Origin: a virus
DNA length: 64,000 bases
Direction: 5' to 3' (one strand)
Virus record (IMG/VR): IMGVR_UViG_3300025280_000026
Span: 19,588 to 83,587 of that record
Shown here: in pieces, positions 1 to 64,000 of the stretch
Layout of the letters: every line of letters starts with the position of its first letter
Position numbering within the stretch: position 1 is the stretch's first letter
The notes under the pieces: generated by a model
Database searches by the model: none
What the model was told of the DNA's origin: nothing
The model's input: only the letters and a program-made list of their open reading frames with translations
Made by a program: the position numbers and the translations under genes

Positions 1-8
1 GCGATAAA

Positions 9-392
9 TTGCTTTGTACTTACCAAAGTGAGATTAAGCTTAAGGATGTTTATAAGGGAAATCTTGAGAATGAAATGGAACAAACAATGGCAGATATTGT
101 TAAACATCTCAAGAAAGAATATAAAAAAATTACCGGCAACGCCTTGGCTTTAACTCCAGAAGGAGAAGTAGATGTTTTAGTTCAATCAACTTCCAGAGTT
201 AGAGTGTTCGTAACTGCTAGCAAGGCTTACAAAGTCGGTGGTCTCGATGGTATAGAAGCTGTTGTCCAGCCTTCTAAAGAAAAACTTGAAACTTCATTTA
301 AAAGTTTTCTTGACCAAGGCGGCTGGGGGAAGGCTCCTACGAATAAAGAACAAAAAGGTGGTTGGAAGAAAAACAAGCAAAAGGATGGTTGA
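9..392 (+). CDS. Hypothetical phage protein, probably 5'-truncated by the window edge
   Basis: The frame is open to the window start, and the gene lies directly upstream of the terminase. Confidence 0.6.
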   Translation: MLCTYQSEIKLKDVYKGNLENEMEQTMADIVKHLKKEYKKITGNALALTPEGEVDVLVQSTSRVRVFVTASKAYKVGGLDGIEAVVQPSKEKLETSFKSFLDQGGWGKAPTNKEQKGGWKKNKQKDG

Positions 393-397
393 TAATC

Positions 398-1981
398 ATG
401 AGATATCAGCTCTCCAAAGAAGAAATTGTTAAAGAAATAATCAAATGTGGCAAAAATGCTTCATACTTTATAAACAATTATGCTAAAATTTCCCACCCCC
501 AATTGGGACTAATCCCTTTCAACACTTATGATTTCCAAGATGAACTAATCAATGATTTTAACGAACATCGTTTTAATATTATCTTGAAAGCGAGGCAGCT
601 AGGTATTTCAACTATAACTGCCGCCTACGTCGCCTGGATAATGATGTTCCGCAGGGACAAAAATGTTTTAGTGATGGCCACCAAGTTTGGCACTGCGTCC
701 AATCTAGTCAAAAAGGTTAAAAATATTCATAAAAACCTTCCAGACTGGATGAAAATTGCTAAGATTATTATTGATAATAGAACTTCATTCGAATTATCAA
801 ATGGCTCACAGATAAAAGCGTCCTCAACAACCGCCGACGCTGGCCGCTCTGAAGCGCTTTCTTTGTTAGTTGTCGACGAGGCCGCACACGTCGAAGGTTT
901 GGGCGAACTATGGACCGGTCTTTATCCCACTCTATCGACTGGCGGTCGTTGTATCGCTCTTTCTACTCCCAACGGCGTTGGAAACTGGTTTCACCAAAAC
1001 TGTGTCGACGCCATGTCTTCTAAAAATGATTTTAAAATCACGACGCTGTTATGGGACGTCCATCCAGATCGCGATCAAGAGTGGTTTGAGAAAGAAACTA
1101 AAAATATGTCACGTCGACAGATCGCCCAAGAATTAGAATGTAATTTTAACATGTCTGGCGAGACTGTTTTCCATCCAGAAGATATGCAGTTCTTAGAAGC
1201 AATGATCAAAGATCCTAAGCACAGAACCGGCTTCGATAGAAATTTTTGGATTTGGGAAGAACATGATCCTGGATTTACATATTTGCTTTCTGCAGATGTT
1301 GCTAGGGGTGATGGAAACGACTACTCAGCTTTTCATATTTTTAAAATAGAAACAATGGAGGTGGTTGCTGATTATCAAGGCAAAGCAACACCTGATATTT
1401 TTTCTAATTTAATCATAAACGCCGGCAAAGAATACGGAAGTTGTATGATTGCTGTTGAAAATAATTCTGTTGGATTTGCTGTTCTGGAGAAGTTGAGAGA
1501 TCAAGGGTATCCAAATATTTATTACTCCTATAAATCATCACACGATTATGCCGATCCCGTTACCGCCGAATATTCTAACAACACCGTTGCTGGGTTTTCA
1601 ACAACCCAAAAAACAAGACCTTTGATCGTCGCCAAGATGGAAGAATTTATACGCAATAAACTAATTAAAATATATTCCAGTAGGTTATACAACGAAATGA
1701 AGACTTTTATATGGCACAATGGTCGACCCCAAGCAATGAAAAAGTATAATGATGACTTAATAATGTCGTGTGCAATTGGTTGTTGGATTAAAGATATAGC
1801 CTTTACTGTCAACCAAAGAGATTTACAATACAAAAAAGCTTTCTTAAATTCCATGACGAAATCTGGTAATATGCTTAATACTGCAATAAAAGGCATGGAA
1901 GGCTATAAGTCTAATAATACCAGAGAATTAAATAAGAAAAAGGAAGAGCAGGATAAATATATTTGGCTTTTAAAAGGATAA
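398..1981 (+). CDS. terL: Terminase large subunit (T4 gp17-like)
   Basis: ATPase motifs KARQLGIST and LLVVDEAAH, STPNG coupling motif, RNase H-like LSADVARG and C-terminal DDLIM. Start is ATG 398 rather than 362. Confidence 0.95.
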   Translation: MRYQLSKEEIVKEIIKCGKNASYFINNYAKISHPQLGLIPFNTYDFQDELINDFNEHRFNIILKARQLGISTITAAYVAWIMMFRRDKNVLVMATKFGTASNLVKKVKNIHKNLPDWMKIAKIIIDNRTSFELSNGSQIKASSTTADAGRSEALSLLVVDEAAHVEGLGELWTGLYPTLSTGGRCIALSTPNGVGNWFHQNCVDAMSSKNDFKITTLLWDVHPDRDQEWFEKETKNMSRRQIAQELECNFNMSGETVFHPEDMQFLEAMIKDPKHRTGFDRNFWIWEEHDPGFTYLLSADVARGDGNDYSAFHIFKIETMEVVADYQGKATPDIFSNLIINAGKEYGSCMIAVENNSVGFAVLEKLRDQGYPNIYYSYKSSHDYADPVTAEYSNNTVAGFSTTQKTRPLIVAKMEEFIRNKLIKIYSSRLYNEMKTFIWHNGRPQAMKKYNDDLIMSCAIGCWIKDIAFTVNQRDLQYKKAFLNSMTKSGNMLNTAIKGMEGYKSNNTRELNKKKEEQDKYIWLLKG

Positions 1982-1987
1982 CAAAAT

Positions 1988-3922
1988 ATGGTTGACAACA
2001 ACAGAAACCCTAGAAATAAAGATAGTACACTATTCAGACAGCTAACCCGTTTGTTTTCTGGCCCGATTATAAATTACAGGAAACAAATCCCGCGTCAGTT
2101 AAAAAGAAGACAACTAGACAGCTATAAATTTAGATCAGCCAGCGGTCAAAACTTTAAAAAATCTGGCTATAGCCCATATGATAAACTCCAAGCAAACTTT
2201 TTTGCCAGCCAGGCCCGCGCAGATCGCTATGTCGATTTCGATCAGATGGAATACACACCAGAAATAGCTTCTGCACTGGATATTTACGCTGATGAAATGA
2301 CAACTTCTACAGCTCTCCGCGCCATGATGGAAATTAAGTGTAACAACGAAGAAATTAAGTCGGTTTTGGATCTCTTATATCATAATGTTCTTAATTTAGA
2401 ATCAAATTTATTTGGTTGGTGTCGAACAATGTGTAAATACGGAGATTTTTTCTTATATCTAGACATCGATGATAAGCAGGGCATCAAAAATGCAACTGGT
2501 CTACCTTCGCCAGAAGTTGAAAGGTTAGAGGCAGAAGATAAAACAAATCCAAATTATGTACAATTCCAATGGAACACCGGGGGCATTACATTTGAAAACT
2601 GGCAAATAGGTCATTTTCGAGTACTCGGTAATGATAAATACGCTCCGTATGGAACTTCAGTTTTAGAGCCGGCCAGAAGAATTTGGCGTCAGTTAACGCT
2701 TTTAGAAGATGCAATGATGGCATATCGAATTGTAAGATCTCCTGAAAGAAGGGTGTTTTATGTTGATGTTGGCAACATTGCTCCTGAAGATGTTGAACAA
2801 TACGTTCAGAAAGTTATGACTCAAATGAAACGTAATCAAATTGTTGATACAAGCAGCGGGCGCGTCGACCTTCGATATAATCCCATGAGTGTGGAGGAGG
2901 ATTACTTCATTCCTGTAAGGGGAAACCAATCATCTAGAGTCGAGAGTTTGCCTGGTGGTACATATACCGGCGATATCGATGATGTTAAATATTTGAGAGA
3001 TAAATTATTTTCGGCGCTTAAAGTACCTGCATCTTATTTATCGAGAGCAGAAGGAGCAGAAGAAGACAAAACCACTCTCGCTCAAAAAGATATTCGTTTT
3101 GCTAGAACGGTTCAAAGGTTGCAGCGTGTTATAGTATCCGAACTTGAAAAAATTGGTATTATTCATTTGTTTACATTAGGATATCGTGGTGACGATTTGC
3201 TATCGTTTAAGCTAAGATTGAATAATCCATCAAAGATCGCAGAGCTGCAAGAACTTGAACATTGGAGAACGAAATTCGACGTCGCCGCCGCAGCAACTGA
3301 AGGTTTCTTTAGCAAACATTGGATTGCTGATAATATTTTTGGTATGTCCGAAGAAGCACTATTGAAGGTACAGAGAGAAATGTACCACGACAAGAAATTT
3401 GAAGCTTCTCTATCAAAAGCTATAGAGGCGATGGCTTCTGCACCGCCCCCCGACGCCGGAGGTGGCCCCGGCCCAGGCGCTCCACCTCTCCCTGGTGGAG
3501 AAATTCCCGCGACTCCGCCTCCTGGCGACGACGCGCCATCAGATGAAGGTGAAGACAGCCCACTATTAGTCGCGCCCCCAGGCGAAGCAACTGCATCACC
3601 TGAAGAGGGCCTTGGCGGAGAAGCCCCTGCCCCGGCAAAGAGGGATGATAATTCTCATTTAACGGTTGGGGCAAAGGACCATTGGTACACCCCAAAAAAA
3701 TATAGGGGAGGCGACCGACGCGACCGCGGGGCTCGCCAAAGACATTTTGTTGCTCAGGGCCGACCCGGATACAAAGATTTAAAATCTCTTGGTGTTGGAA
3801 TTGTAGCGGAAATGGAAGATTTAGATTCTACTTATAATATGGAAGAACAGAAGATAATTCGTAGTTCACAAGAAATAAAAATGCTGATTGAAAGAATGGA
3901 GTCAAAAAATAATGAAGTTTAA
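1988..3922 (+). CDS. Portal protein (T4 gp20-like) with a Pro/acidic C-terminal extension
   Basis: Motifs LLEDAMMAYRIVRSPERRVFYVDVGN, EEDYFIPVR, LPGG and DIRFARTVQRLQ; follows the terminase. Confidence 0.95.
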   Translation: MVDNNRNPRNKDSTLFRQLTRLFSGPIINYRKQIPRQLKRRQLDSYKFRSASGQNFKKSGYSPYDKLQANFFASQARADRYVDFDQMEYTPEIASALDIYADEMTTSTALRAMMEIKCNNEEIKSVLDLLYHNVLNLESNLFGWCRTMCKYGDFFLYLDIDDKQGIKNATGLPSPEVERLEAEDKTNPNYVQFQWNTGGITFENWQIGHFRVLGNDKYAPYGTSVLEPARRIWRQLTLLEDAMMAYRIVRSPERRVFYVDVGNIAPEDVEQYVQKVMTQMKRNQIVDTSSGRVDLRYNPMSVEEDYFIPVRGNQSSRVESLPGGTYTGDIDDVKYLRDKLFSALKVPASYLSRAEGAEEDKTTLAQKDIRFARTVQRLQRVIVSELEKIGIIHLFTLGYRGDDLLSFKLRLNNPSKIAELQELEHWRTKFDVAAAATEGFFSKHWIADNIFGMSEEALLKVQREMYHDKKFEASLSKAIEAMASAPPPDAGGGPGPGAPPLPGGEIPATPPPGDDAPSDEGEDSPLLVAPPGEATASPEEGLGGEAPAPAKRDDNSHLTVGAKDHWYTPKKYRGGDRRDRGARQRHFVAQGRPGYKDLKSLGVGIVAEMEDLDSTYNMEEQKIIRSSQEIKMLIERMESKNNEV

Positions 3923-4766
3923 GCACAATAAAAAGAGAAATACTGCTTTTTTGTTTGAGACCTTAATAAGAGAACTTACGAAGTCTACTCTCGGTAAAGA
4001 CCACGATAGAAAAGACACTATTCTTTCTATTGTAAAAGAACATTTTGCTAAAAAAACCATTCTTTCAAAGGAGTTAGAGTTGTATAAATCACTTTATAAA
4101 AGCGATGATTTGACTCCACCTCTTGCCGAGAAACTTTTAAAAGAAGTAAAAAGAGAACATAAAAGTTTAGATCAAAAAAAGATTTTTGAAGCACAGTCTA
4201 AACTTATTAGAAAAATTAATAGAAAATTGTCAAATAAAGTATTTTCTAATTTTGTACCAAATTACAAAAACCTTGCGACAATACATCAGATTTTTAATTC
4301 AAAAAACGCGAACCCCAAATCGCGTATCCTTTTAGAACAAAATTATATTAAAATTATATCTTCTAGTATAAATCTAAAAGAAAACATCCTCGCCCCGGTT
4401 GATAAATTAACGTTTAAAACTTTTATTAACAAGTTCAACGATAGATATTCTGCAGATCTTTTAAAAGAACAAAAATCGCTTTTAAAATATTATATCACTT
4501 CTTTTACAGATCAGGGTTTAGAATTAAAGATATTTTTAAATGAAGAAATTGATAGATTGAAGAAAGAGCTTCATAAGACGATCTTAACTGAAACCGTGCA
4601 AAACGATAAAAAGCTTTTTGGCAAAACTAAAAAAGTTTTAAATATCGTTGAAAATTTCCGCAATAGAGAAGTTGATAATAAAATGGTTGAAATTATTTTA
4701 AAAGTTCAAGAACTCGTAAAAGAGACCTCAAATTATGGCAACAAAGAAAGTAGTAATAACAATTAG
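3912..4766 (+). CDS. Hypothetical helical protein of the head module (MKFKHNKKRNT...)
   Basis: ORF overlaps the portal stop; ATG at 3912. Confidence 0.7.
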   Translation: MKFKHNKKRNTAFLFETLIRELTKSTLGKDHDRKDTILSIVKEHFAKKTILSKELELYKSLYKSDDLTPPLAEKLLKEVKREHKSLDQKKIFEAQSKLIRKINRKLSNKVFSNFVPNYKNLATIHQIFNSKNANPKSRILLEQNYIKIISSSINLKENILAPVDKLTFKTFINKFNDRYSADLLKEQKSLLKYYITSFTDQGLELKIFLNEEIDRLKKELHKTILTETVQNDKKLFGKTKKVLNIVENFRNREVDNKMVEIILKVQELVKETSNYGNKESSNNN

Positions 4767-5322
4767 AAAAGGCCCGGGGGTATCGGCAACACCTCCACCC
4801 GTTCCCCCGCCCGAGCCAGAAAAAAAACCACAGGCCGAGGTGTCTTTAAAAATTAGAAAGACGCTGGATGGAAATTATATAATTTTTGACCATACAGATG
4901 TTGATATTGTTGTATCGCCTACACAAAACAAAATTATTGTTTTTGCAAAAAACAATTTTGATGATTACGTTTACGAGGTACAAGATAAATTATTTAAATT
5001 TCTTGTGAAAAAGGGTATAATAGATCCAAATTCGGTCCAAGGTGGAAACGTCTTTATGTCTATGGAAGGTGCAATCTTGCCAGCAAGTGAAAAACATGAT
5101 GCAATTCAAATGAGCATATTAAATGTGGCTAGATTCATTGAAAACGAAAAGCCAGAATATTTGCTCCGCAAAGCATATGAGGAAGAAGATGAAAGAAGAC
5201 TTACTGAGCCTGGTCCAGAAGATTCAACCGAGTTTGATCCAGAGAGGTTACACAAAGCGCAAAAGGGTTCACATCGTCCTGTCATGCGCCCATACGGAAT
5301 AAGCTCGATTTACAGAATCTAG
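4735..5322 (+). CDS. Hypothetical protein
   Basis: 195-aa ORF in the head operon with a Pro-rich linker. Confidence 0.7.
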   Translation: MATKKVVITIRKGPGVSATPPPVPPPEPEKKPQAEVSLKIRKTLDGNYIIFDHTDVDIVVSPTQNKIIVFAKNNFDDYVYEVQDKLFKFLVKKGIIDPNSVQGGNVFMSMEGAILPASEKHDAIQMSILNVARFIENEKPEYLLRKAYEEEDERRLTEPGPEDSTEFDPERLHKAQKGSHRPVMRPYGISSIYRI

Positions 5323-5342
5323 TAATTGAAGAGAGACTTAAA

Positions 5343-5678
5343 TTGGATTTATTATATTTTTTATTGATTGCGTATGGAATGACGCAAGTTATTGTAAGTG
5401 GCACCATTTTTGATAAAATTAGACCATCCAAACAATGGCTTAATGGTTTCGGCCAACTTTTCCATTGCGCATTATGTATGGGCTTTTGGGTTGGTGTATT
5501 TTTGTGGAGTATTAATGGCTTAACAGAACTATTTAGCTTTGAATATAATATAATTAATCCACTATTACTTGGATCTTTGTCATCTGGAACTTCATATTTG
5601 CTTTATACAATAATGGGGGATTTCGGAATACGCTCTGAACAAATGACAAATGTTTTTCATAGACAACAAGGAAGGTAA
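5343..5678 (+). CDS. Small membrane protein with CxxC (DUF1360-like)
   Basis: Hydrophobic segments and LFHCALCMGFWVG motif; TTG start. Confidence 0.6.
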   Translation: MDLLYFLLIAYGMTQVIVSGTIFDKIRPSKQWLNGFGQLFHCALCMGFWVGVFLWSINGLTELFSFEYNIINPLLLGSLSSGTSYLLYTIMGDFGIRSEQMTNVFHRQQGR

Positions 5679-5680
5679 AA

Positions 5681-5818
5681 ATGAGAAGACAAAATATCGC
5701 AGAAGTAAGACGCTGCTGTAAGGGAAGCAAAAACACGCAAGGGAGAGCCTTGCAAAAAAATTCTTATTATAAAAGGAGTAACAAAAATGAGTATTTGGAA
5801 AGAACAAAAAACAGGTAA
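5681..5818 (+). CDS. Small basic protein, 45 aa (MRRQNIAEVRRCCKGS...)
   Basis: AAGGAAGG upstream, ATG 5681, TAA 5816-5818; below the ORF-track length cutoff. Confidence 0.4.
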   Translation: MRRQNIAEVRRCCKGSKNTQGRALQKNSYYKRSNKNEYLERTKNR

Positions 5819-5930
5819 AGGTAACGCAGCGAAGGGTACGCCCACGACGAAAACCAATGTCGTGCCTCCAGCTTGGAAAAATGGTAAAGGCGCTGTTAGG
5901 GGTGATAAAGGCAAGGCCGCTAAAAAGTAA
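5787..5930 (+). CDS. Small Lys/Gly-rich protein, 47 aa (MSIWKEQKTGKGNAAKG...)
   Basis: Strong AAGGAG Shine-Dalgarno, ATG 5787, TAA 5928-5930. Confidence 0.6.
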   Translation: MSIWKEQKTGKGNAAKGTPTTKTNVVPPAWKNGKGAVRGDKGKAAKK

Positions 5931-5943
5931 AAGGCTTGATTAA

Positions 5944-6597
5944 ATGACACAAAAACTTTTACGAGAATATTTTGAATTATGTCCCGATGGGAATTGTGTA
6001 CTTGATGTATTAACGGAAGGTGAACGCAGATCCTTGCAAGAAGGCGCGGTTTTTCTCGTAGGTGTTTGTCAAAGGGCAGGTGTCAAAAATGGCAATGGCC
6101 GGATCTATAAGAAGTCGACTCTTGAAAGAGAGGTGGAGAAATACCAGGCTTTGGTACAAGAGCGCCGCGCTTTAGGAGAGTTGGACCACCCAGATGATTC
6201 AGTTGTTAATCTTAAAAACGTATCTCATCTCATGACAAAAATGTGGTGGAAGGGTGACGACGTTATGTGCAAACTTGAAGTAATGAACACTCCATCCGGA
6301 CAAGTCCTCAAGGAGCTTATAAAATCAGGTATTAAATTAGGGATTTCCTCCAGAGGCTTGGGTTCTGTCAAAAATCACGGCGGGCAAACAATTGTAGAAG
6401 ATGATTTTAAATTGATTGCATTTGATATGGTTTCTGACCCGTCGACGCCCGGCGCCTGGGTCGGCCCGGAAAGAGGTTCTAGCTCAAACCCAGATTTGGC
6501 AGATGTTCTGGCAAAAATGTCTGAGAATATAACTTTGAAAGAAAGCACCGCAAACGGCAAGCTTAATGAAGTTCTAGATGATATATTAAAGAGCTAA
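5944..6597 (+). CDS. Prohead core protease (T4 gp21-like)
   Basis: Motifs NGNGRIY, ALGELDHP, VSH, LGISSRGLGS and FDMVSDPS. Confidence 0.93.
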   Translation: MTQKLLREYFELCPDGNCVLDVLTEGERRSLQEGAVFLVGVCQRAGVKNGNGRIYKKSTLEREVEKYQALVQERRALGELDHPDDSVVNLKNVSHLMTKMWWKGDDVMCKLEVMNTPSGQVLKELIKSGIKLGISSRGLGSVKNHGGQTIVEDDFKLIAFDMVSDPSTPGAWVGPERGSSSNPDLADVLAKMSENITLKESTANGKLNEVLDDILKS

Positions 6598-6607
6598 GGA
6601 AAATTTA

Positions 6608-7006
6608 ATGAAGAGAAATGAAATTAAAAGCATTATCAAGCCGATAGTAAAAGAATGTATAACTGAACTTTTGTTACAAAAAGAAGGCATTTTGTCGAAC
6701 GTCGTATCAGAAGTGGTCAAAGGATTGCAAAGTCCAATCTTGGAATCTAATAATTTTGATAAAAACGAACAGACCGAACAAGAGTTGTCAGAGCTTGAAG
6801 CAAAATATGAATTGGAAAGACAAGAACGTATCAAAAGATTAAATGAATCTGTTGGTAGCAATTTCTTTAAAGGAACGCGCCCCGCGCCTACAGATAATGC
6901 ATCTCAATATGACCCCTTGTCTGGTATTAGCGCACGAGATCCTGGTGTTGATATTAAAGGCATCATGGCCATCGCCGGAAACAAATGGAAGAAACACACA
7001 AAGTAA
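6608..7006 (+). CDS. Hypothetical head-associated protein
   Basis: ORF with a Shine-Dalgarno, inside the head operon. Confidence 0.65.
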   Translation: MKRNEIKSIIKPIVKECITELLLQKEGILSNVVSEVVKGLQSPILESNNFDKNEQTEQELSELEAKYELERQERIKRLNESVGSNFFKGTRPAPTDNASQYDPLSGISARDPGVDIKGIMAIAGNKWKKHTK

Positions 7007-7012
7007 AATATA

Positions 7013-7261
7013 ATGAGCAAAAACAAGCCAGTAAACGTCGAAGTAACACTAAGACATGTGAGAAACGACCCCAACAAATTGATTAGAAAGTTTATAAAAA
7101 AAGTTAAAAAAGAGAAAATATTAGAGGAAGTTAAAGGCCGAATGTACTACGAGAAGCCTTCATCAAAAAGAAGACGAATGAAAAAACGAAAATTAGAAAA
7201 CGCAAGAAAAGCTCAAAAAGAGCAAAATAAAAAATTAAACATACAACCAATGAAGAGGTAA
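7013..7261 (+). CDS. rpsU: Ribosomal protein bS21 homolog
   Basis: LIRKFIKKVKKEKILEEVKGRMYYEKPSSKRRR matches the S21 pattern. Confidence 0.85.
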   Translation: MSKNKPVNVEVTLRHVRNDPNKLIRKFIKKVKKEKILEEVKGRMYYEKPSSKRRRMKKRKLENARKAQKEQNKKLNIQPMKR

Positions 7262-7267
7262 AAAGAA

Positions 7268-7756
7268 TTGGCAACTACAATCAAATCATCAACGCTAACT
7301 GTAAGTCTTGTTGAAGATATTTTTCTCAACGGAAGCCAACAAGGCTCGAAAAATACACTAAGTATTAGTGGCATAAAAGATGTATTTAAAAGAATAATTA
7401 CTATTGCAGCAGATGATGACGCTACAGTTCTAGTTTTTAAATCTACAACAGCCATTGCAGACGGAGCATTAGATTTGCAGAACGTGAAATATATTCGTGT
7501 AACGAATTTGGATGATACTAATTCTGTTGGTCTCTCTTTACAACTAGATTCAGATGAAGATAATAGTGCTGCAAATGAATCTTGTACTATCCTGTTAGAA
7601 GCAGGCCGCAGCTTTATAATGGGAACGCCTGATGAAGGAATTCATGTGGATGATGATTCAGCTGGTATATTAACAGCGCTAACGGATCTAGAGAGTATTA
7701 TAATTAATCCGGGCGCCAATGCCGGCTCCGTGGAAGTGTTTGTAGCTTCCGCATAA
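7268..7756 (+). CDS. Putative virion or decoration protein
   Basis: Beta-rich ORF rich in small residues, in the head operon; TTG start. Confidence 0.6.
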   Translation: MATTIKSSTLTVSLVEDIFLNGSQQGSKNTLSISGIKDVFKRIITIAADDDATVLVFKSTTAIADGALDLQNVKYIRVTNLDDTNSVGLSLQLDSDEDNSAANESCTILLEAGRSFIMGTPDEGIHVDDDSAGILTALTDLESIIINPGANAGSVEVFVASA

Positions 7757-7820
7757 AAAGGATTTTTAATGAAAAACAAACTAAATATTAATAACAGAAT
7801 AATTATATTGGAGAATTTAA

Positions 7821-8282
7821 ATGGCAGTACATAAATATACAAGCTGGGGAAGGACAAGAAGCCCTAAGAATATAGCTGGAGACCCAGGTACCGCGGTTAC
7901 TTTAGAATCAGATACCGACAATCTGCTCACAAGCAATAGCGATTATAAAACTGTAGGCTATGCCACAGAGAATCAAAGATATTTACATGTTCTTGTTACC
8001 GACCTTAATGACACCGCTCCTGCCGCACTAACCGTATTTGGATATTGTCACGCTTTTGAAAGATGGTTTGAGATAGCGGAAACAGAAGCCGGAGGCGAAG
8101 GTCAAAACACTGCAAACGCCGCGGCCTCCATAACAGTGGCTGATTCTGGAAGGGCTGTTACTGCTCAGGTTCCAAGCGATAGGGAATACCGGGTCTATGA
8201 AATACGAGGAATAGATCGAGTTGCTTTTGTACATGAAGACAGCACTGAAGTCGATGTTTTCGCCGCTTGTAGCACCTTTTAA
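7821..8282 (+). CDS. Putative virion protein
   Basis: GGAG Shine-Dalgarno; composition typical of structural proteins. Confidence 0.6.
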   Translation: MAVHKYTSWGRTRSPKNIAGDPGTAVTLESDTDNLLTSNSDYKTVGYATENQRYLHVLVTDLNDTAPAALTVFGYCHAFERWFEIAETEAGGEGQNTANAAASITVADSGRAVTAQVPSDREYRVYEIRGIDRVAFVHEDSTEVDVFAACSTF

Positions 8283-8311
8283 AATCAAAATGGATTTTAT
8301 AGCTAACAATT

Positions 8312-8319
8312 ACTATTTA
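8312..8319 (+). promoter_or_regulatory. Putative late promoter ACTATTTA upstream of scaffold and capsid genes
   Basis: Instance of the recurring ACTAHTTA motif (see findings). Confidence 0.6.
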
Positions 8320-8354
8320 CTAACAGTATGTACTATTTTCAGGAGAAATAATTA

Positions 8355-9506
8355 ATGTCCTCAATGTTAGAGCAAGCTATTGTTGATGCAAATGCATTGA
8401 GAGACGTAGCGATTAAAACAGCTGAATCAAACTTGGTTGAAAAATATTCAGAACAGATTAAAGAAGCGGTTGAAACGCTTTTAGAACAACCAATGCCGGG
8501 CGAGGAAGACCCCATGGCCCCAATGACCCCCGGCCCCATGGCGATGGATCCTGCAGCTGCCGGAATGGCAATGCCTCCGCCCCCAATGGGAAATGAAGGT
8601 TCTCCTGAAGATGAATTGGACGTCCCTCTTGGAGCTACCGAAGGCGAGAAACTATGCCCTTGTCCTGAAGAAGAAAAAATTGTAGTTGTTAATTTACCTG
8701 AATTAATTAAACAAGCTGAAGAAGAAGCAGGCGAAGGTGTTTCTCCTGAAGAAGTAGAACAATTCGGTACAGAAGTAGAACCAGAGGAAGAAGAAGAGGA
8801 AGAGGAAGAACTTCCCATGGGCTTGGAAGAATCAATTGAATTGCCAGAAGAATATTTATATGATATTCTAGAGTCATTAAAAGTAGATGTCAGCCCATAT
8901 TCTGTTCGCGATGGCTGGACCGGCACACCAACCGCTGCTATAGAAGAAGCAGAGGAATTAGAATTAGCTCGTCAACAAAGTGACGAGGTTGCTGAAGACC
9001 TAGAGGTACTTCAGACGGCAGTTAAAGAACTGCACGAAACAAATGAATATTATGAGAATATGCTACTAGAAGCTAAGAGTTATATTGATGCTAGGGAAAA
9101 CGATCACCAAGCTAAATTAAACGAAGCCGCCGGAGTTTTAAATGAAACTAAAAAAGTAGCGTATATTCTAAAGAATAAATTGGACGAAGCGAACTTAACA
9201 AATGCTCGTCTATTATATACAAATAAGGTTTTATCAAACAGCTCTTTGAATGGGCGACAAAAAAATCAAATTGTCGAAGCTTTGATAAACACCGAATCTG
9301 TTGAAGAAACAAAAACAATATATGAGACTCTTCAAAGCGCAGTGGGCAGCACCAGTAAATCAACTAAAAGACAGCCGAAATCACTGAGCGAGGTAGTTAA
9401 TAGAACTTCAACAACAATGTTGCCTCGATTGAATGAGGGACAAGAGAAGCAAGATACGTCGGCTTCAAACCGATGGAAAATCTTAGCAGGAATAAAAGAC
9501 AATTAA
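8355..9506 (+). CDS. Prohead scaffold/core protein
   Basis: Very acidic coiled-coil protein immediately upstream of the capsid gene; C-terminal RWKILAGI. Confidence 0.8.
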   Translation: MSSMLEQAIVDANALRDVAIKTAESNLVEKYSEQIKEAVETLLEQPMPGEEDPMAPMTPGPMAMDPAAAGMAMPPPPMGNEGSPEDELDVPLGATEGEKLCPCPEEEKIVVVNLPELIKQAEEEAGEGVSPEEVEQFGTEVEPEEEEEEEEELPMGLEESIELPEEYLYDILESLKVDVSPYSVRDGWTGTPTAAIEEAEELELARQQSDEVAEDLEVLQTAVKELHETNEYYENMLLEAKSYIDARENDHQAKLNEAAGVLNETKKVAYILKNKLDEANLTNARLLYTNKVLSNSSLNGRQKNQIVEALINTESVEETKTIYETLQSAVGSTSKSTKRQPKSLSEVVNRTSTTMLPRLNEGQEKQDTSASNRWKILAGIKDN

Positions 9507-9535
9507 AATTTTAAAAATATAGGAGGAAATTAAAA

Positions 9536-11293
9536 ATGTCTGTTTTGCAAAAGTTGACTGAAGGTCTTGTTAAACGTGATCTCCAGAAGGAAGGTGCTGC
9601 TCTCATGGATAAATGGGAAGCCACAGGTCTTCTTGAGGGTCTTAACAGTGACCACAATAAAAATACAATGGCTCGCTTGCTTGAAAACCAAGCTTCTGAG
9701 CTACTTAGAGAGGCCAGCTCAATGGCAGCTGGTGACGTCGAAGGTTTTGCTTCCGTAGCATTCCCTATCGTTCGTCGTGTCTTTGGCGGTCTTATCGCCA
9801 ATGATCTTGTTTCCGTCCAACCGATGAGCTTGCCTTCGGGCCTCATCTTCTTCATGGACTTCACATACAACGATGGCCGACTCGGCGTCGACTCTGGAGA
9901 TTCCCTCTACGGTGGAGGCGTTGTTGGTAAAAACATCATCAGCGGTACATCGGATATCACTGAAGCAGGCGGCGGGTTCTATAACCTTGCCAACCACTAT
10001 TCTTCGGTTACCGCTTCCGCCGACGTCACCGTGAGCGCTCACGCAACGTCGGGCGACGTCCCGGGCGCTACAGGTGTGGATGTTTCTGCATTCACCGAAG
10101 CCCATAAGAAAGATGTACGTTTTGATGCGGATTTGCTGGCCAACACATCTTACAATGTGCGCCATTACACCATCGATGCTGACGAAGATCTCGAAGGTCT
10201 TAATCATGATGCTCTCGGAGCTATTAATTGGACTAATTTGGGCGACACAACTAATGATAGTGTTGTTCGTCGTTTGACCAAATACGTTCGTAGCACAGGC
10301 CTGGTTCACCTCTATGTCCAAGCTACTGACGGCGCCGGGACCGACGATGCCGGAGGTTCTAAAACAATTGTTTATCCAGTTAAGGATACTTTTAACAAAA
10401 GCAACCTTGGTGCTGTTGTTGGTTCAACCCCGTGGGGACTTGAAGCTGCTGATAATAGCTTCCGTCAATCTGACAACGTTGACTGGGATCAAAATAGTGG
10501 CGCCGGCGACAAGAACAGGATTCCTGAGATTGACATCAAGGTCGACAGCGTGTCTGTCACCGCGATGACCAAAAAGCTCAAGGCCAAATGGACGCCTGAG
10601 CTTGGGCAAGATCTCAATGCTTACCACAACCTCGACGCGGAAGTTGAGCTTACCTCGATTCTTTCTGAGCAGATTGCTCTTGAAATCGATCGTGAGATTC
10701 TCAACGACCTCGTTCAAGGTGCAACCGCTGGTACGTATTACTGGTCTCGTTCACCTGGTTTATTTGTCGATAAGACAGCTGGTACCGAGCTTGGTGCTAC
10801 TGCTGCTGCCCCGGATTTCACCGGTACAGTTAGTGAGTGGTATGAGACACTTGTTGAGACAGTCAACGATGTGTCGGCTCAAATTCACCGTAAGACTCTT
10901 CGCGGTGGAGCCAATTTCCTCGTGACTTCACCAGAGGTTGCCAATATTCTTGAGTTTACTTCTGGTTTCCGCGCTAGTGTTACAGCTGATGCCGATCGTG
11001 GTGTCGTAGGTGCGGTTAAGACAGGTGCGCTTAGTAAGAAATGGGACGTTTACGTCGATCCTTACTTCCCGCGTAATCTTGTTCTTGTTGGTCGCAAGGG
11101 AGGAAGCTTCCTTGAGAGCGGTTATGTATACGCTCCTTACGTGCCCCTGCAAGTCACGCCTACCATCTTTGGTACGGAAGACTTCACGCCACGCAAGGGT
11201 GTGATGACCCGCTACGCAAAGCAGATGGTCCGTCCTGATATGTACGGTCTCGTCGTGGTTCGCGGATTACTTGGTGAGTCTGGCGCAAGCTAG
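9536..11293 (+). CDS. Major capsid protein (T4 gp23-like)
   Basis: Motifs VSVQPMSLPSGLIF, KLKAKWTPELGQDLNAYH, EIDREI, YAPYVPL and PRKGVMTRY; high-expression codon bias. Confidence 0.97.
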   Translation: MSVLQKLTEGLVKRDLQKEGAALMDKWEATGLLEGLNSDHNKNTMARLLENQASELLREASSMAAGDVEGFASVAFPIVRRVFGGLIANDLVSVQPMSLPSGLIFFMDFTYNDGRLGVDSGDSLYGGGVVGKNIISGTSDITEAGGGFYNLANHYSSVTASADVTVSAHATSGDVPGATGVDVSAFTEAHKKDVRFDADLLANTSYNVRHYTIDADEDLEGLNHDALGAINWTNLGDTTNDSVVRRLTKYVRSTGLVHLYVQATDGAGTDDAGGSKTIVYPVKDTFNKSNLGAVVGSTPWGLEAADNSFRQSDNVDWDQNSGAGDKNRIPEIDIKVDSVSVTAMTKKLKAKWTPELGQDLNAYHNLDAEVELTSILSEQIALEIDREILNDLVQGATAGTYYWSRSPGLFVDKTAGTELGATAAAPDFTGTVSEWYETLVETVNDVSAQIHRKTLRGGANFLVTSPEVANILEFTSGFRASVTADADRGVVGAVKTGALSKKWDVYVDPYFPRNLVLVGRKGGSFLESGYVYAPYVPLQVTPTIFGTEDFTPRKGVMTRYAKQMVRPDMYGLVVVRGLLGESGAS

Positions 11294-11312
11294 TCATTAA
11301 GTGACACATATT

Positions 11313-11341
11313 AAGCCCCACCTTCGGGTGGGGCTTTTTTT
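11313..11341 (+). terminator. Rho-independent terminator after the capsid gene
   Basis: AAGCCCCACC-TTCG-GGTGGGGCTT followed by a T run. Confidence 0.9.
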
Positions 11342-11423
11342 GATTTAATTGGATTTAACAAATCCAACAAACTATTTACTACTGATTGATAAGGCAGAAA
11401 GCCCTTTAAAAGGAGAAACGAAC

Positions 11424-11855
11424 ATGAGTAAATTAGGAAGATATTCAGCAGACAGAAAAAAGGTACAAAGTCTAACTGCGGCTTATACCGTTACAAAAGC
11501 CGATTGCGGAACAATTTTTGTGCTTAACCTTGCAGCTGGTTTTACCGTCACTTTACCGACCGTCGCTGACGCCGGCAAAGGCTGGTGGTGTAAGTTTATT
11601 GTTGGCACCAATTGCTCAAGCGGTAATTATATTATCACGGAAGCTACCGCAACTGATACTAACGTATTAGTCACACAAATTAATGAGCTGGAAACCGATA
11701 CCAACGACGACGGACCCAGTAGCACGGGTCATACGACTATTACTTTGCCCAACGCCACTGACACTGTGGGTGATATGATAGAGGTTGTTTGTGATGGAAG
11801 TAATTTTTACTGCCACGGACAGACCGCTCTCGATGGCGGCGCTGCCCTAGCTTAA
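11424..11855 (+). CDS. Putative capsid decoration or fiber protein
   Basis: AGGAG Shine-Dalgarno with ATG 11424; FTVTLP beta motifs; late motif at 11371. Confidence 0.65.
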   Translation: MSKLGRYSADRKKVQSLTAAYTVTKADCGTIFVLNLAAGFTVTLPTVADAGKGWWCKFIVGTNCSSGNYIITEATATDTNVLVTQINELETDTNDDGPSSTGHTTITLPNATDTVGDMIEVVCDGSNFYCHGQTALDGGAALA

Positions 11856-11884
11856 TAGATAATAAAGACCTTATCAAAAACATC

Positions 11885-11918
11885 AAGCCTCGTGTTCTTA
11901 TTGAACATGGGGTTTTTT
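11885..11918 (+). terminator. Probable terminator
   Basis: AAGCCTCGTGTTC-TTATT-GAACATGGGGTTT followed by a T tail. Confidence 0.6.
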
Positions 11919-11958
11919 GTTGTGTTATACTATTTATTATCAACCAAGGAGGCCTAAA

Positions 11959-12348
11959 ATGGGCAAACGTAGAAGAAGACTTCATAGTCCAAAATACGCT
12001 AAGAAATACGCCAAGGTAAGAGAAACTTATAATCGTTTAAGAGGCGTTGTAACAGCTGCAGAAGCTGATGGTGTAGTGACACCCGAAGAAGTAAAAGTAA
12101 TTGAAGAAGTTAAACAGGAAGTTGTTGAAGCAGTAGCAGAAATTAAAGCCGAACCAGTCGTTGAAGTCAAACCAAAACCAGTTGTTGAAGTCAAACCAAA
12201 ACCAGTTGTTGAAGTCAAACCAAAACCAGTTGTTCAGGCCCCTAAAAAATCTTTATTCTCAAGAACAACAAAAAAAGCGTCTGCAAGAAAAGCACCCGCA
12301 AGAAAAAAAGCTGCAAAAGTAACTAAGAAGTCTTCCATTAAGGAATGA
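11959..12348 (+). CDS. Basic protein with PVVEVKPK repeats and a histone H1-like KKA tail
   Basis: AGGAGG Shine-Dalgarno with ATG 11959; Arg/Lys-rich termini. Confidence 0.7.
   Translation: MGKRRRRLHSPKYAKKYAKVRETYNRLRGVVTAAEADGVVTPEEVKVIEEVKQEVVEAVAEIKAEPVVEVKPKPVVEVKPKPVVEVKPKPVVQAPKKSLFSRTTKKASARKAPARKKAAKVTKKSSIKE
12152..12234 (+). repeat. 24-bp coding tandem repeat, about 3.5 copies
   Basis: Unit AACCAGTYGTTGAAGTCAAACCAA. Confidence 0.9.
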
Positions 12349-12400
12349 TATGGGTTTTCCCTTCATGAGAACTAATTACTCTTGATAGGAGAACTTATGA

Positions 12401-13699
12401 ATGGCTGTACCTACTTTAACACCGAAAAGACAATCAAGCGCAGTGATTTTGCCATCAACAGGGACGATTGATGACGCAAAAACTTCAACGAACTATGCCT
12501 TTGGTATTTATTCTATAGTTGGCCAACCCCTGTATGATGATAATTTTGTCCATGGCGCCGTCGATCAAATATCCTATACCTATAAAAAACTTGGTGGCGA
12601 TGTACTTGATATTGAATTAACACCAGGCAATATTTATACAGCATATGAAGAAGCTGTACTAGAATATTCTTATATTGTTAATATTCATCAAGCCAAAAAT
12701 GCTTTGCCAAGTATGCTGGGCGCTACAACTGGTACTTTCGACCATGACGGCAATCTTTCTGGAGAGGACGGGAGTGCTTTACTTGCTAGTTTAGATGGAA
12801 AAAGAATAGAACTATCTTATCCAAAGTATAAATTTACTTATTGGAAAAGAGTTTCAGAGGGTTTTTCTACAGAAGCCAACATTGGCGGAACAGAAACAAT
12901 TAGATCTGCTTCTTTCTCTGTCTCAACTGATGTACAAGATTACGATTTACAATCCATTTTAACAGGAACTCTTGGAGGAGCCGGCGAATTATTAGAAAAA
13001 AACAAAAAAGTTTCAATTAAGAGAGTTTTTTACAAGACACCTCATGCTATGTGGAGATTCTATGGTTATTACGGTGGGATCAACACGATTGGAAATTTGT
13101 CGACATATGGAATGTATTCAGATGATTCCACATTTGAAGTAATCCCCGCGTGGCAAAATAAATTACAGGCCATGGCCTATGAGGATGCAATTTATACTAG
13201 AAATTCTCATTATTCTTACGAGATTAAAAACAACAAGTTAAGAATATTTCCAGCCCCGGTTGGAAACTCAGCGAGCAAATTTTGGTTTGAATATGTCGTC
13301 CAAACAGATCCTTGGGATGAGGACGCCTCATCTGGAGGAAAAGCAAATACCGATGGTGTTAACAACATGAACACGCTTCCCTTTTCCAACATTCCTTATA
13401 AAAATATTAACTCTATTGGCAAGCAGTGGATCCGCAGGTTCGCCCTATCTCTCACAAAAGGCATGCTTGGTCAAGTGAGAGGCAAATTTGCTTCGATACC
13501 CATACCAGGAAACGACCTCACGCTCAATGCTAGTGAATTATTATCCCAAGCACAAAATGAACAACAGGTTCTTAGAGAAGAATTGAAAACAACGCTCGAT
13601 GAACTGACATACAAACAAATAGTCAGTGATCAAGCAACTATGTCAAATCAAGTTACCGAAACAAATAAACATATACCGATGGGTATATATCATGGCTAA
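12401..13699 (+). CDS. Neck/head-tail adaptor protein (gp13-like)
   Basis: LGGDVLDIELT N-terminal motif and WIRRFAL...LGQVRGKF...IPG..LTLN C-terminal motif; gene position. Confidence 0.75.
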   Translation: MAVPTLTPKRQSSAVILPSTGTIDDAKTSTNYAFGIYSIVGQPLYDDNFVHGAVDQISYTYKKLGGDVLDIELTPGNIYTAYEEAVLEYSYIVNIHQAKNALPSMLGATTGTFDHDGNLSGEDGSALLASLDGKRIELSYPKYKFTYWKRVSEGFSTEANIGGTETIRSASFSVSTDVQDYDLQSILTGTLGGAGELLEKNKKVSIKRVFYKTPHAMWRFYGYYGGINTIGNLSTYGMYSDDSTFEVIPAWQNKLQAMAYEDAIYTRNSHYSYEIKNNKLRIFPAPVGNSASKFWFEYVVQTDPWDEDASSGGKANTDGVNNMNTLPFSNIPYKNINSIGKQWIRRFALSLTKGMLGQVRGKFASIPIPGNDLTLNASELLSQAQNEQQVLREELKTTLDELTYKQIVSDQATMSNQVTETNKHIPMGIYHG

Positions 13700-13712
13700 A
13701 AGGAGAGTGTAA

Positions 13713-14204
13713 ATGGCTACCGATAATAAATGGAAGCAGCCAAAGTCGCCTCCACCACCCTTGTTTGCCGGTGAAAAAGAACGCGACTTGGTTAAACAAG
13801 TTAATGATGAATTGATAGAGCGTGTCATCGGCCAACAAATATTATATTATCCGATTGATATGGAAACAACAAATTTTCACCCTCTTTATGGCGAAGCACT
13901 TAGCAAAAGCTTTTTGCCGCCAATAAGAGTTCATGCTTTAATTGATTTTGAAGGGTTCCAAACTACAACAGAAACTTATGGGTTAGATAAAGATGCCAGT
14001 ATAACTGTACATTTTCACAAACGCCGACTAACCGAAGACCAAAATCTATATGTCCGTGAAGGCGATTTTGTTCTCTATGGACAACAATATTATAAAATTG
14101 TTTCGCTGGCGGAACCAAGAGAATTATTTGGTCAAGCAGACAAAAGAGTAGAAATTTCAGCCAAATGTATTAAGGTAAGGGAGGGAATGTTCGATGCCAA
14201 CTAA
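13713..14204 (+). CDS. Head closure/neck protein (gp14-like)
   Basis: HPLYGE and REGDFV motifs; gene position. Confidence 0.65.
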   Translation: MATDNKWKQPKSPPPPLFAGEKERDLVKQVNDELIERVIGQQILYYPIDMETTNFHPLYGEALSKSFLPPIRVHALIDFEGFQTTTETYGLDKDASITVHFHKRRLTEDQNLYVREGDFVLYGQQYYKIVSLAEPRELFGQADKRVEISAKCIKVREGMFDAN

Positions 14205-15072
14205 TGAAGCTGAAATACCTTTTGGACCATCAACTATCGAGACAATAGATTATGCGGTATTTAATTGGGTTAACGATCTACTAGATATTCATTCTGAAAC
14301 AAACAAAGGTTTCAAAAAAGTACCGGTGATCTGGGTCTCGGCTGAAAGATCATTTCAAATAAAAAATGATATTGATTTACGGGAAAAAACAGGTGTTTTC
14401 TCTTTCCCGGTGATCACACTAGAAAGAACAAATATGGTTAAATCTTTGAATTCCAAAGGCGCCATCTATGGAAATGTCTATCCAGTTGATGATAATAAAG
14501 GCGGATCAATAGCCATAACAAAACAGATTAATCAATATAAAAGCAGCAATTTTATCAATGCCGATTCTGGCCGAAGTACATCAGATCCATATCATAAATC
14601 AAGAAGAACGGGTGTTAGATACGCTATTAAAACAGAACAAAAACCAAAAATTGTGTATGAGACAATAACAATTCCCATTCCAGTTTATGTTAACGTATCT
14701 TATACTATTGGTATAAAAGCAGAATACCAACAACAATTTAATGAAATTATAACTCCTTTTATGACCCGACCTTCTGGTTTAAATTATGTATCCTTGAACC
14801 ACGAAAGACACGTTTTCGAGGGCTTCTTAGGAGAAAATTTTTCACAAACAAGCAATGCTGGCGCCCTCGCCGAAGAAGAAAGAAGATATGAAAGCAATGT
14901 TGATTTTAGAGTGCTTGGGTACCTCATTGGAGACGACAAGAATCAAATAACGCCGAGAGTAGTCCGAAGACAAAACTTTGTGGATGTTAAGATCCCTCGG
15001 GAACATGTGATTCTTGGTGACATTCCAGAACACACCGGGTCTCTGAGCAGCGAACCTTTCTACAGAGAATAA
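14194..15072 (+). CDS. Tail terminator/sheath stabilizer (gp15-like)
   Basis: VPVIW, FPVITLER and PVYVNVSY motifs; lies upstream of the sheath. Confidence 0.6.
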   Translation: MPTNEAEIPFGPSTIETIDYAVFNWVNDLLDIHSETNKGFKKVPVIWVSAERSFQIKNDIDLREKTGVFSFPVITLERTNMVKSLNSKGAIYGNVYPVDDNKGGSIAITKQINQYKSSNFINADSGRSTSDPYHKSRRTGVRYAIKTEQKPKIVYETITIPIPVYVNVSYTIGIKAEYQQQFNEIITPFMTRPSGLNYVSLNHERHVFEGFLGENFSQTSNAGALAEEERRYESNVDFRVLGYLIGDDKNQITPRVVRRQNFVDVKIPREHVILGDIPEHTGSLSSEPFYRE

Positions 15073-15182
15073 GATTGCTAAAAGATGGAGTTTTGAGTTT
15101 AAAATTACTATTTATTAAAGAAGTTAGTATTAATCTAAACTCTATTGAAACACCAAGTTTCGCATAAATAGGAGAAAAATCC

Positions 15183-18100
15183 ATGGCTGAGAAAAAGTTT
15201 AAATTCGTATCTCCAGGAATCTTTGTCGACGAAATCGATGATTCTGGTATACCAAATTCAGGTGGAGACATTGGACCTGTCATTGTCGGCAGATCCACAA
15301 GGGGCCCGGGCATGCGCCCAACAAGAATCGAATCTTTTTCTGAATTCGTTCAAACATTTGGTGCACCCACACCAGGCAATGATACAGAAAAAGATGTTTG
15401 GAGAAGCAATAACCCCGCTGGCCCAACATACGCCGCTTACGGCGCTCAAGCGTGGCTAAAAAATAACAGACCTCTTACTTTCGTGCGATTAATGGGAGAA
15501 GAACACCCCTCGGCTGCAACTGCGGGGAAAGCCGGATTTAAAACAACCAATACGTTCAACAACACTAATTCTAGCAATGGTGGAGCTTACGGTCTTTTCT
15601 TAATTAATTCGTCTTCGATTCAAGGCGATCAACAAAGCTCGCCAGGAAATTTCCCAACTGGTACATTAGCTGCCATATGGTATTTGCAAGCCGGCGCCAT
15701 GGCCCTTACTGGTAATGTACCAGTCGGAGCGCTTGGAGGTGACGATGATGTCATCGCCACTGTAGCGCACTCCAGCCCAACAGCTTCTGTCGGTGGTTTT
15801 ATTCAAAATGCAGCGTCTAATGAGTGGACAATTATTCTTAATGACGGCACCGACACCGACGCCGGCGCGGGCACCTGTACAGGTAAGAAATATACTTTTA
15901 ACTTTGACAGAAACAGCTCAAAGTTTATTCGAACCGTCTTTAACACAAATCCAGTCCTAACTAATTCAAACATCGCTAGCACACAGCAAAAATACTGGCT
16001 TGGTGAAACTTTCGAAGGATCCGTCGCTAAATATATTACAAGCGGCTCTGGCGCCGGGACAGTGTTTGGTTTCATCGCAGGATTGGGTACATCCGATACT
16101 GTAGGACACCATCACCGACAAATGCCGGCACAGCCTTCAAAAACTGGTTGGTTTATCTCCCAGGATTCTAGAGCAACATACACTGATTACACGGCAGATG
16201 GCACGACTTATGTAAAGCAATTATTCAGGTTTGTTTCCCTTGACGATGGCGAATGGTCGCAGAGCAACCTTAAAATTTCTATTGCAGATATCAAAGCACC
16301 TAGAAACAGCTATGAAAAATATGGTTCTTTTAGCGTTCTCGTCCGCGATATTCGAGATTCTGACAACGCTCCTGGTATTGTTGAAAAATTCACCAATCTC
16401 AACTTAAATCCTTCTTCCGAAAACTTTATCTCTAAAAGAATCGGTGATCAACATTTGGTTTGGGATAGTGAACTTAGTGTTCCTGGTGGTGTCGCTCGCT
16501 ACAAAATGCGTGGCGATTATCCGAATGTCTCTAGATTCTTTAGAGTTGAGCTTAATGATGAAGTTAAGCTTGGATTAGACACCCCAGAGCTTCTTCCATT
16601 TGGAGTGAGAGGGCCAATGCGCTATAAAGGCTGGTCCTTTAAAGGCCGCGACATACAGGCTTACCAAATTAATCAAAAAACTTCTGTCGCTGCCGCGGCA
16701 GCCTCGGTAGTATTTCAATTTTCTGATAACTCCAGCGATGAGACTACATTTACATTTACAGATGCACTAGGGACGTCAGCAACGTTTGAAGTTGATCGTG
16801 TCGCCGCTGACGGCGCCTCAGTCGCTGGCGCCATCGCCATGTCAGGCTATGCAAACAGCGGAACAGGGCTTGCAACCGCGCTTGAAACCGCGCTTGATGC
16901 ATCTGATCTGCGAATTGATACAACCCGATCAACCGCAAAATTGACCCTTACAATGCAAGACGCCGGCGCCTCTGGTAATACACCGATCGTAACTGCTGGT
17001 GGGGTTGTTAATGTTGATGACTCCTCGCAAGGAGACGCTATGCCAACTCAATTCGAGGGTGGCTCTGACACCATGGGCCCAGCACACACGGCTGCTACTT
17101 TATTCCTTGAAACCGATCCGGGAGTAGTACCTTATAAGCATGGTATACATAAAGGTGATGTCGACGGCGCCGGTAACGCCTGTGCTCCACATGCTGCTGG
17201 AAAGAATCCAATTGCACCACATAGTATCCCTGCTCACAGTGCTTCCGCAGCAGCCTATTCGGCTGTGCCAAGACAAGCGCTATCTGGAGCTTTCGTATTC
17301 CCAACAATTTCTATGAGGTCTTCTTCATTAGATGGTAACTTAAAAGATAGAACGGATGCATTCTTCGGCGCAACCTTTAATCGCCTTGGCGAAGCAACAA
17401 AGTCTAATCTTTTTGATGAAAGCTCGATTGATGTTGTCCGAGCCCTCGCTGCGACTTATTCTAAAAACTCGTGGGATCCCCCCGCAGAAGCTACTGCAGT
17501 TGAACACGCTTGGACATTTACTTTGGACGACCTTCAGAAAGCAACGTCGTCCGATTTCCTTGCAGCTGCATATGTTTCTGGCTCTAGAGTAAGTGGAGAA
17601 TCATTTACGGCAGCTTCTGGTTCTTACCGTGAAGTTCTAAATAATGGATATGATAGATTCACAGCAGCTCTTTATGGTGGATTTAATGGCCTAGATGTAA
17701 CGGAAGCCGAACCTTTTGGGAACCATAGATTAGATGATAGCACAAATGTAAAAGAGAATTACAGCTATTACTCAGTGAAAAAAGCAATTGATGCAATTGC
17801 CGATTCCGAATCAGCTGAAATGGATCTCTTGGTTGCACCTGGCATCACAAATCCAAGCATTACAGAACACATGATTAACGTGTGCGAGAATAGAGGAGAC
17901 GCCTTAGCTATTATCGATATTGAAAGCGATTACATACCTCGTTATGAGAGTAATTCTGCAGAGGCTAGCCGAATCGGTACAGTCGTTTCTGCTGTCAACA
18001 CCTTTAAAGATAGAGGGCTTAACTCTAGTTACGGATGCGCTTTTTATCCATGGGTACAAGTCAGAGACTCAGCATCAGAAACTTTCCCAGGCAAACTAGT

Positions 18101-18683
18101 TTGGATGCCACCTTCGGTCGCTGCCTTGGGCACATTCTCAAGCACACAGCGAAACGCCGAGTTATGGTTTGCTCCTGCAGGCTTCAACCGAGGAGGTCTC
18201 TCTGAAGGTGTGTCTGGTCTAAATGTTGTTAACGTGCGACAAAGGTTAACTTCTGTCGATCGTGACAGGCTCTATGGCGCGAATATCAACCCCATCGCGA
18301 AATTCCCATCGGAGGGCATCGTGGTCTTTGGCCAAAAAACGCTTCAGGTCACTCCTTCCGCATTAGATAGAATCAATGTTAGGAGACTGCTCATTTTCCT
18401 TAAAAAGAGAATTTCTAGAATTTCTGCTAGCATTTTGTTTGAACCCAATGTGCAAACAACGTGGGATCGATTTTTGGGTAGAGTAAATCCCTTGTTAGAA
18501 AGCGTGAAGGCACGATTTGGCTTGGTAGACTTTAAAGTTGTTTTGGATTCCAGCACGACTACAGATGATCTTATTGATCAAAATATCCTTTATGCTAAAG
18601 TTTTCTTGAAGCCGACTAAGGCTATTGAGTTTATCGCACTAGATTTTGTAATTACAAATACCGGTGCGTCATTCGAGGATTAA
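15183..18683 (+). CDS. Contractile tail sheath protein, 1166 aa, with inserted domains
   Basis: FVSPGIFVDEID N-terminus; WFAPAGFNRG, INPI, GQKTLQ, ALDRINVRRL and KAIEFIALDF. Confidence 0.95.
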   Translation: MAEKKFKFVSPGIFVDEIDDSGIPNSGGDIGPVIVGRSTRGPGMRPTRIESFSEFVQTFGAPTPGNDTEKDVWRSNNPAGPTYAAYGAQAWLKNNRPLTFVRLMGEEHPSAATAGKAGFKTTNTFNNTNSSNGGAYGLFLINSSSIQGDQQSSPGNFPTGTLAAIWYLQAGAMALTGNVPVGALGGDDDVIATVAHSSPTASVGGFIQNAASNEWTIILNDGTDTDAGAGTCTGKKYTFNFDRNSSKFIRTVFNTNPVLTNSNIASTQQKYWLGETFEGSVAKYITSGSGAGTVFGFIAGLGTSDTVGHHHRQMPAQPSKTGWFISQDSRATYTDYTADGTTYVKQLFRFVSLDDGEWSQSNLKISIADIKAPRNSYEKYGSFSVLVRDIRDSDNAPGIVEKFTNLNLNPSSENFISKRIGDQHLVWDSELSVPGGVARYKMRGDYPNVSRFFRVELNDEVKLGLDTPELLPFGVRGPMRYKGWSFKGRDIQAYQINQKTSVAAAAASVVFQFSDNSSDETTFTFTDALGTSATFEVDRVAADGASVAGAIAMSGYANSGTGLATALETALDASDLRIDTTRSTAKLTLTMQDAGASGNTPIVTAGGVVNVDDSSQGDAMPTQFEGGSDTMGPAHTAATLFLETDPGVVPYKHGIHKGDVDGAGNACAPHAAGKNPIAPHSIPAHSASAAAYSAVPRQALSGAFVFPTISMRSSSLDGNLKDRTDAFFGATFNRLGEATKSNLFDESSIDVVRALAATYSKNSWDPPAEATAVEHAWTFTLDDLQKATSSDFLAAAYVSGSRVSGESFTAASGSYREVLNNGYDRFTAALYGGFNGLDVTEAEPFGNHRLDDSTNVKENYSYYSVKKAIDAIADSESAEMDLLVAPGITNPSITEHMINVCENRGDALAIIDIESDYIPRYESNSAEASRIGTVVSAVNTFKDRGLNSSYGCAFYPWVQVRDSASETFPGKLVWMPPSVAALGTFSSTQRNAELWFAPAGFNRGGLSEGVSGLNVVNVRQRLTSVDRDRLYGANINPIAKFPSEGIVVFGQKTLQVTPSALDRINVRRLLIFLKKRISRISASILFEPNVQTTWDRFLGRVNPLLESVKARFGLVDFKVVLDSSTTTDDLIDQNILYAKVFLKPTKAIEFIALDFVITNTGASFED

Positions 18684-18691
18684 TAAAAAAT

Positions 18692-18715
18692 GGGGGTGAA
18701 ATATGTTTCACCCCC
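18692..18715. terminator. Strong hairpin between the sheath and tube genes, overlapping late motif CCTAATTA
   Basis: GGGGGTGAAA-TATG-TTTCACCCCC. Confidence 0.65.
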
Positions 18716-18752
18716 TAATTAAAAGTAGAACATTTTTTGGAGGATTAATACA

Positions 18753-19301
18753 ATGGCAACAGGATATTGGGCGGATCAAGGCATACAGCCGAAAAGACAA
18801 TATAAATGGATATTACAATTTAGTGAACTAGGCAGCCAAACCGGCCTTATGTCGCTACCACAATGGATTGTTAAAACCGCTAGCAAACCCTCTTTTACCA
18901 TTGGCGAATCCTCACATTCATTTATTAATCATACTTTCCATTTCCCTGGCAAGCTCACATGGTCAGCTGTTGATGTGACCATGGTTGATCCTATCTCTCC
19001 CAACGCCTCAGAGGCACTTATGGAGGCCATCAGGGCGTCTGGCTACGCTTACCCGAATGAAAACCAGGGTAACGAATCAGCTGGTGTTTCTTTTAGCAAG
19101 GAAGCCGCCGTTGGCACTTTGGGTGAAGTAAAACTGATCCAACTTGGTAATACAATGGCGGAACGAATTGAAGAATGGGTGCTACATAATGCTTGGATCA
19201 AAGATGTTAATTTTGGTAGCCTTTCATATGATACGGAAGAGTTAACCAACATTAGTTTAACTTTACGTTATGACTGGGCCCGATTTAATAAATTAAGTTA
19301 A
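18753..19301 (+). CDS. Tail tube protein (gp19-like)
   Basis: PKRQYKW, FPGKLTW, EEWVLHNAW, FGSLSY and LTLRYDWA; follows the sheath. Confidence 0.9.
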   Translation: MATGYWADQGIQPKRQYKWILQFSELGSQTGLMSLPQWIVKTASKPSFTIGESSHSFINHTFHFPGKLTWSAVDVTMVDPISPNASEALMEAIRASGYAYPNENQGNESAGVSFSKEAAVGTLGEVKLIQLGNTMAERIEEWVLHNAWIKDVNFGSLSYDTEELTNISLTLRYDWARFNKLS

Positions 19302-19310
19302 AATAAAACA

Positions 19311-19339
19311 TTAACGCTTTGTTAAGCTTATTGTATAAT
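19311..19339 (+). promoter_or_regulatory. Sigma70-like promoter
   Basis: TTAACG-N17-TATAAT upstream of the gp26-like gene. Confidence 0.5.
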
Positions 19340-19370
19340 CTATTCTAGAGTTAATTTATCGAGGTGAATA

Positions 19371-20261
19371 ATGTCTAGAAGAAATAACCGTGCCAGAGCA
19401 GGAAGCACAGAAAAAAAAGTTCCTGCTGATTCTTCTGTTGAGGCTACTCTAGCCTCACAAAGTGACGAGAGTGGTTCAAGTTTGCTGTCTTTCGTGACAC
19501 CAACAGAGTTTGTTCAGTTGCCTTCGAAGGGCAAATTTTACCCTTCAGAACATCCTTTACATAATAAAGATGTTGTTGAAATTAAGTACATGACTGCGAA
19601 ACACGAAGATATTCTGACTTCACAAACCTTGCTCAGGAAGGGAATCGCTATTGATCGGTTATTAGAAAGTCTTATTTTAGATAAAAGTATAAAATTAGAT
19701 AATTTGCTTATAGGAGATAAAAATGCAATTACAATAGCAGCCAGGAAAACCGGCTATGGAAGTGAATATGAAACTTCCATGGTATGCCCCGGCTGTGGCA
19801 TAAAACAAAATCATTCTTTTGATTTGGACGAGTTAAAACACAACTTTCCTTTTGAAGAAGAACTAGAAGAATTTAATATAGAATTAACTGCAAATAATAC
19901 ATTTTTAATTAATTTGCCCCAAACAAAAGTTGCTTTAGAAACTCGTTTGCTTAGTGACGCAGATGAGAGAGTATTGGAGAAGACAAGCAAAATGCGTAAA
20001 AAGCACGGTCTCGGCCGTGGAGAAATTACTTTAACCGATAGATTAAAAGCGGTTGTGTTAACAGCAGATGGAGAAACTAATAGAAATATTATAGAGGAAT
20101 TTATTGATAATATGCCAGCTCTTGATGCTAAATTTTTTAGAGCGGCGTATGCCGCGTTAACCCCAAATATCGAAATGAAACAAGAATATCGGTGTGATTC
20201 TTGTGGACACGAAGAGGAGGTAGATGTGCCCCTGTCGGCCGACTTTTTTTGGCCTGGGTGA
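19371..20261 (+). CDS. Baseplate hub/tail assembly chaperone (T4 gp26-like)
   Basis: LPSKGKFY, MTAKHEDIL, CPGC...CDSC zinc pairs and C-terminal DFFWP. Confidence 0.8.
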   Translation: MSRRNNRARAGSTEKKVPADSSVEATLASQSDESGSSLLSFVTPTEFVQLPSKGKFYPSEHPLHNKDVVEIKYMTAKHEDILTSQTLLRKGIAIDRLLESLILDKSIKLDNLLIGDKNAITIAARKTGYGSEYETSMVCPGCGIKQNHSFDLDELKHNFPFEEELEEFNIELTANNTFLINLPQTKVALETRLLSDADERVLEKTSKMRKKHGLGRGEITLTDRLKAVVLTADGETNRNIIEEFIDNMPALDAKFFRAAYAALTPNIEMKQEYRCDSCGHEEEVDVPLSADFFWPG

Positions 20262-20445
20262 TGAGTATATTGAATCTGTTTATGAACAATTTTTCTTGCT
20301 TAAATACCACGGTGGTTGGAGCTTTATAGAAGCATATAATCTTCCCATACCTCTAAGAACATGGTTTATTAATCGTTTGGCAAAACAATTCGAAACAGAA
20401 ACAGAGGAAATGGAAAAAGCTTATAAAAAAGCAAAAAAATCTTAA
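20224..20445 (+). CDS. Tail chaperone second ORF, a probable frameshift extension of the upstream gene
   Basis: Overlaps the upstream ORF across a T7 run; FFLLKYHGGWSFIEAYNLPIPLRTWF. Confidence 0.65.
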   Translation: MCPCRPTFFGLGDEYIESVYEQFFLLKYHGGWSFIEAYNLPIPLRTWFINRLAKQFETETEEMEKAYKKAKKS

Positions 20446-20449
20446 TAGT

Positions 20450-20482
20450 AAGCCGGCTCTCATGCCGGCTTTTATTTTTTTT
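20450..20482 (+). terminator. Rho-independent terminator
   Basis: AAGCCGGC-TCTCAT-GCCGGCTT followed by a T-rich tail. Confidence 0.85.
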
Positions 20483-20519
20483 AATTAACTACTTATTTAT
20501 ATGATATGAGGACTAGCGT

Positions 20520-20855
20520 ATGAAAAACGACATAATCGAAATTAATTTAGATATCAAGACCGTTGAAAAACTAGAAGAAGGAGTTATGCACGTTGCTCCC
20601 GCCGCACTCGGAGACGCTGTTAAAATAGCTTTATGGGATATGTTTGGATATCAGGCGGCACCTTCAATTGATTTGAAAGGAACACCACAACAAATTAGTG
20701 CTTTTGTTACTGCTCTAAGCGGGGAAAAGAAGTACTTAGATTCTGTCATGCGAAATGGTCTTGATAGTCCTTCAACATACAAGAGTAAATTTTCGTTGGA
20801 AAATGCTATTGGTAATTTTGAGAGAGAAACTGGCTTAGAATGGCCAATTAAGTAA
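20520..20855 (+). CDS. Hypothetical late protein
   Basis: Preceded by ACTACTTA at 20488; lies upstream of the tape measure gene. Confidence 0.65.
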   Translation: MKNDIIEINLDIKTVEKLEEGVMHVAPAALGDAVKIALWDMFGYQAAPSIDLKGTPQQISAFVTALSGEKKYLDSVMRNGLDSPSTYKSKFSLENAIGNFERETGLEWPIK

Positions 20856-20868
20856 TCGGGGCTTTTAA

Positions 20869-23478
20869 ATGGATGAAGATCTGAAAAATTTATTAAGGGA
20901 TTTGATCTCTAAACTGAATCAAACCCCTCCAACCACAACGGGCCCCCCACCGGGTCAACCACCCGGAACGGGCCCGGTTGGTGGTTACGCCGGCGGCGCC
21001 GGTGCTAACATACCCACTCCACAGGATGCTGCAACCATACAACAAATTGGTGAAATGGAGGCTCGACGCAAAAATTATTCAGATGGAATTGCCAGAAGCT
21101 TGGAACAACAGCGCAGCATCGCAAAAAACATTGAAAGTATAATACAGAGAACCCTCAAAATAAAAAGAGAGGAAGAAGCCGCAGCTAGAAATTTATATAA
21201 TGAGCAGCAAAAAGTGGTTCGGGTATTAGAAGAGGATTTGTCATTATCCAAACAGAATTCTTCTGTGACTCAATCGGAAATACAAGCAAAGCAACAAATC
21301 TTATCTCAGCACAAAGGGGAACTACAAGATCTTAAAACAAAACTTGAGTTGAGTGAACGTAGCGCTCAATTAGCTCAGCAAGAAGCCTCTCTTATAGCAC
21401 AGGTTGAGGCTAGAACCCAATCTCTTGTTTCCACGTTATCACAAGGTATTTTAACAGCCAATGCTGCTAGCAAAACTGGCATGTTCGGTGCATTATTCGG
21501 TTCTGGGTCTGGAGCCGGCTTCTTTGAAAAGCTTAAGACTTCTGGAAAAGCTATAGGCCAAATCGCTTCCCCTTTGAACGCTTCTTTAAGCGTGGTTGGG
21601 TACCTTACCGATGCATTTAAAAAATTATTTTGGGCGACAGACGAAACCGCTGCTAAATTTAGAAGAGCTACAGGCGCCGGCCAAGAATATACCAAGGTCT
21701 TAACTCAAACAATACAAAGAAACACGCGCTTTGGAATCATAACCGAAGAGGCCGGCAGGGCCATGACAGCGCTTCATACTCAAATGAGAAGTTTTTCCGG
21801 CGCCACTGACAGCGCCCAAAGGTCGGTTATAGACTTAACATTGCGAATGACTCGCTTGGGTGTTTCTGAACAAACTACAGCCCGAATGACAGATATGCTT
21901 ACCAAAGCTATGGGGATGAATATAAATCAAGCCATCGCTGCCCAAGACAAAATAGCTGTATACGCTCGGCAGATTAAAGTGAGCGAACAAGAAGCTGCCC
22001 AGGCATTTTTGCAATTCTCAGGTGCTTTGGCAGCCCATGGCCCGAATATGATTAATGTTTTTAAAGGCTTGATTTCGCAAGTTAAACAAACAGGGGTTGA
22101 AATGAGTTCCCTTGTTAATATCGCCAACCAATTTGATACATTTGAATCTGCAGCTGCTTCAGTAGGTAAATTAAATGCATTACTGGGCGGTAGTCACCTG
22201 AATTCTCTTCGAATGGTGAATGCAACGGAATCAGAGAGAATAAGATTAGTTGCAGAAGCTGTCCGAGCGTCCGGAGCTAATATTAATGCCCTTGGTCGTT
22301 TTACACAAAAAGCACTTGCTCAAGCCATCGGCGCCAAAGACTCTGCAGAAGCAATGAAGATCCTTCGCGGACAATTAAATATGTTAACTCCTGCAGAATT
22401 ACAAGCTGCAGAAGCGATGGAAGCGAATAAACGAAAAGCAGAAGAAAACATGTCGATTCAAATGAAGTTAAAGACAATTTTGTTGTCCTTGGCCAATTCT
22501 CTAATGCCACTTATCGAAAAATTGCATGAAAATAGAGATGCAATTGTTGATGTTATTACCAGGGTCGCAGCCTTTATGCAGAAAAACGGCGCTTTAATAG
22601 CTCAGTTCGCTATTCTTTTTCCTGTAATACGAACTGGAGTTTCTCTTGTTGGAGGCCTCTCTACAGCTTTTAGAGCCATGGGTGTAAGCGCCGGCGCCGC
22701 AAGATTGGGTATACTGGGCCTCGGCGCCGGCGTACTTTATTTTGCAACACAGTTGTTGAAACCTATGTTCTCACCATCCGCGATCCGCGCCACTCCAGAA
22801 TTCGCTGATGATATAAAAAAGCTTGGTGACAAAGCTTTGCTTGCACAAAGTCCAATGCGCGACCTGGGCGTGGAAACAGGTAAACTGGCAAGAAATTTAT
22901 CTATAGGCGCCCAGGCCACAGCTCAGTTGGGTAGTGCTTATGAAGTTGTTGGAAAGCATTCTTCCAAAGCCGCCAGTGGGGTACGAGCCGTATCCTCTGC
23001 CGGCCGAAACGCCAGCAAGGATATGCAAAAAGCTGCTAATAGCACTGCGCAATTGGCTTTCGGCGTCCAGTCAATACAAAAAAATGTTGATAAGTTGAAC
23101 ACTGCTAAATTGGCTGATTTCGGTCAAAAAATAAACCTTGTGACTGAAAATCTAAATTTGACGGATGCTCAAAATGAAAACATTCAAAAAACAGTGACAA
23201 ATATTAATAGGGTAGCAATGGTGGGCCAACAAGCCACCGAGCATGCCTCTGCAGCCGGCGTAGAACGCCTTGCCGTGGCTGTTAATAAATTTAATTTAAC
23301 GCAAGTAACTCAAACGACACAAACCGCTGCAGCAGCTTCTGCCGGTGGTCAAAGGAACGTCATCATCGAGACGCCCCGGGATGTAATCGTAGACTTAGAC
23401 GGGATTACTGTCGGTCGTGCAGCGCTGCAATTTATAGACAAAGAAAGAAGTTCAAGAACCTTGGTCGGTCGGTCATAG
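20869..23478 (+). CDS. Tape measure protein
   Basis: 869-aa Ala/Gln-rich helical protein with hydrophobic segments, after the tube and chaperone genes. Confidence 0.85.
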   Translation: MDEDLKNLLRDLISKLNQTPPTTTGPPPGQPPGTGPVGGYAGGAGANIPTPQDAATIQQIGEMEARRKNYSDGIARSLEQQRSIAKNIESIIQRTLKIKREEEAAARNLYNEQQKVVRVLEEDLSLSKQNSSVTQSEIQAKQQILSQHKGELQDLKTKLELSERSAQLAQQEASLIAQVEARTQSLVSTLSQGILTANAASKTGMFGALFGSGSGAGFFEKLKTSGKAIGQIASPLNASLSVVGYLTDAFKKLFWATDETAAKFRRATGAGQEYTKVLTQTIQRNTRFGIITEEAGRAMTALHTQMRSFSGATDSAQRSVIDLTLRMTRLGVSEQTTARMTDMLTKAMGMNINQAIAAQDKIAVYARQIKVSEQEAAQAFLQFSGALAAHGPNMINVFKGLISQVKQTGVEMSSLVNIANQFDTFESAAASVGKLNALLGGSHLNSLRMVNATESERIRLVAEAVRASGANINALGRFTQKALAQAIGAKDSAEAMKILRGQLNMLTPAELQAAEAMEANKRKAEENMSIQMKLKTILLSLANSLMPLIEKLHENRDAIVDVITRVAAFMQKNGALIAQFAILFPVIRTGVSLVGGLSTAFRAMGVSAGAARLGILGLGAGVLYFATQLLKPMFSPSAIRATPEFADDIKKLGDKALLAQSPMRDLGVETGKLARNLSIGAQATAQLGSAYEVVGKHSSKAASGVRAVSSAGRNASKDMQKAANSTAQLAFGVQSIQKNVDKLNTAKLADFGQKINLVTENLNLTDAQNENIQKTVTNINRVAMVGQQATEHASAAGVERLAVAVNKFNLTQVTQTTQTAAAASAGGQRNVIIETPRDVIVDLDGITVGRAALQFIDKERSSRTLVGRS

Positions 23479-23491
23479 GAGGTAATTAATA

Positions 23492-24247
23492 ATGGCAGTA
23501 TGGAGTAGTTCGGATGTTAATGACACAAAAAGTTTTGAAGACATAATTTTCACTTATGCTTCCATTAAAGGGGGTCAACATCATTATAGGGTTAAATTTA
23601 GTGCCTTTGTTACTGGCTTTTCAGATAATTTTACTCAGGCTTGGTCGACAACTAGCGTTTATGGTAAACAAGACTCTATTGAAACTTATCAAGGCACTCG
23701 CCGCATGATAGATTTATCATGGGATGTGCCTTCCAACGGCCCAAAACAAGGTTGGGGGAATATGGTGAAACTCGAAACTTTGATTAAAATGCTATATCCA
23801 ATGTACGATGTTCAAAGTACAAGAATAAACGCTGCTACAATTAACAAACCTCCTCTTTTGAGGCTTAAATTCGCTAATTTAATTAAAAACCACAAAGGCG
23901 AAGGCCTGTTAGGACATGTTAATGGTTTTACTTTTAACCCGAGCATGGAACATGGCATGTATAATACAAATAATACCCGGCAAAAAGCCATAGGAATCCC
24001 CAATTTCGGACTGATCCCAAAAGTTTATAGTATGAGATGTCAATTTACTGTCCTTCACGAGCAGGATTTAGGATTCAAAAGCAGCGACAATAGATTTTTC
24101 AACTCAATTGGTGACGGTGAGTCGGGCTTCCCCTATGGTTTTACAGGCAAGCGGGCCGAAGTAGTTGCGGTTAACAAAGGCACAACGGTCAGCCCCCCAT
24201 CAACCGGTGTGACCACGGGCCAAGAGAAAAAAATAACAGGAGGATAA
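23492..24247 (+). CDS. Baseplate/tail tube initiator protein
   Basis: FSDNF...W....YGK.D.I.TYQGT.R and PPLLRLKF motifs; follows the tape measure gene. Confidence 0.65.
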   Translation: MAVWSSSDVNDTKSFEDIIFTYASIKGGQHHYRVKFSAFVTGFSDNFTQAWSTTSVYGKQDSIETYQGTRRMIDLSWDVPSNGPKQGWGNMVKLETLIKMLYPMYDVQSTRINAATINKPPLLRLKFANLIKNHKGEGLLGHVNGFTFNPSMEHGMYNTNNTRQKAIGIPNFGLIPKVYSMRCQFTVLHEQDLGFKSSDNRFFNSIGDGESGFPYGFTGKRAEVVAVNKGTTVSPPSTGVTTGQEKKITGG

Positions 24248-24251
24248 TAAT

Positions 24252-24596
24252 ATGGCTTTCGTCAAAAGAAATTCAAATAGAAACGTTATATTCAACAAAA
24301 AAAGAGTCTATAAATCTTTTTTTGATAAAAGATATATTGATAGGATTGAACATTATGACACTCCTGTTTTATACTATCCAGAGCAAGAAGAAATAAATGA
24401 GTTTGAAATTGTGAATGTGATTTGGAAAGTGGGCGATAGGTTTTCAAAACTGGCTCACGAACATTATGGAAATTCAAGATTGTGGTGGGTAATCGCGTGG
24501 TATAATAAGAAACCAACGGATTCTGATGTAGAACATGGAGATATGATTGAAATACCATTCCCACTTCAGGCTGTGATGTCTTCTTATGGTTACTAA
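24252..24596 (+). CDS. LysM-like baseplate wedge protein (gp53/tail X-like)
   Basis: GDRFSKLAHEHYGNSRLWWVIAWYN...GDMIEIP. Confidence 0.8.
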   Translation: MAFVKRNSNRNVIFNKKRVYKSFFDKRYIDRIEHYDTPVLYYPEQEEINEFEIVNVIWKVGDRFSKLAHEHYGNSRLWWVIAWYNKKPTDSDVEHGDMIEIPFPLQAVMSSYGY

Positions 24597-24615
24597 TTAA
24601 AAAGGATAGGATAAA

Positions 24616-27600
24616 GTGGCGAATGTAGTTAAATTAACTGGCGTATTTGGTAACCTCAGAGATCTGTTGAAGAATGAGAAAGTGTGTAACGGCAAAATCA
24701 AGGGTCTGACTGACGATCAGGTCGATGATGCTGAGCACATTGCTCATCTTCTCGCCATCCAAACCCTCGGCGATCGAGTTGGGTTCTACTTCAATCTCTT
24801 ACGTTTGCCGCTGATGCCTACTGGCGCCAACAAACATATTATCCCAGGTTTAAAACCCGGCACGGACAAAGAACCCGCCGCCATCACGCCGGAACAGCTT
24901 TTAAGTTTTGGTGTTGCTCTAAAAACTGATTCATCTGCTGATCCTGCAAACTACAAGGCGACAATTGAAAATTTAGCAAAACAACTTATTGGTGGTAGTA
25001 ACCATGTTCTAAACAAAGCATTTCTGCACCAACTTATTACTAATAAAAGTACAGGCACCGACGCCAAAAGCAATAAAATTGGTTCCGTAATAAAGGAGAT
25101 AGATAAGCTTATCGCCCTCGGTGCCAACACTCTTCGCGCGCGCCAGAAAGACGCCGGCTCCGCTCTTGGTTTCGTCGATCTTCGAGCCTTCATCGGCGGT
25201 AAACTTCCAGTAGGCTTGGGTTTAAACCCAAAATTTACAAGCAACTTGGTAAAATTTTTAGATGCCCGCTTTGCGTTAACATTAAATGAAATCAAGTCTC
25301 CCATCGATAAAACAATATTTGAAAGACTTTTATTCGAGACTTTAGCAAAATGCGGCGAAACGAACGAGGCTTCCGGCATTCTAAAATATTTAATGGATCC
25401 TGGCACAAACGTCGCTCCACCAACGCCCTTCGTCACCGGCGACAAGATCGACCTCCCCGACGACAATACAGCAGGAACAAGACCTGTTGGTTTTTATCTC
25501 GGCACCCAAGGCGGCCAAAACGCGCTCGGTTTCACTTCTGATAGCGTAGCTAAACTTACAAAAGCATTTTTAGTTAGTATCAAGGACCAGAGAATAGTAA
25601 TCAACGACAGCACCGTCTCAAGCACCGGCAGACTTAGTTCATATTACGCAGTTTTCATAGACAAATTCGACCCCATATGTCGCGAGTTCGTCGACCCAAC
25701 AAACGATTCAGCCACCAACGTAGCCGAGCAGATCGGCAACCCTCTAGAATTAAAAAGAAGGCGCCTACAAAATATTAGATGTGTTTTACCTTTATTCGAG
25801 CACCTTTATTCAAGTCCGAATGCGCAAACTTTAAGGGATCCCGGCCTCGTTGGGGTATATTCAAAACATTATACACACACGCTGGGATCACAAAAAACCA
25901 CCTCAACAAAACTTCCTAGAAAGTTTTTTGCAAGTACTCAACATCCTTTAGTTTTTGCACATACGAAAAATGTTGATTTTTTTATTAATAAATTGTTTAA
26001 CTACGACACAACTGGTAAAAAAGTAAAAACTTTTTTGGAAACTACAAACACTGATATTTCTTTTCTTCAACCTAGAATCCGCATCTACAAAGTATTATAT
26101 GATGATGAAAGAAATGAGATAGAGATACCGATTGAGTTTTCAAATAAGATAGAAATCGTCAAGCCTTCTGGTGTTTATGAAAGGGAAAATGCTGGGATCA
26201 AACGAATTCGTATAAATAGACTAGGACAAACCCCCGCAACTTTTGATAAGTGGATTTCGGTCGATGCTAGTTTCATATTTGATAGCGTTAATGCCTTCAC
26301 AAAATGTCGTAAATCAAATAAAGAATATTCTTATGTTGATTTATTGAGGAGACCCATTAAATATACTCGAAATTCTCCGGACCAAATAAAAACGTACCTC
26401 AAACAAGCAAAAGAAGTATCAACCAAAGATGATATAAAGAAATTTGCTGAATACATGAATTCAGTTAGTTTAGATGTATACAATCCAGAATATTTTGAAA
26501 TAAAACTTGAAGTTGGCTGGTCTTTTAACGAACAAGTTTTCGTGAATTCAAGAGACCGCGGTGACCTCCGTCGCGATTTAAAGGATTTTTTGAACAGAAC
26601 AAATTTAGTTTTGTATTTATATTTGACAACACATAACTTTACATTTCGCAACGATGGCACCATCTCCTTGGATATTAAATATATGGGCCGCGCAGCTGCG
26701 CAGCTAATGGATTCATTTGATACTAATGTATTCCACACGCCAAATTTGAAGTATTATAGAAGATCTTCCCAAGCTCTGTCTGAGTTGCTTGACATATCAT
26801 CTGGTCTAAAAACTAGTGATGGTGGACTTGAACCCGAAGATCAGAAAAAGCTTCGTCAAATGAAAAATCGATTGACTGCCAAATTGAGTCAAGAGAGATC
26901 TGAATTAACCAGTCAATTGTGGAAACGCTTGGTCGACCAAGAAAAAACATTGCTTCAACCGGCAGAGGTAGAAGGGAAAGATAAACCCACACATATGTTG
27001 AAACTAACAATGCCAGAACACTTTGCCTTTTTTGATGCGAACGCATTGAAAGAGGAATTCCAAATTAATCTGCCCGGATCCCAGGAGAAGGAATTCGAAA
27101 ACAAATCCGAAGAAGTTGTTTTAGATCCAGCTTTAATTATGGCTCATTACCGTGCTAAGTTGAAAGGTTCGAATGCCAAGCCAGGGGATATAATGCAACT
27201 AAGCGTTGTTAAGAAAAACGGACATTTTCAAGGCGAAGAGGGAGTTCCCCAAACCGCCGATGAAGCGTCGAGGGCATACGAAGAAGGCGATATTTTGAGG
27301 CCTGAAGACTTTGATGCACAGCAACGCGACTCCGATAAGGAGATGGAAGCACTGCCTTTCCAAAAAACATATATGAATAGGAAGGAAAAACAGAAGAAAA
27401 TAGATGTGTATTGTATGAGATACGGATCCGTGATACACACTGCAGTGCAAAACATATGGCAATTTAATCCAGAGGGGTTGAGGGACATAGTTATAATGTT
27501 GAGCGGCACCAAATTTCGGTCTGTGGTCGCAGGCGGAGGCGCCAGATACATGAACTTTGCCGATGTTCCCATTTTGTTTGAAGACTGGAAACGCTTTATA

Positions 27601-28416
27601 TTGGATAAAACCGTTAACAAGAAAAAGGTTAATTATGCTTTAATTGATTTTATAAGAGATTCGATGATGGAACTTTTAATTCCGGCAATGGGCGCGATGC
27701 AAACTGGATGCAAAGATGGATCTCAAATTGTGTCGCCTCTGAGGGGCGTGCGGCCGAAGCTGACTACTTTTTCAGCCCGTCGCCCAAAAGCGTTACAGAC
27801 TACGAACGGACGCATTGCTGTTAATTTAGATGTCCCCGGTAGCCACCTTAAAGTCGGGCAAGACTTGTTAAACAACAAAGATATCTTGTCCGACACTAAA
27901 GGAGACTTAAAACACTTCTTGGTTATATATGATTCTGGTTTTTCTTACGATGCTGAATTCGAGAAGAAAACTTCGAGGCCTAAATTATATGATGAAAACT
28001 TAAAACACAATATTCCACATTTTTTCATTGGTGCGAACAAGGGAATTCTAAGAACCATATCATTCCAGAAATCAAGTGTACCATTTCTCCAAGAGGCGAA
28101 AGTTCTGGACCGCGGCCATACTGATTTTGGACTCCTCCGCGAAAAATATGATTGCACTTTAGAAGTTGTAGGTGACGCCCAGTTCCATTGCGGTATGAGA
28201 TTTTATTTGGATCCAACTTTCACGGGTATGTCTTCTCAAAACATAGATGTAGTACAGGGTGTTCTCGGCCTGGGCGGTTATTATGATATTATAAACGTAA
28301 ATTCAGATATAAGCGACAACGGTTTTAAAACCACCTTGGTTGGTTCGTGGCAGGCTTTCCGCCCCGGGTATAATCCTGAAAGAGATCGCGTTGACCCTTG
28401 TAAAGAAATACCTTGA
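24616..28416 (+). CDS. Large baseplate hub-like tail protein, 1266 aa
   Basis: Gene position; the C-terminal GLGGYYDIINVNSDI...FKTTL is typical of hub proteins. Confidence 0.6.
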   Translation: MANVVKLTGVFGNLRDLLKNEKVCNGKIKGLTDDQVDDAEHIAHLLAIQTLGDRVGFYFNLLRLPLMPTGANKHIIPGLKPGTDKEPAAITPEQLLSFGVALKTDSSADPANYKATIENLAKQLIGGSNHVLNKAFLHQLITNKSTGTDAKSNKIGSVIKEIDKLIALGANTLRARQKDAGSALGFVDLRAFIGGKLPVGLGLNPKFTSNLVKFLDARFALTLNEIKSPIDKTIFERLLFETLAKCGETNEASGILKYLMDPGTNVAPPTPFVTGDKIDLPDDNTAGTRPVGFYLGTQGGQNALGFTSDSVAKLTKAFLVSIKDQRIVINDSTVSSTGRLSSYYAVFIDKFDPICREFVDPTNDSATNVAEQIGNPLELKRRRLQNIRCVLPLFEHLYSSPNAQTLRDPGLVGVYSKHYTHTLGSQKTTSTKLPRKFFASTQHPLVFAHTKNVDFFINKLFNYDTTGKKVKTFLETTNTDISFLQPRIRIYKVLYDDERNEIEIPIEFSNKIEIVKPSGVYERENAGIKRIRINRLGQTPATFDKWISVDASFIFDSVNAFTKCRKSNKEYSYVDLLRRPIKYTRNSPDQIKTYLKQAKEVSTKDDIKKFAEYMNSVSLDVYNPEYFEIKLEVGWSFNEQVFVNSRDRGDLRRDLKDFLNRTNLVLYLYLTTHNFTFRNDGTISLDIKYMGRAAAQLMDSFDTNVFHTPNLKYYRRSSQALSELLDISSGLKTSDGGLEPEDQKKLRQMKNRLTAKLSQERSELTSQLWKRLVDQEKTLLQPAEVEGKDKPTHMLKLTMPEHFAFFDANALKEEFQINLPGSQEKEFENKSEEVVLDPALIMAHYRAKLKGSNAKPGDIMQLSVVKKNGHFQGEEGVPQTADEASRAYEEGDILRPEDFDAQQRDSDKEMEALPFQKTYMNRKEKQKKIDVYCMRYGSVIHTAVQNIWQFNPEGLRDIVIMLSGTKFRSVVAGGGARYMNFADVPILFEDWKRFILDKTVNKKKVNYALIDFIRDSMMELLIPAMGAMQTGCKDGSQIVSPLRGVRPKLTTFSARRPKALQTTNGRIAVNLDVPGSHLKVGQDLLNNKDILSDTKGDLKHFLVIYDSGFSYDAEFEKKTSRPKLYDENLKHNIPHFFIGANKGILRTISFQKSSVPFLQEAKVLDRGHTDFGLLREKYDCTLEVVGDAQFHCGMRFYLDPTFTGMSSQNIDVVQGVLGLGGYYDIINVNSDISDNGFKTTLVGSWQAFRPGYNPERDRVDPCKEIP

Positions 28417-28443
28417 ATTTTGTTCACGAATGATAATTAGAGT

Positions 28444-29922
28444 ATGGCCTCATTAATAAACATTTTCGAAATAGCGGACTACGAAGATATTAAACAGTCT
28501 TTGCCAATCAACGGCGCATCTCCCGTGATCACTACAAATGTTATAGATTTCTCCCAGCCAGGAGCTAATTTATACGGCAAAGTTGATCGAAGAAATGAGG
28601 CAATAGTCCCAAAAGTATCAAACAATAATTTGCTCACTGTCGACGGTTCTCAGGCTCTAGGGATGATATCTGTCGAAGCCAACACCCAAGTTTTTGATTT
28701 TGTTGCAGATGCATACAACGATATGATTGATTATTTACAATCCGTTCGTTTCCGTGCTGGGGAATATTCTCCTGATTCATATGAAGACGAAGATGGAAAT
28801 ACTAGGCAAACTTTTCTAATGAACTTATCCCCGTCTGGAGGATATATTAACCCGAAAGCATTACATTCAGAACATTTAGATATTATATACGATCATTTTG
28901 TTAAAGTATATTTGGGTAAAAAAAGCAGACATAAACAGATAAACGATCACAAAGATTTTATAAAGATGTTCGTGAATTATGTTTTTAGTGATCTTTTTAC
29001 GAACATTGCTAGTATAAATTTATCTTCCCATATAAAAAAATCACTCATTCCAATTGAATGCACTGGTTTGGTTGTAAAGGTTGCCGCTCCCGTGGTTGAA
29101 GACCAAGTTAACAACAACCAATATTTTTGGAGGGATCCTAATTTCAGTTTGTATGTATCAACAGCTCACAAATTTGGCTTTTATGTTGACAAAGATCGTC
29201 CTTGGATGCTCGTCGCCAATTTGGGGTCTAGAATAATGGATAGTTATCTCCGAGCGAGAGGTTCTTTTTTGATTAAGGATACTTCAGAAAGTGGTAAAAC
29301 ACACCCCGGGGGTTTGGGGCATATACACGAATATGAAATCGATTCTCGTGGGGATGGTAGAACAATTTCAACTTCCGCCGGCCCTGATCACACACATACT
29401 ATTAAAAATTATTGTGTTAAATATGCTTTGAAAGAGTTACCGCATCCGCATGATTTACCAACACAAGATGTATTTACAAAATATTATGAAAGGGCCCAAT
29501 TAAACGAGCTTAAAGAATTAATAACTTTGCTCCATAGGATGTATTCAAGTTATATAAACCAAAACCCTCAGAACGTTGTCAACTTTTTTGAAGCCGGCAA
29601 ACTTGTAAAGAAAAGCACTTTCCGTAAAAATGTTTCAGAACAAGAATTCAGCCTGGCTCTATCTGAGAAAAATTGGATTAGATTTTATTTTGATTTAAAA
29701 ATCAACGAGGAAAAATTATTTCTCAAGAGAAGTAAATATTTAAAAATTCTCCGTAACGCACAAGAAAAAGTCCTCTCCAGTACTAAACAAGAAGCAGTAG
29801 AATACATTAACGAGGAAATTAACAAGCGTTTGTTTTATTTAGTTCAAGGTCCGAACGTTAATAAATATTATCATAACTTACCAGGGCCCAACACGCTAAA
29901 AAAACTAGCAGAATATTTCTAA
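28444..29922 (+). CDS. Hypothetical protein with a His-rich HxH segment
   Basis: 492-aa ORF containing GHIHEY...DHTHTI...PHPH. Confidence 0.65.
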   Translation: MASLINIFEIADYEDIKQSLPINGASPVITTNVIDFSQPGANLYGKVDRRNEAIVPKVSNNNLLTVDGSQALGMISVEANTQVFDFVADAYNDMIDYLQSVRFRAGEYSPDSYEDEDGNTRQTFLMNLSPSGGYINPKALHSEHLDIIYDHFVKVYLGKKSRHKQINDHKDFIKMFVNYVFSDLFTNIASINLSSHIKKSLIPIECTGLVVKVAAPVVEDQVNNNQYFWRDPNFSLYVSTAHKFGFYVDKDRPWMLVANLGSRIMDSYLRARGSFLIKDTSESGKTHPGGLGHIHEYEIDSRGDGRTISTSAGPDHTHTIKNYCVKYALKELPHPHDLPTQDVFTKYYERAQLNELKELITLLHRMYSSYINQNPQNVVNFFEAGKLVKKSTFRKNVSEQEFSLALSEKNWIRFYFDLKINEEKLFLKRSKYLKILRNAQEKVLSSTKQEAVEYINEEINKRLFYLVQGPNVNKYYHNLPGPNTLKKLAEYF

Positions 29923-29950
29923 TTGTCTTATTAAGCAGCGTGTTTATCTT
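29923..29950 (+). promoter_or_regulatory. Sigma70-like promoter for the mini-PolA/tubulin genes
   Basis: TTGTCT-N16-TATCTT. Confidence 0.5.
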
Positions 29951-29967
29951 ATTGAAAGAGGTTTGTT

Positions 29968-31158
29968 TTGTATTTTCAAGTCATTGACGATAAGACAGAG
30001 TGCATTGGCGTTTACGCAAATGAAAAAATATATTATGACGAGATGCCAAAGGGCATTTCAAAGACATGGAAGTATACTTCGATCCTACGCGATAGAAATG
30101 ATATAGAATATGCTAGTTTATATTGTGGCGGAGAAAACTTGGAAAAAGCATGTCCAGAACATTTGCAAACGCGATTACACAATGTGCTTGACCGCTTCAA
30201 AGCATATTTAATTTCGTTTAAAGAAGCAAAGATATCGTTATATGATAATTGCTTTTACGATTTAGTTCCAGAGAGGTTCGTGTTAAAATATTGTGATGTG
30301 AAAAATCAAATTACAAAATATATTTTTGAGAATTACGACAAGCCCAAGAATTATAATTTTCTTGTCTCTCTAAGCAAAGTTCTGGAAGATATTAAATATC
30401 GAGCCCTTCAATTGGATTTTGATGGTTTTGATTTTGGTTCTGTGGGAGGAAGGGCCTTCCATAAAAAAATCAAGCAAATCAATCCTTATATCGCATATGA
30501 TATTTTTGGTTCTAGAACTGGACGCTTAACAACCAAGAAAAAAAGCTTTCCTATTTTGACTCTAGACAAGAAATATAGGGGCACCTTAAAACCAAATAAC
30601 GACTATTTTGTCGAATTAGACTTTAACTCAGCCGAGATCAGGACTTTCTTGGCCCTCCAAGGCCTCAAGCAGCCCAAGGAGGATATTCATACCTGGATTG
30701 GTGAGAACGTCTTTAGGGGCCAAATAACCCGTGAAGAAACAAAGAAGAAGTTTTTTGCATGGTTGTACAATCCTGAAGCAAAAAATGAGGTTCTGGAGAA
30801 AATTTTTGATAAAAATAAAATATTAGAGAAATATTGGGATGGTGAACAAGTTGAAACACACTATGATCGAAGAATAAAAGCTGGTAAGAAGCATGCCTTG
30901 AATTATTTAGTACAGAGTACCACAAGTGATTTATTTTTGCGTCGCGTGATCGACATATGGGATTTTTTGAAGGGAAGGTTAACCCACGTTGCTTTTTGTA
31001 TACATGATTCGTTGATATTAGATTTTTCTATAGAAGATAAGCCACTACTAGAAGGGATTATCGATACATTTTCAAATACAGAATTAGGGAGATTCAAAGC
31101 CAATGTGAGTATTGGAAAGAATTTTGGTGAAATGAGGAAACTAGAATGGAAACAGTAA
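29968..31158 (+). CDS. Minimal family A DNA polymerase-like protein, 396 aa
   Basis: RTGRLT, motif A ELDFNSAEIR, motif B REETKKKFFAWLY, ALNYLVQST and motif C IHDSL. Confidence 0.8.
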   Translation: MYFQVIDDKTECIGVYANEKIYYDEMPKGISKTWKYTSILRDRNDIEYASLYCGGENLEKACPEHLQTRLHNVLDRFKAYLISFKEAKISLYDNCFYDLVPERFVLKYCDVKNQITKYIFENYDKPKNYNFLVSLSKVLEDIKYRALQLDFDGFDFGSVGGRAFHKKIKQINPYIAYDIFGSRTGRLTTKKKSFPILTLDKKYRGTLKPNNDYFVELDFNSAEIRTFLALQGLKQPKEDIHTWIGENVFRGQITREETKKKFFAWLYNPEAKNEVLEKIFDKNKILEKYWDGEQVETHYDRRIKAGKKHALNYLVQSTTSDLFLRRVIDIWDFLKGRLTHVAFCIHDSLILDFSIEDKPLLEGIIDTFSNTELGRFKANVSIGKNFGEMRKLEWKQ

Positions 31159-32006
31159 TAGGTTTAGGTCAAGCTGGTTGTAAAATAGCAGAACAGTTTG
31201 CAAAATATCCCCAGTATGACGTTTATCGAATTGATTCTGAAAAGAGACAGGGAAACAAATTTAAACATATTAAAGAATGCGATTCACATGAGGAGTATGA
31301 GAACAAGTGTCCTTCATTCAAAAGATTTTTTAAAAATGTAAAACCACCTTATCTTTTTATACTTTCCGGCGCAGGATCCATTTCTGGCTCGGCCTTAAGA
31401 ATAATGGAACAATTAAATTCTGATGATATATACGTTCTATATATAAGGCCAGACACCTCGTTACTATCCGAGATCAAGAAAAAGCAGGAGAGAGCAGGTT
31501 TTCATGTGTTACAGGAATTCGCTCGTTCTGGGTTGCTCAAAAGAATGTTTTTGGTTGATAACACAAAAGTAGAAGAGCTTATACAAAATCTTCCAGTAAT
31601 CGGTTATTATGATAAATTAAATGAAATGATAGTATCTGTGATGCACATGATAAATTGTTGCATGAATTCTAAACCGGAGCTTGAAACATTCGACGATCCA
31701 CCAGAAACTGCGAGGATATCAACTTTGGGAATTGTTGAGCTAGAAACGGGCAAAGAAAGTTTATTTTTTGATTTAAAAATGCCTCGTGAAAAGGTATACT
31801 TCTATATGATTCATGAAGATAAATTAAAGAATGACGGAGAGTTATTAAAGACCATAACGAGCCAAGTTCGCTCAAGGATGGAAGGTGGCAACATACAGAC
31901 GTCATTTGGGATATACTCCACGGAATATGAACAAGGGTACGTTTATGTTCTTGCACACACTTCTTTAGTACAAAATGAAATTTTTTATTTGTCTGATAAG
32001 AATTAG
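31146..32006 (+). CDS. Tubulin/FtsZ-family GTPase-like protein (PhuZ/TubZ-like)
   Basis: N-terminal VIGLGQAGCKIA (T1 loop), IDS, a degenerate T4 loop SGAGSISGS, and LVDN. Confidence 0.75.
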   Translation: METVIGLGQAGCKIAEQFAKYPQYDVYRIDSEKRQGNKFKHIKECDSHEEYENKCPSFKRFFKNVKPPYLFILSGAGSISGSALRIMEQLNSDDIYVLYIRPDTSLLSEIKKKQERAGFHVLQEFARSGLLKRMFLVDNTKVEELIQNLPVIGYYDKLNEMIVSVMHMINCCMNSKPELETFDDPPETARISTLGIVELETGKESLFFDLKMPREKVYFYMIHEDKLKNDGELLKTITSQVRSRMEGGNIQTSFGIYSTEYEQGYVYVLAHTSLVQNEIFYLSDKN

Positions 32007-32088
32007 TGCTTATTATTTATACAGCGATAATCAACCTAGATGTTCAGAAAATTAGCTGGGCATACTATACCAAAAAAGGAGAATTTAC

Positions 32089-32841
32089 ATGGGTATTGAT
32101 ATGAAGAAGATGAAGTCAAAGCGGGAAGCTTTGCAAAACCGTGGAAGCGGTGGGAGTAACAAGGAAATGTTTTGGCGTCCTCAAGACGGCGAGACCACAA
32201 TCCGCATTGTCCCAACTGAAGACGGTGATCCGTTTAAGGATTTCTGGTTCCATTATAATGTGGGCAATAATCCTGGGTTTTTGAGCCCGAAGAAAAACTT
32301 CGGTGAGGATGATCCCCTTGATAGTTTTGTAAGGAGTCTCTTTAAGGAGGGTTCAGATGATAGCATCAAGATGGCCAAAAGTTTGATGGCCCGCCAACGT
32401 TTCTTCGCACCAGTCTTGGTTCGAGGGGAAGAGGACAAAGGAGTCCGTGTCTGGGGCTTCGGCAAGATGGCTTATCAAGAGTTGCTTAACCTTGTTCTCA
32501 ATCCAGACTATGGTGATATTACTGATATCTCAGAGGGTACCGATTTGGTAATTACTTACGGCAAACCCCCGGGAGCACAATTCCCGCAAACGACCATTAC
32601 GCCTCGCCGTCGGCCGTCACCCTTGTCAAGTGTCAAGAAGGATATCAAGACGTATCTTGAGCAAGTACCTGATTTTACTACGCTTTTCGAGCGTAAGACC
32701 CCGGTACACGTTCAAGGAATGCTCGATGAATTCCTCTTGGGCGAAGAAGCAGAGGAGAATTCAACGGAAACTAAGAAGTATAAAACAGATACTGACAAGG
32801 CATCTTCCGTTGATGAGGCTTTCGCAGAATTTCTTGGTTAA
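32089..32841 (+). CDS. Single-stranded DNA-binding protein (gp32-like)
   Basis: FWRP..G.T.IRIVP, GVRVWGFGK, YGDITD..EGTDL and acidic tail VDEAFAEFLG. Confidence 0.85.
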   Translation: MGIDMKKMKSKREALQNRGSGGSNKEMFWRPQDGETTIRIVPTEDGDPFKDFWFHYNVGNNPGFLSPKKNFGEDDPLDSFVRSLFKEGSDDSIKMAKSLMARQRFFAPVLVRGEEDKGVRVWGFGKMAYQELLNLVLNPDYGDITDISEGTDLVITYGKPPGAQFPQTTITPRRRPSPLSSVKKDIKTYLEQVPDFTTLFERKTPVHVQGMLDEFLLGEEAEENSTETKKYKTDTDKASSVDEAFAEFLG

Positions 32842-32849
32842 TTCCAAGA

Positions 32850-32883
32850 ACCACAGGGAGGCATAGGTTTATCAGGTGCCTCA
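32850..32883 (+). repeat. Copy 1 of a ~33-bp palindromic direct repeat
   Basis: ACCACAGGGAGGCATAGGTTTATCAGGTGCCTCA. Confidence 0.85.
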
Positions 32884-32948
32884 ATTTTCATTAATGGGAT
32901 GACGGTTGTATAATAACCAAAATATCCCCTAACTACAAGGAGAATAAA

Positions 32949-34250
32949 ATGAAAAAAATTAAATTAAATCTGCCGCCTGGGCAGCCATTCTTAACAAACG
33001 GGAATGGAGTATACGACGTGTATGTAATACCGTCTTTGGAATGCGGATTAGACCAAATACCAAAAGGTCTGAATCCTCGGGATCTGGACCCGGAGTGTAC
33101 AAAAGTTAAAAACATCAAGGCCAGCTTTTTAAAAAATGACAATATGTTTATAACCAAGTGCGGTGGCATGCAAGTTACTATAGATAACGACTCTTTTGAG
33201 TTCGATTCAAATAATAGTTGTGTCACTTTCACTTGCGAATGGGGTCATAATCCACCACGGCCGATCGCAGAAGGTCGATCTGGTCATTATGATGGTCAAC
33301 ATAGTGGGTACGCTATAACCACGGCTCTTCAAGAAAATCCAAATGTTAATGAGGAGGTTAAGGTGACCCTCGTGGAGCAGCGCGTGTTTAAAACTATTGA
33401 TGAAAACCGCGACGCCACCAACTGTTGGAATGACAGAACCAATCAAAAGCAGTCTAGCGAACAAAACATGCGAGGACTTTTTGATGATCTGAAAAGCAAT
33501 ATCAAATATACTGACCTTAAAAATATTGGATGGAAACAATATCAGAAAAACGTCAATGGTGAGAAAATAACTGCCGCGAATGAGGTACAACAAGTCATCA
33601 GACTTTTATCTACCTACTTCCCTCTAACTTATGAACCGGGCCTTGGTGTTCCTTATATCGCGACACTTCCTAAAGCTGGAGAGAAAACAGCGATCAATAT
33701 GTTAACAAACGACAAATATAAGCCGTATACTCTTCCCACACAAAAACATGTGGATTATGTTTTAGAACTGTCTGATTATATTCAGAGCACTATGGAGAAT
33801 ATTTTGGGCAGTGATTTTAATGAATTTCCATTAATTAAACAATCCGGCGCCAAGCAGCTTCTTAAGCAGCCAAGCAAAAGAAGATTTTTTAGAACAAATT
33901 TATTCAATGGTCAGGAAGCCATCGGTGCCCTTAACAAAGACTATATTTTGATGTTCGTATACGCAGTTGTTAGTAACTGCTATGAATGGGATGAAAAGAG
34001 ACAAGAATATGATCAAAAGCATTCTATTGCCTCCGCAAAAGCAATCTGGTCTGAATACGGCAAAAGGCTGCTCGATGAAGTTAATAGAGATTTTATAGCG
34101 TCTTTTGCAAATTCGAGCAAATCGAGAAAGTCTGATTTTGTTAATCAGCACACCAAGTGGGGTCTACTCTCACACTTAATTTTCAAAGGAATGAGGGATA
34201 ACAAGTGGAAGAATAGAATCAATACTTCTCTTAAAGCAAAGGCAGCTTAA
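32949..34250 (+). CDS. ParB/Srx-fold protein (AIPR/DGQHR-like)
   Basis: NPR...IKASF...F....GG...DGQH..YAI...V.VT...N pattern of AIPR/DndB-like ParB-fold domains. Confidence 0.55.
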   Translation: MKKIKLNLPPGQPFLTNGNGVYDVYVIPSLECGLDQIPKGLNPRDLDPECTKVKNIKASFLKNDNMFITKCGGMQVTIDNDSFEFDSNNSCVTFTCEWGHNPPRPIAEGRSGHYDGQHSGYAITTALQENPNVNEEVKVTLVEQRVFKTIDENRDATNCWNDRTNQKQSSEQNMRGLFDDLKSNIKYTDLKNIGWKQYQKNVNGEKITAANEVQQVIRLLSTYFPLTYEPGLGVPYIATLPKAGEKTAINMLTNDKYKPYTLPTQKHVDYVLELSDYIQSTMENILGSDFNEFPLIKQSGAKQLLKQPSKRRFFRTNLFNGQEAIGALNKDYILMFVYAVVSNCYEWDEKRQEYDQKHSIASAKAIWSEYGKRLLDEVNRDFIASFANSSKSRKSDFVNQHTKWGLLSHLIFKGMRDNKWKNRINTSLKAKAA

Positions 34251-34257
34251 ATGCCAC

Positions 34258-34290
34258 ACCACAGGGAGGCATGGGTTTATAGATGCCTCA
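34258..34290 (+). repeat. Copy 2 of the ~33-bp palindromic direct repeat
   Basis: ACCACAGGGAGGCATGGGTTTATAGATGCCTCA. Confidence 0.85.
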
Positions 34291-34309
34291 TTCAATATAT
34301 GGAGAAAAA

Positions 34310-35410
34310 GTGGCCAGGAAAGCTAAAAAACTAGGAAAGCTCAGCATGGATGACATGCGAAACCTAATCAACAGAAAAGCAGGATTAGACGTTGCACACG
34401 ATCTGAGAGAAGAGAATCCAACTGAAGTAAAACAATGGATTCCAACTGGATCAACTTGGCTGGATAATATCATATGCAGAGGCAAAAAAGCAGGAATTCC
34501 TGTTGGCAAGATATCAGAGATTGCTGGACTAGAGGGATCCGGAAAATCATGGATGGCTGCAGAAATCGCCACCAACGCTCAGGAAATGGGCATAGACGTC
34601 GTTTACTTCGATTCTGAATCTGCCATAGACCCAAGCCTCTTGGAGCGCTTAGGAGTTGATTTAAACCGGTTCCTGTACGTTCAAGCTTCGAGCGTGGAAT
34701 TTGTGTTGGAAACGATTGAGGAACTTCTTGGTTCGAATGATGGCCAAATGTTGTTCATTTGGGATTCGCTAGCTTTAACACCGGCAATTACAGATGTGGA
34801 GGGTGATTTTAATCCCCAATCATCGATGGCTGTCAAAGCTAGAATTTTGGCCAAAGGCATGTCGAAGCTGACAGTACCAATCGCGAATACACAATCAACG
34901 TTTTTGGTACTAAATCAACTTAAAACAAATATCGCATCCAATCCTTCACAAAGGATGCAAATAATGACTACTCCGTATGTGACCCCAGGTGGAAAAGCAA
35001 TGCATTACGCATATTCACTACGTATCTGGCTTACTGGTCGCAGGGCTAAATCTTCCTTTATTATGGATGGCGACGACCGCGTAGGATATCAGGTGCAAGT
35101 GAAACTTGAGAAATCACGTTTCGGAACATCTGGTCGAAGATGTCATTTTAAGATTATGTTTGCTGGAGAAGTTGGTATCCGTGATCAAGAGAGCTGGCTA
35201 GAAGCGTTAGCCGGTTCTGAAAACCTAACACAATCCGGTGCATGGTATACTTTACGTTATGAAGATGAGACCACTGAGAAATTTCAATCAAAAAATTGGG
35301 TTGAAAAAATAAATAGCAATGAACGCTTTCAAGAAAGAGTGTTGGAGCTAATGGAAGAAGAGATTGTTCGGAAATATCAAAAAAAGACTGAACAAACCTC
35401 GACTGCATAA
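34310..35410 (+). CDS. recA: RecA/UvsX recombinase
   Basis: IPTGS, Walker A GLEGSGKS, FDSE, IWDS, NQLK and TPGGKA. GTG start at 34310 follows GGAG. Confidence 0.93.
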   Translation: MARKAKKLGKLSMDDMRNLINRKAGLDVAHDLREENPTEVKQWIPTGSTWLDNIICRGKKAGIPVGKISEIAGLEGSGKSWMAAEIATNAQEMGIDVVYFDSESAIDPSLLERLGVDLNRFLYVQASSVEFVLETIEELLGSNDGQMLFIWDSLALTPAITDVEGDFNPQSSMAVKARILAKGMSKLTVPIANTQSTFLVLNQLKTNIASNPSQRMQIMTTPYVTPGGKAMHYAYSLRIWLTGRRAKSSFIMDGDDRVGYQVQVKLEKSRFGTSGRRCHFKIMFAGEVGIRDQESWLEALAGSENLTQSGAWYTLRYEDETTEKFQSKNWVEKINSNERFQERVLELMEEEIVRKYQKKTEQTSTA

Positions 35411-35492
35411 ATTGCTCCTGCGCCCAACCCCTAATATTAGTTTTTAAGCAAGAGTTTTTAAAAACTAATTAAATGTACACGAGGAGAATCGT

Positions 35493-35858
35493 ATGTCTAA
35501 AATAATTAAAAATATAGTTGCAGAAGTAATTGCAGACAAAGTGCAAGAAGCCGAATGTCTTATCCACACTTCTACAAAAGAAAATTTAACCGATGTCTTA
35601 ACTTCTATCCGAGCAATATCGGGAGTTACAATTGTTAATTTAGTTGGCTCTTCACAAAAAGTTTCGGAAGGTAGAACAGCATCATATTTGAAAATTAAGT
35701 TTATACCCAATATAACTTCTTCTGATAGCTATGTAAGAAACCTGGCGGATTACGTAAGAAATCTTCCAAGCGTCTTCACCTTCGAAGTCAAGAAAGTTGA
35801 AAACCTCAAACAGAAATTGGCGCGCAGGAAGCAACAAAAAGATATAATGAGTATTTAA
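35493..35858 (+). CDS. Hypothetical late protein
   Basis: ACTAATTA at 35464 and a GAGGAG Shine-Dalgarno. Confidence 0.65.
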   Translation: MSKIIKNIVAEVIADKVQEAECLIHTSTKENLTDVLTSIRAISGVTIVNLVGSSQKVSEGRTASYLKIKFIPNITSSDSYVRNLADYVRNLPSVFTFEVKKVENLKQKLARRKQQKDIMSI

Positions 35859-35874
35859 AGCACTAGAGGAAAAA

Positions 35875-36852
35875 TTGAAAACTAAAAGATTGCTGTTAAT
35901 TGATCAGCTAAACTTGTTTTTTAGATCTTACATTGTTGATCCTTCTTTGTCCACTAATGGCCAACCCATTGGAGGTTTAAAAGGAGTGATAAAGGCATTG
36001 CAAAAAATCATCCGCGAGGCGAAACCTGATGAAATTATTATTTGTTGGGATGGCCGCGGAGGTTCTACAAAGCGCAAAATTATAAATAAAAATTACAAAG
36101 AAGGCCGAAAGCCCCCACGCCTTAATCGAGGGGACAGAATTCTTACAGAATCAGAAGAGCGAACAAACAAAGTGTGGCAACTTCAGAGGTTAACTGAATA
36201 TTTCAATGAAATGCCGTTAATACAATTTATGTTCGATGGGGTCGAGGCCGATGACGTAATCGCTTATCTGGCAAAACACAAATATTATGAAGATTGGCAA
36301 AAAGTAATTGTTTCAAGTGACAAAGATTTTTTTCAACTTCTAGACACAACTACAGTTCTTTACAGACCAGTACAAAAACAGGTCTTAAACATGAAGACTT
36401 TAATAAAAAAACACAATATACATCCTAATAATTTTGCTCTTGCGAGAGCAATGGTGGGTGATAAGAGTGACAATCTTGAAGGTGTAGGTAATATTGGATT
36501 AGCCACGGCCTATAAAAGATTTCCTTTTTTACTGGATGAGAAGCCAGCTACCTTAACCGAGGTTTTAGATTATTCTAAAGAGCAGCTTAAAGAAAAAAAA
36601 CTCAAAGCATATGAAAATATTATTAACAACGCTGATATCTTAAAGAGAAACTACAAGATGATGCAATTATACGCTCCCATCCTGGACATAAATGCAAAGA
36701 AAATACTTCGCGAGACAGTGCAAGGAGCAAAAATTAGTTTTAATAAAACAGAGATTATTAAGATGATGACACAAGATGGTTTTGGAGAGGTAAATTTTAA
36801 TGAACTATTTGTCCATTTTAATAAGATAGTGGTTGACCAGAAAGCCATCTGA
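35875..36852 (+). CDS. 5'-3' exonuclease/flap endonuclease (T4 RNase H-like)
   Basis: LLID, CWDG, YKEGR, EADDVIA, SSDKDF and GDKSDN..GV. Confidence 0.92.
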   Translation: MKTKRLLLIDQLNLFFRSYIVDPSLSTNGQPIGGLKGVIKALQKIIREAKPDEIIICWDGRGGSTKRKIINKNYKEGRKPPRLNRGDRILTESEERTNKVWQLQRLTEYFNEMPLIQFMFDGVEADDVIAYLAKHKYYEDWQKVIVSSDKDFFQLLDTTTVLYRPVQKQVLNMKTLIKKHNIHPNNFALARAMVGDKSDNLEGVGNIGLATAYKRFPFLLDEKPATLTEVLDYSKEQLKEKKLKAYENIINNADILKRNYKMMQLYAPILDINAKKILRETVQGAKISFNKTEIIKMMTQDGFGEVNFNELFVHFNKIVVDQKAI

Positions 36853-36861
36853 CCTTATATT
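36833..36861 (+). promoter_or_regulatory. Sigma70-like promoter for the helicase gene
   Basis: TTGACC-N17-TATATT. Confidence 0.55.
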
Positions 36862-36875
36862 ATATCTAAAGGAAG

Positions 36876-38249
36876 ATGATGAAAGAAGAACAGGTTAATT
36901 TTGCAAAATATGGTAAAAGTTTTCAGGAAACATTAGCTCAACTAATATTAGAAGACCGGCCTTTTGCAGACCAAATCGAGGAAGTTATTGATGTTAACTT
37001 CTTTGAATTAAAATACCTTCGTGTTTTTATAAGTAAAGTATTTGAGTATCGAAAAAAATACGGGGTACATCCAACTAACAAGATTATAGCATCCGTGTTA
37101 AGAACGGAGCTGGATAATGAGAATGAAGCTGTCCAAAAACAAGCAAGAGATTATTTTGCTAGGACACTTGCCAGGCCGGCTTCAGACACAAAATACATCA
37201 AAGAGACTAGTCTTGACTTTTGTAAAAAACAAAACTTAAAAAGAGCAATTTTGAAGTCTGTTGAGTTACTTCAGTCGTCGTCTTATGATGAAATTAAGGA
37301 TGTCATTGATGAAGCTTTAAAATTGGGTGTTGATAATAATCACGGTCATGATTTCAAAAAGGATTTTGAACTTCGTTATACACTCCAAGCACGAAACCCT
37401 GTTTCGACTGGTTGGAAAATAATTGACGGCATCACAAAAAATGGTTTAGGCAAAGGAGAGTTGGGAGTCATTATTGCTCCAACCGGCGCGGGTAAATCAA
37501 TGGCCCTAGCCCACCTCGGCGCCATCGCTGTGAAGAATGGTAAAAGCGTCGTGCATTATACTTTGGAGCTTTCTGAAGCAATCACTGGCCAAAGATACGA
37601 TAGTTGTATAAGTGGTGTCAGATTAACCGATCTTCTTTCAATGAAAGATATGGTGTATGAAAAAATTACCGATGTTGAGGGATCTCTGATTATAAAAGAG
37701 TATCCAACTCGTTCAGCAACTATAAATATTTTGCGCGCTCATCTAGAAAAATTAAAAAAAAGAAATCAAGAAATCGATGTAATTTTAGTGGATTACGCCG
37801 ATCTGCTCAAACCTACATCAAATTATAAAGAGAAAAGGACTGAGTTGGAGTCTATTTATGAGAGTCTAAGAGCTTTAGCGCAAGAATATAATTGTCCAGT
37901 ATGGACAGCATCCCAAACTAATAGATCTGGACTTAATGCAGAAGTTGTGACAATGGAATCGATTTCAGAGGCTTTCAGTAAATGTTTTGTTGCAGATTTT
38001 ATACTTTCCATCTCTAGGACGATCAAAGATAAAAATGCAAATACCGGTAGAATGTTTGTTGCGAAGAACCGCAACGGCGTCGACGGTTTAGTATATCCAA
38101 TTTTTATGGAACCAGCGACCGTCAAAATTAAAGTATTCGAACAGGAAGAAGATGCCGCCGAACTGTTGAGAGAAAAGACTCCGAAAGAACAAGCTGATGC
38201 AATAAAAGAGAAATATAAGAATTTTAGAAGACAAGCAAGGGGGGCGTGA
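36876..38249 (+). CDS. dnaB: Replicative DnaB-like helicase (gp41-like)
   Basis: Walker A APTGAGKS, TLEL, LVDYADL, TASQTNR and KNRNG. Confidence 0.92.
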   Translation: MMKEEQVNFAKYGKSFQETLAQLILEDRPFADQIEEVIDVNFFELKYLRVFISKVFEYRKKYGVHPTNKIIASVLRTELDNENEAVQKQARDYFARTLARPASDTKYIKETSLDFCKKQNLKRAILKSVELLQSSSYDEIKDVIDEALKLGVDNNHGHDFKKDFELRYTLQARNPVSTGWKIIDGITKNGLGKGELGVIIAPTGAGKSMALAHLGAIAVKNGKSVVHYTLELSEAITGQRYDSCISGVRLTDLLSMKDMVYEKITDVEGSLIIKEYPTRSATINILRAHLEKLKKRNQEIDVILVDYADLLKPTSNYKEKRTELESIYESLRALAQEYNCPVWTASQTNRSGLNAEVVTMESISEAFSKCFVADFILSISRTIKDKNANTGRMFVAKNRNGVDGLVYPIFMEPATVKIKVFEQEEDAAELLREKTPKEQADAIKEKYKNFRRQARGA

Positions 38250-38253
38250 ATAA

Positions 38254-40110
38254 ATGGAAGTAGCATCAAAGATTTTATCAGATATAGCAGTATACATGAA
38301 ATATGCAAGGTATTTACCCAAAAAGAAGAGAAGAGAAACTTGGCAGGAACTTGTTACGAGAAACAAGAATATGCATTTAAAAAAGTATCCTGACTTAAAA
38401 GATGAAATCGAAGAGAGCTATAAATTTGTTTATGCTAAAAAAGTTTTACCATCAATGCGCTCTATGCAATTCGCTGGCAAACCGATAGAGGTTGCACCTA
38501 ACAGAATATACAATTGTGCCTACCTGCCAATTGATGATTGGCGTTCTTTTAGTGAAACAATGTTTTTGTTGCTTGGTGGAACGGGCGTTGGATATTCAGT
38601 GCAAAAACACCATGTTGAGAAACTTCCAGAAATACGAAAGCCGAACAAGAAGAGAACCCGCCGGTATCTTATTGGAGATTCAATTGAAGGGTGGTCAGAC
38701 TCTATTAAAGTTTTGCTGAGAAGCTATTTCGAGGGCATGTCTGATATCAGATTTGATTTTTCTGATATTAGGCCGAAAGGAAGTCTTTTAATTACATCTG
38801 GTGGTAAAGCTCCCGGCCCCCAACCTCTGAGAGAATGCTTGGTGAAAGTCAAAGGAATACTAGATGAAAAAGAAAATGGCGACAAACTTACGACCATCGA
38901 GGTTCATGATATTGTATGCCACATCGCAGACGCCGTTCTCGCCGGAGGAATCCGTCGCGCAGCTCTCATTTCTCTTTTTAGCGCAGATGATGATGAAATG
39001 CTAGCGTCAAAGGCTGGGAACTGGTGGGAAACAAACCCACAAAGAGGAAGAGCGAATAACTCAGTTGTTTTGATGAGACATAGAGTAACGAAAGAATTCT
39101 TCATGAATATTTGGGAAAGAGTAAAAGAATCTGGCTCCGGCGAACCTGGTTTTTATTTTACCAATGATAAAGATTGGGGGACAAACCCTTGCTGTGAAAT
39201 AGCTTTGAGACCATATCAGTTTTGTAATCTTACTGAAGTCAACGCTAGCGATCTGGAAAGCCAAGAGGAACTAGAAAGAAGAGTACAAGCTGCAGCTTTT
39301 ATTGGCACCTTACAGGCCGGATACACTGATTTTCATTATCTTCGTGATATTTGGCAGAGGACTACGGAAAAAGATGCTCTCGTCGGTGTCTCGATGACCG
39401 GAATCGCTTCAGGCAATGTTCTTGGTTTAGATATGTCTCAGGCTGCAAAAGTTGTTAAACAAGAGAATTTAAGAGTTGCCGGCTTGACAGGGATAAACAA
39501 AGCAGCTAGAACAACAACCGTGAAACCTGCAGGCACAACCTCTCTTACGCTTGGAACCTCAAGCGGTATTCATGCATGGCATAATGATTATTATGTCCGA
39601 CGGATCCGCGTCAACAAAGCGGAAGCGATATACACTTATCTTTCTATACGCCACCCAGAGTTATTAGAAGATGAATTTTTTAGGCCGCACGATACTGCTG
39701 TGATATCTGTTCCGCAAAAAGCACCACCCAGTGGAATTACAAGACAGGAAACAGCACAAAATCTTTTGGAGAGAATCAAAAAGGTTAGCCAGGAGTGGGT
39801 CAAAACCGGCCACAGGCGAGGACAAAATACACATAATGTTTCTGCTACCGTTACGGTTAAAGAAGAAGAATGGAACCACGTTGGCCAATGGATGTGGGAA
39901 AATAGGAGATGCTACAACGGATTGTCTGTTTTACCACATTCAGAACACACATATAAACAAGCGCCCTTCGAAGATTGTTCTCGCGAGAAATATGATGAGA
40001 TGATCAAAACTTTACAAAAACTTGACTTAACAAAAGTGGTAGAGATAGAGGATAATACAACTTTGGCCGGCGAACTTGCTTGTTCAAGTGGCGCCTGCGA
40101 AATAAAATAA
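38254..40110 (+). CDS. nrdJ: Class II (B12-dependent) ribonucleotide reductase, monomeric type
   Basis: LPSMR, YNCA, GGIRRAA, TNPCCEI, VKPAGT and C-terminal CSSGAC; no beta subunit gene nearby. Confidence 0.88.
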   Translation: MEVASKILSDIAVYMKYARYLPKKKRRETWQELVTRNKNMHLKKYPDLKDEIEESYKFVYAKKVLPSMRSMQFAGKPIEVAPNRIYNCAYLPIDDWRSFSETMFLLLGGTGVGYSVQKHHVEKLPEIRKPNKKRTRRYLIGDSIEGWSDSIKVLLRSYFEGMSDIRFDFSDIRPKGSLLITSGGKAPGPQPLRECLVKVKGILDEKENGDKLTTIEVHDIVCHIADAVLAGGIRRAALISLFSADDDEMLASKAGNWWETNPQRGRANNSVVLMRHRVTKEFFMNIWERVKESGSGEPGFYFTNDKDWGTNPCCEIALRPYQFCNLTEVNASDLESQEELERRVQAAAFIGTLQAGYTDFHYLRDIWQRTTEKDALVGVSMTGIASGNVLGLDMSQAAKVVKQENLRVAGLTGINKAARTTTVKPAGTTSLTLGTSSGIHAWHNDYYVRRIRVNKAEAIYTYLSIRHPELLEDEFFRPHDTAVISVPQKAPPSGITRQETAQNLLERIKKVSQEWVKTGHRRGQNTHNVSATVTVKEEEWNHVGQWMWENRRCYNGLSVLPHSEHTYKQAPFEDCSREKYDEMIKTLQKLDLTKVVEIEDNTTLAGELACSSGACEIK

Positions 40111-40132
40111 CAGCTTATTAATCGGAGATCAT

Positions 40133-40393
40133 ATGAGACCTTGTAACCGACACATTTTAATTAAACCCATGGAAGAAGAAGAAAAAGAAATTGCGGTATT
40201 GGTGCCTGATAATTTTAGGGCTAAAACTACTTCTTTTATTAAAGCAAGAGTAGTAGACTGGGCAGATGATATAAATATACAAATGCATGAAAATGCTATA
40301 GTCGTCGTTAACTCTAGTATGATAGAAGAGATTGTGTTGGGTGACGAAAAATATCATTTAATACTAGAAAATTATGTTTTAGGCTATTTTTAG
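40133..40393 (+). CDS. groES: GroES-like co-chaperonin
   Basis: MRPCNRHILIKP, a mobile loop, and YHLILENYVLG. Confidence 0.7.
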   Translation: MRPCNRHILIKPMEEEEKEIAVLVPDNFRAKTTSFIKARVVDWADDINIQMHENAIVVVNSSMIEEIVLGDEKYHLILENYVLGYF

Positions 40394-40417
40394 AAAAAAC
40401 TGTTTTTTCTAAAAATA
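40385..40417. repeat. Perfect 16-bp inverted repeat with a 1-nt spacer
   Basis: TATTTTTAGAAAAAAC-T-GTTTTTTCTAAAAATA. Confidence 0.85.
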
Positions 40418-40471
40418 TTAACTACTTATCCGTATGAATAATTTAAACAGCCACTATCTAGGAGTTAAAAT

Positions 40472-41062
40472 ATGAATTCGTTAATTGTCGCCTTGTTGGC
40501 AACTCAAATCACAGCCGCAGGTGTAAACATTAATAAAGAAGACGTGACGTACTTCGAGATTGCTGAACAAGCAATCTTTAATTGTCCGACGTATAAGAAG
40601 GGCCCAGCCAATATACGGCCGACGGTCGTTTTTGATCTTATCGGAATCGAGAGAAAGTTTAACGTGCCCACACATATGAAGGGAATGTTATTAGCACATG
40701 CATGCACGCATGGAAGCCTTGCCGGCGACGTCAAAACCTTGCGCTATTGGAAAACAAAAAATATACTTGAAAAAAAGAAAGATATTTTAAGTATTTCCCC
40801 TCCCCAAAAATTAATTAGATTTAATCGTTTTCATTACCAAAGAGCAGCTGATATTTGGATGCGCCGCGTAATCAAAGAATTACCAAAAACAAAAAAAAAG
40901 TGCGCAAAATTTGATGAATCTTGTAGCTGGCTGAACGCGTGGCTTGGCAGTGTTAAAAACTTTAAAAAAGTACCAAAAAAAGAAGTAAAATTGTTAAGAA
41001 AGTGGCATAAAAGAATCGAAAAGAATCGCCAAACAAAAAATCATGTAGCATGCGGTTGCTGA
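40472..41062 (+). CDS. Secreted basic hypothetical protein, possibly with a degenerate lysozyme-like fold
   Basis: Signal-peptide-like N-terminus; late motif at 40421. Confidence 0.55.
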   Translation: MNSLIVALLATQITAAGVNINKEDVTYFEIAEQAIFNCPTYKKGPANIRPTVVFDLIGIERKFNVPTHMKGMLLAHACTHGSLAGDVKTLRYWKTKNILEKKKDILSISPPQKLIRFNRFHYQRAADIWMRRVIKELPKTKKKCAKFDESCSWLNAWLGSVKNFKKVPKKEVKLLRKWHKRIEKNRQTKNHVACGC

Positions 41063-41886
41063 AAACCCCTTTATTTAGATGGAATGAAATTGTAATCGGA
41101 GGCAATACAAATGCTTTTTTCTACGCCAGTAAAAAGGGTTGTCACATCATCCCTAATATTATGGATATCCCTCTTGCTCACAACGGGCCGAGTTTTGCGA
41201 ATGATTTGGGGGTGAACCTAAACTCTAGTGAAGACGAATGGCGGTTCATGGCTTACAAACTTAATCGAAGAGGTCTGAACCCTTTTACCAATAAAATAAA
41301 ACATATACGTATTGACGAACCAAACAAGCAATTAGTCGTTAACATTGGCACTCCAAATATATTTTATATATCATATGATGAACTTCGTGTGTTCGATACT
41401 GAAAACGTTTCCGGCCTCTCTTTTGAATCTCAAGAAAGAGTTTTAGGATATCAAGTATATGATTGGTTTGATGTTCGTTCTGGAATGAAACACGGGCTGG
41501 ATTTTATAGAAGATCCAAACTCAAATTTTGTTAAGAAAATACACTTTTTCTTGTCAGAAAGAATTGATGGAAATTATGATAAAAAAGATTTGGTAGCTGA
41601 ATCGTTTTTGTCGGAAGAACAAATACATGACATAGATTACTCAGATTCAATATCTAGGTTGAAAACAATTAATATGATGAAAGGCGCCGGGATTAAAGGG
41701 AAGAAAAACGGCCTTGGAAGCCATGCATCGATCAAACTTGAGTTGTGGAAACGTGAGATTAAGAAGCTTAAAAGTATAAAAAGTTTTCAAAAAGGTGATA
41801 TAATAATTGACGGACGTCCACTTGAGGAAATAAAAAATGAGTTTTCATCTAGCAGGGATTGTGCCTCTCGCCGGCCACCCTCTTGA
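41050..41886 (+). CDS. Hypothetical protein with a Rossmann-like N-terminus
   Basis: EIVIGGNTNAFFYA. Confidence 0.6.
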   Translation: MRLLKTPLFRWNEIVIGGNTNAFFYASKKGCHIIPNIMDIPLAHNGPSFANDLGVNLNSSEDEWRFMAYKLNRRGLNPFTNKIKHIRIDEPNKQLVVNIGTPNIFYISYDELRVFDTENVSGLSFESQERVLGYQVYDWFDVRSGMKHGLDFIEDPNSNFVKKIHFFLSERIDGNYDKKDLVAESFLSEEQIHDIDYSDSISRLKTINMMKGAGIKGKKNGLGSHASIKLELWKREIKKLKSIKSFQKGDIIIDGRPLEEIKNEFSSSRDCASRRPPS

Positions 41887-42661
41887 TTATAAAATGCCCT
41901 GGCATGATGCTATGATGCCTGTTGGTCCTGATTATTTAGCTGTCGAGCGAAGTGTTGTGGAATGCGCCAACGCTGGCTGTGAGACTATTTGGATTATATG
42001 TGATAATGATATTCAGCCTCTGATTCGTCATCGGTTGGGCGAATACGTGCAAGATCCTGTTTGGGTGACGAGACACTATTCGCCTAAAAAAGGGGATCAT
42101 AAAAAACCAATTCCGCTATACTACGTTCCAATAAATATAAGAGACAGGGGTAAAAAGGATAGTTTGTCGTGGAGTATACTACATGGTGCTTACATCGCAA
42201 ATAATATTTCTTCAAAGATGAGTAATTGGCTCCGGCCAAATAAGTTTTATGTTTCTTTTCCTTATGGTTATTATGGCCCAACACTTGTCAGGCAACATAG
42301 AGATTTAATATCTACAAATAAAAACTTTTTTATTTCACATAACGATAAAACTGCTATTGACGGAGAATTTTTGGGGTTTACATTTGGTTACGATGACTAT
42401 GAAAAATTATTAAACAACTTTAGAGGTATCTATTCCAACCATGCACATGAAACAAATTTAAAATTTTCATTGGAGGAAATATTTAATGTGTTAGATATAA
42501 AAAACTCAAATGTTGTTAGTTTTATGAATTACTGGAAGTTGGATGGTTGGGAAAATTATTGTGCATATATATCAGAGCAAGGTCATAGGACGAAAAGACC
42601 ATCAAAATATATCTTAAAATACCACGAATGGAACGATATTGGTGTTGACGAAACTAATTAA
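41837..42661 (+). CDS. Sugar-nucleotidyltransferase-like protein (degenerate)
   Basis: LAGIVPLAG, MMPVG and VECANAGCETIWII resemble the NTP_transferase N-terminus. Confidence 0.6.
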   Translation: MSFHLAGIVPLAGHPLDYKMPWHDAMMPVGPDYLAVERSVVECANAGCETIWIICDNDIQPLIRHRLGEYVQDPVWVTRHYSPKKGDHKKPIPLYYVPINIRDRGKKDSLSWSILHGAYIANNISSKMSNWLRPNKFYVSFPYGYYGPTLVRQHRDLISTNKNFFISHNDKTAIDGEFLGFTFGYDDYEKLLNNFRGIYSNHAHETNLKFSLEEIFNVLDIKNSNVVSFMNYWKLDGWENYCAYISEQGHRTKRPSKYILKYHEWNDIGVDETN

Positions 42662-42667
42662 TAGTGT

Positions 42668-44311
42668 ATGAAGATAGGCGAAATATTAAATAAAAGAGGG
42701 GAAAGTTTGCTTTTGGAAGCAACCGATCCCACTCAACTTGAAATCGAACAACAGGCCCTTTCCATGGCCAAAAAGTACAATGTCCCTTTCGACATTGTTA
42801 TGCGCCACATGTGGATTGAGAGTGGATATAAACTCAGAGCGCGCAGCCCAAAGAACGCCTATGGTTTGATGCAGTTGATGCCAGGCACTGCGAAAGACCT
42901 CGGTGTCGACCGTAACAAGTGGGCCCAAAATATAGAAGGTGGTGTTAAATATTTGCGCAGTTTATACAATACACTTGATAATCGCGCTCTTAGTCTGAGC
43001 GGGTATTGGAAGAAAGAGGGCGCGAATTTGGGACGCTTCGGCGCAAAAGGAATTAAGGATAAGTGGGAAGCAGTTGCGGTGGCTTATTTTTCCGGCGGCG
43101 GCGGGTTTAACCAGGTCGCCGCCCGAGCTGCCAAGGCTGGCTATCTAGACGAAAATGGCATGATTGACTGGAAAAGATACAGTAAAGAAACGGGTCGTTA
43201 CAAAAGAAGAGTTCGTTATGCAAGAGCCGTTCATGATCCAGACCACTACAGACAAAAACAACGGCGCCGCAGACATTCGTCTTACAAGGTTGCGGTTCCA
43301 AAAGAGCTTATAAGCAATATTGGATTAAAAAAATTTGGGCTAGCACCTGATCCAAAAAACACAAAAACTGTAATCATTTCAGGCAACTCTCATGGTATGT
43401 TTATGAGCAAATTTGTCGAACAGAAGTATGAAGATTTAGGCAGAAGAACCGGCACTCATTATAAGATAATTACCATCCATGCGCCCCAAGGCCATGGCGG
43501 GGAGTTACCTGCTTTGAATTCGAAAATGGAAAATTTGATTCCCGAGTTAAAAGGGAAAAATGTCGCAGCTGTTATACACATCGGTTCCAATCGCGATCCA
43601 GTACTAGAAGAGTTAGTTGATAAGTATCAATCTGTTTCGGACAATGTTGTGTTTATAGGAACGCCAGAAGCTAGGAAAACTAGGTACCTCAAGCCGAATA
43701 AGGCATATAAACCTTATGCGGATAGAATAAAGTGGAATCAGGAGTTAAAAGAAAAATTGGGTGATCGCAAAGGTGTCAAGTTTATCGATACTCATGGTCT
43801 AACAACTCAGAAAGATTTACGCGATAACGTGCACTTACGTAGCAAAGCATACAAAAACCTCTATGGTGCCATAAATTCTCAAATAACATACGACCCAGAT
43901 ATTGATAATAATCAAAGTGGCTCCCCAGGCGGCGCATCTGTTGTTAAACCGCTCCCCAGAGACAAAATAACACCATCTGTTGGTTCTACACCTTCCCCCG
44001 GCCGCTTTGTTCATGGATTTACTAAAAAAGAATTCCCCAAATTCGATTTTGGTAAATTTTATAAAGAGCTGGATAATGTTTTTATTGATAAAGGTGGCGC
44101 CACAGGGATGTTGTCAAAACATGGACAAGATTATGCTTTCGGAAGAGAACACAAGGCAGCATGGGACGCTCTGCAAACAGCCAAAGCCAAGACCCCCGTG
44201 TCAACACCGGCACCACAAATTGTCGACGCAGACGACGAGGCAATAAAAAAAGATATTGATATTGCTGCCCAAGCAGCCGTTGTCGAAGTATTCAAGAAAT
44301 TCAAAATATAG
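42668..44311 (+). CDS. Lytic transglycosylase (SLT) fused to an SGNH hydrolase domain
   Basis: SLT motifs IESG, AYGLMQLMP, NIEGGVKYL and AYFSG; SGNH blocks ISGNSH, IGSN and DNVH. Confidence 0.8.
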   Translation: MKIGEILNKRGESLLLEATDPTQLEIEQQALSMAKKYNVPFDIVMRHMWIESGYKLRARSPKNAYGLMQLMPGTAKDLGVDRNKWAQNIEGGVKYLRSLYNTLDNRALSLSGYWKKEGANLGRFGAKGIKDKWEAVAVAYFSGGGGFNQVAARAAKAGYLDENGMIDWKRYSKETGRYKRRVRYARAVHDPDHYRQKQRRRRHSSYKVAVPKELISNIGLKKFGLAPDPKNTKTVIISGNSHGMFMSKFVEQKYEDLGRRTGTHYKIITIHAPQGHGGELPALNSKMENLIPELKGKNVAAVIHIGSNRDPVLEELVDKYQSVSDNVVFIGTPEARKTRYLKPNKAYKPYADRIKWNQELKEKLGDRKGVKFIDTHGLTTQKDLRDNVHLRSKAYKNLYGAINSQITYDPDIDNNQSGSPGGASVVKPLPRDKITPSVGSTPSPGRFVHGFTKKEFPKFDFGKFYKELDNVFIDKGGATGMLSKHGQDYAFGREHKAAWDALQTAKAKTPVSTPAPQIVDADDEAIKKDIDIAAQAAVVEVFKKFKI

Positions 44312-44319
44312 AAGGTAAA

Positions 44320-45174
44320 ATGAATATCAATATCAAGACTTTAATAGGCAACACGCCTTTGGTAAAGATCGCAGAAAAGATTTATGCAAAGCTAGAAACG
44401 TATAGCCCATCCGGTTCTATAAAAGATCGTATGGCTTCGTATATTTTGCAGAAAGCAGAAGAAAATGGAGATTTAAAAAAAGGCTATACCATTGTTGAGG
44501 CTTCGTCTGGCAACACAGGTATCGCTTTTTCTATGTTAGCTGCAAACAAAGGCTATGGTTGCATTATAATCATGCCAAAGAATATGAGTGAAGAGCGCAA
44601 ACAAATGATGAAGATGTTTGGTGCCAAGATAATTGAAGTTGGCCATAATGCTTTTAAAAATGCAATAAGAACGAGAGATGAGTTGGTTCACAATTTTGGT
44701 ACGTACTGGTCTCCAATGCAATTTAGCAACAAATACAACATTGAGTGTCACGAAAAGACCACAGCCAGAGAGATACTAGCGCAGGTACCTGAAAATATAT
44801 CTGCATTGATCACTGGTTCCGGCACCGGTGGTACCATTATGGGGTGTCATAATTTTCTATCGGTGAAGTATCCAGGCATGAAAACAGTTCTCGTGAAACC
44901 AGCGGAATCAGCAGAAACTCACGGTATACAGGGTATTAATGATGGCGCTGATTTCTTGTGCGACATGTCAAAAATTGATAGTGTGATAGAAATAACAACA
45001 AAAGAAGCTAAAGAAAGGTCTTGCCGCCTTGCTAAAGAGGATGGACTCCTAGTCGGCATAAGTTCTGGAGCAAACATATCGGCTGCAGAAAAATGGGTTA
45101 AAAACAACAATCCATCTGGTGTTGTGATCACTTTTTTGTGTGATCGTGGCGAAAGATACTTAAGTTGCCAATAA
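44320..45174 (+). CDS. cysK: Cysteine synthase (PLP-dependent)
   Basis: IGNTPLV, SGSIKDR, EASSGNTG, GSGTGGT, HGIQGI, GISSGA and DRGERYLS. Confidence 0.92.
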   Translation: MNINIKTLIGNTPLVKIAEKIYAKLETYSPSGSIKDRMASYILQKAEENGDLKKGYTIVEASSGNTGIAFSMLAANKGYGCIIIMPKNMSEERKQMMKMFGAKIIEVGHNAFKNAIRTRDELVHNFGTYWSPMQFSNKYNIECHEKTTAREILAQVPENISALITGSGTGGTIMGCHNFLSVKYPGMKTVLVKPAESAETHGIQGINDGADFLCDMSKIDSVIEITTKEAKERSCRLAKEDGLLVGISSGANISAAEKWVKNNNPSGVVITFLCDRGERYLSCQ

Positions 45175-45178
45175 CTTG

Positions 45179-45206
45179 TTGACTTTTTCACTAAAGTACC
45201 TATAAT
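45179..45206 (+). promoter_or_regulatory. Sigma70-like promoter, probably giving a leaderless dnaE mRNA
   Basis: TTGACT-N16-TATAAT, followed 7 nt later by the ATG with no Shine-Dalgarno. Confidence 0.7.
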
Positions 45207-45213
45207 TATACAT

Positions 45214-48200
45214 ATGCAAAGAGAACTTACAGAACGTACTAAATCAACCATTTCTTTCGTAGGTCTGCACGCCCATAGCGTGGCAGGCTCGCCTTTTGAC
45301 GGATTTGGGTATCCGCATGAACACATGGACTTCGCCTACCAAAACGGCTGCAATGCTTTGGCACTCACTGACCATGGCAATATGAATGGGCTATCTCACC
45401 AGGTTCTGCACGCTAAGAAAATGTGCGAAGAAGGCAAAGACTTTAAGCCAATTTTTGGCGTCGAAGCATACTTTGTTCCTTCAGTTAAAGAATGGAAAAC
45501 AGCATATGAAAAGGCAAAAGAGGATAAAAAAGCAGCTAGGGACTTAGAAAGCGACCCAACAAAAACTGCCAATGAAGACGAAGGCGCTTCCAAACAGAAA
45601 GTTGATAATATCATCCGTCGTAGAAGGCATCTTATCCTTATTGCACAGAACCAAATTGGCCTGAACAATATTTTTAAGATGATCTCAACGTCATTCCAGG
45701 GCGATAATTTTTATCGATATCCTCGCGTTGATTACGATTTAATGAGTAAACATAGCGAAGGTGTTATTGCATCATCAGCTTGCCTAGGCGGCGTCTATGC
45801 CGGTGATTATTGGGATAACCGCGACGATGGAGAAGAAGCTGTTCTTAATGCTATGCGAGAAACTACGCAGCACATGATAGATATCTTTGGTGAAAGATGG
45901 TATGGCGAATTACAATGGAATAATATACCAGAACAACACGCGCTTAACAAATATGTTTTGCGAATGAAAGACGAGTTTGATATCGATGTTATCTCTACCG
46001 CCGATAGTCACTATCCTAGTCCTGATGCTTGGAAAGACCGTGAGCTTTATAAACGTCTTGGTTTCCTTAATAGACCGAAGAAACCCGAATGGATGACTTC
46101 TGAACTTCCTGATGGCGTTGAAGAAATTGGATATGAACTATATCCAAAGAACGGCGATCAGATGTGGGAATCATACAAAAAGTACTCTGAAGAGTGTAAA
46201 ACAGAATATGATGACCAGACGGTTCTTGATTCGCTAACGACAACTCATTGGATCGCGCATCAATTAATTGAAGAGTTTATGCCAGACGATACAGTCAGGC
46301 TTCCAGGGTTTGTTGTTCCTGAAAACCAAACAGCTACACAAGCTTTAGCGCGAGCATGCATCGACGGTTTAACAAGTCTTGATTTACATAAGAAAAATGA
46401 GTATGTTGATCGTTTAAAACATGAACTGCATGTTATCGATGATCGTGGCTTTAGTAAATACTTTTTAACGATGAAGGCCATCGCGGATAAAGCGAATGAG
46501 AATATGTTATCAGGGCCCGGGCGAGGATCCGCCGCAGGTTCGTTAGTCGCTTATGTGCTTAGTATCACGCAAGTTGATCCGATTAAATATGGTTTGTTGT
46601 TCAGTCGTTTTCTTCGCTCTGATACAACAGAGTATCCTGATATTGATTATGATGTCAGCGATGCCTTTGGTTTAAAAGAGATTTTGGCTAAAGAGTGGGG
46701 TGAAACAACAGTTGTCCCAATTTCTAATTTTAATACACTGCAGCTTCGCTCTTTGATTAAAGACATCAGTAAGTTCTATGAAGTCCCATTTGTAGAAACA
46801 AATGCTGTTACCTCGCAGATGATGCATGAAGCTATGCCAAGAGCGAAACAGGTTCATGGTATTAAAGCAGGTGTTTATATCCCAACCTTTGAAGAGATTA
46901 TGGAATATTCAGAGTCCCTTCAGAAATTTCTTAATAAGTATCCACATATTAAGACACATGTTGAAGCTCTCTACGGTCAAGTCCGTTCAACGAGCCGACA
47001 TGCCGGCGGCGTTGTGATCGGCGAAGACTTAGATAAACATATGCCGCTGATTAATTCAGGCGGCGTTATACAGACTCCATGGTCTGAAGGCATGAACGTC
47101 CGCCACTTAGAACCTCTTGGATTTATTAAATTTGATTTGCTTGGACTAACAACGTTAGAAATGATCCAAGGCGCAATTGAACACATCTTGCGAAGGCATC
47201 ATAAAGTTGAGAATCCAACGTTTGAGGAAGTTAAGTATTGGTATGATAAGAATTTACATCCAGATAATATAAACTTCGAAGATAAAGAGGTTTATAGAAA
47301 TATATTTCACAAGGGTAAATTTGTTGGAATATTCCAATTTACAAACGAAGGTGCACAAAAGTTTTGCATGAGGGCAAAACCAAATAATATTATTGACATC
47401 TCAGCTGTCACATCAATTTACCGGCCTGGTCCTTTGAGCGCTGACGTTGACGATCTCTACGTCGATGCCAAAGCAAATCCAAGCAAAATTGTGCACCCGC
47501 ATGAAATTGTTAAGGAAATCACACAAGAGACCGCTGGTTTCTTAATTTTCCAGGAGCAGATTGCTTTGTTGGCTCATAAACTTGGAGAGAATATTTCTCT
47601 TGATGAAGGAAACAAACTACGCAAACTTCTCACGAAGAAAGGCACAGGAGAAAGTGCAAGAGAAAAGAATAAGATTCGTAAAAAGTTTGTTAACGGTTGC
47701 ATGCAAAAGAAGATTGATAAGACAACAGCAGAAGCGATGTGGAAGAAGTTTGAATACTTCTCAGGCTACGGTTTCAACAAATCGCATGCTGTGTCTTATT
47801 CTATTCTTTCTTATCAATGCGCCTGGCTTTTGAATTATTATCCTGCTGAGTGGATGGCTGCGTTTCTTGATAAAGAACCAGAGAAAAGGAAAGAAGCTGC
47901 GATCAATTTGGCACAAAAATACGGCTTTAAGATCGAACCAGTTAATATCAATACTTCAAGTTGGCATTGGGATATTTCTGATGATAGTAAAACGATGATC
48001 CAACCTTTAAGTTCGATTAAAGGTTTGGGCGATAAAGCCATCGAACAAATTATTAATAACCGGCCTTTTAACAACGCTGAAGATTTATTGTTTAACGAGG
48101 ATATTGTATATTCAAAGTTTAATAAAAAAGCGATGGATGTTCTTTGTCGTTGTGGCGCCATGAGAGATTTACTTGATGAGAATTTTACAGGGATGAAACA

Positions 48201-48666
48201 TCTCTGGGCATCATGTATCGCAGATCGCCCGAAGAATAAGAAAAAACTATATGAAAACATAGAACTGTATAGACCAGAGGGAGAATACACAGACGAGGAA
48301 AAGATTGAAAACATCTCTTCACTTACAGGTATTTTTCCAATCAGCCTTGTTATGACACGTGATGTCCGCGATCGTTTGGAACATTATATGGTCCCGCCTC
48401 TAGGCGCCAGAGATCCAGAACTTGGTAATGTTGTATGGTTTATTCCACGAGAAATACTTTCAAAGAAAACAAAGACGGGAAGAACATATTGGATCCTCAG
48501 AGTTATCGATAGTACCTCAACAGTTACAAGTATCAGATGTTGGGGCGTAAAAGAAGGTAAAGACAAACTTCATATTAACAGGCCATACATGGCAAAATTG
48601 GATTATGATCCTGCCTGGGGTTTTTCCACGAAGTCAATAAAGCATAATTTTAGACTTTTAGGTTAA
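45214..48666 (+). CDS. dnaE: DNA polymerase III alpha subunit (family C)
   Basis: PHP domain (LHAHS, TDHG), GRGSAAGS, YPDIDYD, HAGG, KFDLLGL and YGFNKSH. Confidence 0.96.
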   Translation: MQRELTERTKSTISFVGLHAHSVAGSPFDGFGYPHEHMDFAYQNGCNALALTDHGNMNGLSHQVLHAKKMCEEGKDFKPIFGVEAYFVPSVKEWKTAYEKAKEDKKAARDLESDPTKTANEDEGASKQKVDNIIRRRRHLILIAQNQIGLNNIFKMISTSFQGDNFYRYPRVDYDLMSKHSEGVIASSACLGGVYAGDYWDNRDDGEEAVLNAMRETTQHMIDIFGERWYGELQWNNIPEQHALNKYVLRMKDEFDIDVISTADSHYPSPDAWKDRELYKRLGFLNRPKKPEWMTSELPDGVEEIGYELYPKNGDQMWESYKKYSEECKTEYDDQTVLDSLTTTHWIAHQLIEEFMPDDTVRLPGFVVPENQTATQALARACIDGLTSLDLHKKNEYVDRLKHELHVIDDRGFSKYFLTMKAIADKANENMLSGPGRGSAAGSLVAYVLSITQVDPIKYGLLFSRFLRSDTTEYPDIDYDVSDAFGLKEILAKEWGETTVVPISNFNTLQLRSLIKDISKFYEVPFVETNAVTSQMMHEAMPRAKQVHGIKAGVYIPTFEEIMEYSESLQKFLNKYPHIKTHVEALYGQVRSTSRHAGGVVIGEDLDKHMPLINSGGVIQTPWSEGMNVRHLEPLGFIKFDLLGLTTLEMIQGAIEHILRRHHKVENPTFEEVKYWYDKNLHPDNINFEDKEVYRNIFHKGKFVGIFQFTNEGAQKFCMRAKPNNIIDISAVTSIYRPGPLSADVDDLYVDAKANPSKIVHPHEIVKEITQETAGFLIFQEQIALLAHKLGENISLDEGNKLRKLLTKKGTGESAREKNKIRKKFVNGCMQKKIDKTTAEAMWKKFEYFSGYGFNKSHAVSYSILSYQCAWLLNYYPAEWMAAFLDKEPEKRKEAAINLAQKYGFKIEPVNINTSSWHWDISDDSKTMIQPLSSIKGLGDKAIEQIINNRPFNNAEDLLFNEDIVYSKFNKKAMDVLCRCGAMRDLLDENFTGMKHLWASCIADRPKNKKKLYENIELYRPEGEYTDEEKIENISSLTGIFPISLVMTRDVRDRLEHYMVPPLGARDPELGNVVWFIPREILSKKTKTGRTYWILRVIDSTSTVTSIRCWGVKEGKDKLHINRPYMAKLDYDPAWGFSTKSIKHNFRLLG

Positions 48667-48688
48667 TAAATAGAATAAGGAGCTTATA

Positions 48689-48964
48689 GTGGGTAACGCA
48701 TCTCGTAAAATTAAACGAAACAAAAAAAAGAAGGCTGAAAAAGAGCTTGCAATAAAAGTTGCTCTCTTCGGCGAATTAGGTGATGCATGTATGACGTGCG
48801 ATAAATCTTTTGACAAAAAAAATAGAGAACAGGTTATGTCCTGGTCTGTTGTCGTTAGAGAACAAGAAGAAAAAGTTAACTTGTACTGTCCCGAATGCTG
48901 GGACAAAGCAAAAACAATTATAGAAGATTTTAAAAAACATTTGGAGGAAAAAAATGATTCTTGA
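48689..48964 (+). CDS. Small zinc-binding protein
   Basis: CMTC...CPEC. Confidence 0.65.
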   Translation: MGNASRKIKRNKKKKAEKELAIKVALFGELGDACMTCDKSFDKKNREQVMSWSVVVREQEEKVNLYCPECWDKAKTIIEDFKKHLEEKNDS

Positions 48965-49415
48965 ATATGCTAGAGTAAGAGAAGGGGCGAAACCCCCGGC
49001 AAGAGCAAATCCTAGTGACGCAGGTTTAGATGTATTTTATAACCCAAGCGACTGTTCAGAAACAGTGACTCTTAAACCGGGTGGGAGTGCTTTGTTTTCT
49101 ACAGGTTTGCGCTTCGGTGTCCCGCATGGATACATGCTCCAAGTCATGAACCGCTCCAGCATGGCCGCGAAACGCGGTCTTATCGTTGGAGCACACTGTG
49201 TAGATAGTGGTTATGACGGGGAAGTCTTTATAGATCTTCACAATATAGGCACTGAGAAACAACATGTTGACCCGGGCGAGAAAATAGCGCAAATTGTCTT
49301 GGTACCCGTCGTTCCGTTCCGAGCATTGGAAACTAATACTGGTAATCTTTATAATTGGTATCCAATCACAATTTCAAATCGAGGCGAAGGAGCTTTGGGG
49401 AGTACAGGAGAATGA
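48954..49415 (+). CDS. dut: Trimeric dUTPase
   Basis: AGLD, RSS, VDSGYDGE, KIAQ and RGEGALGSTG. Confidence 0.95.
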   Translation: MILEYARVREGAKPPARANPSDAGLDVFYNPSDCSETVTLKPGGSALFSTGLRFGVPHGYMLQVMNRSSMAAKRGLIVGAHCVDSGYDGEVFIDLHNIGTEKQHVDPGEKIAQIVLVPVVPFRALETNTGNLYNWYPITISNRGEGALGSTGE

Positions 49416-49780
49416 GCAAAATAGACCCTTTTGAGAATACACCGCTGGCAGCTCACGATATGGGGTTTGATACCCCAACTGTTGATGAAACATCATCAGC
49501 AAAGGTGGCGAAGTGGTTTGATAAACAGGAGAAAATCATGAAAAATAAAAAAGGATGCAAAAGGTGTGATAATGAAAAAGTCGATAGTCCCGCACACTAT
49601 AACGTTGGCAAAATCGAAGTTATCGATGCCATTGAAGATTGGAAGCTTGGTTTTAACGACGGAAATGCGGTTAAATATATTGCGAGACACCAACGTAAAG
49701 GCGATTCCATTCAAGATATTGAAAAAGCTATTTGGTATCTTAAAAGACATTTAAACAATTTAAGGAATAGCAATGAATAA
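49412..49780 (+). CDS. DUF3310-like protein (putative nucleotide kinase)
   Basis: VDSPAHY...IEVID...GNAVKYIAR...D.EKAIWYL. Confidence 0.75.
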   Translation: MSKIDPFENTPLAAHDMGFDTPTVDETSSAKVAKWFDKQEKIMKNKKGCKRCDNEKVDSPAHYNVGKIEVIDAIEDWKLGFNDGNAVKYIARHQRKGDSIQDIEKAIWYLKRHLNNLRNSNE

Positions 49781-50252
49781 CGAAACAACAGAATTAATGT
49801 TTGCTTCAGGGAAACTAAGTTGGTCTACACCACAAGATTTTTATGACAAATTAAATGAAGAATTAGGCCCATTTACGTTGGACGCCTGCGCGTCGAAGGA
49901 AAATACTAAATGTGAAAAATATTATTCTTTGAAGGATAACAGTCTAAAACAAGATTGGTCTGGTAATACTGTATTCTGTAATCCTCCATATGGAAGAAGG
50001 ATTCAGTACTGGATTAAAAAAGGATACGAAGAATCCTTAAAGAATAACACAAAAGTTGTCATGCTTATCCCATCTAGAACAGACACGAAGTATTGGCATA
50101 ACTATGTTATGAAGGCACAGGAAATTAGATTTGTGAAAGGAAGATTAAAATTTGGTGATTCAAGTAATTCAGCACCTTTTCCTTCAGCAGTTGTAATTTT
50201 TAATTCACAACCATCGCCTTCTATTTCGGCAATACAGAGTAAAGAAAAATAA
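49773..50252 (+). CDS. Phage DNA N6-adenine methyltransferase (Dam_phage family)
   Basis: WSTPQ, LDACAS, FCNPPYG, LIPSRTDT, GRLKF and APFPS. Confidence 0.88.
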   Translation: MNNETTELMFASGKLSWSTPQDFYDKLNEELGPFTLDACASKENTKCEKYYSLKDNSLKQDWSGNTVFCNPPYGRRIQYWIKKGYEESLKNNTKVVMLIPSRTDTKYWHNYVMKAQEIRFVKGRLKFGDSSNSAPFPSAVVIFNSQPSPSISAIQSKEK

Positions 50253-51286
50253 TGATCCAACAAGATTTTAGAGAAAGTTTATCCTTTGATGATGTTTTGT
50301 TGGTGCCGCAATATAGTGATATTGCAAGCAGAGCGCAGGTTGATATTGGGAGCAGTTTAGACGATAAACATAGATTTAAACTGCCAGTAATTTCTAGCCC
50401 AATGGACACGGTGACAGAGGAAACCATGGCCGTTGCACTTCACAGCGCCGACGCCTTCGGCATTGTACATAGGTATAATTCAATTAACGAACAAGCCGAC
50501 ATCGTTAAGAGGATCCGAGAGAAAAATTCCACTATTCCAGTTGCTGTCGCCATTGGCGCCACCGGTGATTACATCGACCGTGCCGAGAGAATGGTGCATC
50601 TTGGTGTAAAAATATTATGTATCGACATCGCCCATGGTCATCATATAGCAATGGAGCGCGCTATCAAAACCTTAAAAGACAATTATGGACGAAGGGCGCA
50701 CATCATGGCTGGAAATGTTGCGACGTTAGAAGGGTTCAACGCTCTCGCAGAGTGGGGAGCAGATAGTATTCGTGTTGGAATCGGCGGCGGTAGTATATGT
50801 TCCACTAGATTGGTTTCGGGACACGGCATCCCAACTTTGCAAAGTATTATGGAGTGTGCTAGAACACCACATTCAGCAAAAATTATTGCCGATGGAGGAA
50901 TTAAAACTAGCGGCGATATTGTTAAAGCTCTGGCCCTCGGCGCAGATTTTGTTATGGTTGGATCTTTATTCGCAGGTACAAAGGAGACACCAGGAAATGT
51001 TTTTACGTCAAGCAAAGGAAAGAAATATAAAGTCTACAGAGGAATGGCATCAGCGAAAGCACAAGAAGACTGGAGAGGGAAAGCCTCAACTCCAGAAGGA
51101 ATATCCACAACCGTGCCTTATAAAGGGAAGGTTGCTTCTATACTTAATAATCTTTCTGGTGGTATTAGGAGTGGATTTAGTTATTCTGGTGCACGGAATT
51201 TGAAGGAACTGCAAGCCAAATCTAAGTTTATTCGCCAAACATCTGCCGGCCAGCTCGAAAGTTCAACACACGCTATGAGGAGATGA
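50252..51286 (+). CDS. guaB: IMP dehydrogenase/GMP reductase family protein without CBS domains
   Basis: FDDVLLVP, SSPMDTV, IDIAHGH, GIGGGSICSTR, ADGGI and YRGMAS. Confidence 0.85.
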   Translation: MIQQDFRESLSFDDVLLVPQYSDIASRAQVDIGSSLDDKHRFKLPVISSPMDTVTEETMAVALHSADAFGIVHRYNSINEQADIVKRIREKNSTIPVAVAIGATGDYIDRAERMVHLGVKILCIDIAHGHHIAMERAIKTLKDNYGRRAHIMAGNVATLEGFNALAEWGADSIRVGIGGGSICSTRLVSGHGIPTLQSIMECARTPHSAKIIADGGIKTSGDIVKALALGADFVMVGSLFAGTKETPGNVFTSSKGKKYKVYRGMASAKAQEDWRGKASTPEGISTTVPYKGKVASILNNLSGGIRSGFSYSGARNLKELQAKSKFIRQTSAGQLESSTHAMRR

Positions 51287-51606
51287 TGAAAAAAATAATT
51301 TTATTAATGATGGTGTTTTTATATAGCTGTGAGACAGGGAGAATTTACGAGTGTGATCTGTGGGAAGAACGCCAGTGTATTTGTCCGAATGGTTCAATAG
51401 GCGAACAAGAATGTTCCCGAGGGCCGGCCTTCTCGCAGCCAAAACCTCCAAGAACTTGGCCTCCATGCAGCTGTTGTTTCGATAAGAAAGAAGGCGAACA
51501 TGGTCTTTATCATATTGATAAAAATGATGCTTCTGGGTGCTGGGAAGACACGTATGATCCTTCAATTGGGCCATTCGAAATGGACGTGAAGGGTCCGACG
51601 GAATGA
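51283..51606 (+). CDS. Cys-rich lipoprotein
   Basis: Lipobox LYSC; C..E.R.C.C..G..G.Q.C...W..C.C. Confidence 0.65.
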   Translation: MMKKIILLMMVFLYSCETGRIYECDLWEERQCICPNGSIGEQECSRGPAFSQPKPPRTWPPCSCCFDKKEGEHGLYHIDKNDASGCWEDTYDPSIGPFEMDVKGPTE

Positions 51607-51944
51607 AAGATCCTACAGTTCCTGATCCTCGCGAGAGAAAGAAGTTTATGTTTTATGACACAGAGAAACGCCAAGCTGATTTGCGTATTAAATTACAGCA
51701 TGACGGCATGACGCAGAGTACTTTTTTTAGAGTTATGATGTCTGGCTATTTAGAAAATGATGAAGACATATTAAATTATCTTAACAAATTTCAAGAAAAG
51801 TATAAAATGCGAGGAAAACATAAAATTAAAAAAGTTCGTAAATTAATTGATAAAGGAAAAGAATTGAAAAAACAATTTAGTATTGACGAAAAGGAAATTG
51901 AAGATATATTCGATCTTGTTGAAGAAGAAGGCCCAGCTCTATGA
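51603..51944 (+). CDS. Putative DNA-binding protein (RHH-like)
   Basis: Beta-alpha-alpha-like N-terminus and an acidic tail. Confidence 0.5.
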   Translation: MKDPTVPDPRERKKFMFYDTEKRQADLRIKLQHDGMTQSTFFRVMMSGYLENDEDILNYLNKFQEKYKMRGKHKIKKVRKLIDKGKELKKQFSIDEKEIEDIFDLVEEEGPAL

Positions 51945-52177
51945 AGTGTTTAGATAAATGTATTGAATTAGACGTCTCGTGCCCTGTCTGTGAATGTCGA
52001 GCGTGGATCGACAGTGAAGAAGAATTTAACTGTATTCACGAAGCCGTCGCAGCTGCGGGGGGGATGACCTTGCGTGAAGTAGCCAAAAGATTGGGCGTTA
52101 GTTTTGTTAGGGTCAAACAGATAGAAGACAAAGCAATAAAAAAATTAGGTAAAATCACAAATCTCAAGACTATTTAG
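51941..52177 (+). CDS. Stand-alone sigma70 region-4 HTH protein with a Cys-rich N-terminus
   Basis: MTLREVAKRLGVSFVRVKQIEDKAIKKL. Confidence 0.8.
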   Translation: MKCLDKCIELDVSCPVCECRAWIDSEEEFNCIHEAVAAAGGMTLREVAKRLGVSFVRVKQIEDKAIKKLGKITNLKTI

Positions 52178-52244
52178 AGTAGTAAAATTATTTGTGTTTT
52201 TAGCACGTAACGATACGTTGAAAAGTCTCAAGGAGTCAAATAAA

Positions 52245-52784
52245 ATGAAAAAACGTCTACTTAACGAACAAAAAACTCGTCGCTTTATGAACCTGGCCGG
52301 TATTAAAAATCTAAGTGAAAACTTTATCGATGAAACTGATTTAGATGAAGTTGACGAATCCGCCACTGATGTTGATGAAGCTCACGATTTAGAGCCCCCT
52401 GAGCTGGATGAACCTGAAGATATGGATGAGCCTGAAGGCATGGATGAGCCTGAAGGCATGGATGAGCCTGAAGATATGGATGAGCCTGAAGATATGGATG
52501 AGCCTGAAGACGAAGTTTCTGGTGAGAGCCTGGCAGACTTTTTAGATTGGATATCTGGCAAGGTTGAGGATTACGCACAAGAACATGACATTGATTTTGA
52601 CGTCGAGGTAGAAGAACTGCCCGGCGACGAAGAAGAAGATTTAGGGCCTGACCTCGAACCCGAGGACGCCGACATCGAGGAACCCGGCATGGAGGGTGAA
52701 GAAGAGCCTGCTATGGAAGATGAGCTAATTGATGAAGTAACCAAGAGAGTTGCTCTTCGGTTACTCCGCGAAGCGCGACGATAA
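52245..52784 (+). CDS. Highly acidic repeat protein, probably an internal head or scaffold-like protein
   Basis: AGGAG with ATG 52245; late motif at 52169; RRFMNLAGI motif. Confidence 0.7.
   Translation: MKKRLLNEQKTRRFMNLAGIKNLSENFIDETDLDEVDESATDVDEAHDLEPPELDEPEDMDEPEGMDEPEGMDEPEDMDEPEDMDEPEDEVSGESLADFLDWISGKVEDYAQEHDIDFDVEVEELPGDEEEDLGPDLEPEDADIEEPGMEGEEEPAMEDELIDEVTKRVALRLLREARR
52405..52510 (+). repeat. 18-bp coding tandem repeat, about 6 copies (MDEPE[D/G])
   Basis: Unit TGGATGARCCTGAAGRYA. Confidence 0.9.
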
Positions 52785-52802
52785 ATAGTACAAAAATGAC
52801 TC

Positions 52803-52850
52803 TTGACTTTTTAAAAAAACCCGCTATATTTATAGCGGGTTTTTCTTTTT
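52803..52850 (+). terminator. Terminator hairpin overlapping a sigma70-like promoter
   Basis: AAAAACCCGCTATA-TT-TATAGCGGGTTTTT; TTGACT-N16-TATATT. Confidence 0.75.
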
Positions 52851-52865
52851 CAAAATGAGGTTTAA

Positions 52866-53246
52866 ATGGAAACAAATGGATGGGAAGTTTTTTTATGGTA
52901 TTGTTTTGGAGCGTTCTCTTACCAGCTGGTTTCTAGGTTGCTCCGTCACGGCAATCTGATAGTTTTATATAACGCTGCTTTGTTATCGTTACTCAATATA
53001 ATTTACTTGGCGGATAAAGAGGTTAAATTTTTAAACGAATACCGCTATAATATTCTAAAAGACACCGGCACTTCCGAGGAAGAAATTAATATTTTAATGG
53101 ATACCAACAACCGGTCAATAGAAATATGGCGTTTTCTTGTCATACAAACTTTAATAGGGATGGCCCCACCAAAGCTCCGACAAACCCTAAAATTTAAAAA
53201 TTGGGAACAAGCAGTCAATTTAATTGAAAAGCACAATAGGGAATAA
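52866..53246 (+). CDS. Hypothetical membrane-associated protein
   Basis: GAGG Shine-Dalgarno; hydrophobic N-terminus. Confidence 0.6.
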   Translation: METNGWEVFLWYCFGAFSYQLVSRLLRHGNLIVLYNAALLSLLNIIYLADKEVKFLNEYRYNILKDTGTSEEEINILMDTNNRSIEIWRFLVIQTLIGMAPPKLRQTLKFKNWEQAVNLIEKHNRE

Positions 53247-53247
53247 A

Positions 53248-53940
53248 ATGTTTACACAAAGAAAGAAGAAAAAGCAAGATTCGAAGGAAGAGACAAAAGA
53301 AGAATGTCCGACCCCGGAAGAAGAATGTGGTTCTCCGTTGATGCTTGATATAAGCTCGTTAACCTCCCAAGAAGCTCCTAAAATCAGGGCAACGGGTATT
53401 TATGGTACTATTAACGAGGATAAGTGTTCCGAGGCTTTATTTTCTTTGATTGTTTTAAAAGAAACCGGCAAAAAAGAAATTCTTGAAGACCCGGAAAGCA
53501 CAGATTCAGAAGTAATCACCACTTATGAACCTATTGATTTTTATATATCAACGTATGGCGGCTCAGCAGCGGATATGTTTGCTGTGTATGACGCTATAAG
53601 ATATGTTCGTGAAGAGTGTTTTGTTCGAACATTCGGACTTGGCAAGGTAATGTCTGCCGGCGTCCTCTTACTGGCATCGGGGACAAAAGGCGAGCGTCGA
53701 ATTGGCGCAAGCTGCCGTGTTATGATTCATGGTGTGATGTCGGGCCAAGCCGGGCACTTAGACGATTTAGAAAATGAAATGGAGGAAGCTAAATTTACCC
53801 AAAGACAATATGTTAAAGCATTGGCAAAAGAAACAAATATGACTGAAAAGTATATTAAAAAATTAATGGATAAAAAAATAAATGTTTATCTTGATGCAGA
53901 AGAAGCGGTTGATTTAGGGATCGCTGACATAATTATTTAA
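53248..53940 (+). CDS. clpP: ClpP-family protease
   Basis: ISTYGGS, GKVMSAG (Ser), VMIHG (His) and AEEAVDLGIAD. Confidence 0.88.
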   Translation: MFTQRKKKKQDSKEETKEECPTPEEECGSPLMLDISSLTSQEAPKIRATGIYGTINEDKCSEALFSLIVLKETGKKEILEDPESTDSEVITTYEPIDFYISTYGGSAADMFAVYDAIRYVREECFVRTFGLGKVMSAGVLLLASGTKGERRIGASCRVMIHGVMSGQAGHLDDLENEMEEAKFTQRQYVKALAKETNMTEKYIKKLMDKKINVYLDAEEAVDLGIADIII

Positions 53941-53946
53941 AAGAAG

Positions 53947-54846
53947 ATGAATTGGTTTAAACTACGATATAACAAGAGATCTGCAAAAAAATACAGCTGG
54001 GATCCTTCCTGGTTCGGCGCTACAAAATTTGATGGTGTCTTGATAAACAACATTAAGGAATTCCAGAAGTTACACGATCTAAACCCAGACGGTCTCTGTG
54101 GTCCGATGACATACCGGAGAGCCTATACAAATAAATTAGCTTATATTGATGACGCGGAGGATACTGTGGCCACGGACATTAAAAAAAATCGTATTTTCTG
54201 CAATGGTTTTTCCGTAAGAATCAAATGGGACAAAATAAATGTCAATTGGATCAATGAGAAATGCTATTCGAAAGTTGCCGGCAAAGCGAGAAAACCGACG
54301 ATGGTCGTTACTCATTGGGACGCAGCGCTTTCCGCTGCATCGTGTAAGAGGATCTTAGAGAAGCGCAAGATATCAACTCATTTTGTTATAGACAACGATG
54401 GCACCATTGTCCAACTCGTCGATACACAGGACGTTGCTTGGCATGCTGGAATAAGACGAGTGAATAAAGCCTCAATAGGTATCGATTTCAGCAATGCTGT
54501 GTACACGAAATATAACAAAGCCTACCACAAGAAGGGTTTTGGTTTCCGTCCCATTATAGAAGGATGGAGGGTCCATGGTTGGCGTCCGAAGCCATTCCTG
54601 GGCGCATATCCAGTACAAATTGAAGCGTACAAGGCCTTGCTCGAAGCTTTGCACAATCATTATGGCATTCCTTTGGAGTGCCCGCTAGATGACGACGGAA
54701 GACTTCTAACGGCGATGCACAAGCCCTCTAAGAAAGCCAAATTCAAGGGTGTGGTCAACCATTATAACCTGTCTACAAATAAGTGGGACACTTTAGGTTT
54801 GCAGCTAGATGAAATACTTGAAGAAATTCGTTTAAATGAGGACTAA
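53947..54846 (+). CDS. Endolysin: peptidoglycan-binding domain plus N-acetylmuramoyl-L-alanine amidase
   Basis: FQKLHDLNPDGLCGPMT; VVTHW, STHFVID, AWHAG and VNHY. Confidence 0.85.
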   Translation: MNWFKLRYNKRSAKKYSWDPSWFGATKFDGVLINNIKEFQKLHDLNPDGLCGPMTYRRAYTNKLAYIDDAEDTVATDIKKNRIFCNGFSVRIKWDKINVNWINEKCYSKVAGKARKPTMVVTHWDAALSAASCKRILEKRKISTHFVIDNDGTIVQLVDTQDVAWHAGIRRVNKASIGIDFSNAVYTKYNKAYHKKGFGFRPIIEGWRVHGWRPKPFLGAYPVQIEAYKALLEALHNHYGIPLECPLDDDGRLLTAMHKPSKKAKFKGVVNHYNLSTNKWDTLGLQLDEILEEIRLNED

Positions 54847-54854
54847 TTATAGTT

Positions 54855-56507
54855 ATGAAAAAAAGTGTTATCGATAAATTATATGAATTATACAAACCCA
54901 AAGAGAATCTTTCACTTGATTCTCTTTTAGATTTAATCACAGAGCAGATGGTGGTTGTACAAGAGGAAGACCCTCAACCTCAACGCAAATTCAGCGCAGC
55001 GAGAGCTTATAAAACCATTCTTAAATCATTTCAGGCCCCTTCGGAGCAAACGGGTAAAATAGGCACCGATGAAAGAATAAAATTTCAAAAATATGTTTCT
55101 CGCAATATTAGGGGGAATACGCTGGTTGAAAAAATAGCATCAATTAATAAAATTGTCGAGGGCTCTTTTGAAGGTGATCCGAAGATATCTGATATTTTAT
55201 CAGCCCTTGGTGCTATAAAAATGTTGCAACAAACATTAGATGATTTCAACGAGTCAACTGCTGGTTTTCTATTTGAAGCATTTTTATCCGGACTCTTAAA
55301 AGGCAAACAGGTAACCGATAAAGTTGGTGGTACTCTGCCCATTGAGGACTGTATGTTCTTCGTTGACCCCAAAACGGGCGAAGGCGGCCGGCCAGTCAGC
55401 TTGAAATTGCTCAGTCCCAGAACACTCATTGAGGGAAGTCTACAAAATTTGTTAGGATTCTTCGAGCGCGCCAAAATCGCTGCCATTGCCGAGCAAAAGG
55501 GAATTGAATATATTGTTGCAGTTAAAACCTTAAGAAATGAGCTAGATGTGTATTCTTTTAACATCAAACCAAGCAACTTTTTTAACTGGATAGATGAAAA
55601 ATATTTTGATTTTCATGATTATAATATTGAAGGTTCGAATAACTTGATGGAAGAAAAATCTCCAGAGGCCACTGAGACTTCAAAAAATGAGTGGGAGAGG
55701 TTTGCACGTGCCCGCTTGCCGATGATGGGTTTAGACCCGAGACAAACAAAATTTAATTATGATTGGAAACACATTCGCGATTGGAAGAACGTTATTCCTA
55801 TACCATCGAAGAAACGTGCCCTTGTTGCTGCAATTGCTGAAATTATTCTAAGCCCTGCAGGGAAGGACGCATTTGAAAAATGGGCTCTCGGCCAGTTTCG
55901 GCATGCCATACCTCCCGAGAAACTCGCCATCACACCGGAATTGGAGTCGGAGTTTCATTCTGAAGAGCCTGAAGTGCGGCAAAACGCAGCTATTCAAATA
56001 GCTAAAATGGGTGCAGAACGAAGAAGCGCTTACTTGGAATCTATTTTAGGTGTAGCTGAAGGCTTTAGAGAAGACGCCATACATGTCCAAAGGTGGTATG
56101 CTGTTAACACGAAGGGGGACCAAGCGACGTCCTCAGATGTTGTAAGCCATTTAAATGCACTTGTTAAGAGTGGAGACCCGGAGTCCATTAAAAAATGGGC
56201 GAAGATATTAGAAGATCGTCGGAGAGAATCACAGTTTAAGATTCAACCAATTAAAGCGAGATCCTACGGTACGCTTTACGGCACAATTGATGTCAACAAG
56301 AAAAAAATCTATCGTGTGCTTCAAAAGTATAGTGTACAGCTTGAAAAGTTGTGTGCACCAATATATGAAGAGTTAGAAGCCCTCTCTGGTTTCATTAACG
56401 GTTATTATATGCAGAATCGAGTTGGAGATGCGTTTAAAGCGTCAGATTCTGCTAAACGTCTCACTGGTTATACAGAGCAACTAACAGAAAAAACAGAAAA
56501 AGATTAA
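54855..56507 (+). CDS. Late-expressed protein with a PD-(D/E)xK nuclease-like core
   Basis: GFLFEAFL...PIED...VSLKL; ACTAATTA at 54842. Confidence 0.5.
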   Translation: MKKSVIDKLYELYKPKENLSLDSLLDLITEQMVVVQEEDPQPQRKFSAARAYKTILKSFQAPSEQTGKIGTDERIKFQKYVSRNIRGNTLVEKIASINKIVEGSFEGDPKISDILSALGAIKMLQQTLDDFNESTAGFLFEAFLSGLLKGKQVTDKVGGTLPIEDCMFFVDPKTGEGGRPVSLKLLSPRTLIEGSLQNLLGFFERAKIAAIAEQKGIEYIVAVKTLRNELDVYSFNIKPSNFFNWIDEKYFDFHDYNIEGSNNLMEEKSPEATETSKNEWERFARARLPMMGLDPRQTKFNYDWKHIRDWKNVIPIPSKKRALVAAIAEIILSPAGKDAFEKWALGQFRHAIPPEKLAITPELESEFHSEEPEVRQNAAIQIAKMGAERRSAYLESILGVAEGFREDAIHVQRWYAVNTKGDQATSSDVVSHLNALVKSGDPESIKKWAKILEDRRRESQFKIQPIKARSYGTLYGTIDVNKKKIYRVLQKYSVQLEKLCAPIYEELEALSGFINGYYMQNRVGDAFKASDSAKRLTGYTEQLTEKTEKD

Positions 56508-56515
56508 TTTTTCCG

Positions 56516-56543
56516 TTGACTTGGGTATAATGGTTGCTATTGT
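56516..56543 (+). promoter_or_regulatory. Sigma70-like promoter for groEL
   Basis: TTGACT-N16-TATTGT with an extended TG. Confidence 0.6.
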
Positions 56544-56570
56544 TATGTATATAACTATAAGGAGCTAACT

Positions 56571-58151
56571 ATGGCTAAGAGCTACGCGCAAGGCAAGGAA
56601 CTACGCGAGAAGATTCTGAAGGGTATCAATATATTGGCTGACAACGTTGCTTCAACCCTCGGCCCAAAAGGGAGAAATGTAATTCTCCATAAAAAAGGTT
56701 CGTCTCCGATGATTACCAAAGACGGAGTTACGGTTGCTAAGTTTGTTAAATTAGAAGATCCATTTGAAAATTTGGGCGCCCAGATTATTAAGCAAGCAGC
56801 ATCAAACACGAACATCTCTGCCGGTGATGGAACAACTACATCGACTGTGTTGGCCCGAGAGATGCTGTTTAAGGCACAGAAGTACATTGCCGCAGGGGCT
56901 AGCCCAATTGACCTCAAAAGAGGCATGGACAGGGCCACAAGTGTTATTATTGAAAAGCTATTAGCTTCCTCAAGACCGGTTAAATCTGAAGAAGATATCC
57001 GACATGTCGCGACATTATCTGCTAACGGCGACAAGACAATCGGTGATATGATCACAATGGCAGTTGATAAAATCGGTAAAGATGGCGCTGTCTCAATTGA
57101 AGAAGGCAAGTCGATGAATACCACTATAGATATTGTGGAAGGTTTCAGGTTTGATTCTGGATATTTTGCACAAGCGTTCGTAACCAACAAGAGAAAACAA
57201 TCGATTAAATACGATGACGTACTCCTTTTGGTTACGAACTATAAAATTGAGTTGTTGGAGGAGATATTGCCCACGTTGGAGGTTGTAGCACGTGAGGGCC
57301 GGCCCTTTATAATCGTCTCAGAGGAGGTAGAAGGCCAAGCGCTGGCTGCATTAATTATGAATACCGTTCGGGGTAGCATGAAAGTTGCTGCTGTAAAAGC
57401 CCCTAGATATGGTCAGGAGCGCAGAAATATCCTGGAGGATTTATGTATCTCCACTGGAGCTACTTTTATCAGCCGTGATTCTGGTATTAAGCTTAAAGAT
57501 GTGAAGCTGAAGCATTTAGGCTCGGCTAAGAAGATTGAGATTCTTAAGAATACCACTACCATTGTTGACGGCAAGGCAGACTGGGAAAAAGTGGAGGAGA
57601 GGATAGAAAGCTTAAAGGAAGAGATAAAACAAACTGAAGATCTAGTAGAATGTGAACGAATTCAAGAAAGAATCACACGTATGTCTAGCGGCGTGGCTAT
57701 AATCAGAGTGGGCGCCCCAACTGAAATCGAAATGATCGAAAAGAAACATCGCATTGAGGATGCCCTCGAAGCCGTGCGTTCTGCTCAACTTGAGGGCACA
57801 GTCCCCGGTGGCGGTGTGGCATTAGTCCGAATTGTACAGAGTTTAGACGTTGAAGTTGATAACGATGATCAAAGGCTAGGTGTTGAAATCATCAAACAAG
57901 CAGCTTATGCCCCGTTAAGACAAATGGCCTTAAATGCAGGAGAATCTTATGATTTGATACTGGCAGAAATTTTGGCCAATCCAGATGGCTTCGGATGGGA
58001 TTTTTCGAATAACACAATTGTTGATATGTACGAGCAGGGTATTATTGATCCTGCGAAGGTTACTCGCAGTGCTATACAGAATGCAACTTCGGTGGCTTCG
58101 ACTTTGATTACAACGAATCACGCGATTGTGGAGATGGCTGATGAAAGTTAA
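56571..58151 (+). CDS. groEL: Chaperonin GroEL lacking the GGM tail
   Basis: TLGPKGRNV, TKDGVTVA, AGDGTTT, VKAP.YG, PGGG and IIDPAKV. Confidence 0.96.
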   Translation: MAKSYAQGKELREKILKGINILADNVASTLGPKGRNVILHKKGSSPMITKDGVTVAKFVKLEDPFENLGAQIIKQAASNTNISAGDGTTTSTVLAREMLFKAQKYIAAGASPIDLKRGMDRATSVIIEKLLASSRPVKSEEDIRHVATLSANGDKTIGDMITMAVDKIGKDGAVSIEEGKSMNTTIDIVEGFRFDSGYFAQAFVTNKRKQSIKYDDVLLLVTNYKIELLEEILPTLEVVAREGRPFIIVSEEVEGQALAALIMNTVRGSMKVAAVKAPRYGQERRNILEDLCISTGATFISRDSGIKLKDVKLKHLGSAKKIEILKNTTTIVDGKADWEKVEERIESLKEEIKQTEDLVECERIQERITRMSSGVAIIRVGAPTEIEMIEKKHRIEDALEAVRSAQLEGTVPGGGVALVRIVQSLDVEVDNDDQRLGVEIIKQAAYAPLRQMALNAGESYDLILAEILANPDGFGWDFSNNTIVDMYEQGIIDPAKVTRSAIQNATSVASTLITTNHAIVEMADES

Positions 58152-58470
58152 AATAAGTTATTCCGTGGACATTGAGGAAATACCAGAAAAGGTTCATTGT
58201 ATTTTAGAGGAAGTTAAGAAGGAATTAACACACTTATCTGGTAGGATCCCTGCCGTCGTCAGCACGAATTTGCATGGCGAACAATATGTAGAATTAAGAC
58301 AAGAAATTGACCAAGTTAGAAAAAAACTTTTTATTGCTGATTCTAAACTAGAAGATAGTCTTTTAATATTGGACGATTGGAAACGTGTGACCTTGGCTTT
58401 AGAAGTTGAGAGAACGACATTGATTAACGAACCCAAGGAGGCAGAAAAAAATGTTGAAAACAGCGAATAA
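58141..58470 (+). CDS. Hypothetical coiled-coil protein
   Basis: ORF overlapping the groEL stop. Confidence 0.6.
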   Translation: MKVKISYSVDIEEIPEKVHCILEEVKKELTHLSGRIPAVVSTNLHGEQYVELRQEIDQVRKKLFIADSKLEDSLLILDDWKRVTLALEVERTTLINEPKEAEKNVENSE

Positions 58471-58702
58471 GGGAGATTTGGTTTATATTCCTTCGGAAGT
58501 GACAATATATCGATATTTCAGTACAGCGAGAGGAATTCAAGTAAAAGATTTCTGTAAATTAGAGGAACCTCGTCATTTTTTGGTTGTGGAATCCACATCC
58601 CGAGAAAAAGAAATTGGAATACATTGGGATGGTAGCACCTGGTATGTCGACCGAACGGATATTTTTGTAGAGGAGGATACTTTAAATGATACCGTTGACT
58701 GA
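58451..58702 (+). CDS. Hypothetical protein (SH3/KOW-like)
   Basis: KGDLVYIP; AAGGAGG Shine-Dalgarno. Confidence 0.6.
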   Translation: MLKTANKGDLVYIPSEVTIYRYFSTARGIQVKDFCKLEEPRHFLVVESTSREKEIGIHWDGSTWYVDRTDIFVEEDTLNDTVD

Positions 58703-58955
58703 AGTATATAAAACACAACAGCCGGGAAGCGATGAAAAAACATATTCTTTGCGGCAAGTGATGATCAGCCCACAACTCGTGTCTCTTATAAGGGAGGACG
58801 ACAAGATAGAAGACTGTTTTAAGAGAGGGTTGTTGCCTAAAAACTTAGATAAACGTCAAAAATTTTCAAAAATCCATCTTACTTCTCTAAATAACAGCAG
58901 CCTTACGGTTGTCGGAGATATGTTTTTAATATGTAAAAAGCTTCTAGGAGGATAA
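58686..58955 (+). CDS. Hypothetical protein
   Basis: GAGGAGG Shine-Dalgarno; operon-like overlap with neighbours. Confidence 0.6.
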   Translation: MIPLTEVYKTQQPGSDEKTYSLRQVMISPQLVSLIREDDKIEDCFKRGLLPKNLDKRQKFSKIHLTSLNNSSLTVVGDMFLICKKLLGG

Positions 58956-58956
58956 A

Positions 58957-59208
58957 ATGGAAAAATACTTATTGTTTATTATTGATGAATGTTCTTTCTG
59001 CACAAAAGCGGTCCTTCTATTGGAAAAACATTTTATAATTTATAAAACAGTTGACGTCACTGATGATTTGAATACCCGAGTTCAGATTAAAGAAGCGTTT
59101 GGATGGAACACTTTTCCTATTATTTTGAAGCAAGATAAAAATACGTTTAATTTGATAGGAGGATACACGGATTTAGAAAAATATGTGGGGGCTTATGACA
59201 CAAAGTGA
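58957..59208 (+). CDS. grx: Glutaredoxin
   Basis: CSFC, TFPII and IGGYTDL. Confidence 0.88.
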   Translation: MEKYLLFIIDECSFCTKAVLLLEKHFIIYKTVDVTDDLNTRVQIKEAFGWNTFPIILKQDKNTFNLIGGYTDLEKYVGAYDTK

Positions 59209-59539
59209 AGAATATTTCTCGATGCCAAGAGACAAAATAATATCTCATGTAAAAGAAAGTAGAAGAGAATTATCTGCATGCAAGCATTTAATAAAATATT
59301 TTTTACGGAAAGCCGCAGAAAATAGATGGTTATTGGCTGCAGTATGTGACGTCTACTCAGCAAATTATAAATTACTATCTGAGCTGAGCACACTGTTAGA
59401 ATATGCTAGTGACAAAGAACAAAATGTTGTGCTGATGACGAAGGAAGATCTTGCGATTGTTGAAACAATAATGATTGCCAGGCACTACACCACCCGCGAG
59501 TTACAGCTTCACGGGAATGTTTCCATATCAGTTCATTAA
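59195..59539 (+). CDS. Hypothetical protein
   Basis: ORF continuing the operon. Confidence 0.55.
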   Translation: MTQSEEYFSMPRDKIISHVKESRRELSACKHLIKYFLRKAAENRWLLAAVCDVYSANYKLLSELSTLLEYASDKEQNVVLMTKEDLAIVETIMIARHYTTRELQLHGNVSISVH

Positions 59540-59557
59540 AAAAAGTTGTTTTTTTTC

Positions 59558-59651
59558 TTGACTTAATGATTTTGGTGATTAAATTTGTTCTGGTGAAGGT
59601 TGCTGCACAGGATCTTCGCCACAAACTTGCTTAAAAAGGAGAAATATTATG
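59558..59651 (+). promoter_or_regulatory. Promoter plus ROSE-like RNA thermometer leader of the sHsp gene
   Basis: TTGACT-N16-TAAATT; 5' hairpin at 59591-59621; UUGCU at 59627-59631 can pair with the Shine-Dalgarno AAGGAG. Confidence 0.6.
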
Positions 59652-60083
59652 AACAACACTGCAATAAGTAATTATCGTACAAGCCTATTGGGTTGGAACG
59701 TTTTTGATGATATCTTTAATTCTATGCCCACAACGTGGATGAAGAGAACAACTGAGGGTTATCCGGTGGCCGACATTTACCGCGATGATGGGGGGGACAC
59801 TATTATGGAATTCGCACTCGCCGGCTTTCAGAAAGAAAATTTACATGTCGAAATACTCCCAGAAAAAAGGGAGATTCACGTAAGCTCAGACTCGCACGGT
59901 GATGAGGAGAAGCCAGGTTTTAACAGTCGTCGTATCGCACGCAGGACTTTTCATAAGACCTACGTCAACTACGACAATAATTTAGATCTAAGCGGCGCCA
60001 CAGCTGAGTTCAAAAATGGACTTTTGCGCTTGGTTTTACCGCAAAGGCCAGAGGCAGAAGCTCTAAGGGTTGAAATTAAATAA
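59649..60083 (+). CDS. Small heat shock protein (Hsp20/IbpA-like)
   Basis: YPVADI, EFALAGF, IARRTF and AEFKNGLLRL. Confidence 0.9.
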   Translation: MNNTAISNYRTSLLGWNVFDDIFNSMPTTWMKRTTEGYPVADIYRDDGGDTIMEFALAGFQKENLHVEILPEKREIHVSSDSHGDEEKPGFNSRRIARRTFHKTYVNYDNNLDLSGATAEFKNGLLRLVLPQRPEAEALRVEIK

Positions 60084-60104
60084 GTTTTTTGTTTTAATTT
60101 TGTT

Positions 60105-60134
60105 AAAAGCAGGGGATATCCCCTGCTTTTTTTT
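60105..60134. terminator. Bidirectional-type terminator
   Basis: Perfect palindrome AAAAGCAGGGGATATCCCCTGCTTTT followed by a T run. Confidence 0.85.
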
Positions 60135-60275
60135 ATAAATTAAAAAAATTGTAGCTAATTGAAATTATTAATATTTTTTTAAAAAAACTTGTTCTTTAAA
60201 AAAATGATTCTATATTTATTAATGAGGGTGTAAATTTTTTTACACACCAACTGCTCATTCCAGCGAGGGAAGTGT

Positions 60276-60935
60276 ATGCCTGTTATGCGAAAAGCTAACT
60301 ACATGCTAGTATTTGGCATGTGCAATTTACTTATTTACTTCCTTATCCAAAGTTACGTTTCCAATGAGTATAATTTCATGACCCCTCTGGACCGGTCAAT
60401 TCCATTTATGCCCGAGTTTGTTTGGATTTATCAAAGTTTATTACCAGTTATTGCTTTAACAATGGTACTTCTAGTTAAATCCAAACGGCTTTTTTTCAAT
60501 ACTTTTTGGGCATGTCTGCTGGCAACCTTCATAATACACATGTTTTGGATCTTTTTTCCTTCGTTTTATCCAAGGCCAGAGATCAACCCTGAAAGTTTAT
60601 CCGAAATAGTAGTACAAATGTCATATGATATAGACAATTCATCTAATACTTTCCCTTCCGGCCATGTGGCCTTCGCGTGGATAATGCTATTCGGAGCTAG
60701 AAAAAGCACGAAGGCAAAGGAAATTTTAGGTCTAAGTCGTTTATATTTTCTTTGGGCAGCCGGCGTTACATTATCAACTTTGGTAATCAAAATGCACTAT
60801 GTGGTTGATGTAATAGGCGGCCTCGCCGTAGCGACCTTTTGTTTTTATATAGTTGGGTGGTTGATTAGAAGATTTAACTGGTACCCAGTTGTGGACACTA
60901 GTTATCATAATGAAGACTTACAAAATAATAACTGA
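60276..60935 (+). CDS. PAP2-superfamily membrane phosphatase/phosphotransferase
   Basis: Multiple TM helices; NTFPSGH and KMHYVVD. Confidence 0.8.
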   Translation: MPVMRKANYMLVFGMCNLLIYFLIQSYVSNEYNFMTPLDRSIPFMPEFVWIYQSLLPVIALTMVLLVKSKRLFFNTFWACLLATFIIHMFWIFFPSFYPRPEINPESLSEIVVQMSYDIDNSSNTFPSGHVAFAWIMLFGARKSTKAKEILGLSRLYFLWAAGVTLSTLVIKMHYVVDVIGGLAVATFCFYIVGWLIRRFNWYPVVDTSYHNEDLQNNN

Positions 60936-61407
60936 TGAAAGAATACTAAGAAACCCTTGCAAACCGTGTGAAACCGTTAAAGAAGGAAACGACATCGGTC
61001 ACATATTAAAGGTTATGCTTGATAAAAGCACCGATGGCGTAGGCCTGGCTGCTAATCAGGTAGGCATACAAAAGAGTGTTTGTCTAATCAACGTTAAGGA
61101 GCCAATCGTTCTAGTTAATCCTGAGATTGTGGGCAAGTCTGGCAAATTTCTTTATAAGGAGGGTTGTCTTTCTTTTCCAGGTGAGTATATTATAACTGAG
61201 AGGTATAAAAACATCGTGGTGAAAACCGATAATCATAAAAATTTGATTACTTTCTCCTCTGAAACCAAAGAGGATATGTTAGAATGCGCATGCGTCCAAC
61301 ATGAAATTGATCATTTAAATGGTAAAACGATGTTCGACCGCGCGCCTCCGCTAGCATCGCGAAAAACTGCGGATTTATTAATAAAAGGTTTAAAAAATGG
61401 CAAATAA
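60910..61407 (+). CDS. def: Peptide deformylase
   Basis: GVGLAANQVG, EGCLS and QHEIDH. Confidence 0.94.
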   Translation: MKTYKIITDERILRNPCKPCETVKEGNDIGHILKVMLDKSTDGVGLAANQVGIQKSVCLINVKEPIVLVNPEIVGKSGKFLYKEGCLSFPGEYIITERYKNIVVKTDNHKNLITFSSETKEDMLECACVQHEIDHLNGKTMFDRAPPLASRKTADLLIKGLKNGK

Positions 61408-61567
61408 TTATTCAGGCGCGAAAAAGAAGAAGACGCGACAAGGTAATGGAAAATTTAGTAAAAAAACCCACTCCGGTGGAGAAACTTACACTGATCGCCA
61501 CCGACGCGGCTCAACTTCTAACAAATTTCATAGAAAAAAGAAGCCTTACCGAGGGCAGGGTCGTTGA
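61397..61567 (+). CDS. Small basic protein, 56 aa, ending in KPYRGQGR
   Basis: AAAGG upstream of ATG 61397, TGA 61565-61567; KKKKTRQG...YRGQG pattern. Confidence 0.65.
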   Translation: MANNYSGAKKKKTRQGNGKFSKKTHSGGETYTDRHRRGSTSNKFHRKKKPYRGQGR

Positions 61568-61707
61568 ACGACGAAAGACCATTTTTACAAATACCCTTGC
61601 CTCCGCCCGAAGAAGAGCGTAGGTTATACGAAGAATGGCTCCGTCGACAACAAAATGAAGAAGAAAAATTAGAGGAAGGCGAAGTAATTATTATTGACAT
61701 GTCATAA
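61564..61707 (+). CDS. Small acidic protein, 47 aa (RPFLQIPLPPP...VIIIDM)
   Basis: TTG start overlapping the upstream TGA, consistent with translational coupling. Confidence 0.5.
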   Translation: MNDERPFLQIPLPPPEEERRLYEEWLRRQQNEEEKLEEGEVIIIDMS

Positions 61708-61787
61708 TTACCTGCATGAAAGGTAAAACATTTGTCGTATTAAGCACCAAACCACTACTTAAAATGTAGTATACGGAGGCGGATTTG

Positions 61788-62111
61788 ATGGCTAATGAAG
61801 ATGGCTGGAGTGAGTATTCTAAACTTGTTTTAAAAGAACTTGAAACCTTGTCAAGAGGCATAGCGTCTCTAAACGAGGAAATTCAGGCACTTAAAAGCGA
61901 TATCACTGAGTTACGCTCCCGAGAAGATAAGATTAAAGAGTTACGCGATTGGAAGCAAAGGGTGGATGAAGTTGCTTCTCCAACCCAAATGAAATCATGG
62001 ATTAGGGAAATAGAACATCTTAAAACTTTTAAAACAAAGGCCATTACCATTTTCCTTGTGTTCCAGGGCGTCTTCGCACTTCTTTTTGCATTTGGCAAAT
62101 TTTTTGAATAG
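61788..62111 (+). CDS. Coiled-coil protein with a C-terminal TM helix (holin-like candidate)
   Basis: Late motif at 61754, GGAGG Shine-Dalgarno and a single C-terminal TM segment. Confidence 0.55.
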   Translation: MANEDGWSEYSKLVLKELETLSRGIASLNEEIQALKSDITELRSREDKIKELRDWKQRVDEVASPTQMKSWIREIEHLKTFKTKAITIFLVFQGVFALLFAFGKFFE

Positions 62112-62136
62112 ACAACTGGTGATGGGTGTTTATAAT
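62109..62136 (+). promoter_or_regulatory. Sigma70-like promoter for purA
   Basis: TAGACA-N16-TATAAT. Confidence 0.6.
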
Positions 62137-62158
62137 ATGTTTAGACGAAGGAGTCACA

Positions 62159-63160
62159 ATGCGAGCTGATATTGTTGTTGGCGTTCAAGCTGGTGATGAA
62201 GCAAAAGGTAAAGTAACACACCATTTGTGTAAAAATGGAACTTATACTCATGTCTTACGCTTCAACGGAGGTTGCAACGCTGGTCATACTATTTACCACG
62301 AAGGTAGAAAATTTGTTACGCACCACATTCCAGCAGGGGTTTTTTATGGTATTAAATCCATAATTGGTTCGGGATGTGTTGTAAGTGTAAAACAATTCTT
62401 TAGAGAATTAAAAGAAATTAAAGAAGGAGGAGTAGAAGTAGATGGAAAAGTTTTTATTGCTAGAAACGCTCATATCATTACTAGCGAGCATCTTGAACAA
62501 GATGGTAGAGATAGTTGTATCGGTACAACAAAGCGCGGAAACGGCCCTGCTTATCGCGACAAGTATAACCGCACAGGAATTTTAGCTGAACATCATCCCG
62601 ACTTAAAACCCTTTCTCGTTGATCTATATGAGGAGTTCCACGAAAAAGGCCCTGTTGAGATTTTGTGCGAAGGCGCCCAGGGATTTGATTTGGACATCGA
62701 CTGGGGAGATTATCCTTATGTCACATCCAGTCACTGTACCTCTGCCGGCGCCCTTCTGAACGCTATTCCGCCTGGTTGGATAAGGAATATTTGGGGCGTT
62801 GCAAAAATATATGAAACTTACGTCGGCGCAAAAGAGTTTGAGACAAATGATCCAGTTTTCCCTTTGCTAAGAGCATATGGTGAAGAATACGGTGCGACCA
62901 CCGGACGGCCTCGTCAATGCAATTGGCTTAACATAGATAAGTTGTCTAAGGCTCTTAGAATTAACGGCGTGAATAGATTGGTTATAAATAAAATGGATGT
63001 GATGAGAAAGTTGGGTCAATGGACACTAATTAAGAATGGGAAGGAAAAACATTTTGGAAGCGAGCTAGAAATCAAATCATTTCTGGCCAAACATCTTTCT
63101 AATCCTTCAGCTAAAAGCTCGCTGTTGCTGTATTTTTCAGGCAACAAACACTCTATCTAG
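62159..63160 (+). CDS. purA: Adenylosuccinate synthetase (short form)
   Basis: GDEAKGK, GGCNAGHT, IGTT.RGNGPAY, EGAQG, YPYVTSS and GATTGRPR. Confidence 0.9.
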   Translation: MRADIVVGVQAGDEAKGKVTHHLCKNGTYTHVLRFNGGCNAGHTIYHEGRKFVTHHIPAGVFYGIKSIIGSGCVVSVKQFFRELKEIKEGGVEVDGKVFIARNAHIITSEHLEQDGRDSCIGTTKRGNGPAYRDKYNRTGILAEHHPDLKPFLVDLYEEFHEKGPVEILCEGAQGFDLDIDWGDYPYVTSSHCTSAGALLNAIPPGWIRNIWGVAKIYETYVGAKEFETNDPVFPLLRAYGEEYGATTGRPRQCNWLNIDKLSKALRINGVNRLVINKMDVMRKLGQWTLIKNGKEKHFGSELEIKSFLAKHLSNPSAKSSLLLYFSGNKHSI

Positions 63161-63173
63161 GGAATTTAAATAA

Positions 63174-63335
63174 ATGAAGATTGTAATACCCGATCCGCAA
63201 TATTCTGCACTGCAGCAGGTGCTTAAGGAATTGTATCTCTTAAAAATAGGTTTGAAAAACGAGAACTATGAAAATTGTGCGAAAAAAATTGATCTAATTC
63301 GCTCTATGATCCAAGAAATCATTAACACAAAATAG
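63174..63335 (+). CDS. Small hypothetical protein, 53 aa
   Basis: ATG 63174 to TAG 63335. Confidence 0.45.
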   Translation: MKIVIPDPQYSALQQVLKELYLLKIGLKNENYENCAKKIDLIRSMIQEIINTK

Positions 63336-63363
63336 TTGACTATTGTATAATAGTGTTTATATT
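63336..63363 (+). promoter_or_regulatory. Sigma70-like promoter of the tRNA cluster
   Basis: TTGACT-N16-TATATT. Confidence 0.65.
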
Positions 63364-63379
63364 ACCATTAAATCAGAAT

Positions 63380-63456
<77 letters not shown>

Positions 63457-63475
63457 TAATAAAAGGAGAAATACA

Positions 63476-63649
63476 ATGGCTGAATCAAGAATTACAAATA
63501 AAGAATTACAGGCTCAAGTTCAAAGCTTGAACACAAGGCTAGGCAAAATGGTCGATGACTTTTATGTTTTGAAAGAAGACATTGGTCAATTCAAGGCCGC
63601 CGTGGCTGATGATATACGCAAAGTCCTTAAAATTACCAATAAAAAATAA
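63476..63649 (+). CDS. Small coiled-coil protein, 57 aa
   Basis: AAGGAG Shine-Dalgarno with ATG 63476, between tRNA genes. Confidence 0.6.
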   Translation: MAESRITNKELQAQVQSLNTRLGKMVDDFYVLKEDIGQFKAAVADDIRKVLKITNKK

Positions 63650-63650
63650 A

Positions 63651-63723
63651 GGGCTTGTAGCTCAATGGTTAGAGCTACCGGCTCATAACCGGTAGGTTCC
63701 TGGTTCGAGTCCAGGCGGGCCCA
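63651..63723 (+). tRNA. tRNA with CAT anticodon (likely Ile2, lysidine type; Met possible), no encoded CCA
   Basis: Anticodon arm ACCGG-CTCATAA-CCGGT; acceptor stem GGGCTTG/CGGGCCC. Confidence 0.88.
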
Positions 63724-63730
63724 CTAACTT

Positions 63731-63803
63731 GCTGATGTAGCTCAACTGGTAGAGCAGCTGATTTGTAATCAGCAGGTTGTAGGTTCAAGTCCTGTCATCA
63801 GCT
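63731..63803 (+). tRNA. tRNA-Thr(TGT), no encoded CCA
   Basis: Anticodon arm GCTGA-TTTGTAA-TCAGC; acceptor stem GCTGATG/CATCAGC. Confidence 0.9.
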
Positions 63804-63814
63804 TAGGAATATTA

Positions 63815-63849
63815 ACCGAAGTGGTGGAATTGGCATACACAAGAGACTT
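63815..63849 (+). pseudogene. Orphan 5' half of a tRNA-Leu ending at the anticodon loop
   Basis: ACCGAAGTGGTGGAATTGGCATACACAAGAGACTT; no T arm or acceptor 3' strand follows. Confidence 0.65.
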
Positions 63850-63904
63850 TATTTATAAAGCGTTATGCAAAATCTAGCATTGAAATATAATCTAAATGAG
63901 TTAT

Positions 63905-63990
63905 GCGGGTATGGCGGAATTGGTATACGCAAGGCACTTAAAATGCCTCGATCTTTGATCATGCCGGTTCGAGTCCGGCTACCCGTACCA
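63905..63990 (+). tRNA. tRNA-Leu(TAA) with encoded CCA
   Basis: Anticodon arm AGGCA-CTTAAAA-TGCCT, long variable arm, GTTCGAGTC and terminal ACCA. Confidence 0.93.
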
Positions 63991-64000
63991 TATATTAAGG

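Follow-up and report, generated by a model that had tools for sequence, protein, structure and literature searches.

Tubulin homologues are known from two groups of phages: PhuZ occurs in nucleus-forming jumbo phages, and TubZ in plasmid-like prophages. In the TubZRC type III partition systems, and likewise for RepX of Bacillus plasmids and prophages, the tubulin fold is found together with genes for DNA replication or maintenance. TubZRC has, beside the tubulin gene, a conserved gene for a DNA-binding adaptor (TubR) and centromere repeats. In phage T4, the leader of gene 32 is a translational operator for the single-strand DNA-binding protein (SSB). PeSLs of T4-type phages, which border variable genes, pair a stem-loop terminator with an early promoter, and have been inferred to mediate cassette swapping via homologous recombination (Arbiol 2010, PMC2839356; Comeau 2014, PMC4122927). 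A divergent family A DNA polymerase, divPolA1, was defined by Yutin et al. (2024, Virol J 21:200; PMC11348598), with Flavobacterium phage immuto as its type phage.

We analysed a stretch of 64,000 nucleotides (positions 19,588 to 83,587 of IMG/VR record IMGVR_UViG_3300025280_000026), called the window here. The initial annotation, made from the letters alone, had proposed that five consecutive genes at 29923-35410 form a DNA-positioning and replication module, in which a ParB-like protein and two palindromic repeats might serve a tubulin filament as adaptor and centromere. We consider it probable, as one joint statement, that the locus encodes a complete tubulin/FtsZ fold in a conserved slot, that the ParB-like gene is optional cargo, that the repeats are copies of a hairpin, and that no partition system is present.

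The locus and its clade

The host genome is that of an uncultured marine T4-like myovirus. It belongs to a large, divPolA1-bearing clade that is distantly related to Flavobacterium phage immuto. The stretch 29923-35410 is the head of a conserved replication-recombination block, and all five genes were found as plus-strand ORFs where the initial annotation had placed them. We compared the locus with 80 related IMG/VR loci (tubulin identity 43-79%). The order g1266-g492-PolA-tub-SSB-RecA-g121-exo-DnaB-RNR was conserved wherever flanks exist. PolA and the tubulin gene were both present in each locus with sufficient flank, and the 286-aa tubulin gene invariably lay between divPolA1 and the gp32-type SSB gene. 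Since the whole genome is collinear in the clade, this fixed position alone tells little about function. Megablast and tblastn searches against GenBank phages gave no match for the stretch or for the tubulin protein, and NCBIfam and PADLOC searches gave none.

The gp32-type SSB gene (32089..32841, plus strand) and the gene for a RecA/UvsX-type recombinase (34310..35410, plus strand) had been correctly named, with Pfam and PHROGs in agreement. The matches were to Pfam gp32 (E 1e-11) and phrog_1192 (E 4e-26) for the former, and to Pfam RecA (E 2e-35) and phrog_97 (E 7e-57) for the latter. The first ATG of the RecA ORF, at 34283, falls within one of the hairpins described below. A GTG at 34310 has GGAG 5 nt upstream, and the N-terminus read from there matches those of orthologues; from this comparison, GTG 34310 is the likely start.

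The mini-PolA gene (29968..31158, plus strand) codes for a divPolA1-type minimal family-A DNA polymerase of 396 aa. Its Pfam DNA_pol_A match bore out the earlier identification and is confined to the C-terminal part, residues 294-386 (E 4e-8); phrog_17 matched at E 2e-9. Residues D218/E223/R225 of motif A, R255/K259/Y267 of motif B and H346-D347 of motif C were invariant among 36 orthologues. The sole cultured-phage match to the protein was the 'DNA polymerase family A' of immuto. With divPolA1 of Yutin et al. this divergent PolA shares the palm motifs, the same downstream replication genes, a predicted lack of an active 3'-5' exonuclease domain, and a separate 'regular' polymerase in the genome, here DnaE at 45214-48666. 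A tubulin/FtsZ neighbour is nowhere mentioned in the divPolA1 paper (0 occurrences; PMC11348598), and immuto, unlike the present clade, has divPolA1 and no tubulin gene. A promoter-like site claimed ahead of mini-PolA was not borne out: sigma-70-like sites were not above the level of shuffles (18 observed vs 15.9 +/- 3.8), and none lay in the 45 nt upstream of the gene.

A minimal tubulin/FtsZ fold

The gene that follows (31146..32006, plus strand) overlaps mini-PolA by 13 nt, as had been noted, and a GAGGAA Shine-Dalgarno precedes its ATG. The 286-aa product was modelled by AF2 (pLDDT 91.7, pTM 0.90). The model has a Rossmann-like nucleotide-binding domain, a central helix H7 and a C-terminal activation domain. 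Foldseek matched it to FtsZ and TubZ at E 1e-12 (TM 0.63-0.73). In VIA comparisons, Z ranged from 21 to 25 to CetZ, TubZ, FtsZ and tubulins over residues 1-280: 24.8 to CetZ 3zid (rmsd 2.8, 257 aligned), 23.2 to TubZ 2xka, 22.5 to FtsZ 2r6r and 21.9 to beta-tubulin. As modelled, the protein has a complete two-domain tubulin/FtsZ fold, and calling it tubulin-like was right.

Sequence searches did not detect this relationship. The protein had no Pfam, PHROG or PDB-sequence match, profile search included; against PDB sequences, neither phmmer nor profiles gave anything real for it or for the 433-aa protein discussed below. Pfam Tubulin (PF00091) did not match it at E up to 10 and did not match four of five long relatives. 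Run against all six frames of the entire record it found nothing, though it did match 13 of 14 control genomes. An hhalign comparison of the family with E. coli FtsZ was not significant (probability 0.2%).

The family is a big phage family, so far metagenomic only. It gave 261 matches among 90% clusters and 895 clusters at 50% identity, and it occurs in at least 551 IMG/VR stretches. Among the best 150 of the 50% clusters listed, almost every one is ~270-300 aa long. A literature search found no published description of it; at least one database cluster is already auto-named 'Tubulin/FtsZ GTPase domain'.

The protein shares its fold with CetZ, TubZ and FtsZ (PDB 3zid, 4b45, 2xka, 4ei7, 2r6r; Z 22-25 over 257-275 residues). 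It differs from them in being shorter, in having no C-terminal tail or helix, and in its low identity (10-18%). PhuZ of nucleus-forming jumbo phages is likewise a phage-encoded tubulin homologue, and BFVD PhuZ models matched at TM ~0.5. However, the 286-aa protein is structurally nearer to CetZ, TubZ and FtsZ, and is without the acidic C-terminal tail of PhuZ. The phages differ as well: genomes of the present clade are ~150-190 kb with T4-like structural genes, and no chimallin gene was found in them. The absence of chimallin reported for the window holds more widely, since phrog_4795 gave no match in the present record or in four relatives (two at 100% completeness), with phiKZ as positive control (E 2e-232).

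Nucleotide-site motifs and possible roles

The glycine loop T1 (GxGxxG), a feature shared with CetZ, TubZ and FtsZ, is conserved among 260 family members (G6 91%, G8 99%, G11 90%). So are G75 (91%), S80 (82%), N139 (88%) and N159 (90%). Two conserved asparagines align with FtsZ N165 and N186; these positions, and those of T4 and T7, were mapped by motif order together with the non-significant hhalign to E. coli FtsZ (probability 0.2%). The T4 signature [SAG]-G-G-T-G-[SAT]-G of the known proteins is altered. The consensus across the family reads G-[SAG]-G-x-[IV]-S-[GA]: G77 reaches just 72%, and at position 79 the G of the signature is replaced by I/V. The 286-aa protein itself reads GAGSISG. 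In the T7 region (173-189, the loop being placed by model secondary structure) no residue exceeds 65%, and an acid occurs at 184 in 52% of members.

Because the T1 loop and the two asparagines that align with the base and ribose contacts of FtsZ are conserved, we infer that the protein still binds nucleotide. A polymerisation-activated GTPase, on the other hand, has probably been lost, the T7 acid not being conserved and the T4 loop being degenerate. The erosion of both loops could instead mean that neither GTP binding nor polymerisation is possible.

We tentatively propose that the protein would be a nucleotide-bound, self-associating scaffold at the replication factory of the phage, hydrolysing slowly or not at all and co-expressed with PolA and SSB. 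Such a role is possible, though we would not go so far as to call it probable.

Two other roles were weighed. The protein might mimic FtsZ and block division during infection by capping or poisoning the Z-ring of the host, its location in the replication block being incidental. A capping subunit would be expected to have no conserved T7 catalytic loop; the full FtsZ-like fold (Z 21-22 to FtsZ), the absence of a long C-terminal tail and the early-gene neighbourhood are also consistent with a mimic. We nevertheless regard this as unlikely, CetZ and TubZ being structurally as close as FtsZ, and the identity to any FtsZ (10-15%) being low for co-polymerisation.

The second role is that of a dedicated divPolA1 partner (a tether, a processivity factor or a localisation factor), made by translational coupling. 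In addition to the overlap seen here and the presence of both genes in each locus with enough flank, the PolA and tubulin genes overlap, touch or lie no more than 52 nt apart in 45 of the 70 related loci compared. In the remaining 25, however, 296-2345 nt separate them. Immuto has divPolA1 without a tubulin gene; two small, unrelated genes come after the polymerase. A search for longer, fused forms of the tubulin turned up none, which is weak evidence against a partnership. On balance a dedicated partner seems doubtful. Separately, the two small genes of immuto were examined as a possible split tubulin, and this was ruled out.

The 433-aa gene

The gene between SSB and RecA (32949..34250, plus strand) codes for a 433-aa AIPR-like protein, with a weakly ParB/Srx-like N-domain carrying QIPKGxNPR and GHYDGQH; the DGQH motif ascribed to it is thus present. 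Linkage of PolA, tubulin, SSB and RecA in related phages, which the initial annotation had posed as a check, was kept; the 433-aa gene, by contrast, occurred in 2 of the 80 related loci. In one of these, L029, the homologue is placed after RecA and is also bracketed by two copies of the repeat. Ten homologues were found in all. The gene is an optional accessory, a piece of cargo outside the module. No joint skipping it was seen among contigs of four marine DNA runs.

In the ESM Atlas, 28 of the 30 clusters nearest to the protein were AIPR (score 0.97, TM 0.52-0.66). Its language-model and model-structure neighbours are AIPR clusters. Pfam AIPR (PF10592) did not match it, and matched one of 11 family members at E 0.17. 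Foldseek of the model (pLDDT 78) against PDB gave no match at E <= 0.001. VIA aligned residues ~16-165 with PadC, sulfiredoxin, KorB, ParB-N, SspE and BrxU at Z 4.5-5.4, which is below the level of a safe match. These weak N-domain matches and the DGQH recall the DGQHR/DUF262 ParB-Srx domains (DndB, SspE, BrxU/GmrSD), except that S or T takes the place of the DGQHR arginine.

A sigma-70-like site (TTTTCA-18-TATAAT, 10/12) lies at 32885..32914 on the plus strand, in the 64-nt leader of the gene. It is weak evidence for a promoter, because in relatives no enrichment of such sites was seen 3' of the repeat element.

A hairpin element at gene junctions

The 433-aa gene had been described as bracketed by two palindromic direct repeats. 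A 23-nt direct repeat is indeed present (32850-32872 and 34258-34280, 96% identical), with a hairpin in each copy, and two such matches never arose in shuffles of the window. A reading as protein-binding palindromes was not supported. Among 63 distinct copies from the clade, the hairpin was 98.6% paired, four of its seven pairs showed changes on both sides, and one pair was G.U in 24 copies, which is valid on the plus strand only. These compensatory changes and strand-specific G.U pairs suggest a folded RNA, not a double-stranded palindrome bound by protein.

By this pairing pattern, both repeats are instances of a plus-strand hairpin, ~38 nt long, that recurs across the clade. Copy 1 (32843..32890, plus strand) lies a few nt past the SSB stop and consists of a 7-bp hairpin, a possible pseudoknot and an A/U-rich tail; copy 2 (34251..34298, plus strand) lies a few nt past the stop codon of the cargo gene. 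No Rfam 15 family corresponds to the hairpin.

Short intergenic junctions in the SSB-RecA slot are built around the hairpin, which begins ~10 nt past the upstream stop and ends ~20-30 nt ahead of the next start codon. Of 64 loci, 42 have the element in the gap between SSB and RecA. A single element without insert was present in 12 gaps of 53-88 nt, and two to three copies, in regular geometry, where extra ORFs are inserted. Elsewhere the cargo enclosed by copies includes genes for a Dam methyltransferase and for FKBP isomerases, as well as small unknown ORFs. Genomes carry 0-3 copies, almost all in the one slot. Contigs from four marine-metagenome DNA runs matched 32851-32886 alone, diverging on either side. 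Translation running on past the stop codon to the following gene was also weighed, and dismissed because the frames do not join.

This distribution bears on the proposed partition system, in which the tubulin filament would be linked to phage DNA, in the manner of type III systems, by the 433-aa ParB-fold protein bound to a centromere of palindromic repeats. The tubulin fold is real, the N-domain with its DGQH is weakly ParB/Srx-like, and the repeats bracket the gene both here and in L029. Yet 78 of 80 related loci keep the tubulin and are without the proposed adaptor, which in one of the other two stands after RecA. The proposed centromere occurs singly in the 12 insert-free junctions and brackets unrelated genes elsewhere, and its pairing fits a plus-strand RNA fold. 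Moreover, the nearest neighbours of the 433-aa protein are AIPR proteins, of abortive-infection type. A conserved adaptor gene and centromere repeats, as in TubZRC, are absent beside the tubulin gene: the candidate for the adaptor occurs sporadically, and the proposed centromere repeats are RNA hairpins. The partition reading is largely refuted by distribution, and we hold it to be very improbable.

The element would instead act at the RNA level, protecting or attenuating a 3' end or controlling translation of the next gene. It may also be a portable homology patch for recombinational swapping of cargo, as PeSLs are in T4-type phages; this second role is suggested by its distribution. Like PeSLs, it is a short conserved stem-loop at the borders of variable genes. 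It differs in its low copy number, nearly single slot and conserved loop sequence. The promoter half is missing in most copies, which leave ~20-30 nt to the next start; in relatives, sigma-70-like sites 3' of the hairpin were not enriched vs shuffles. Being low-copy and mostly without room for a promoter, the element is not a typical PeSL.

Control of translation could take a more specific form, in which the element is an operator for the gp32-type SSB, as is the T4 gene 32 leader. The pseudoknot would nucleate cooperative binding of SSB, which would then cover the A/U-rich sequence together with the ribosome-binding site of RecA or cargo, so that synthesis is tied to free SSB. The architecture (structure, ~10-15 nt of A/U-rich sequence, Shine-Dalgarno, start codon) and the position next to the SSB gene in most loci are in keeping with an operator, as is the covariation in the third base pair of the possible pseudoknot stem (CG 26, AU 17, UG 5). 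That stem is weakly supported, however (own-partner helix length 4.0 vs 3.8, permutation p ~0.01-0.02). The SSB gene itself is usually without an upstream copy, and many copies are trailed by a terminator-like T-run. An SSB operator is, in our estimate, rather improbable.

Significance

The scaffold and operator proposals may be combined: a nucleotide-bound, practically non-hydrolysing polymer or oligomer of the mini-tubulin would physically organise the replisome (divPolA1, SSB, RecA), with the hairpin as a new, SSB-tuned cis-regulatory RNA for recombinase and cargo. We think it unlikely that both parts hold together. Such a tubulin scaffold would be a third phage tubulin system besides PhuZ spindles and TubZRC partition, in T4-like marine phages that have no nucleus.

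Dropping the adaptor-plus-centromere reading averts mis-annotation of an AIPR-like cargo gene, and the junction hairpin offers a testable handle on the swapping of accessory genes in one slot of these phages. The tubulin itself represents a much smaller and more divergent branch, which is a fixed gene of the replication block in hundreds of abundant oceanic T4-like phages without a phage nucleus. Given its worn catalytic loops, the family could reveal a function of the tubulin fold other than that of a dynamic GTPase filament.

Gene order in the window and its relatives

The window comes from an IMG/VR record of 83.6 kb that is about 46% complete. Its structural genes are T4-like (large terminase, portal, major head protein and tail sheath), and every gene of the window lies on the + strand. 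Among cultured phages, Microcystis phage Mel-JY01 and Flavobacterium phage immuto come nearest (terminase identity about 42%). The block under study starts at 24.6 kb with two genes without a family match, encoding proteins of 1266 aa (24616–28416) and 492 aa (28444–29922), the latter directly upstream of the mini-PolA gene (29968–31158). The position of these two genes was kept in nearly all relatives, at 21–57% identity. Then follow the genes for the 286-aa mini-tubulin (31146–32006), a gp32-type SSB (32089–32841), a 433-aa protein (32949–34250) and RecA/UvsX (ORF 34283–35410), and, in order, a 121-aa gene, a 5'-3' exonuclease, DnaB and ribonucleotide reductase, with a DnaE-type polymerase farther downstream. 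The 13-nt overlap of the mini-PolA and tubulin genes was borne out, with a Shine-Dalgarno sequence ahead of the second start. The promoter-like site proposed for this pair in the initial annotation found no support: consensus matches did not outnumber those in shuffled sequences, and none lay immediately upstream of mini-PolA.

Synteny was compared in 80 IMG/VR loci whose tubulins share 43–79% identity. Wherever the flanks were present, the order 1266-aa gene, 492-aa gene, PolA, tubulin, SSB, RecA, 121-aa gene, exonuclease, DnaB, ribonucleotide reductase was maintained. PolA and tubulin genes adjoined or overlapped in 45 of 70 loci. The remaining 25 (e.g. L020, L022–L024, L013 and L042) carried 296–2345 nt between them, room for at least one ORF, and because of this extra sequence the junction is regarded as a second insertion slot.

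The mini-PolA is the enzyme that Yutin et al. 2024 (PMC11348598) named divPolA1, an additional PolA in which the palm motifs are conserved and the exonuclease domain is dead. Phages of this type also encode a regular polymerase, and their replication genes follow divPolA1; neither tubulin nor FtsZ is named in that paper (PMC11348598). Among 36 orthologues of the window's protein, motifs A, B and C were invariant. In immuto, the divPolA1 type phage, divPolA1 is followed by two small unrelated genes and then by SSB, RecA, exonuclease and DnaB. Unlike the window, immuto has no tubulin, and divPolA1 is therefore independent of it. The block is most probably an ordinary replication-recombination module. 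In it, the DnaE replicase would be helped by SSB, RecA/UvsX, DnaB and a split Pol I function, supplied by divPolA1 and the separate 5'-3' exonuclease; the split is deduced from what these families are known to do.

A family of phage mini-tubulins

The 286-aa protein matched nothing in Pfam, PHROGs, NCBIfam or PADLOC, nor any PDB sequence, even when a 40-sequence profile was used; a six-frame search of the entire record with Pfam Tubulin was also negative. Its structure, predicted with 40 homologues as input, was of high confidence (pLDDT 91.7, pTM 0.90). Foldseek matched this model to FtsZ and TubZ (E about 1e-12, TM 0.63–0.73), and VIA-align gave Z 24.8 to CetZ (rmsd 2.8 over 257 residues), 23.2 to TubZ, 22.5 to FtsZ and about 21.9 to beta-tubulin. 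The top viral models were phage FtsZ, tubulin and PhuZ entries. Since a confident model matches the tubulin superfamily over the entire chain, the tubulin call, made on the bare sequence, was correct.

The family is large, marine and wholly metagenomic, with 261 matches among 90% clusters, 895 clusters at 50% identity and homologues in at least 551 IMG/VR stretches. Nearly all of the best 150 of the 895 clusters are about 270–300 aa long. The names of the source records were uninformative. One ESM Atlas cluster carries the automatic name "Tubulin/FtsZ GTPase domain-containing protein", so database pipelines have already touched the family; our literature search found no paper on it.

Motif conservation was taken over 260 members (mean pairwise identity 39%). 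The T1 loop is retained (G6 91%, G8 99%, G11 90%), and the T4 signature is degenerate, reading G-[SAG]-G-x-[IV]-S-[GA] with G77 at just 72%. N139 (88%) and N159 (90%) align with FtsZ N165 and N186 in a non-significant hhalign alignment that was used for register only. In the expected T7 loop after helix H7 (residues 173–189), no position exceeds 65% conservation and there is no fixed acid. The C terminus has no tail past about 10 variable residues. This motif pattern suggests that nucleotide binding is probably retained and that polymerisation-activated hydrolysis has probably been lost.

We tentatively favour a role for the mini-tubulin as a nucleotide-bound, self-associating scaffold at the phage replication factory. 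That it serves as a partner of divPolA1 seems unlikely; the two genes are neighbours, but immuto shows that divPolA1 can do without a tubulin. Mimicry of host FtsZ is an equally improbable role.

No canonical Pfam Tubulin match was found in the window's record or in four of five long relatives. A 365-aa ORF of a 166-kb relative (locus L083; G005:C1:103860-104336, - strand) is that phage's second tubulin-like gene, with a weak Pfam Tubulin match of 27.6 bits, under the cut-off. Chimallin (phrog_4795) was not found in the window's record or in four relatives, of which two are 100% complete. As the same search detected the phiKZ copy, this absence supports the description of the system as nucleus-independent.

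The 433-aa gene is cargo

The initial annotation had considered the 433-aa protein a possible ParB-like adaptor of the tubulin. Its DGQH motif was confirmed, as GHYDGQH. The gene occurs in only two of the 80 loci, between SSB and RecA in L064 and after RecA in L029, which speaks against its membership in a tubulin module, and only ten homologues were found. The predicted structure was moderate (pLDDT 78) and gave no significant Foldseek match. By VIA, residues about 16–165 reached Z 4.5–5.4 against ParB/Srx-fold PadC, sulfiredoxin, KorB, ParB-N, SspE and BrxU, values not safe alone, with which the motifs QIPKGxNPR and GHYDGQH agree. AIPR, a protein family of abortive-infection type, accounted for 28 of the 30 nearest ESM Atlas clusters (score 0.97, model TM 0.52–0.66); with Pfam AIPR, a single relative matched (E 0.17). 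On these models the protein is called AIPR-like, and a role in phage-phage competition is a reasonable guess. The gene is cargo.

A conserved hairpin at the SSB-RecA junction

The 23-nt repeats reported around the 433-aa gene are real: they are 96% identical, each contains a hairpin, and two such matches never arose in shuffles of the window. The two copies of the hairpin element (32843–32890 and 34251–34298), the only ones in the window's record, bracket the gene. A pattern search of related loci, which diverged copies may escape, yielded 63 distinct copies with the consensus CC-GCAGG-GAGGCAY-G-GGttt-ACAG-RTGCCTC-A, then T-rich sequence. The 7-bp stem is paired at 98.6%, far above shuffles and slid controls. 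Four stem pairs show both-sided changes (e.g. AU/CG, CG/UA), and one is G.U in 24 copies, which is allowed on the + strand (mRNA strand) only. These compensatory changes and the strand-specific G.U pair argue for a folded RNA rather than a palindrome bound as double-stranded DNA by a dimeric protein. A second stem, formed by the 5' flank and the loop, gives a candidate H-type pseudoknot. Its CC/GG is invariant and one pair covaries clearly (CG 26, AU 17, UG 5); in a partner-swap test its helices were barely longer than chance (4.0 vs 3.8 bp, p about 0.01–0.02), and the pseudoknot is tentative. Rfam 15 held no match.

The first ATG of the RecA ORF (34283) lies within the 3' arm of copy 2. A GGAG, 5 nt and GTG at 34310 would give an N terminus that agrees with the orthologues, and hence RecA probably starts there. 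In one contig from a marine metagenome run (X6), a base is missing from the loop of copy 2 (window 34275); its loop length thus varies at population level.

Of 64 loci, 42 have the hairpin in the gap from SSB to RecA. In twelve of them this gap is just 53–88 nt long and holds no insert; loci with extra ORFs have two or three copies. Spacing is regular, with the upstream stop about 8–21 nt ahead of the core and the next start about 20–30 nt beyond the element; the leader of the 433-aa gene is longer (about 60–66 nt), in the window and L029 alike. Among the other cargo enclosed by hairpin copies are a Dam methyltransferase and an adjacent 353-aa gene, as well as isomerases of FKBP type and unknown small ORFs. 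The former pair, at L009:1764-3639, includes a D12-class N6-adenine DNA methyltransferase (E 1e-24) and may be restriction-modification-like or orphan methylase cargo. FKBP-type peptidyl-prolyl isomerases are the commonest cargo of the slot adjoining SSB (L001:9733-9810, L008, L009:3671+, L010:990-1427, L042:5461+, L047:7962-8411, L066), two of them matching Pfam FKBP_C at E 1e-22 to 1e-24. In the closest relative, L001, the SSB 3' flank and hairpin are as in the window, with an FKBP-like gene instead of the 433-aa gene. An element that is clade-wide, stands in 12 insert-free gaps and brackets unrelated cargo is very unlikely to be the centromere of a 433-aa adaptor.

By model search, the hairpin is low-copy (zero, one or two) in four long relatives. 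In a complete 190-kb relative it lies not between SSB and RecA but at two other sites (G004:C1:181071-181118, - strand, and G004:C1:132215-132261), one of them roughly 49 kb away from the replication block. Other contigs from four marine metagenome runs agree with the window over 32851–32886 only and diverge on both sides; across different phages, the hairpin thus forms an island of shared nucleotide identity. Its nearest known analogues are the PeSLs of T4-type phages, stem-loop/promoter composites that border variable genes and mediate their swapping by homologous recombination (PMC4122927). Unlike a PeSL, the hairpin mostly leaves no space for a promoter, and sigma-70-like sites were not enriched downstream of it.

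The leader of T4 gene 32 is an operator for its SSB. By analogy, the hairpin might be an SSB operator, a possible refinement to which we assign little probability. Most simply, it would be an RNA 3'-end or leader element, which could act as attenuator, stabiliser or translational control, doubling as a homology patch for the exchange of cargo.

Follow-up and report, generated by a model that had tools for sequence, protein, structure and literature searches.

The two ~33-bp repeats that flank a single gene in this viral DNA are, as predicted from sequence comparison, not plain hairpins but two instances of a conserved H-type RNA pseudoknot of ~42 nt. They lie within the window, the 64-kb stretch of an 83.6-kb viral record analysed here, and on the plus strand, as do the other features of the window described below. 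Copy 1 (32850..32883) starts 8 nt past the stop codon (TAA, 32839-32841) of a gene for a 250-aa, gp32-like single-strand DNA-binding protein (SSB; 32089..32841; Pfam gp32 E=1e-11; PHROG 1192 SSB E=3.6e-26), and copy 2 (34258..34290) starts 7 nt past the stop codon (TAA, 34248-34250) of the gene that follows, orf433 (32949..34250). Each thus stands just 3' of a stop codon and 5' of a ribosome-binding site (RBS), at the coordinates given in the first-pass annotation. That annotation described a 7-bp stem behind an unpaired 8-nt leader, with U.G in one copy where the other has U-A as the closing pair. The stem is indeed predicted in both copies, but the first three leader nucleotides (ACC) pair with GGU in the loop, so the leader is not wholly unpaired. 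In copy 1, the 5' strand of the first helix (S1, ACC, 32850-52) is followed by loop 1 (ACAGG, 32853-57) and the 5' strand of the second helix (S2, GAGGCAU, 32858-64); the next loop (32865-75) holds the 3' strand of S1 (GGU, 32866-68), and the 3' strand of S2 (GUGCCUC, 32876-82) is followed by A 32883. Copy 2 has the same parts: S1 ACC (34258-60) and GGU (34274-76, within a loop at 34273-82), loop 1 ACAGG (34261-65), S2 GAGGCAU (34266-72) and AUGCCUC (34283-89), and A 34290.

Fold prediction and a pattern scan identify both copies, with pair counts as a further line of evidence for copy 1, and a search with a 15-mer finds no third copy in the record. The 15-mer ACCACAGGGAGGCAT is found at exactly two places in the window, and the complete 83.6-kb record has no further one; the pattern GAGGCAY-N7-15-RTGCCTC has two matches, against none in 100 shuffles. 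A covariance model, R1, scores copy 1 at 54.0 bits and copy 2 at 54.4 bits, while the next-best match in the 64 kb reaches 9 bits. A separate hairpin, TTCTTGG-TTAATT-CCAAGAA, which had been pointed out across the SSB stop codon (32831..32850), is present in the minimum free energy fold, but it is specific to this lineage and has no comparative or covariation support, because it is restricted to the closest relatives and is altered without compensation in L020 and L022.

The pseudoknot itself carries covariation of textbook quality. The three nucleotides 5' of RCAGG pair with loop nucleotides 2-4 to form S1, which is 3-5 bp long; S2 is 7 bp (GAGGCAY/RUGCCUC) and loop 1 is 5 nt (RCAGG). Among 136 distinct copies, compensatory double changes are found in 7 of 10 pairs and in both helices, and 99.4% of the cells assigned to helices are paired, compared with 90.5% in shuffles; none of 500 shuffles reaches the observed value of any measure. 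For the third pair of S1, an alignment-free test gives 95.5% paired against 46% when shuffled (pair types CG50/AU46/GC4/UA3), and in a second subgroup, where S1 is lengthened to 5 bp, the value is 100% against 45%. Within the helices G.U pairs outnumber A.C combinations 25 to 3, and the sense strand is therefore the folding strand. We regard it as almost certain that this is a conserved, structured element of the sense strand. Some copies have an additional hairpin inserted in loop 3, whereas about 20 nucleotides of the 42-nt knot are near-invariant, among them the unpaired CAGG, AG and +1 A; these invariant unpaired positions may serve a conserved factor or a tertiary fold.

The element is kept far beyond this phage: at least 180 IMG/VR viral contigs carry it, most of them marine. 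Five records of ~180-204 kb contain one to four copies each, at one locus per record except in G003, which has a second site. The median nucleotide identity of the element is 79%, while that of the adjoining SSB proteins is 55% at the amino-acid level, and a 42-nt element better conserved than the essential SSB beside it must do something specific. It is uncatalogued, being absent both from Rfam 15 and from the 50,697 phage records searched. A cmscan of positions 30000-37000 against Rfam 15 at E<=10 returned only noise below gathering scores (STAXI, preQ1, SAM-II/V, guanidine-III, pistol and twister included), and an 86-nt query around copy 2 found no family, only a lone 10-bit antisense match to ryfA, so that the earlier description of the motif as unannotated is borne out. 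Nucleotide searches of the 50,697 phage records with locus and motif queries found no match in any cultured phage. In 596 Gb of prokaryote genomes, the pattern has 133 matches in 120 stretches, which is the level expected by chance; only two of them (L169 and L249) resemble the true motif in leader, loop and context, and the element is therefore essentially viral. Small enough to be synthesised, it gives a way into gene regulation in a major group of marine phages of ~190 kb without a cultured member.

Two published sets of structured motifs are close in kind. The DNAVirus_N catalogue of candidate structured RNAs from IMG/VR, which includes 8,495 unnamed candidates, draws on the same data source and holds the same kind of object, but its 12 gp32-linked candidates lie upstream of GP32 genes and ours lies downstream, a comparison made by position only (PMC10690425). 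The STAXI motif (Weinberg et al. 2010) is likewise a repeated pseudoknot near genes for SSB and for other DNA-handling and anti-restriction proteins, and whether it works as RNA or ssDNA has been debated (PMC2864571). Its units, however, stand directly in tandem (two or three per site) with UUCG tetraloops, whereas copies of our motif are separated by whole ORFs, and the Rfam search gave no match between the two.

The element is associated most tightly with the stop codon that precedes it. In 134 of 137 copies, the end of a same-strand ORF is no more than 120 nt 5' of the motif; the spacer from stop codon to S1 measures 5-12 nt in 111 of these 134, with a mode of 7-8 nt, and the stop codon is most often UAA (82/134). 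On the 3' side, 120 of 137 copies have a gene start within 80 nt, the following start is a median of 24 nt away, and most copies lead directly to an RBS. The genes that follow are functionally unrelated (FKBP, Hc1, methylase, RecA, polymerase), and recA is directly 3' of only 20 of 138 copies. The suggestion that the element controls recA was thus too narrow, while the broader description that came with it, a cis-regulatory RNA motif or protein-binding site, fits the wide conservation, the covariation of two helices and the lack of an Rfam family.

Overall, the comparative evidence makes it probable that the element acts in cis as RNA, and the reading that we tentatively favour is that of an intercistronic mRNA pseudoknot that would protect the 3' end upstream, attenuate or insulate the next cistron and double as a patch of homology. 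The specific role at the 3' end, as attenuator or insulator, is at least as tentative; these degrees of belief, from the structured element through cis action to the particular role, are nested and overlap, and are not to be summed with those given for the rivals. The pseudoknot would be transcribed within the rightward mRNA of the SSB gene, only 7-8 nt past the preceding stop codon, which is as near as a terminating ribosome permits. There it would fold compactly (3-5 bp in S1 and 7 bp in S2, CAGG and ...AG being invariant in the loops), with an A and a G-free, U-rich tail after it. Such a fold could mark and protect the 3' end of a heavily used upstream message, be it that of SSB or of a preceding cargo gene, and could attenuate or insulate expression of the next cistron, the same job that a plain hairpin-plus-U terminator would do at the equivalent position in more distant relatives. 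At four loci where SSB and recA are adjacent (L014, L016-18), a GC hairpin and T-run occupy the position of the motif, and at two others (L006 and L019) the copy after SSB is replaced by a GC hairpin and T-run. At the same time, a simple stabiliser would have no need of invariant unpaired nucleotides, and a generic 3' element leaves the linkage to gp32-type SSB genes unexplained. With a gene start so often within 80 nt downstream, the element could just as well act within the 5' UTR of the next gene. Among the sequencing runs listed for the element, none contains it as RNA.

The 3' flank has a composition of its own. Position +1 after the stem is A in 88% of copies, G makes up only 0-4% over nine post-stem positions (baseline 20%), and U rises to 55-68% at +4..+7 (baseline 27% T); UUUU falls within 10 nt of the stem in 58 of 137 copies, as a short tract offset by 2-4 nt. 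The repeats had been said to lack a U tail, which is right for copy 2 but not for copy 1, where a short run, UUUU, is found at +3..+6. This run, together with the plain terminators at the same position in relatives, is what could be said for an ordinary intrinsic terminator duplicated by chance, or for a chance repeat, an explanation that was already disfavoured and that we consider highly improbable. An intrinsic terminator has a GC-rich stem, a 3-8-nt loop and an immediate U run, whereas loops are 9-11 nt across copies of the motif, U enrichment begins at +4 and copy 2 has none. A consensus terminator scan does not call the motif, in agreement with the first-pass annotation, which had held that these are not standard terminators; a scan does find a separate canonical terminator 3' of 3 of 137 copies, which argues against the motif as an efficient terminator itself without separating a 5' role from a 3' role. 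Covariation between leader and loop would have no role in a terminator, the number of such repeats expected by chance is zero, and primary sequence, loop and leader are all conserved among phages whose SSB proteins have a median identity of 55%.

The main rival is a translational operator that responds to SSB. By analogy with gene 32 of T4, the gp32-like SSB would nucleate on the pseudoknot and spread cooperatively over the G-free, U/A-rich stretch onto the RBS, so that the next cistron (recA, orf144 or cargo) would be repressed when free SSB accumulates: the T4 logic, moved to the 3' side. The two-part anatomy does resemble that of the T4 operator, in which an unstructured A/U-rich stretch with the RBS comes after a ~28-nt pseudoknot, the mobile gene segG adjoining it (PMC535899). 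Like the gene 32 operators of T4, T2 and RB69, the motif is an H-type pseudoknot whose second stem has 7 bp, linked to a gene of the gp32 SSB family, and cargo genes adjoin the motif as segG adjoins the T4 knot. The G-free, U-rich flank after the knot, only ~24 nt long and with the Shine-Dalgarno sequence (SD) unpaired in most folds, may correspond to the A/U-rich stretch of T4. Of 138 copies, 116 have a same-strand gp32-like gene somewhere 5' of them and 71 adjoin that gene, 16 have SSB on one side and recA on the other without cargo, and gp32-like genes again precede some copies of the second subgroup. Nonetheless, the T4 element controls the gene that it precedes, gene 32, whereas the motif is 3' of the SSB gene (SSB is directly downstream in 1 of 174 copies), and because it is outside the SSB initiation region, autoregulation of SSB in the manner of T4 is impossible. 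The S1 helix of the motif is only 3-5 bp and its loop 1 is 5 nt (RCAGG), unlike T4; the spacer to the start exceeds 40 nt in T4 and contains UUAAA repeats that the ~24-nt spacer here does not have; and we found no sequence similarity between the two. Moreover, the preceding gene encodes a major capsid protein at one copy (L066) and an AAA_5 ATPase or unknown proteins at others, some copies precede a terminator, a promoter or a tRNA gene instead of an RBS, and distant relatives manage without the element. The operator is accordingly a possible but rather unlikely explanation. The motif is a natural setting in which to ask if gp32-type SSB proteins target RNA pseudoknots for regulation outside the T4 group.

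The near-invariant nucleotides could also belong to a new class of small riboswitch or ribozyme, either a pseudoknot that binds a ligand or a self-cleaving RNA that cuts the polycistronic mRNA between cistrons. The size and topology of the motif are like those of small pseudoknot riboswitches, its loop 3 tolerates a variable hairpin, many copies have a U tract after the aptamer-like fold, and ~20 positions of the 42-nt knot, unpaired ones included, are near-invariant. We think this very unlikely, given that no Rfam family matches even at E<=10 with the 86-nt query, that the downstream genes are unrelated, unlike those of a metabolite switch, and that the SD is not sequestered. It is free in 92 of 112 folds and paired in only 20-22 of 112, whether the full fold is considered or the 5' arm is removed, and a switch that works by SD sequestration was rejected on these counts. 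Two other candidates were set aside: an upstream ORF, from the RUG of the 3' arm to the next start codon, occurs in 38 of 120 copies against 24-25 in control frames, which is too weak, and in the case of a read-through or frameshift signal, the usual stop codon before the motif is UAA, the reading frame through the motif varies by locus and no slippery site was seen by inspection.

The copies also bracket variable genes. At 31 loci, arrays of two to four copies have single ORFs in between, and the cargo differs from locus to locus, the one here being the AIPR-like orf433, which is missing from three relatives (L020, L022 and L003) and found in a fourth (L005). As the first-pass annotation had proposed to check, the relatives lacking orf433 retain one copy, in the same place. 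Because they do, and because the two copies, though different in loop and closing pair, each stay foldable, the element is a pre-existing functional unit; the insertion of an accessory gene next to it has left two copies here. The earlier idea of a recombination scar survives in part: the motif is not debris, but insertions and deletions do have their breakpoints exactly at its 3' edge (...GCCUCA|), and the orf433 unit was inserted exactly 3' of the ...GCCTCA of the resident copy. Metagenome contigs match the motif alone, diverging at 32851, 32884-88, 34258 and 34292. Returning to the intercistronic mRNA element, it could double as a homology patch because related phages share it almost letter for letter; accessory genes would enter and leave there by recombination, each bringing or regenerating a copy, and orf433 would therefore come to be bracketed by two.

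A site that acts as DNA, with RNA irrelevant, would account for the same breakpoints. The fold would then form in ssDNA for a recombinase or for replication proteins, as an attC- or IS200-like site or as a signal for priming or SSB loading, and the location of the element between SSB and RecA genes is in keeping with this. Within a locus, copies resemble one another more closely than after shuffling (6.02 against 6.98; 46 of 5000 permutations), and the pair in the window differs at 4 sites and that in L005 at 2, while same-position copies differ between the two at 5-6, as might be expected of recombining repeats. The arrays are reminiscent of integron cassettes, in which attC sites conserve structure rather than sequence, fold as ssDNA and require IntI: in both, an ORF and then a structured site right after its stop codon are repeated at one hotspot. 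In contrast to attC, the motif is highly conserved in sequence and folds as a pseudoknot, and no tyrosine recombinase (PF00589), serine recombinase (PF00239) or Y1 transposase (PF01797) was found in five motif-bearing ~190-kb records, with positive controls run. Most phages have a single copy with no cassette, and in contigs from four marine DNA runs, which drop rare variants, no joint skips orf433 to link the two copies. The orientation, always with transcription, and the tight spacing to stop codon and RBS are sensible for mRNA and not for a DNA site, which we consider a slim prospect.

Promoter-early stem-loops (PeSLs) of T4-type phages are another precedent. These short, conserved regulatory motifs stand on either side of variable ORFs in hyperplastic regions, and it has been proposed that modules are shuffled through them by recombination (PMC2839356, PMC4122927). 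Our motif likewise brackets variable ORFs and has indel breakpoints at its edge, and copy 1 is followed by the leader of the orf433 cassette (32884..32948), in which a sequence scan finds a U4 tract, a sigma-70-like promoter (TTTTCA-18-TATAAT, 32885-32914) and the RBS AAGGAG; the same leader is present in L005, there with TACAAT. A PeSL, however, is a terminator hairpin with an early promoter, whereas the motif is a pseudoknot with covarying leader and loop that is not terminator-like, most copies have no promoter following (in the window, a promoter-like site follows copy 1 only), and its one to four copies nearly always share one locus, unlike the many PeSLs spread over several regions of a genome. 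The motif is also conserved across very divergent phages. We can conceive of a bolder version of events, in which the motif is the recognition element of an undescribed cassette system of large marine phages, read by a dedicated factor (the gp32-like SSB/RecA pair or a ligand), that controls the accessory genes between SSB and RecA and directs their capture and exchange. Though unlikely, this would amount to an integron-like system of phages that needs no integrase, with defence or counter-defence genes as its accessory cargo. In any case, the motif marks a hotspot of swapped defence-like and accessory genes and is thus usable as a search key for such cargo.

As for the cargo in the window, orf433 has no match in Pfam, PHROG, PADLOC or PDB sequence searches, and none to the AIPR family PF10592 even at E<=10, while one of its ten homologues, none of which has a name, matches PF10592 weakly (E=0.17). 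Its Atlas features and predicted-structure neighbours are the pointers to an AIPR-like protein (28 of 30 neighbours AIPR, score 0.97, TM 0.52-0.66), an assignment that we treat as a lead only, and alignment of the homologues shows the motif GHYDGQH to be invariant across all ten. Downstream of copy 2, the RecA/UvsX-like recombinase gene (34310..35410; Pfam RecA E=1.6e-35) probably starts at GTG 34310, behind the RBS GGAG (34301-04), rather than at ATG 34283 inside the 3' arm of the motif: recA in relatives begins ATG GCA AGG AAA GCT AAA (MARKAKK), which aligns with GTG GCC AGG AAA GCT AAA here.

The two repeats reported by the first-pass annotation are present at 32850-32883 (copy 1) and 34258-34290 (copy 2), and they are the only two both in the window and in its parent, an 83.6-kb IMG/VR record with an estimated completeness of 46%. 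All genes around them run rightward. A C-terminal piece of DNA polymerase A (29968-31158), whose DNA_pol_A match is confined to the last ~100 residues (profile positions 280-379) and which may come from a split or strongly diverged polymerase, is followed by orf286, a gp32-like SSB gene (32089-32841), orf433 (32949-34250), a RecA/UvsX-like recombinase gene ending at 35410, orf121, a 5'-3' exonuclease gene and a DnaB-like helicase gene. Copy 1 starts 8 nt past the SSB stop codon and copy 2 starts 7 nt past that of orf433. The mechanical ORF for recA begins at ATG 34283, within the 3' arm of copy 2; we place the probable true start at GTG 34310, preceded by GGAG (34301-34304), because relatives begin MARKAKK and align there.

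A RecA query recovered 20 related viral loci, and mapping their neighbouring genes revealed a highly variable SSB-recA interval: 55-70 nt in L014 and L016-18, ~500 nt with one small gene (orf144) in L003, L020 and L022, and 2.2-4.3 kb of mixed genes in eight others, while L005 has the window's arrangement plus orf144. The motif occurs in most of these loci, on the coding strand every time; it is a family and not a local duplication. A pattern scan found it in at least 119 IMG/VR stretches, a second pattern for a variant subgroup added 61 more, and a covariance model built from the stem alone (R1) matched 138 copies in 100 loci. Five records of 180-204 kb, four of them complete, carry one to four copies each, clustered at a single locus per ~190-kb record except in G003, which has a second site. 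The motif was not found in 50,697 cultured-phage records and is essentially absent from prokaryotes (one genome each of ~186,000 species), where only two MAG contigs, L169 and L249, look genuine. The nearest cultured SSB, from Flavobacterium phage immuto, is 37% identical, and the lineage is therefore an uncultured marine one; the DNA runs containing the window are marine metagenomes. The motif matches no Rfam family and is not a member of STAXI, but it may be one of the 8,495 unnamed candidates in an IMG/VR catalogue (PMC10690425). Its median nucleotide identity is 79%, against a median amino-acid identity of 55% (minimum 35%) for the adjoining SSB proteins.

The consensus reads N3-R-CAGG-[GAGGCAY]-R-N3-(U)UA(U)YAG-[RUGCCUC]-A. 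The bracketed arms form a 7-bp stem, S2, with compensatory changes at five positions (G-C/A-U, A-U/G-C, G-C/A-U, A-U/C-G and C-G/U-A). The three nucleotides preceding R pair with loop nucleotides 2-4 as a second helix, S1, seen as ACC/GGU, CCC/GGG, UCC/GGA, GCC/GGC, AGC/GCU, CGC/GCG and GGC/GCC, and this leader-loop pairing makes the predicted fold an H-type pseudoknot. Across 136 distinct copies, pairing holds in 99.4% of cells versus 90.5% in shuffles, 7 of 10 pairs show both-sided changes, and none of 500 shuffles reaches any of these measures; when the partner column is displaced by one position, pairing is only 42-46%. When S1 was tested alignment-free, with the invariant flanks as anchors, the third pair was paired in 95.5% of copies versus 46% when shuffled (shuffle maximum 60%), and in a second subgroup in 100% versus 45%. 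Long-loop variants extend S1 to 5 bp (ACGGC/GCCGU, ACAGC/GCUGU, CCCGC/GCGGG), and some variants carry within loop 3 an extra hairpin of ~25 nt ending UAAUAG (L050:7510-7575, L062:2301-2366, L060:1750-1814, L041:1579-1643 and L283), which is typical structured-RNA behaviour. With 25 G·U pairs against 3 A·C mismatches, the sense strand is the folding one, and in 134 of 137 copies an ORF on that strand ends no more than 120 nt upstream. One subgroup (L273, L274, L275, L277, L290, L302 and relatives, on 15-75-kb contigs) combines a GC-rich leader with a loop of 16 nt (GCNNNGGUC...CAG) and an S1 of 5 bp. Its gene contexts differ: an AAA_5 ATPase; a helicase preceded by an unknown protein of ~460 aa; and a Sak4-like ATPase with a 212-aa unknown protein and a UDG-PolA fusion.

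What stands firmly is a conserved sense-strand pseudoknot, intercistronic, and linked with a single locus and with the edges of cassettes. We take it to be a structured RNA that acts in cis in phages and doubles as a marker of those edges. It is small, abundant, unannotated, strongly supported by covariation and directly testable. The first-pass proposal of a cis-regulatory motif survives; control of recA was too narrow a role, and the alternative of a recombination scar was wrong. Possible functions are ranked here as 3'-end element or attenuator, SSB operator, riboswitch or ribozyme, DNA site, and plain terminator or chance.

Our tentative first choice is a cis-acting intercistronic mRNA element that would protect the upstream 3' end and attenuate or insulate the next cistron. 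Its tight coupling to the upstream stop codon favours this: the spacer between stop codon and S1 measures 5-12 nt in 111 of 134 copies (mode 7-8). Given the ribosome footprint, 7-8 nt would be about the closest that a fold could lie and stay unmelted by a terminating ribosome. The U-rich tail also fits. The stem is followed by A in 88% of copies, after which G falls to 0-4% over nine positions and U reaches 55-68% at +4 to +7; the corresponding background, taken ahead of 780 other genes in these loci, is 20% G and 27% T. Distant relatives, and L006/L019, have plain hairpin-plus-T terminators at the motif's place, and the motif itself follows genes for abundantly needed proteins: SSB and, once, ~55 nt away, the major capsid protein. 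Counting against it are a weak, offset U tract, separate terminators lying behind a few copies, and invariant unpaired nucleotides, which would need a partner that the proposal does not supply. That the motif is itself a plain terminator, or arose by chance, is very improbable; the hairpin pattern appeared in 0 of 100 shuffles. Relatives with adjoining SSB and recA genes (L014:3123-3182, L016:3640-3694 and L018:2856-2925) carry a strong GC hairpin and T-run only 15-20 nt ahead of the recA start and show no visible promoter; recA must depend on read-through there.

A rather unlikely alternative is a translational operator that would respond to SSB and act on the next gene. The motif's anatomy mirrors that of the T4 gene 32 operator, and the linkage to gp32-type genes is striking: of 138 copies, 71 have one directly upstream and 116 have one anywhere upstream in the same orientation. 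RecA lies downstream of 103. Yet the gene 32 operator lies 5' of the SSB gene and the motif 3', on the wrong side, and the motif also occurs without SSB, as in several copies behind AAA_5 ATPases and several behind unknown-family proteins, or without a following RBS. We think a new riboswitch or ribozyme improbable; the conservation pattern fits, but downstream genes are unrelated and the Shine-Dalgarno sequence is free, being unpaired in 92 of 112 predicted folds (next start codon a median of 24 nt away). Among known systems the motif most resembles a hybrid of the gene 32 pseudoknot operator with a PeSL, and it lacks defining features of both: unlike PeSLs, it does not always come with a promoter, does not resemble a terminator and is almost always confined to a single locus.

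The interval between SSB and RecA resembles an island of accessory genes. In 31 loci there are two to four copies, with one gene or a small group of genes between them, and the diverse cargo includes many FKBP-type isomerases, many Hc1 histone-like proteins and helicases, as well as defence-like genes: NsnA-like, MzaB-like HATPase, Dam-type methylase and a weak GmrSD_N match (cargo positions L010:1884-3158, L042:1748-3352, L054:6752-8302, L019:3659-4495 and L011:3597-4964). The product of orf433 has an invariant GHYDGQH motif and is putatively AIPR-like, by language-model and predicted-structure neighbours only. Comparison with L020 and L022 resolves the orf433 unit into a 66-nt leader (TATAAT box, RBS), the gene itself, then TAA followed by 7 nt, and a motif copy. 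The unit stands exactly behind the resident copy's ...GCCUCA, and the loss of orf144 from the window has its left boundary at the same place. Contigs of four other marine samples match the window in the motif alone, diverging at 32851, 32884-88, 34258 and 34292, and their coverage peaks in the bins holding the two copies. Within-genome copies are slightly more alike than expected (6.02 versus 6.98 differences; 46 of 5000 permutations): the pairs differ at 4 sites in the window and 2 in L005, while same-position copies of the two differ at 5-6, which fits either gene conversion or local duplication. A site that acts in recombination or replication at the DNA level seems a long shot. No gene for a tyrosine recombinase, a serine recombinase or a Y1 transposase is present in five motif-bearing genomes, and if the motif mediates exchange, homologous recombination would be the most likely route. 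Flanking of cassettes could be a by-product of conservation, as has been proposed for the PeSLs of T4-type phages, and on that view it is compatible with the stabiliser or attenuator, SSB-operator and riboswitch or ribozyme readings alike.

A promoter-like box, TTACTATTTAYTAA, recurs in the window at 8287-8323, 11904-11939 and 15082-15118, and similar boxes, GTT(G/A)CTATATTA, precede orf144 or recA in relatives (L007 ~2700, L010 ~4950); together they may represent a phage-specific promoter class. Elsewhere, the window has in-frame tandem repeats at 12128-12247 (24 nt, four copies) and 52387-52527 (18 nt, six copies, acidic MDEPEG-type), and four consecutive tRNA genes at 63380-63990 (Arg-tct, Met-cat, Thr-tgt and Leu-taa).
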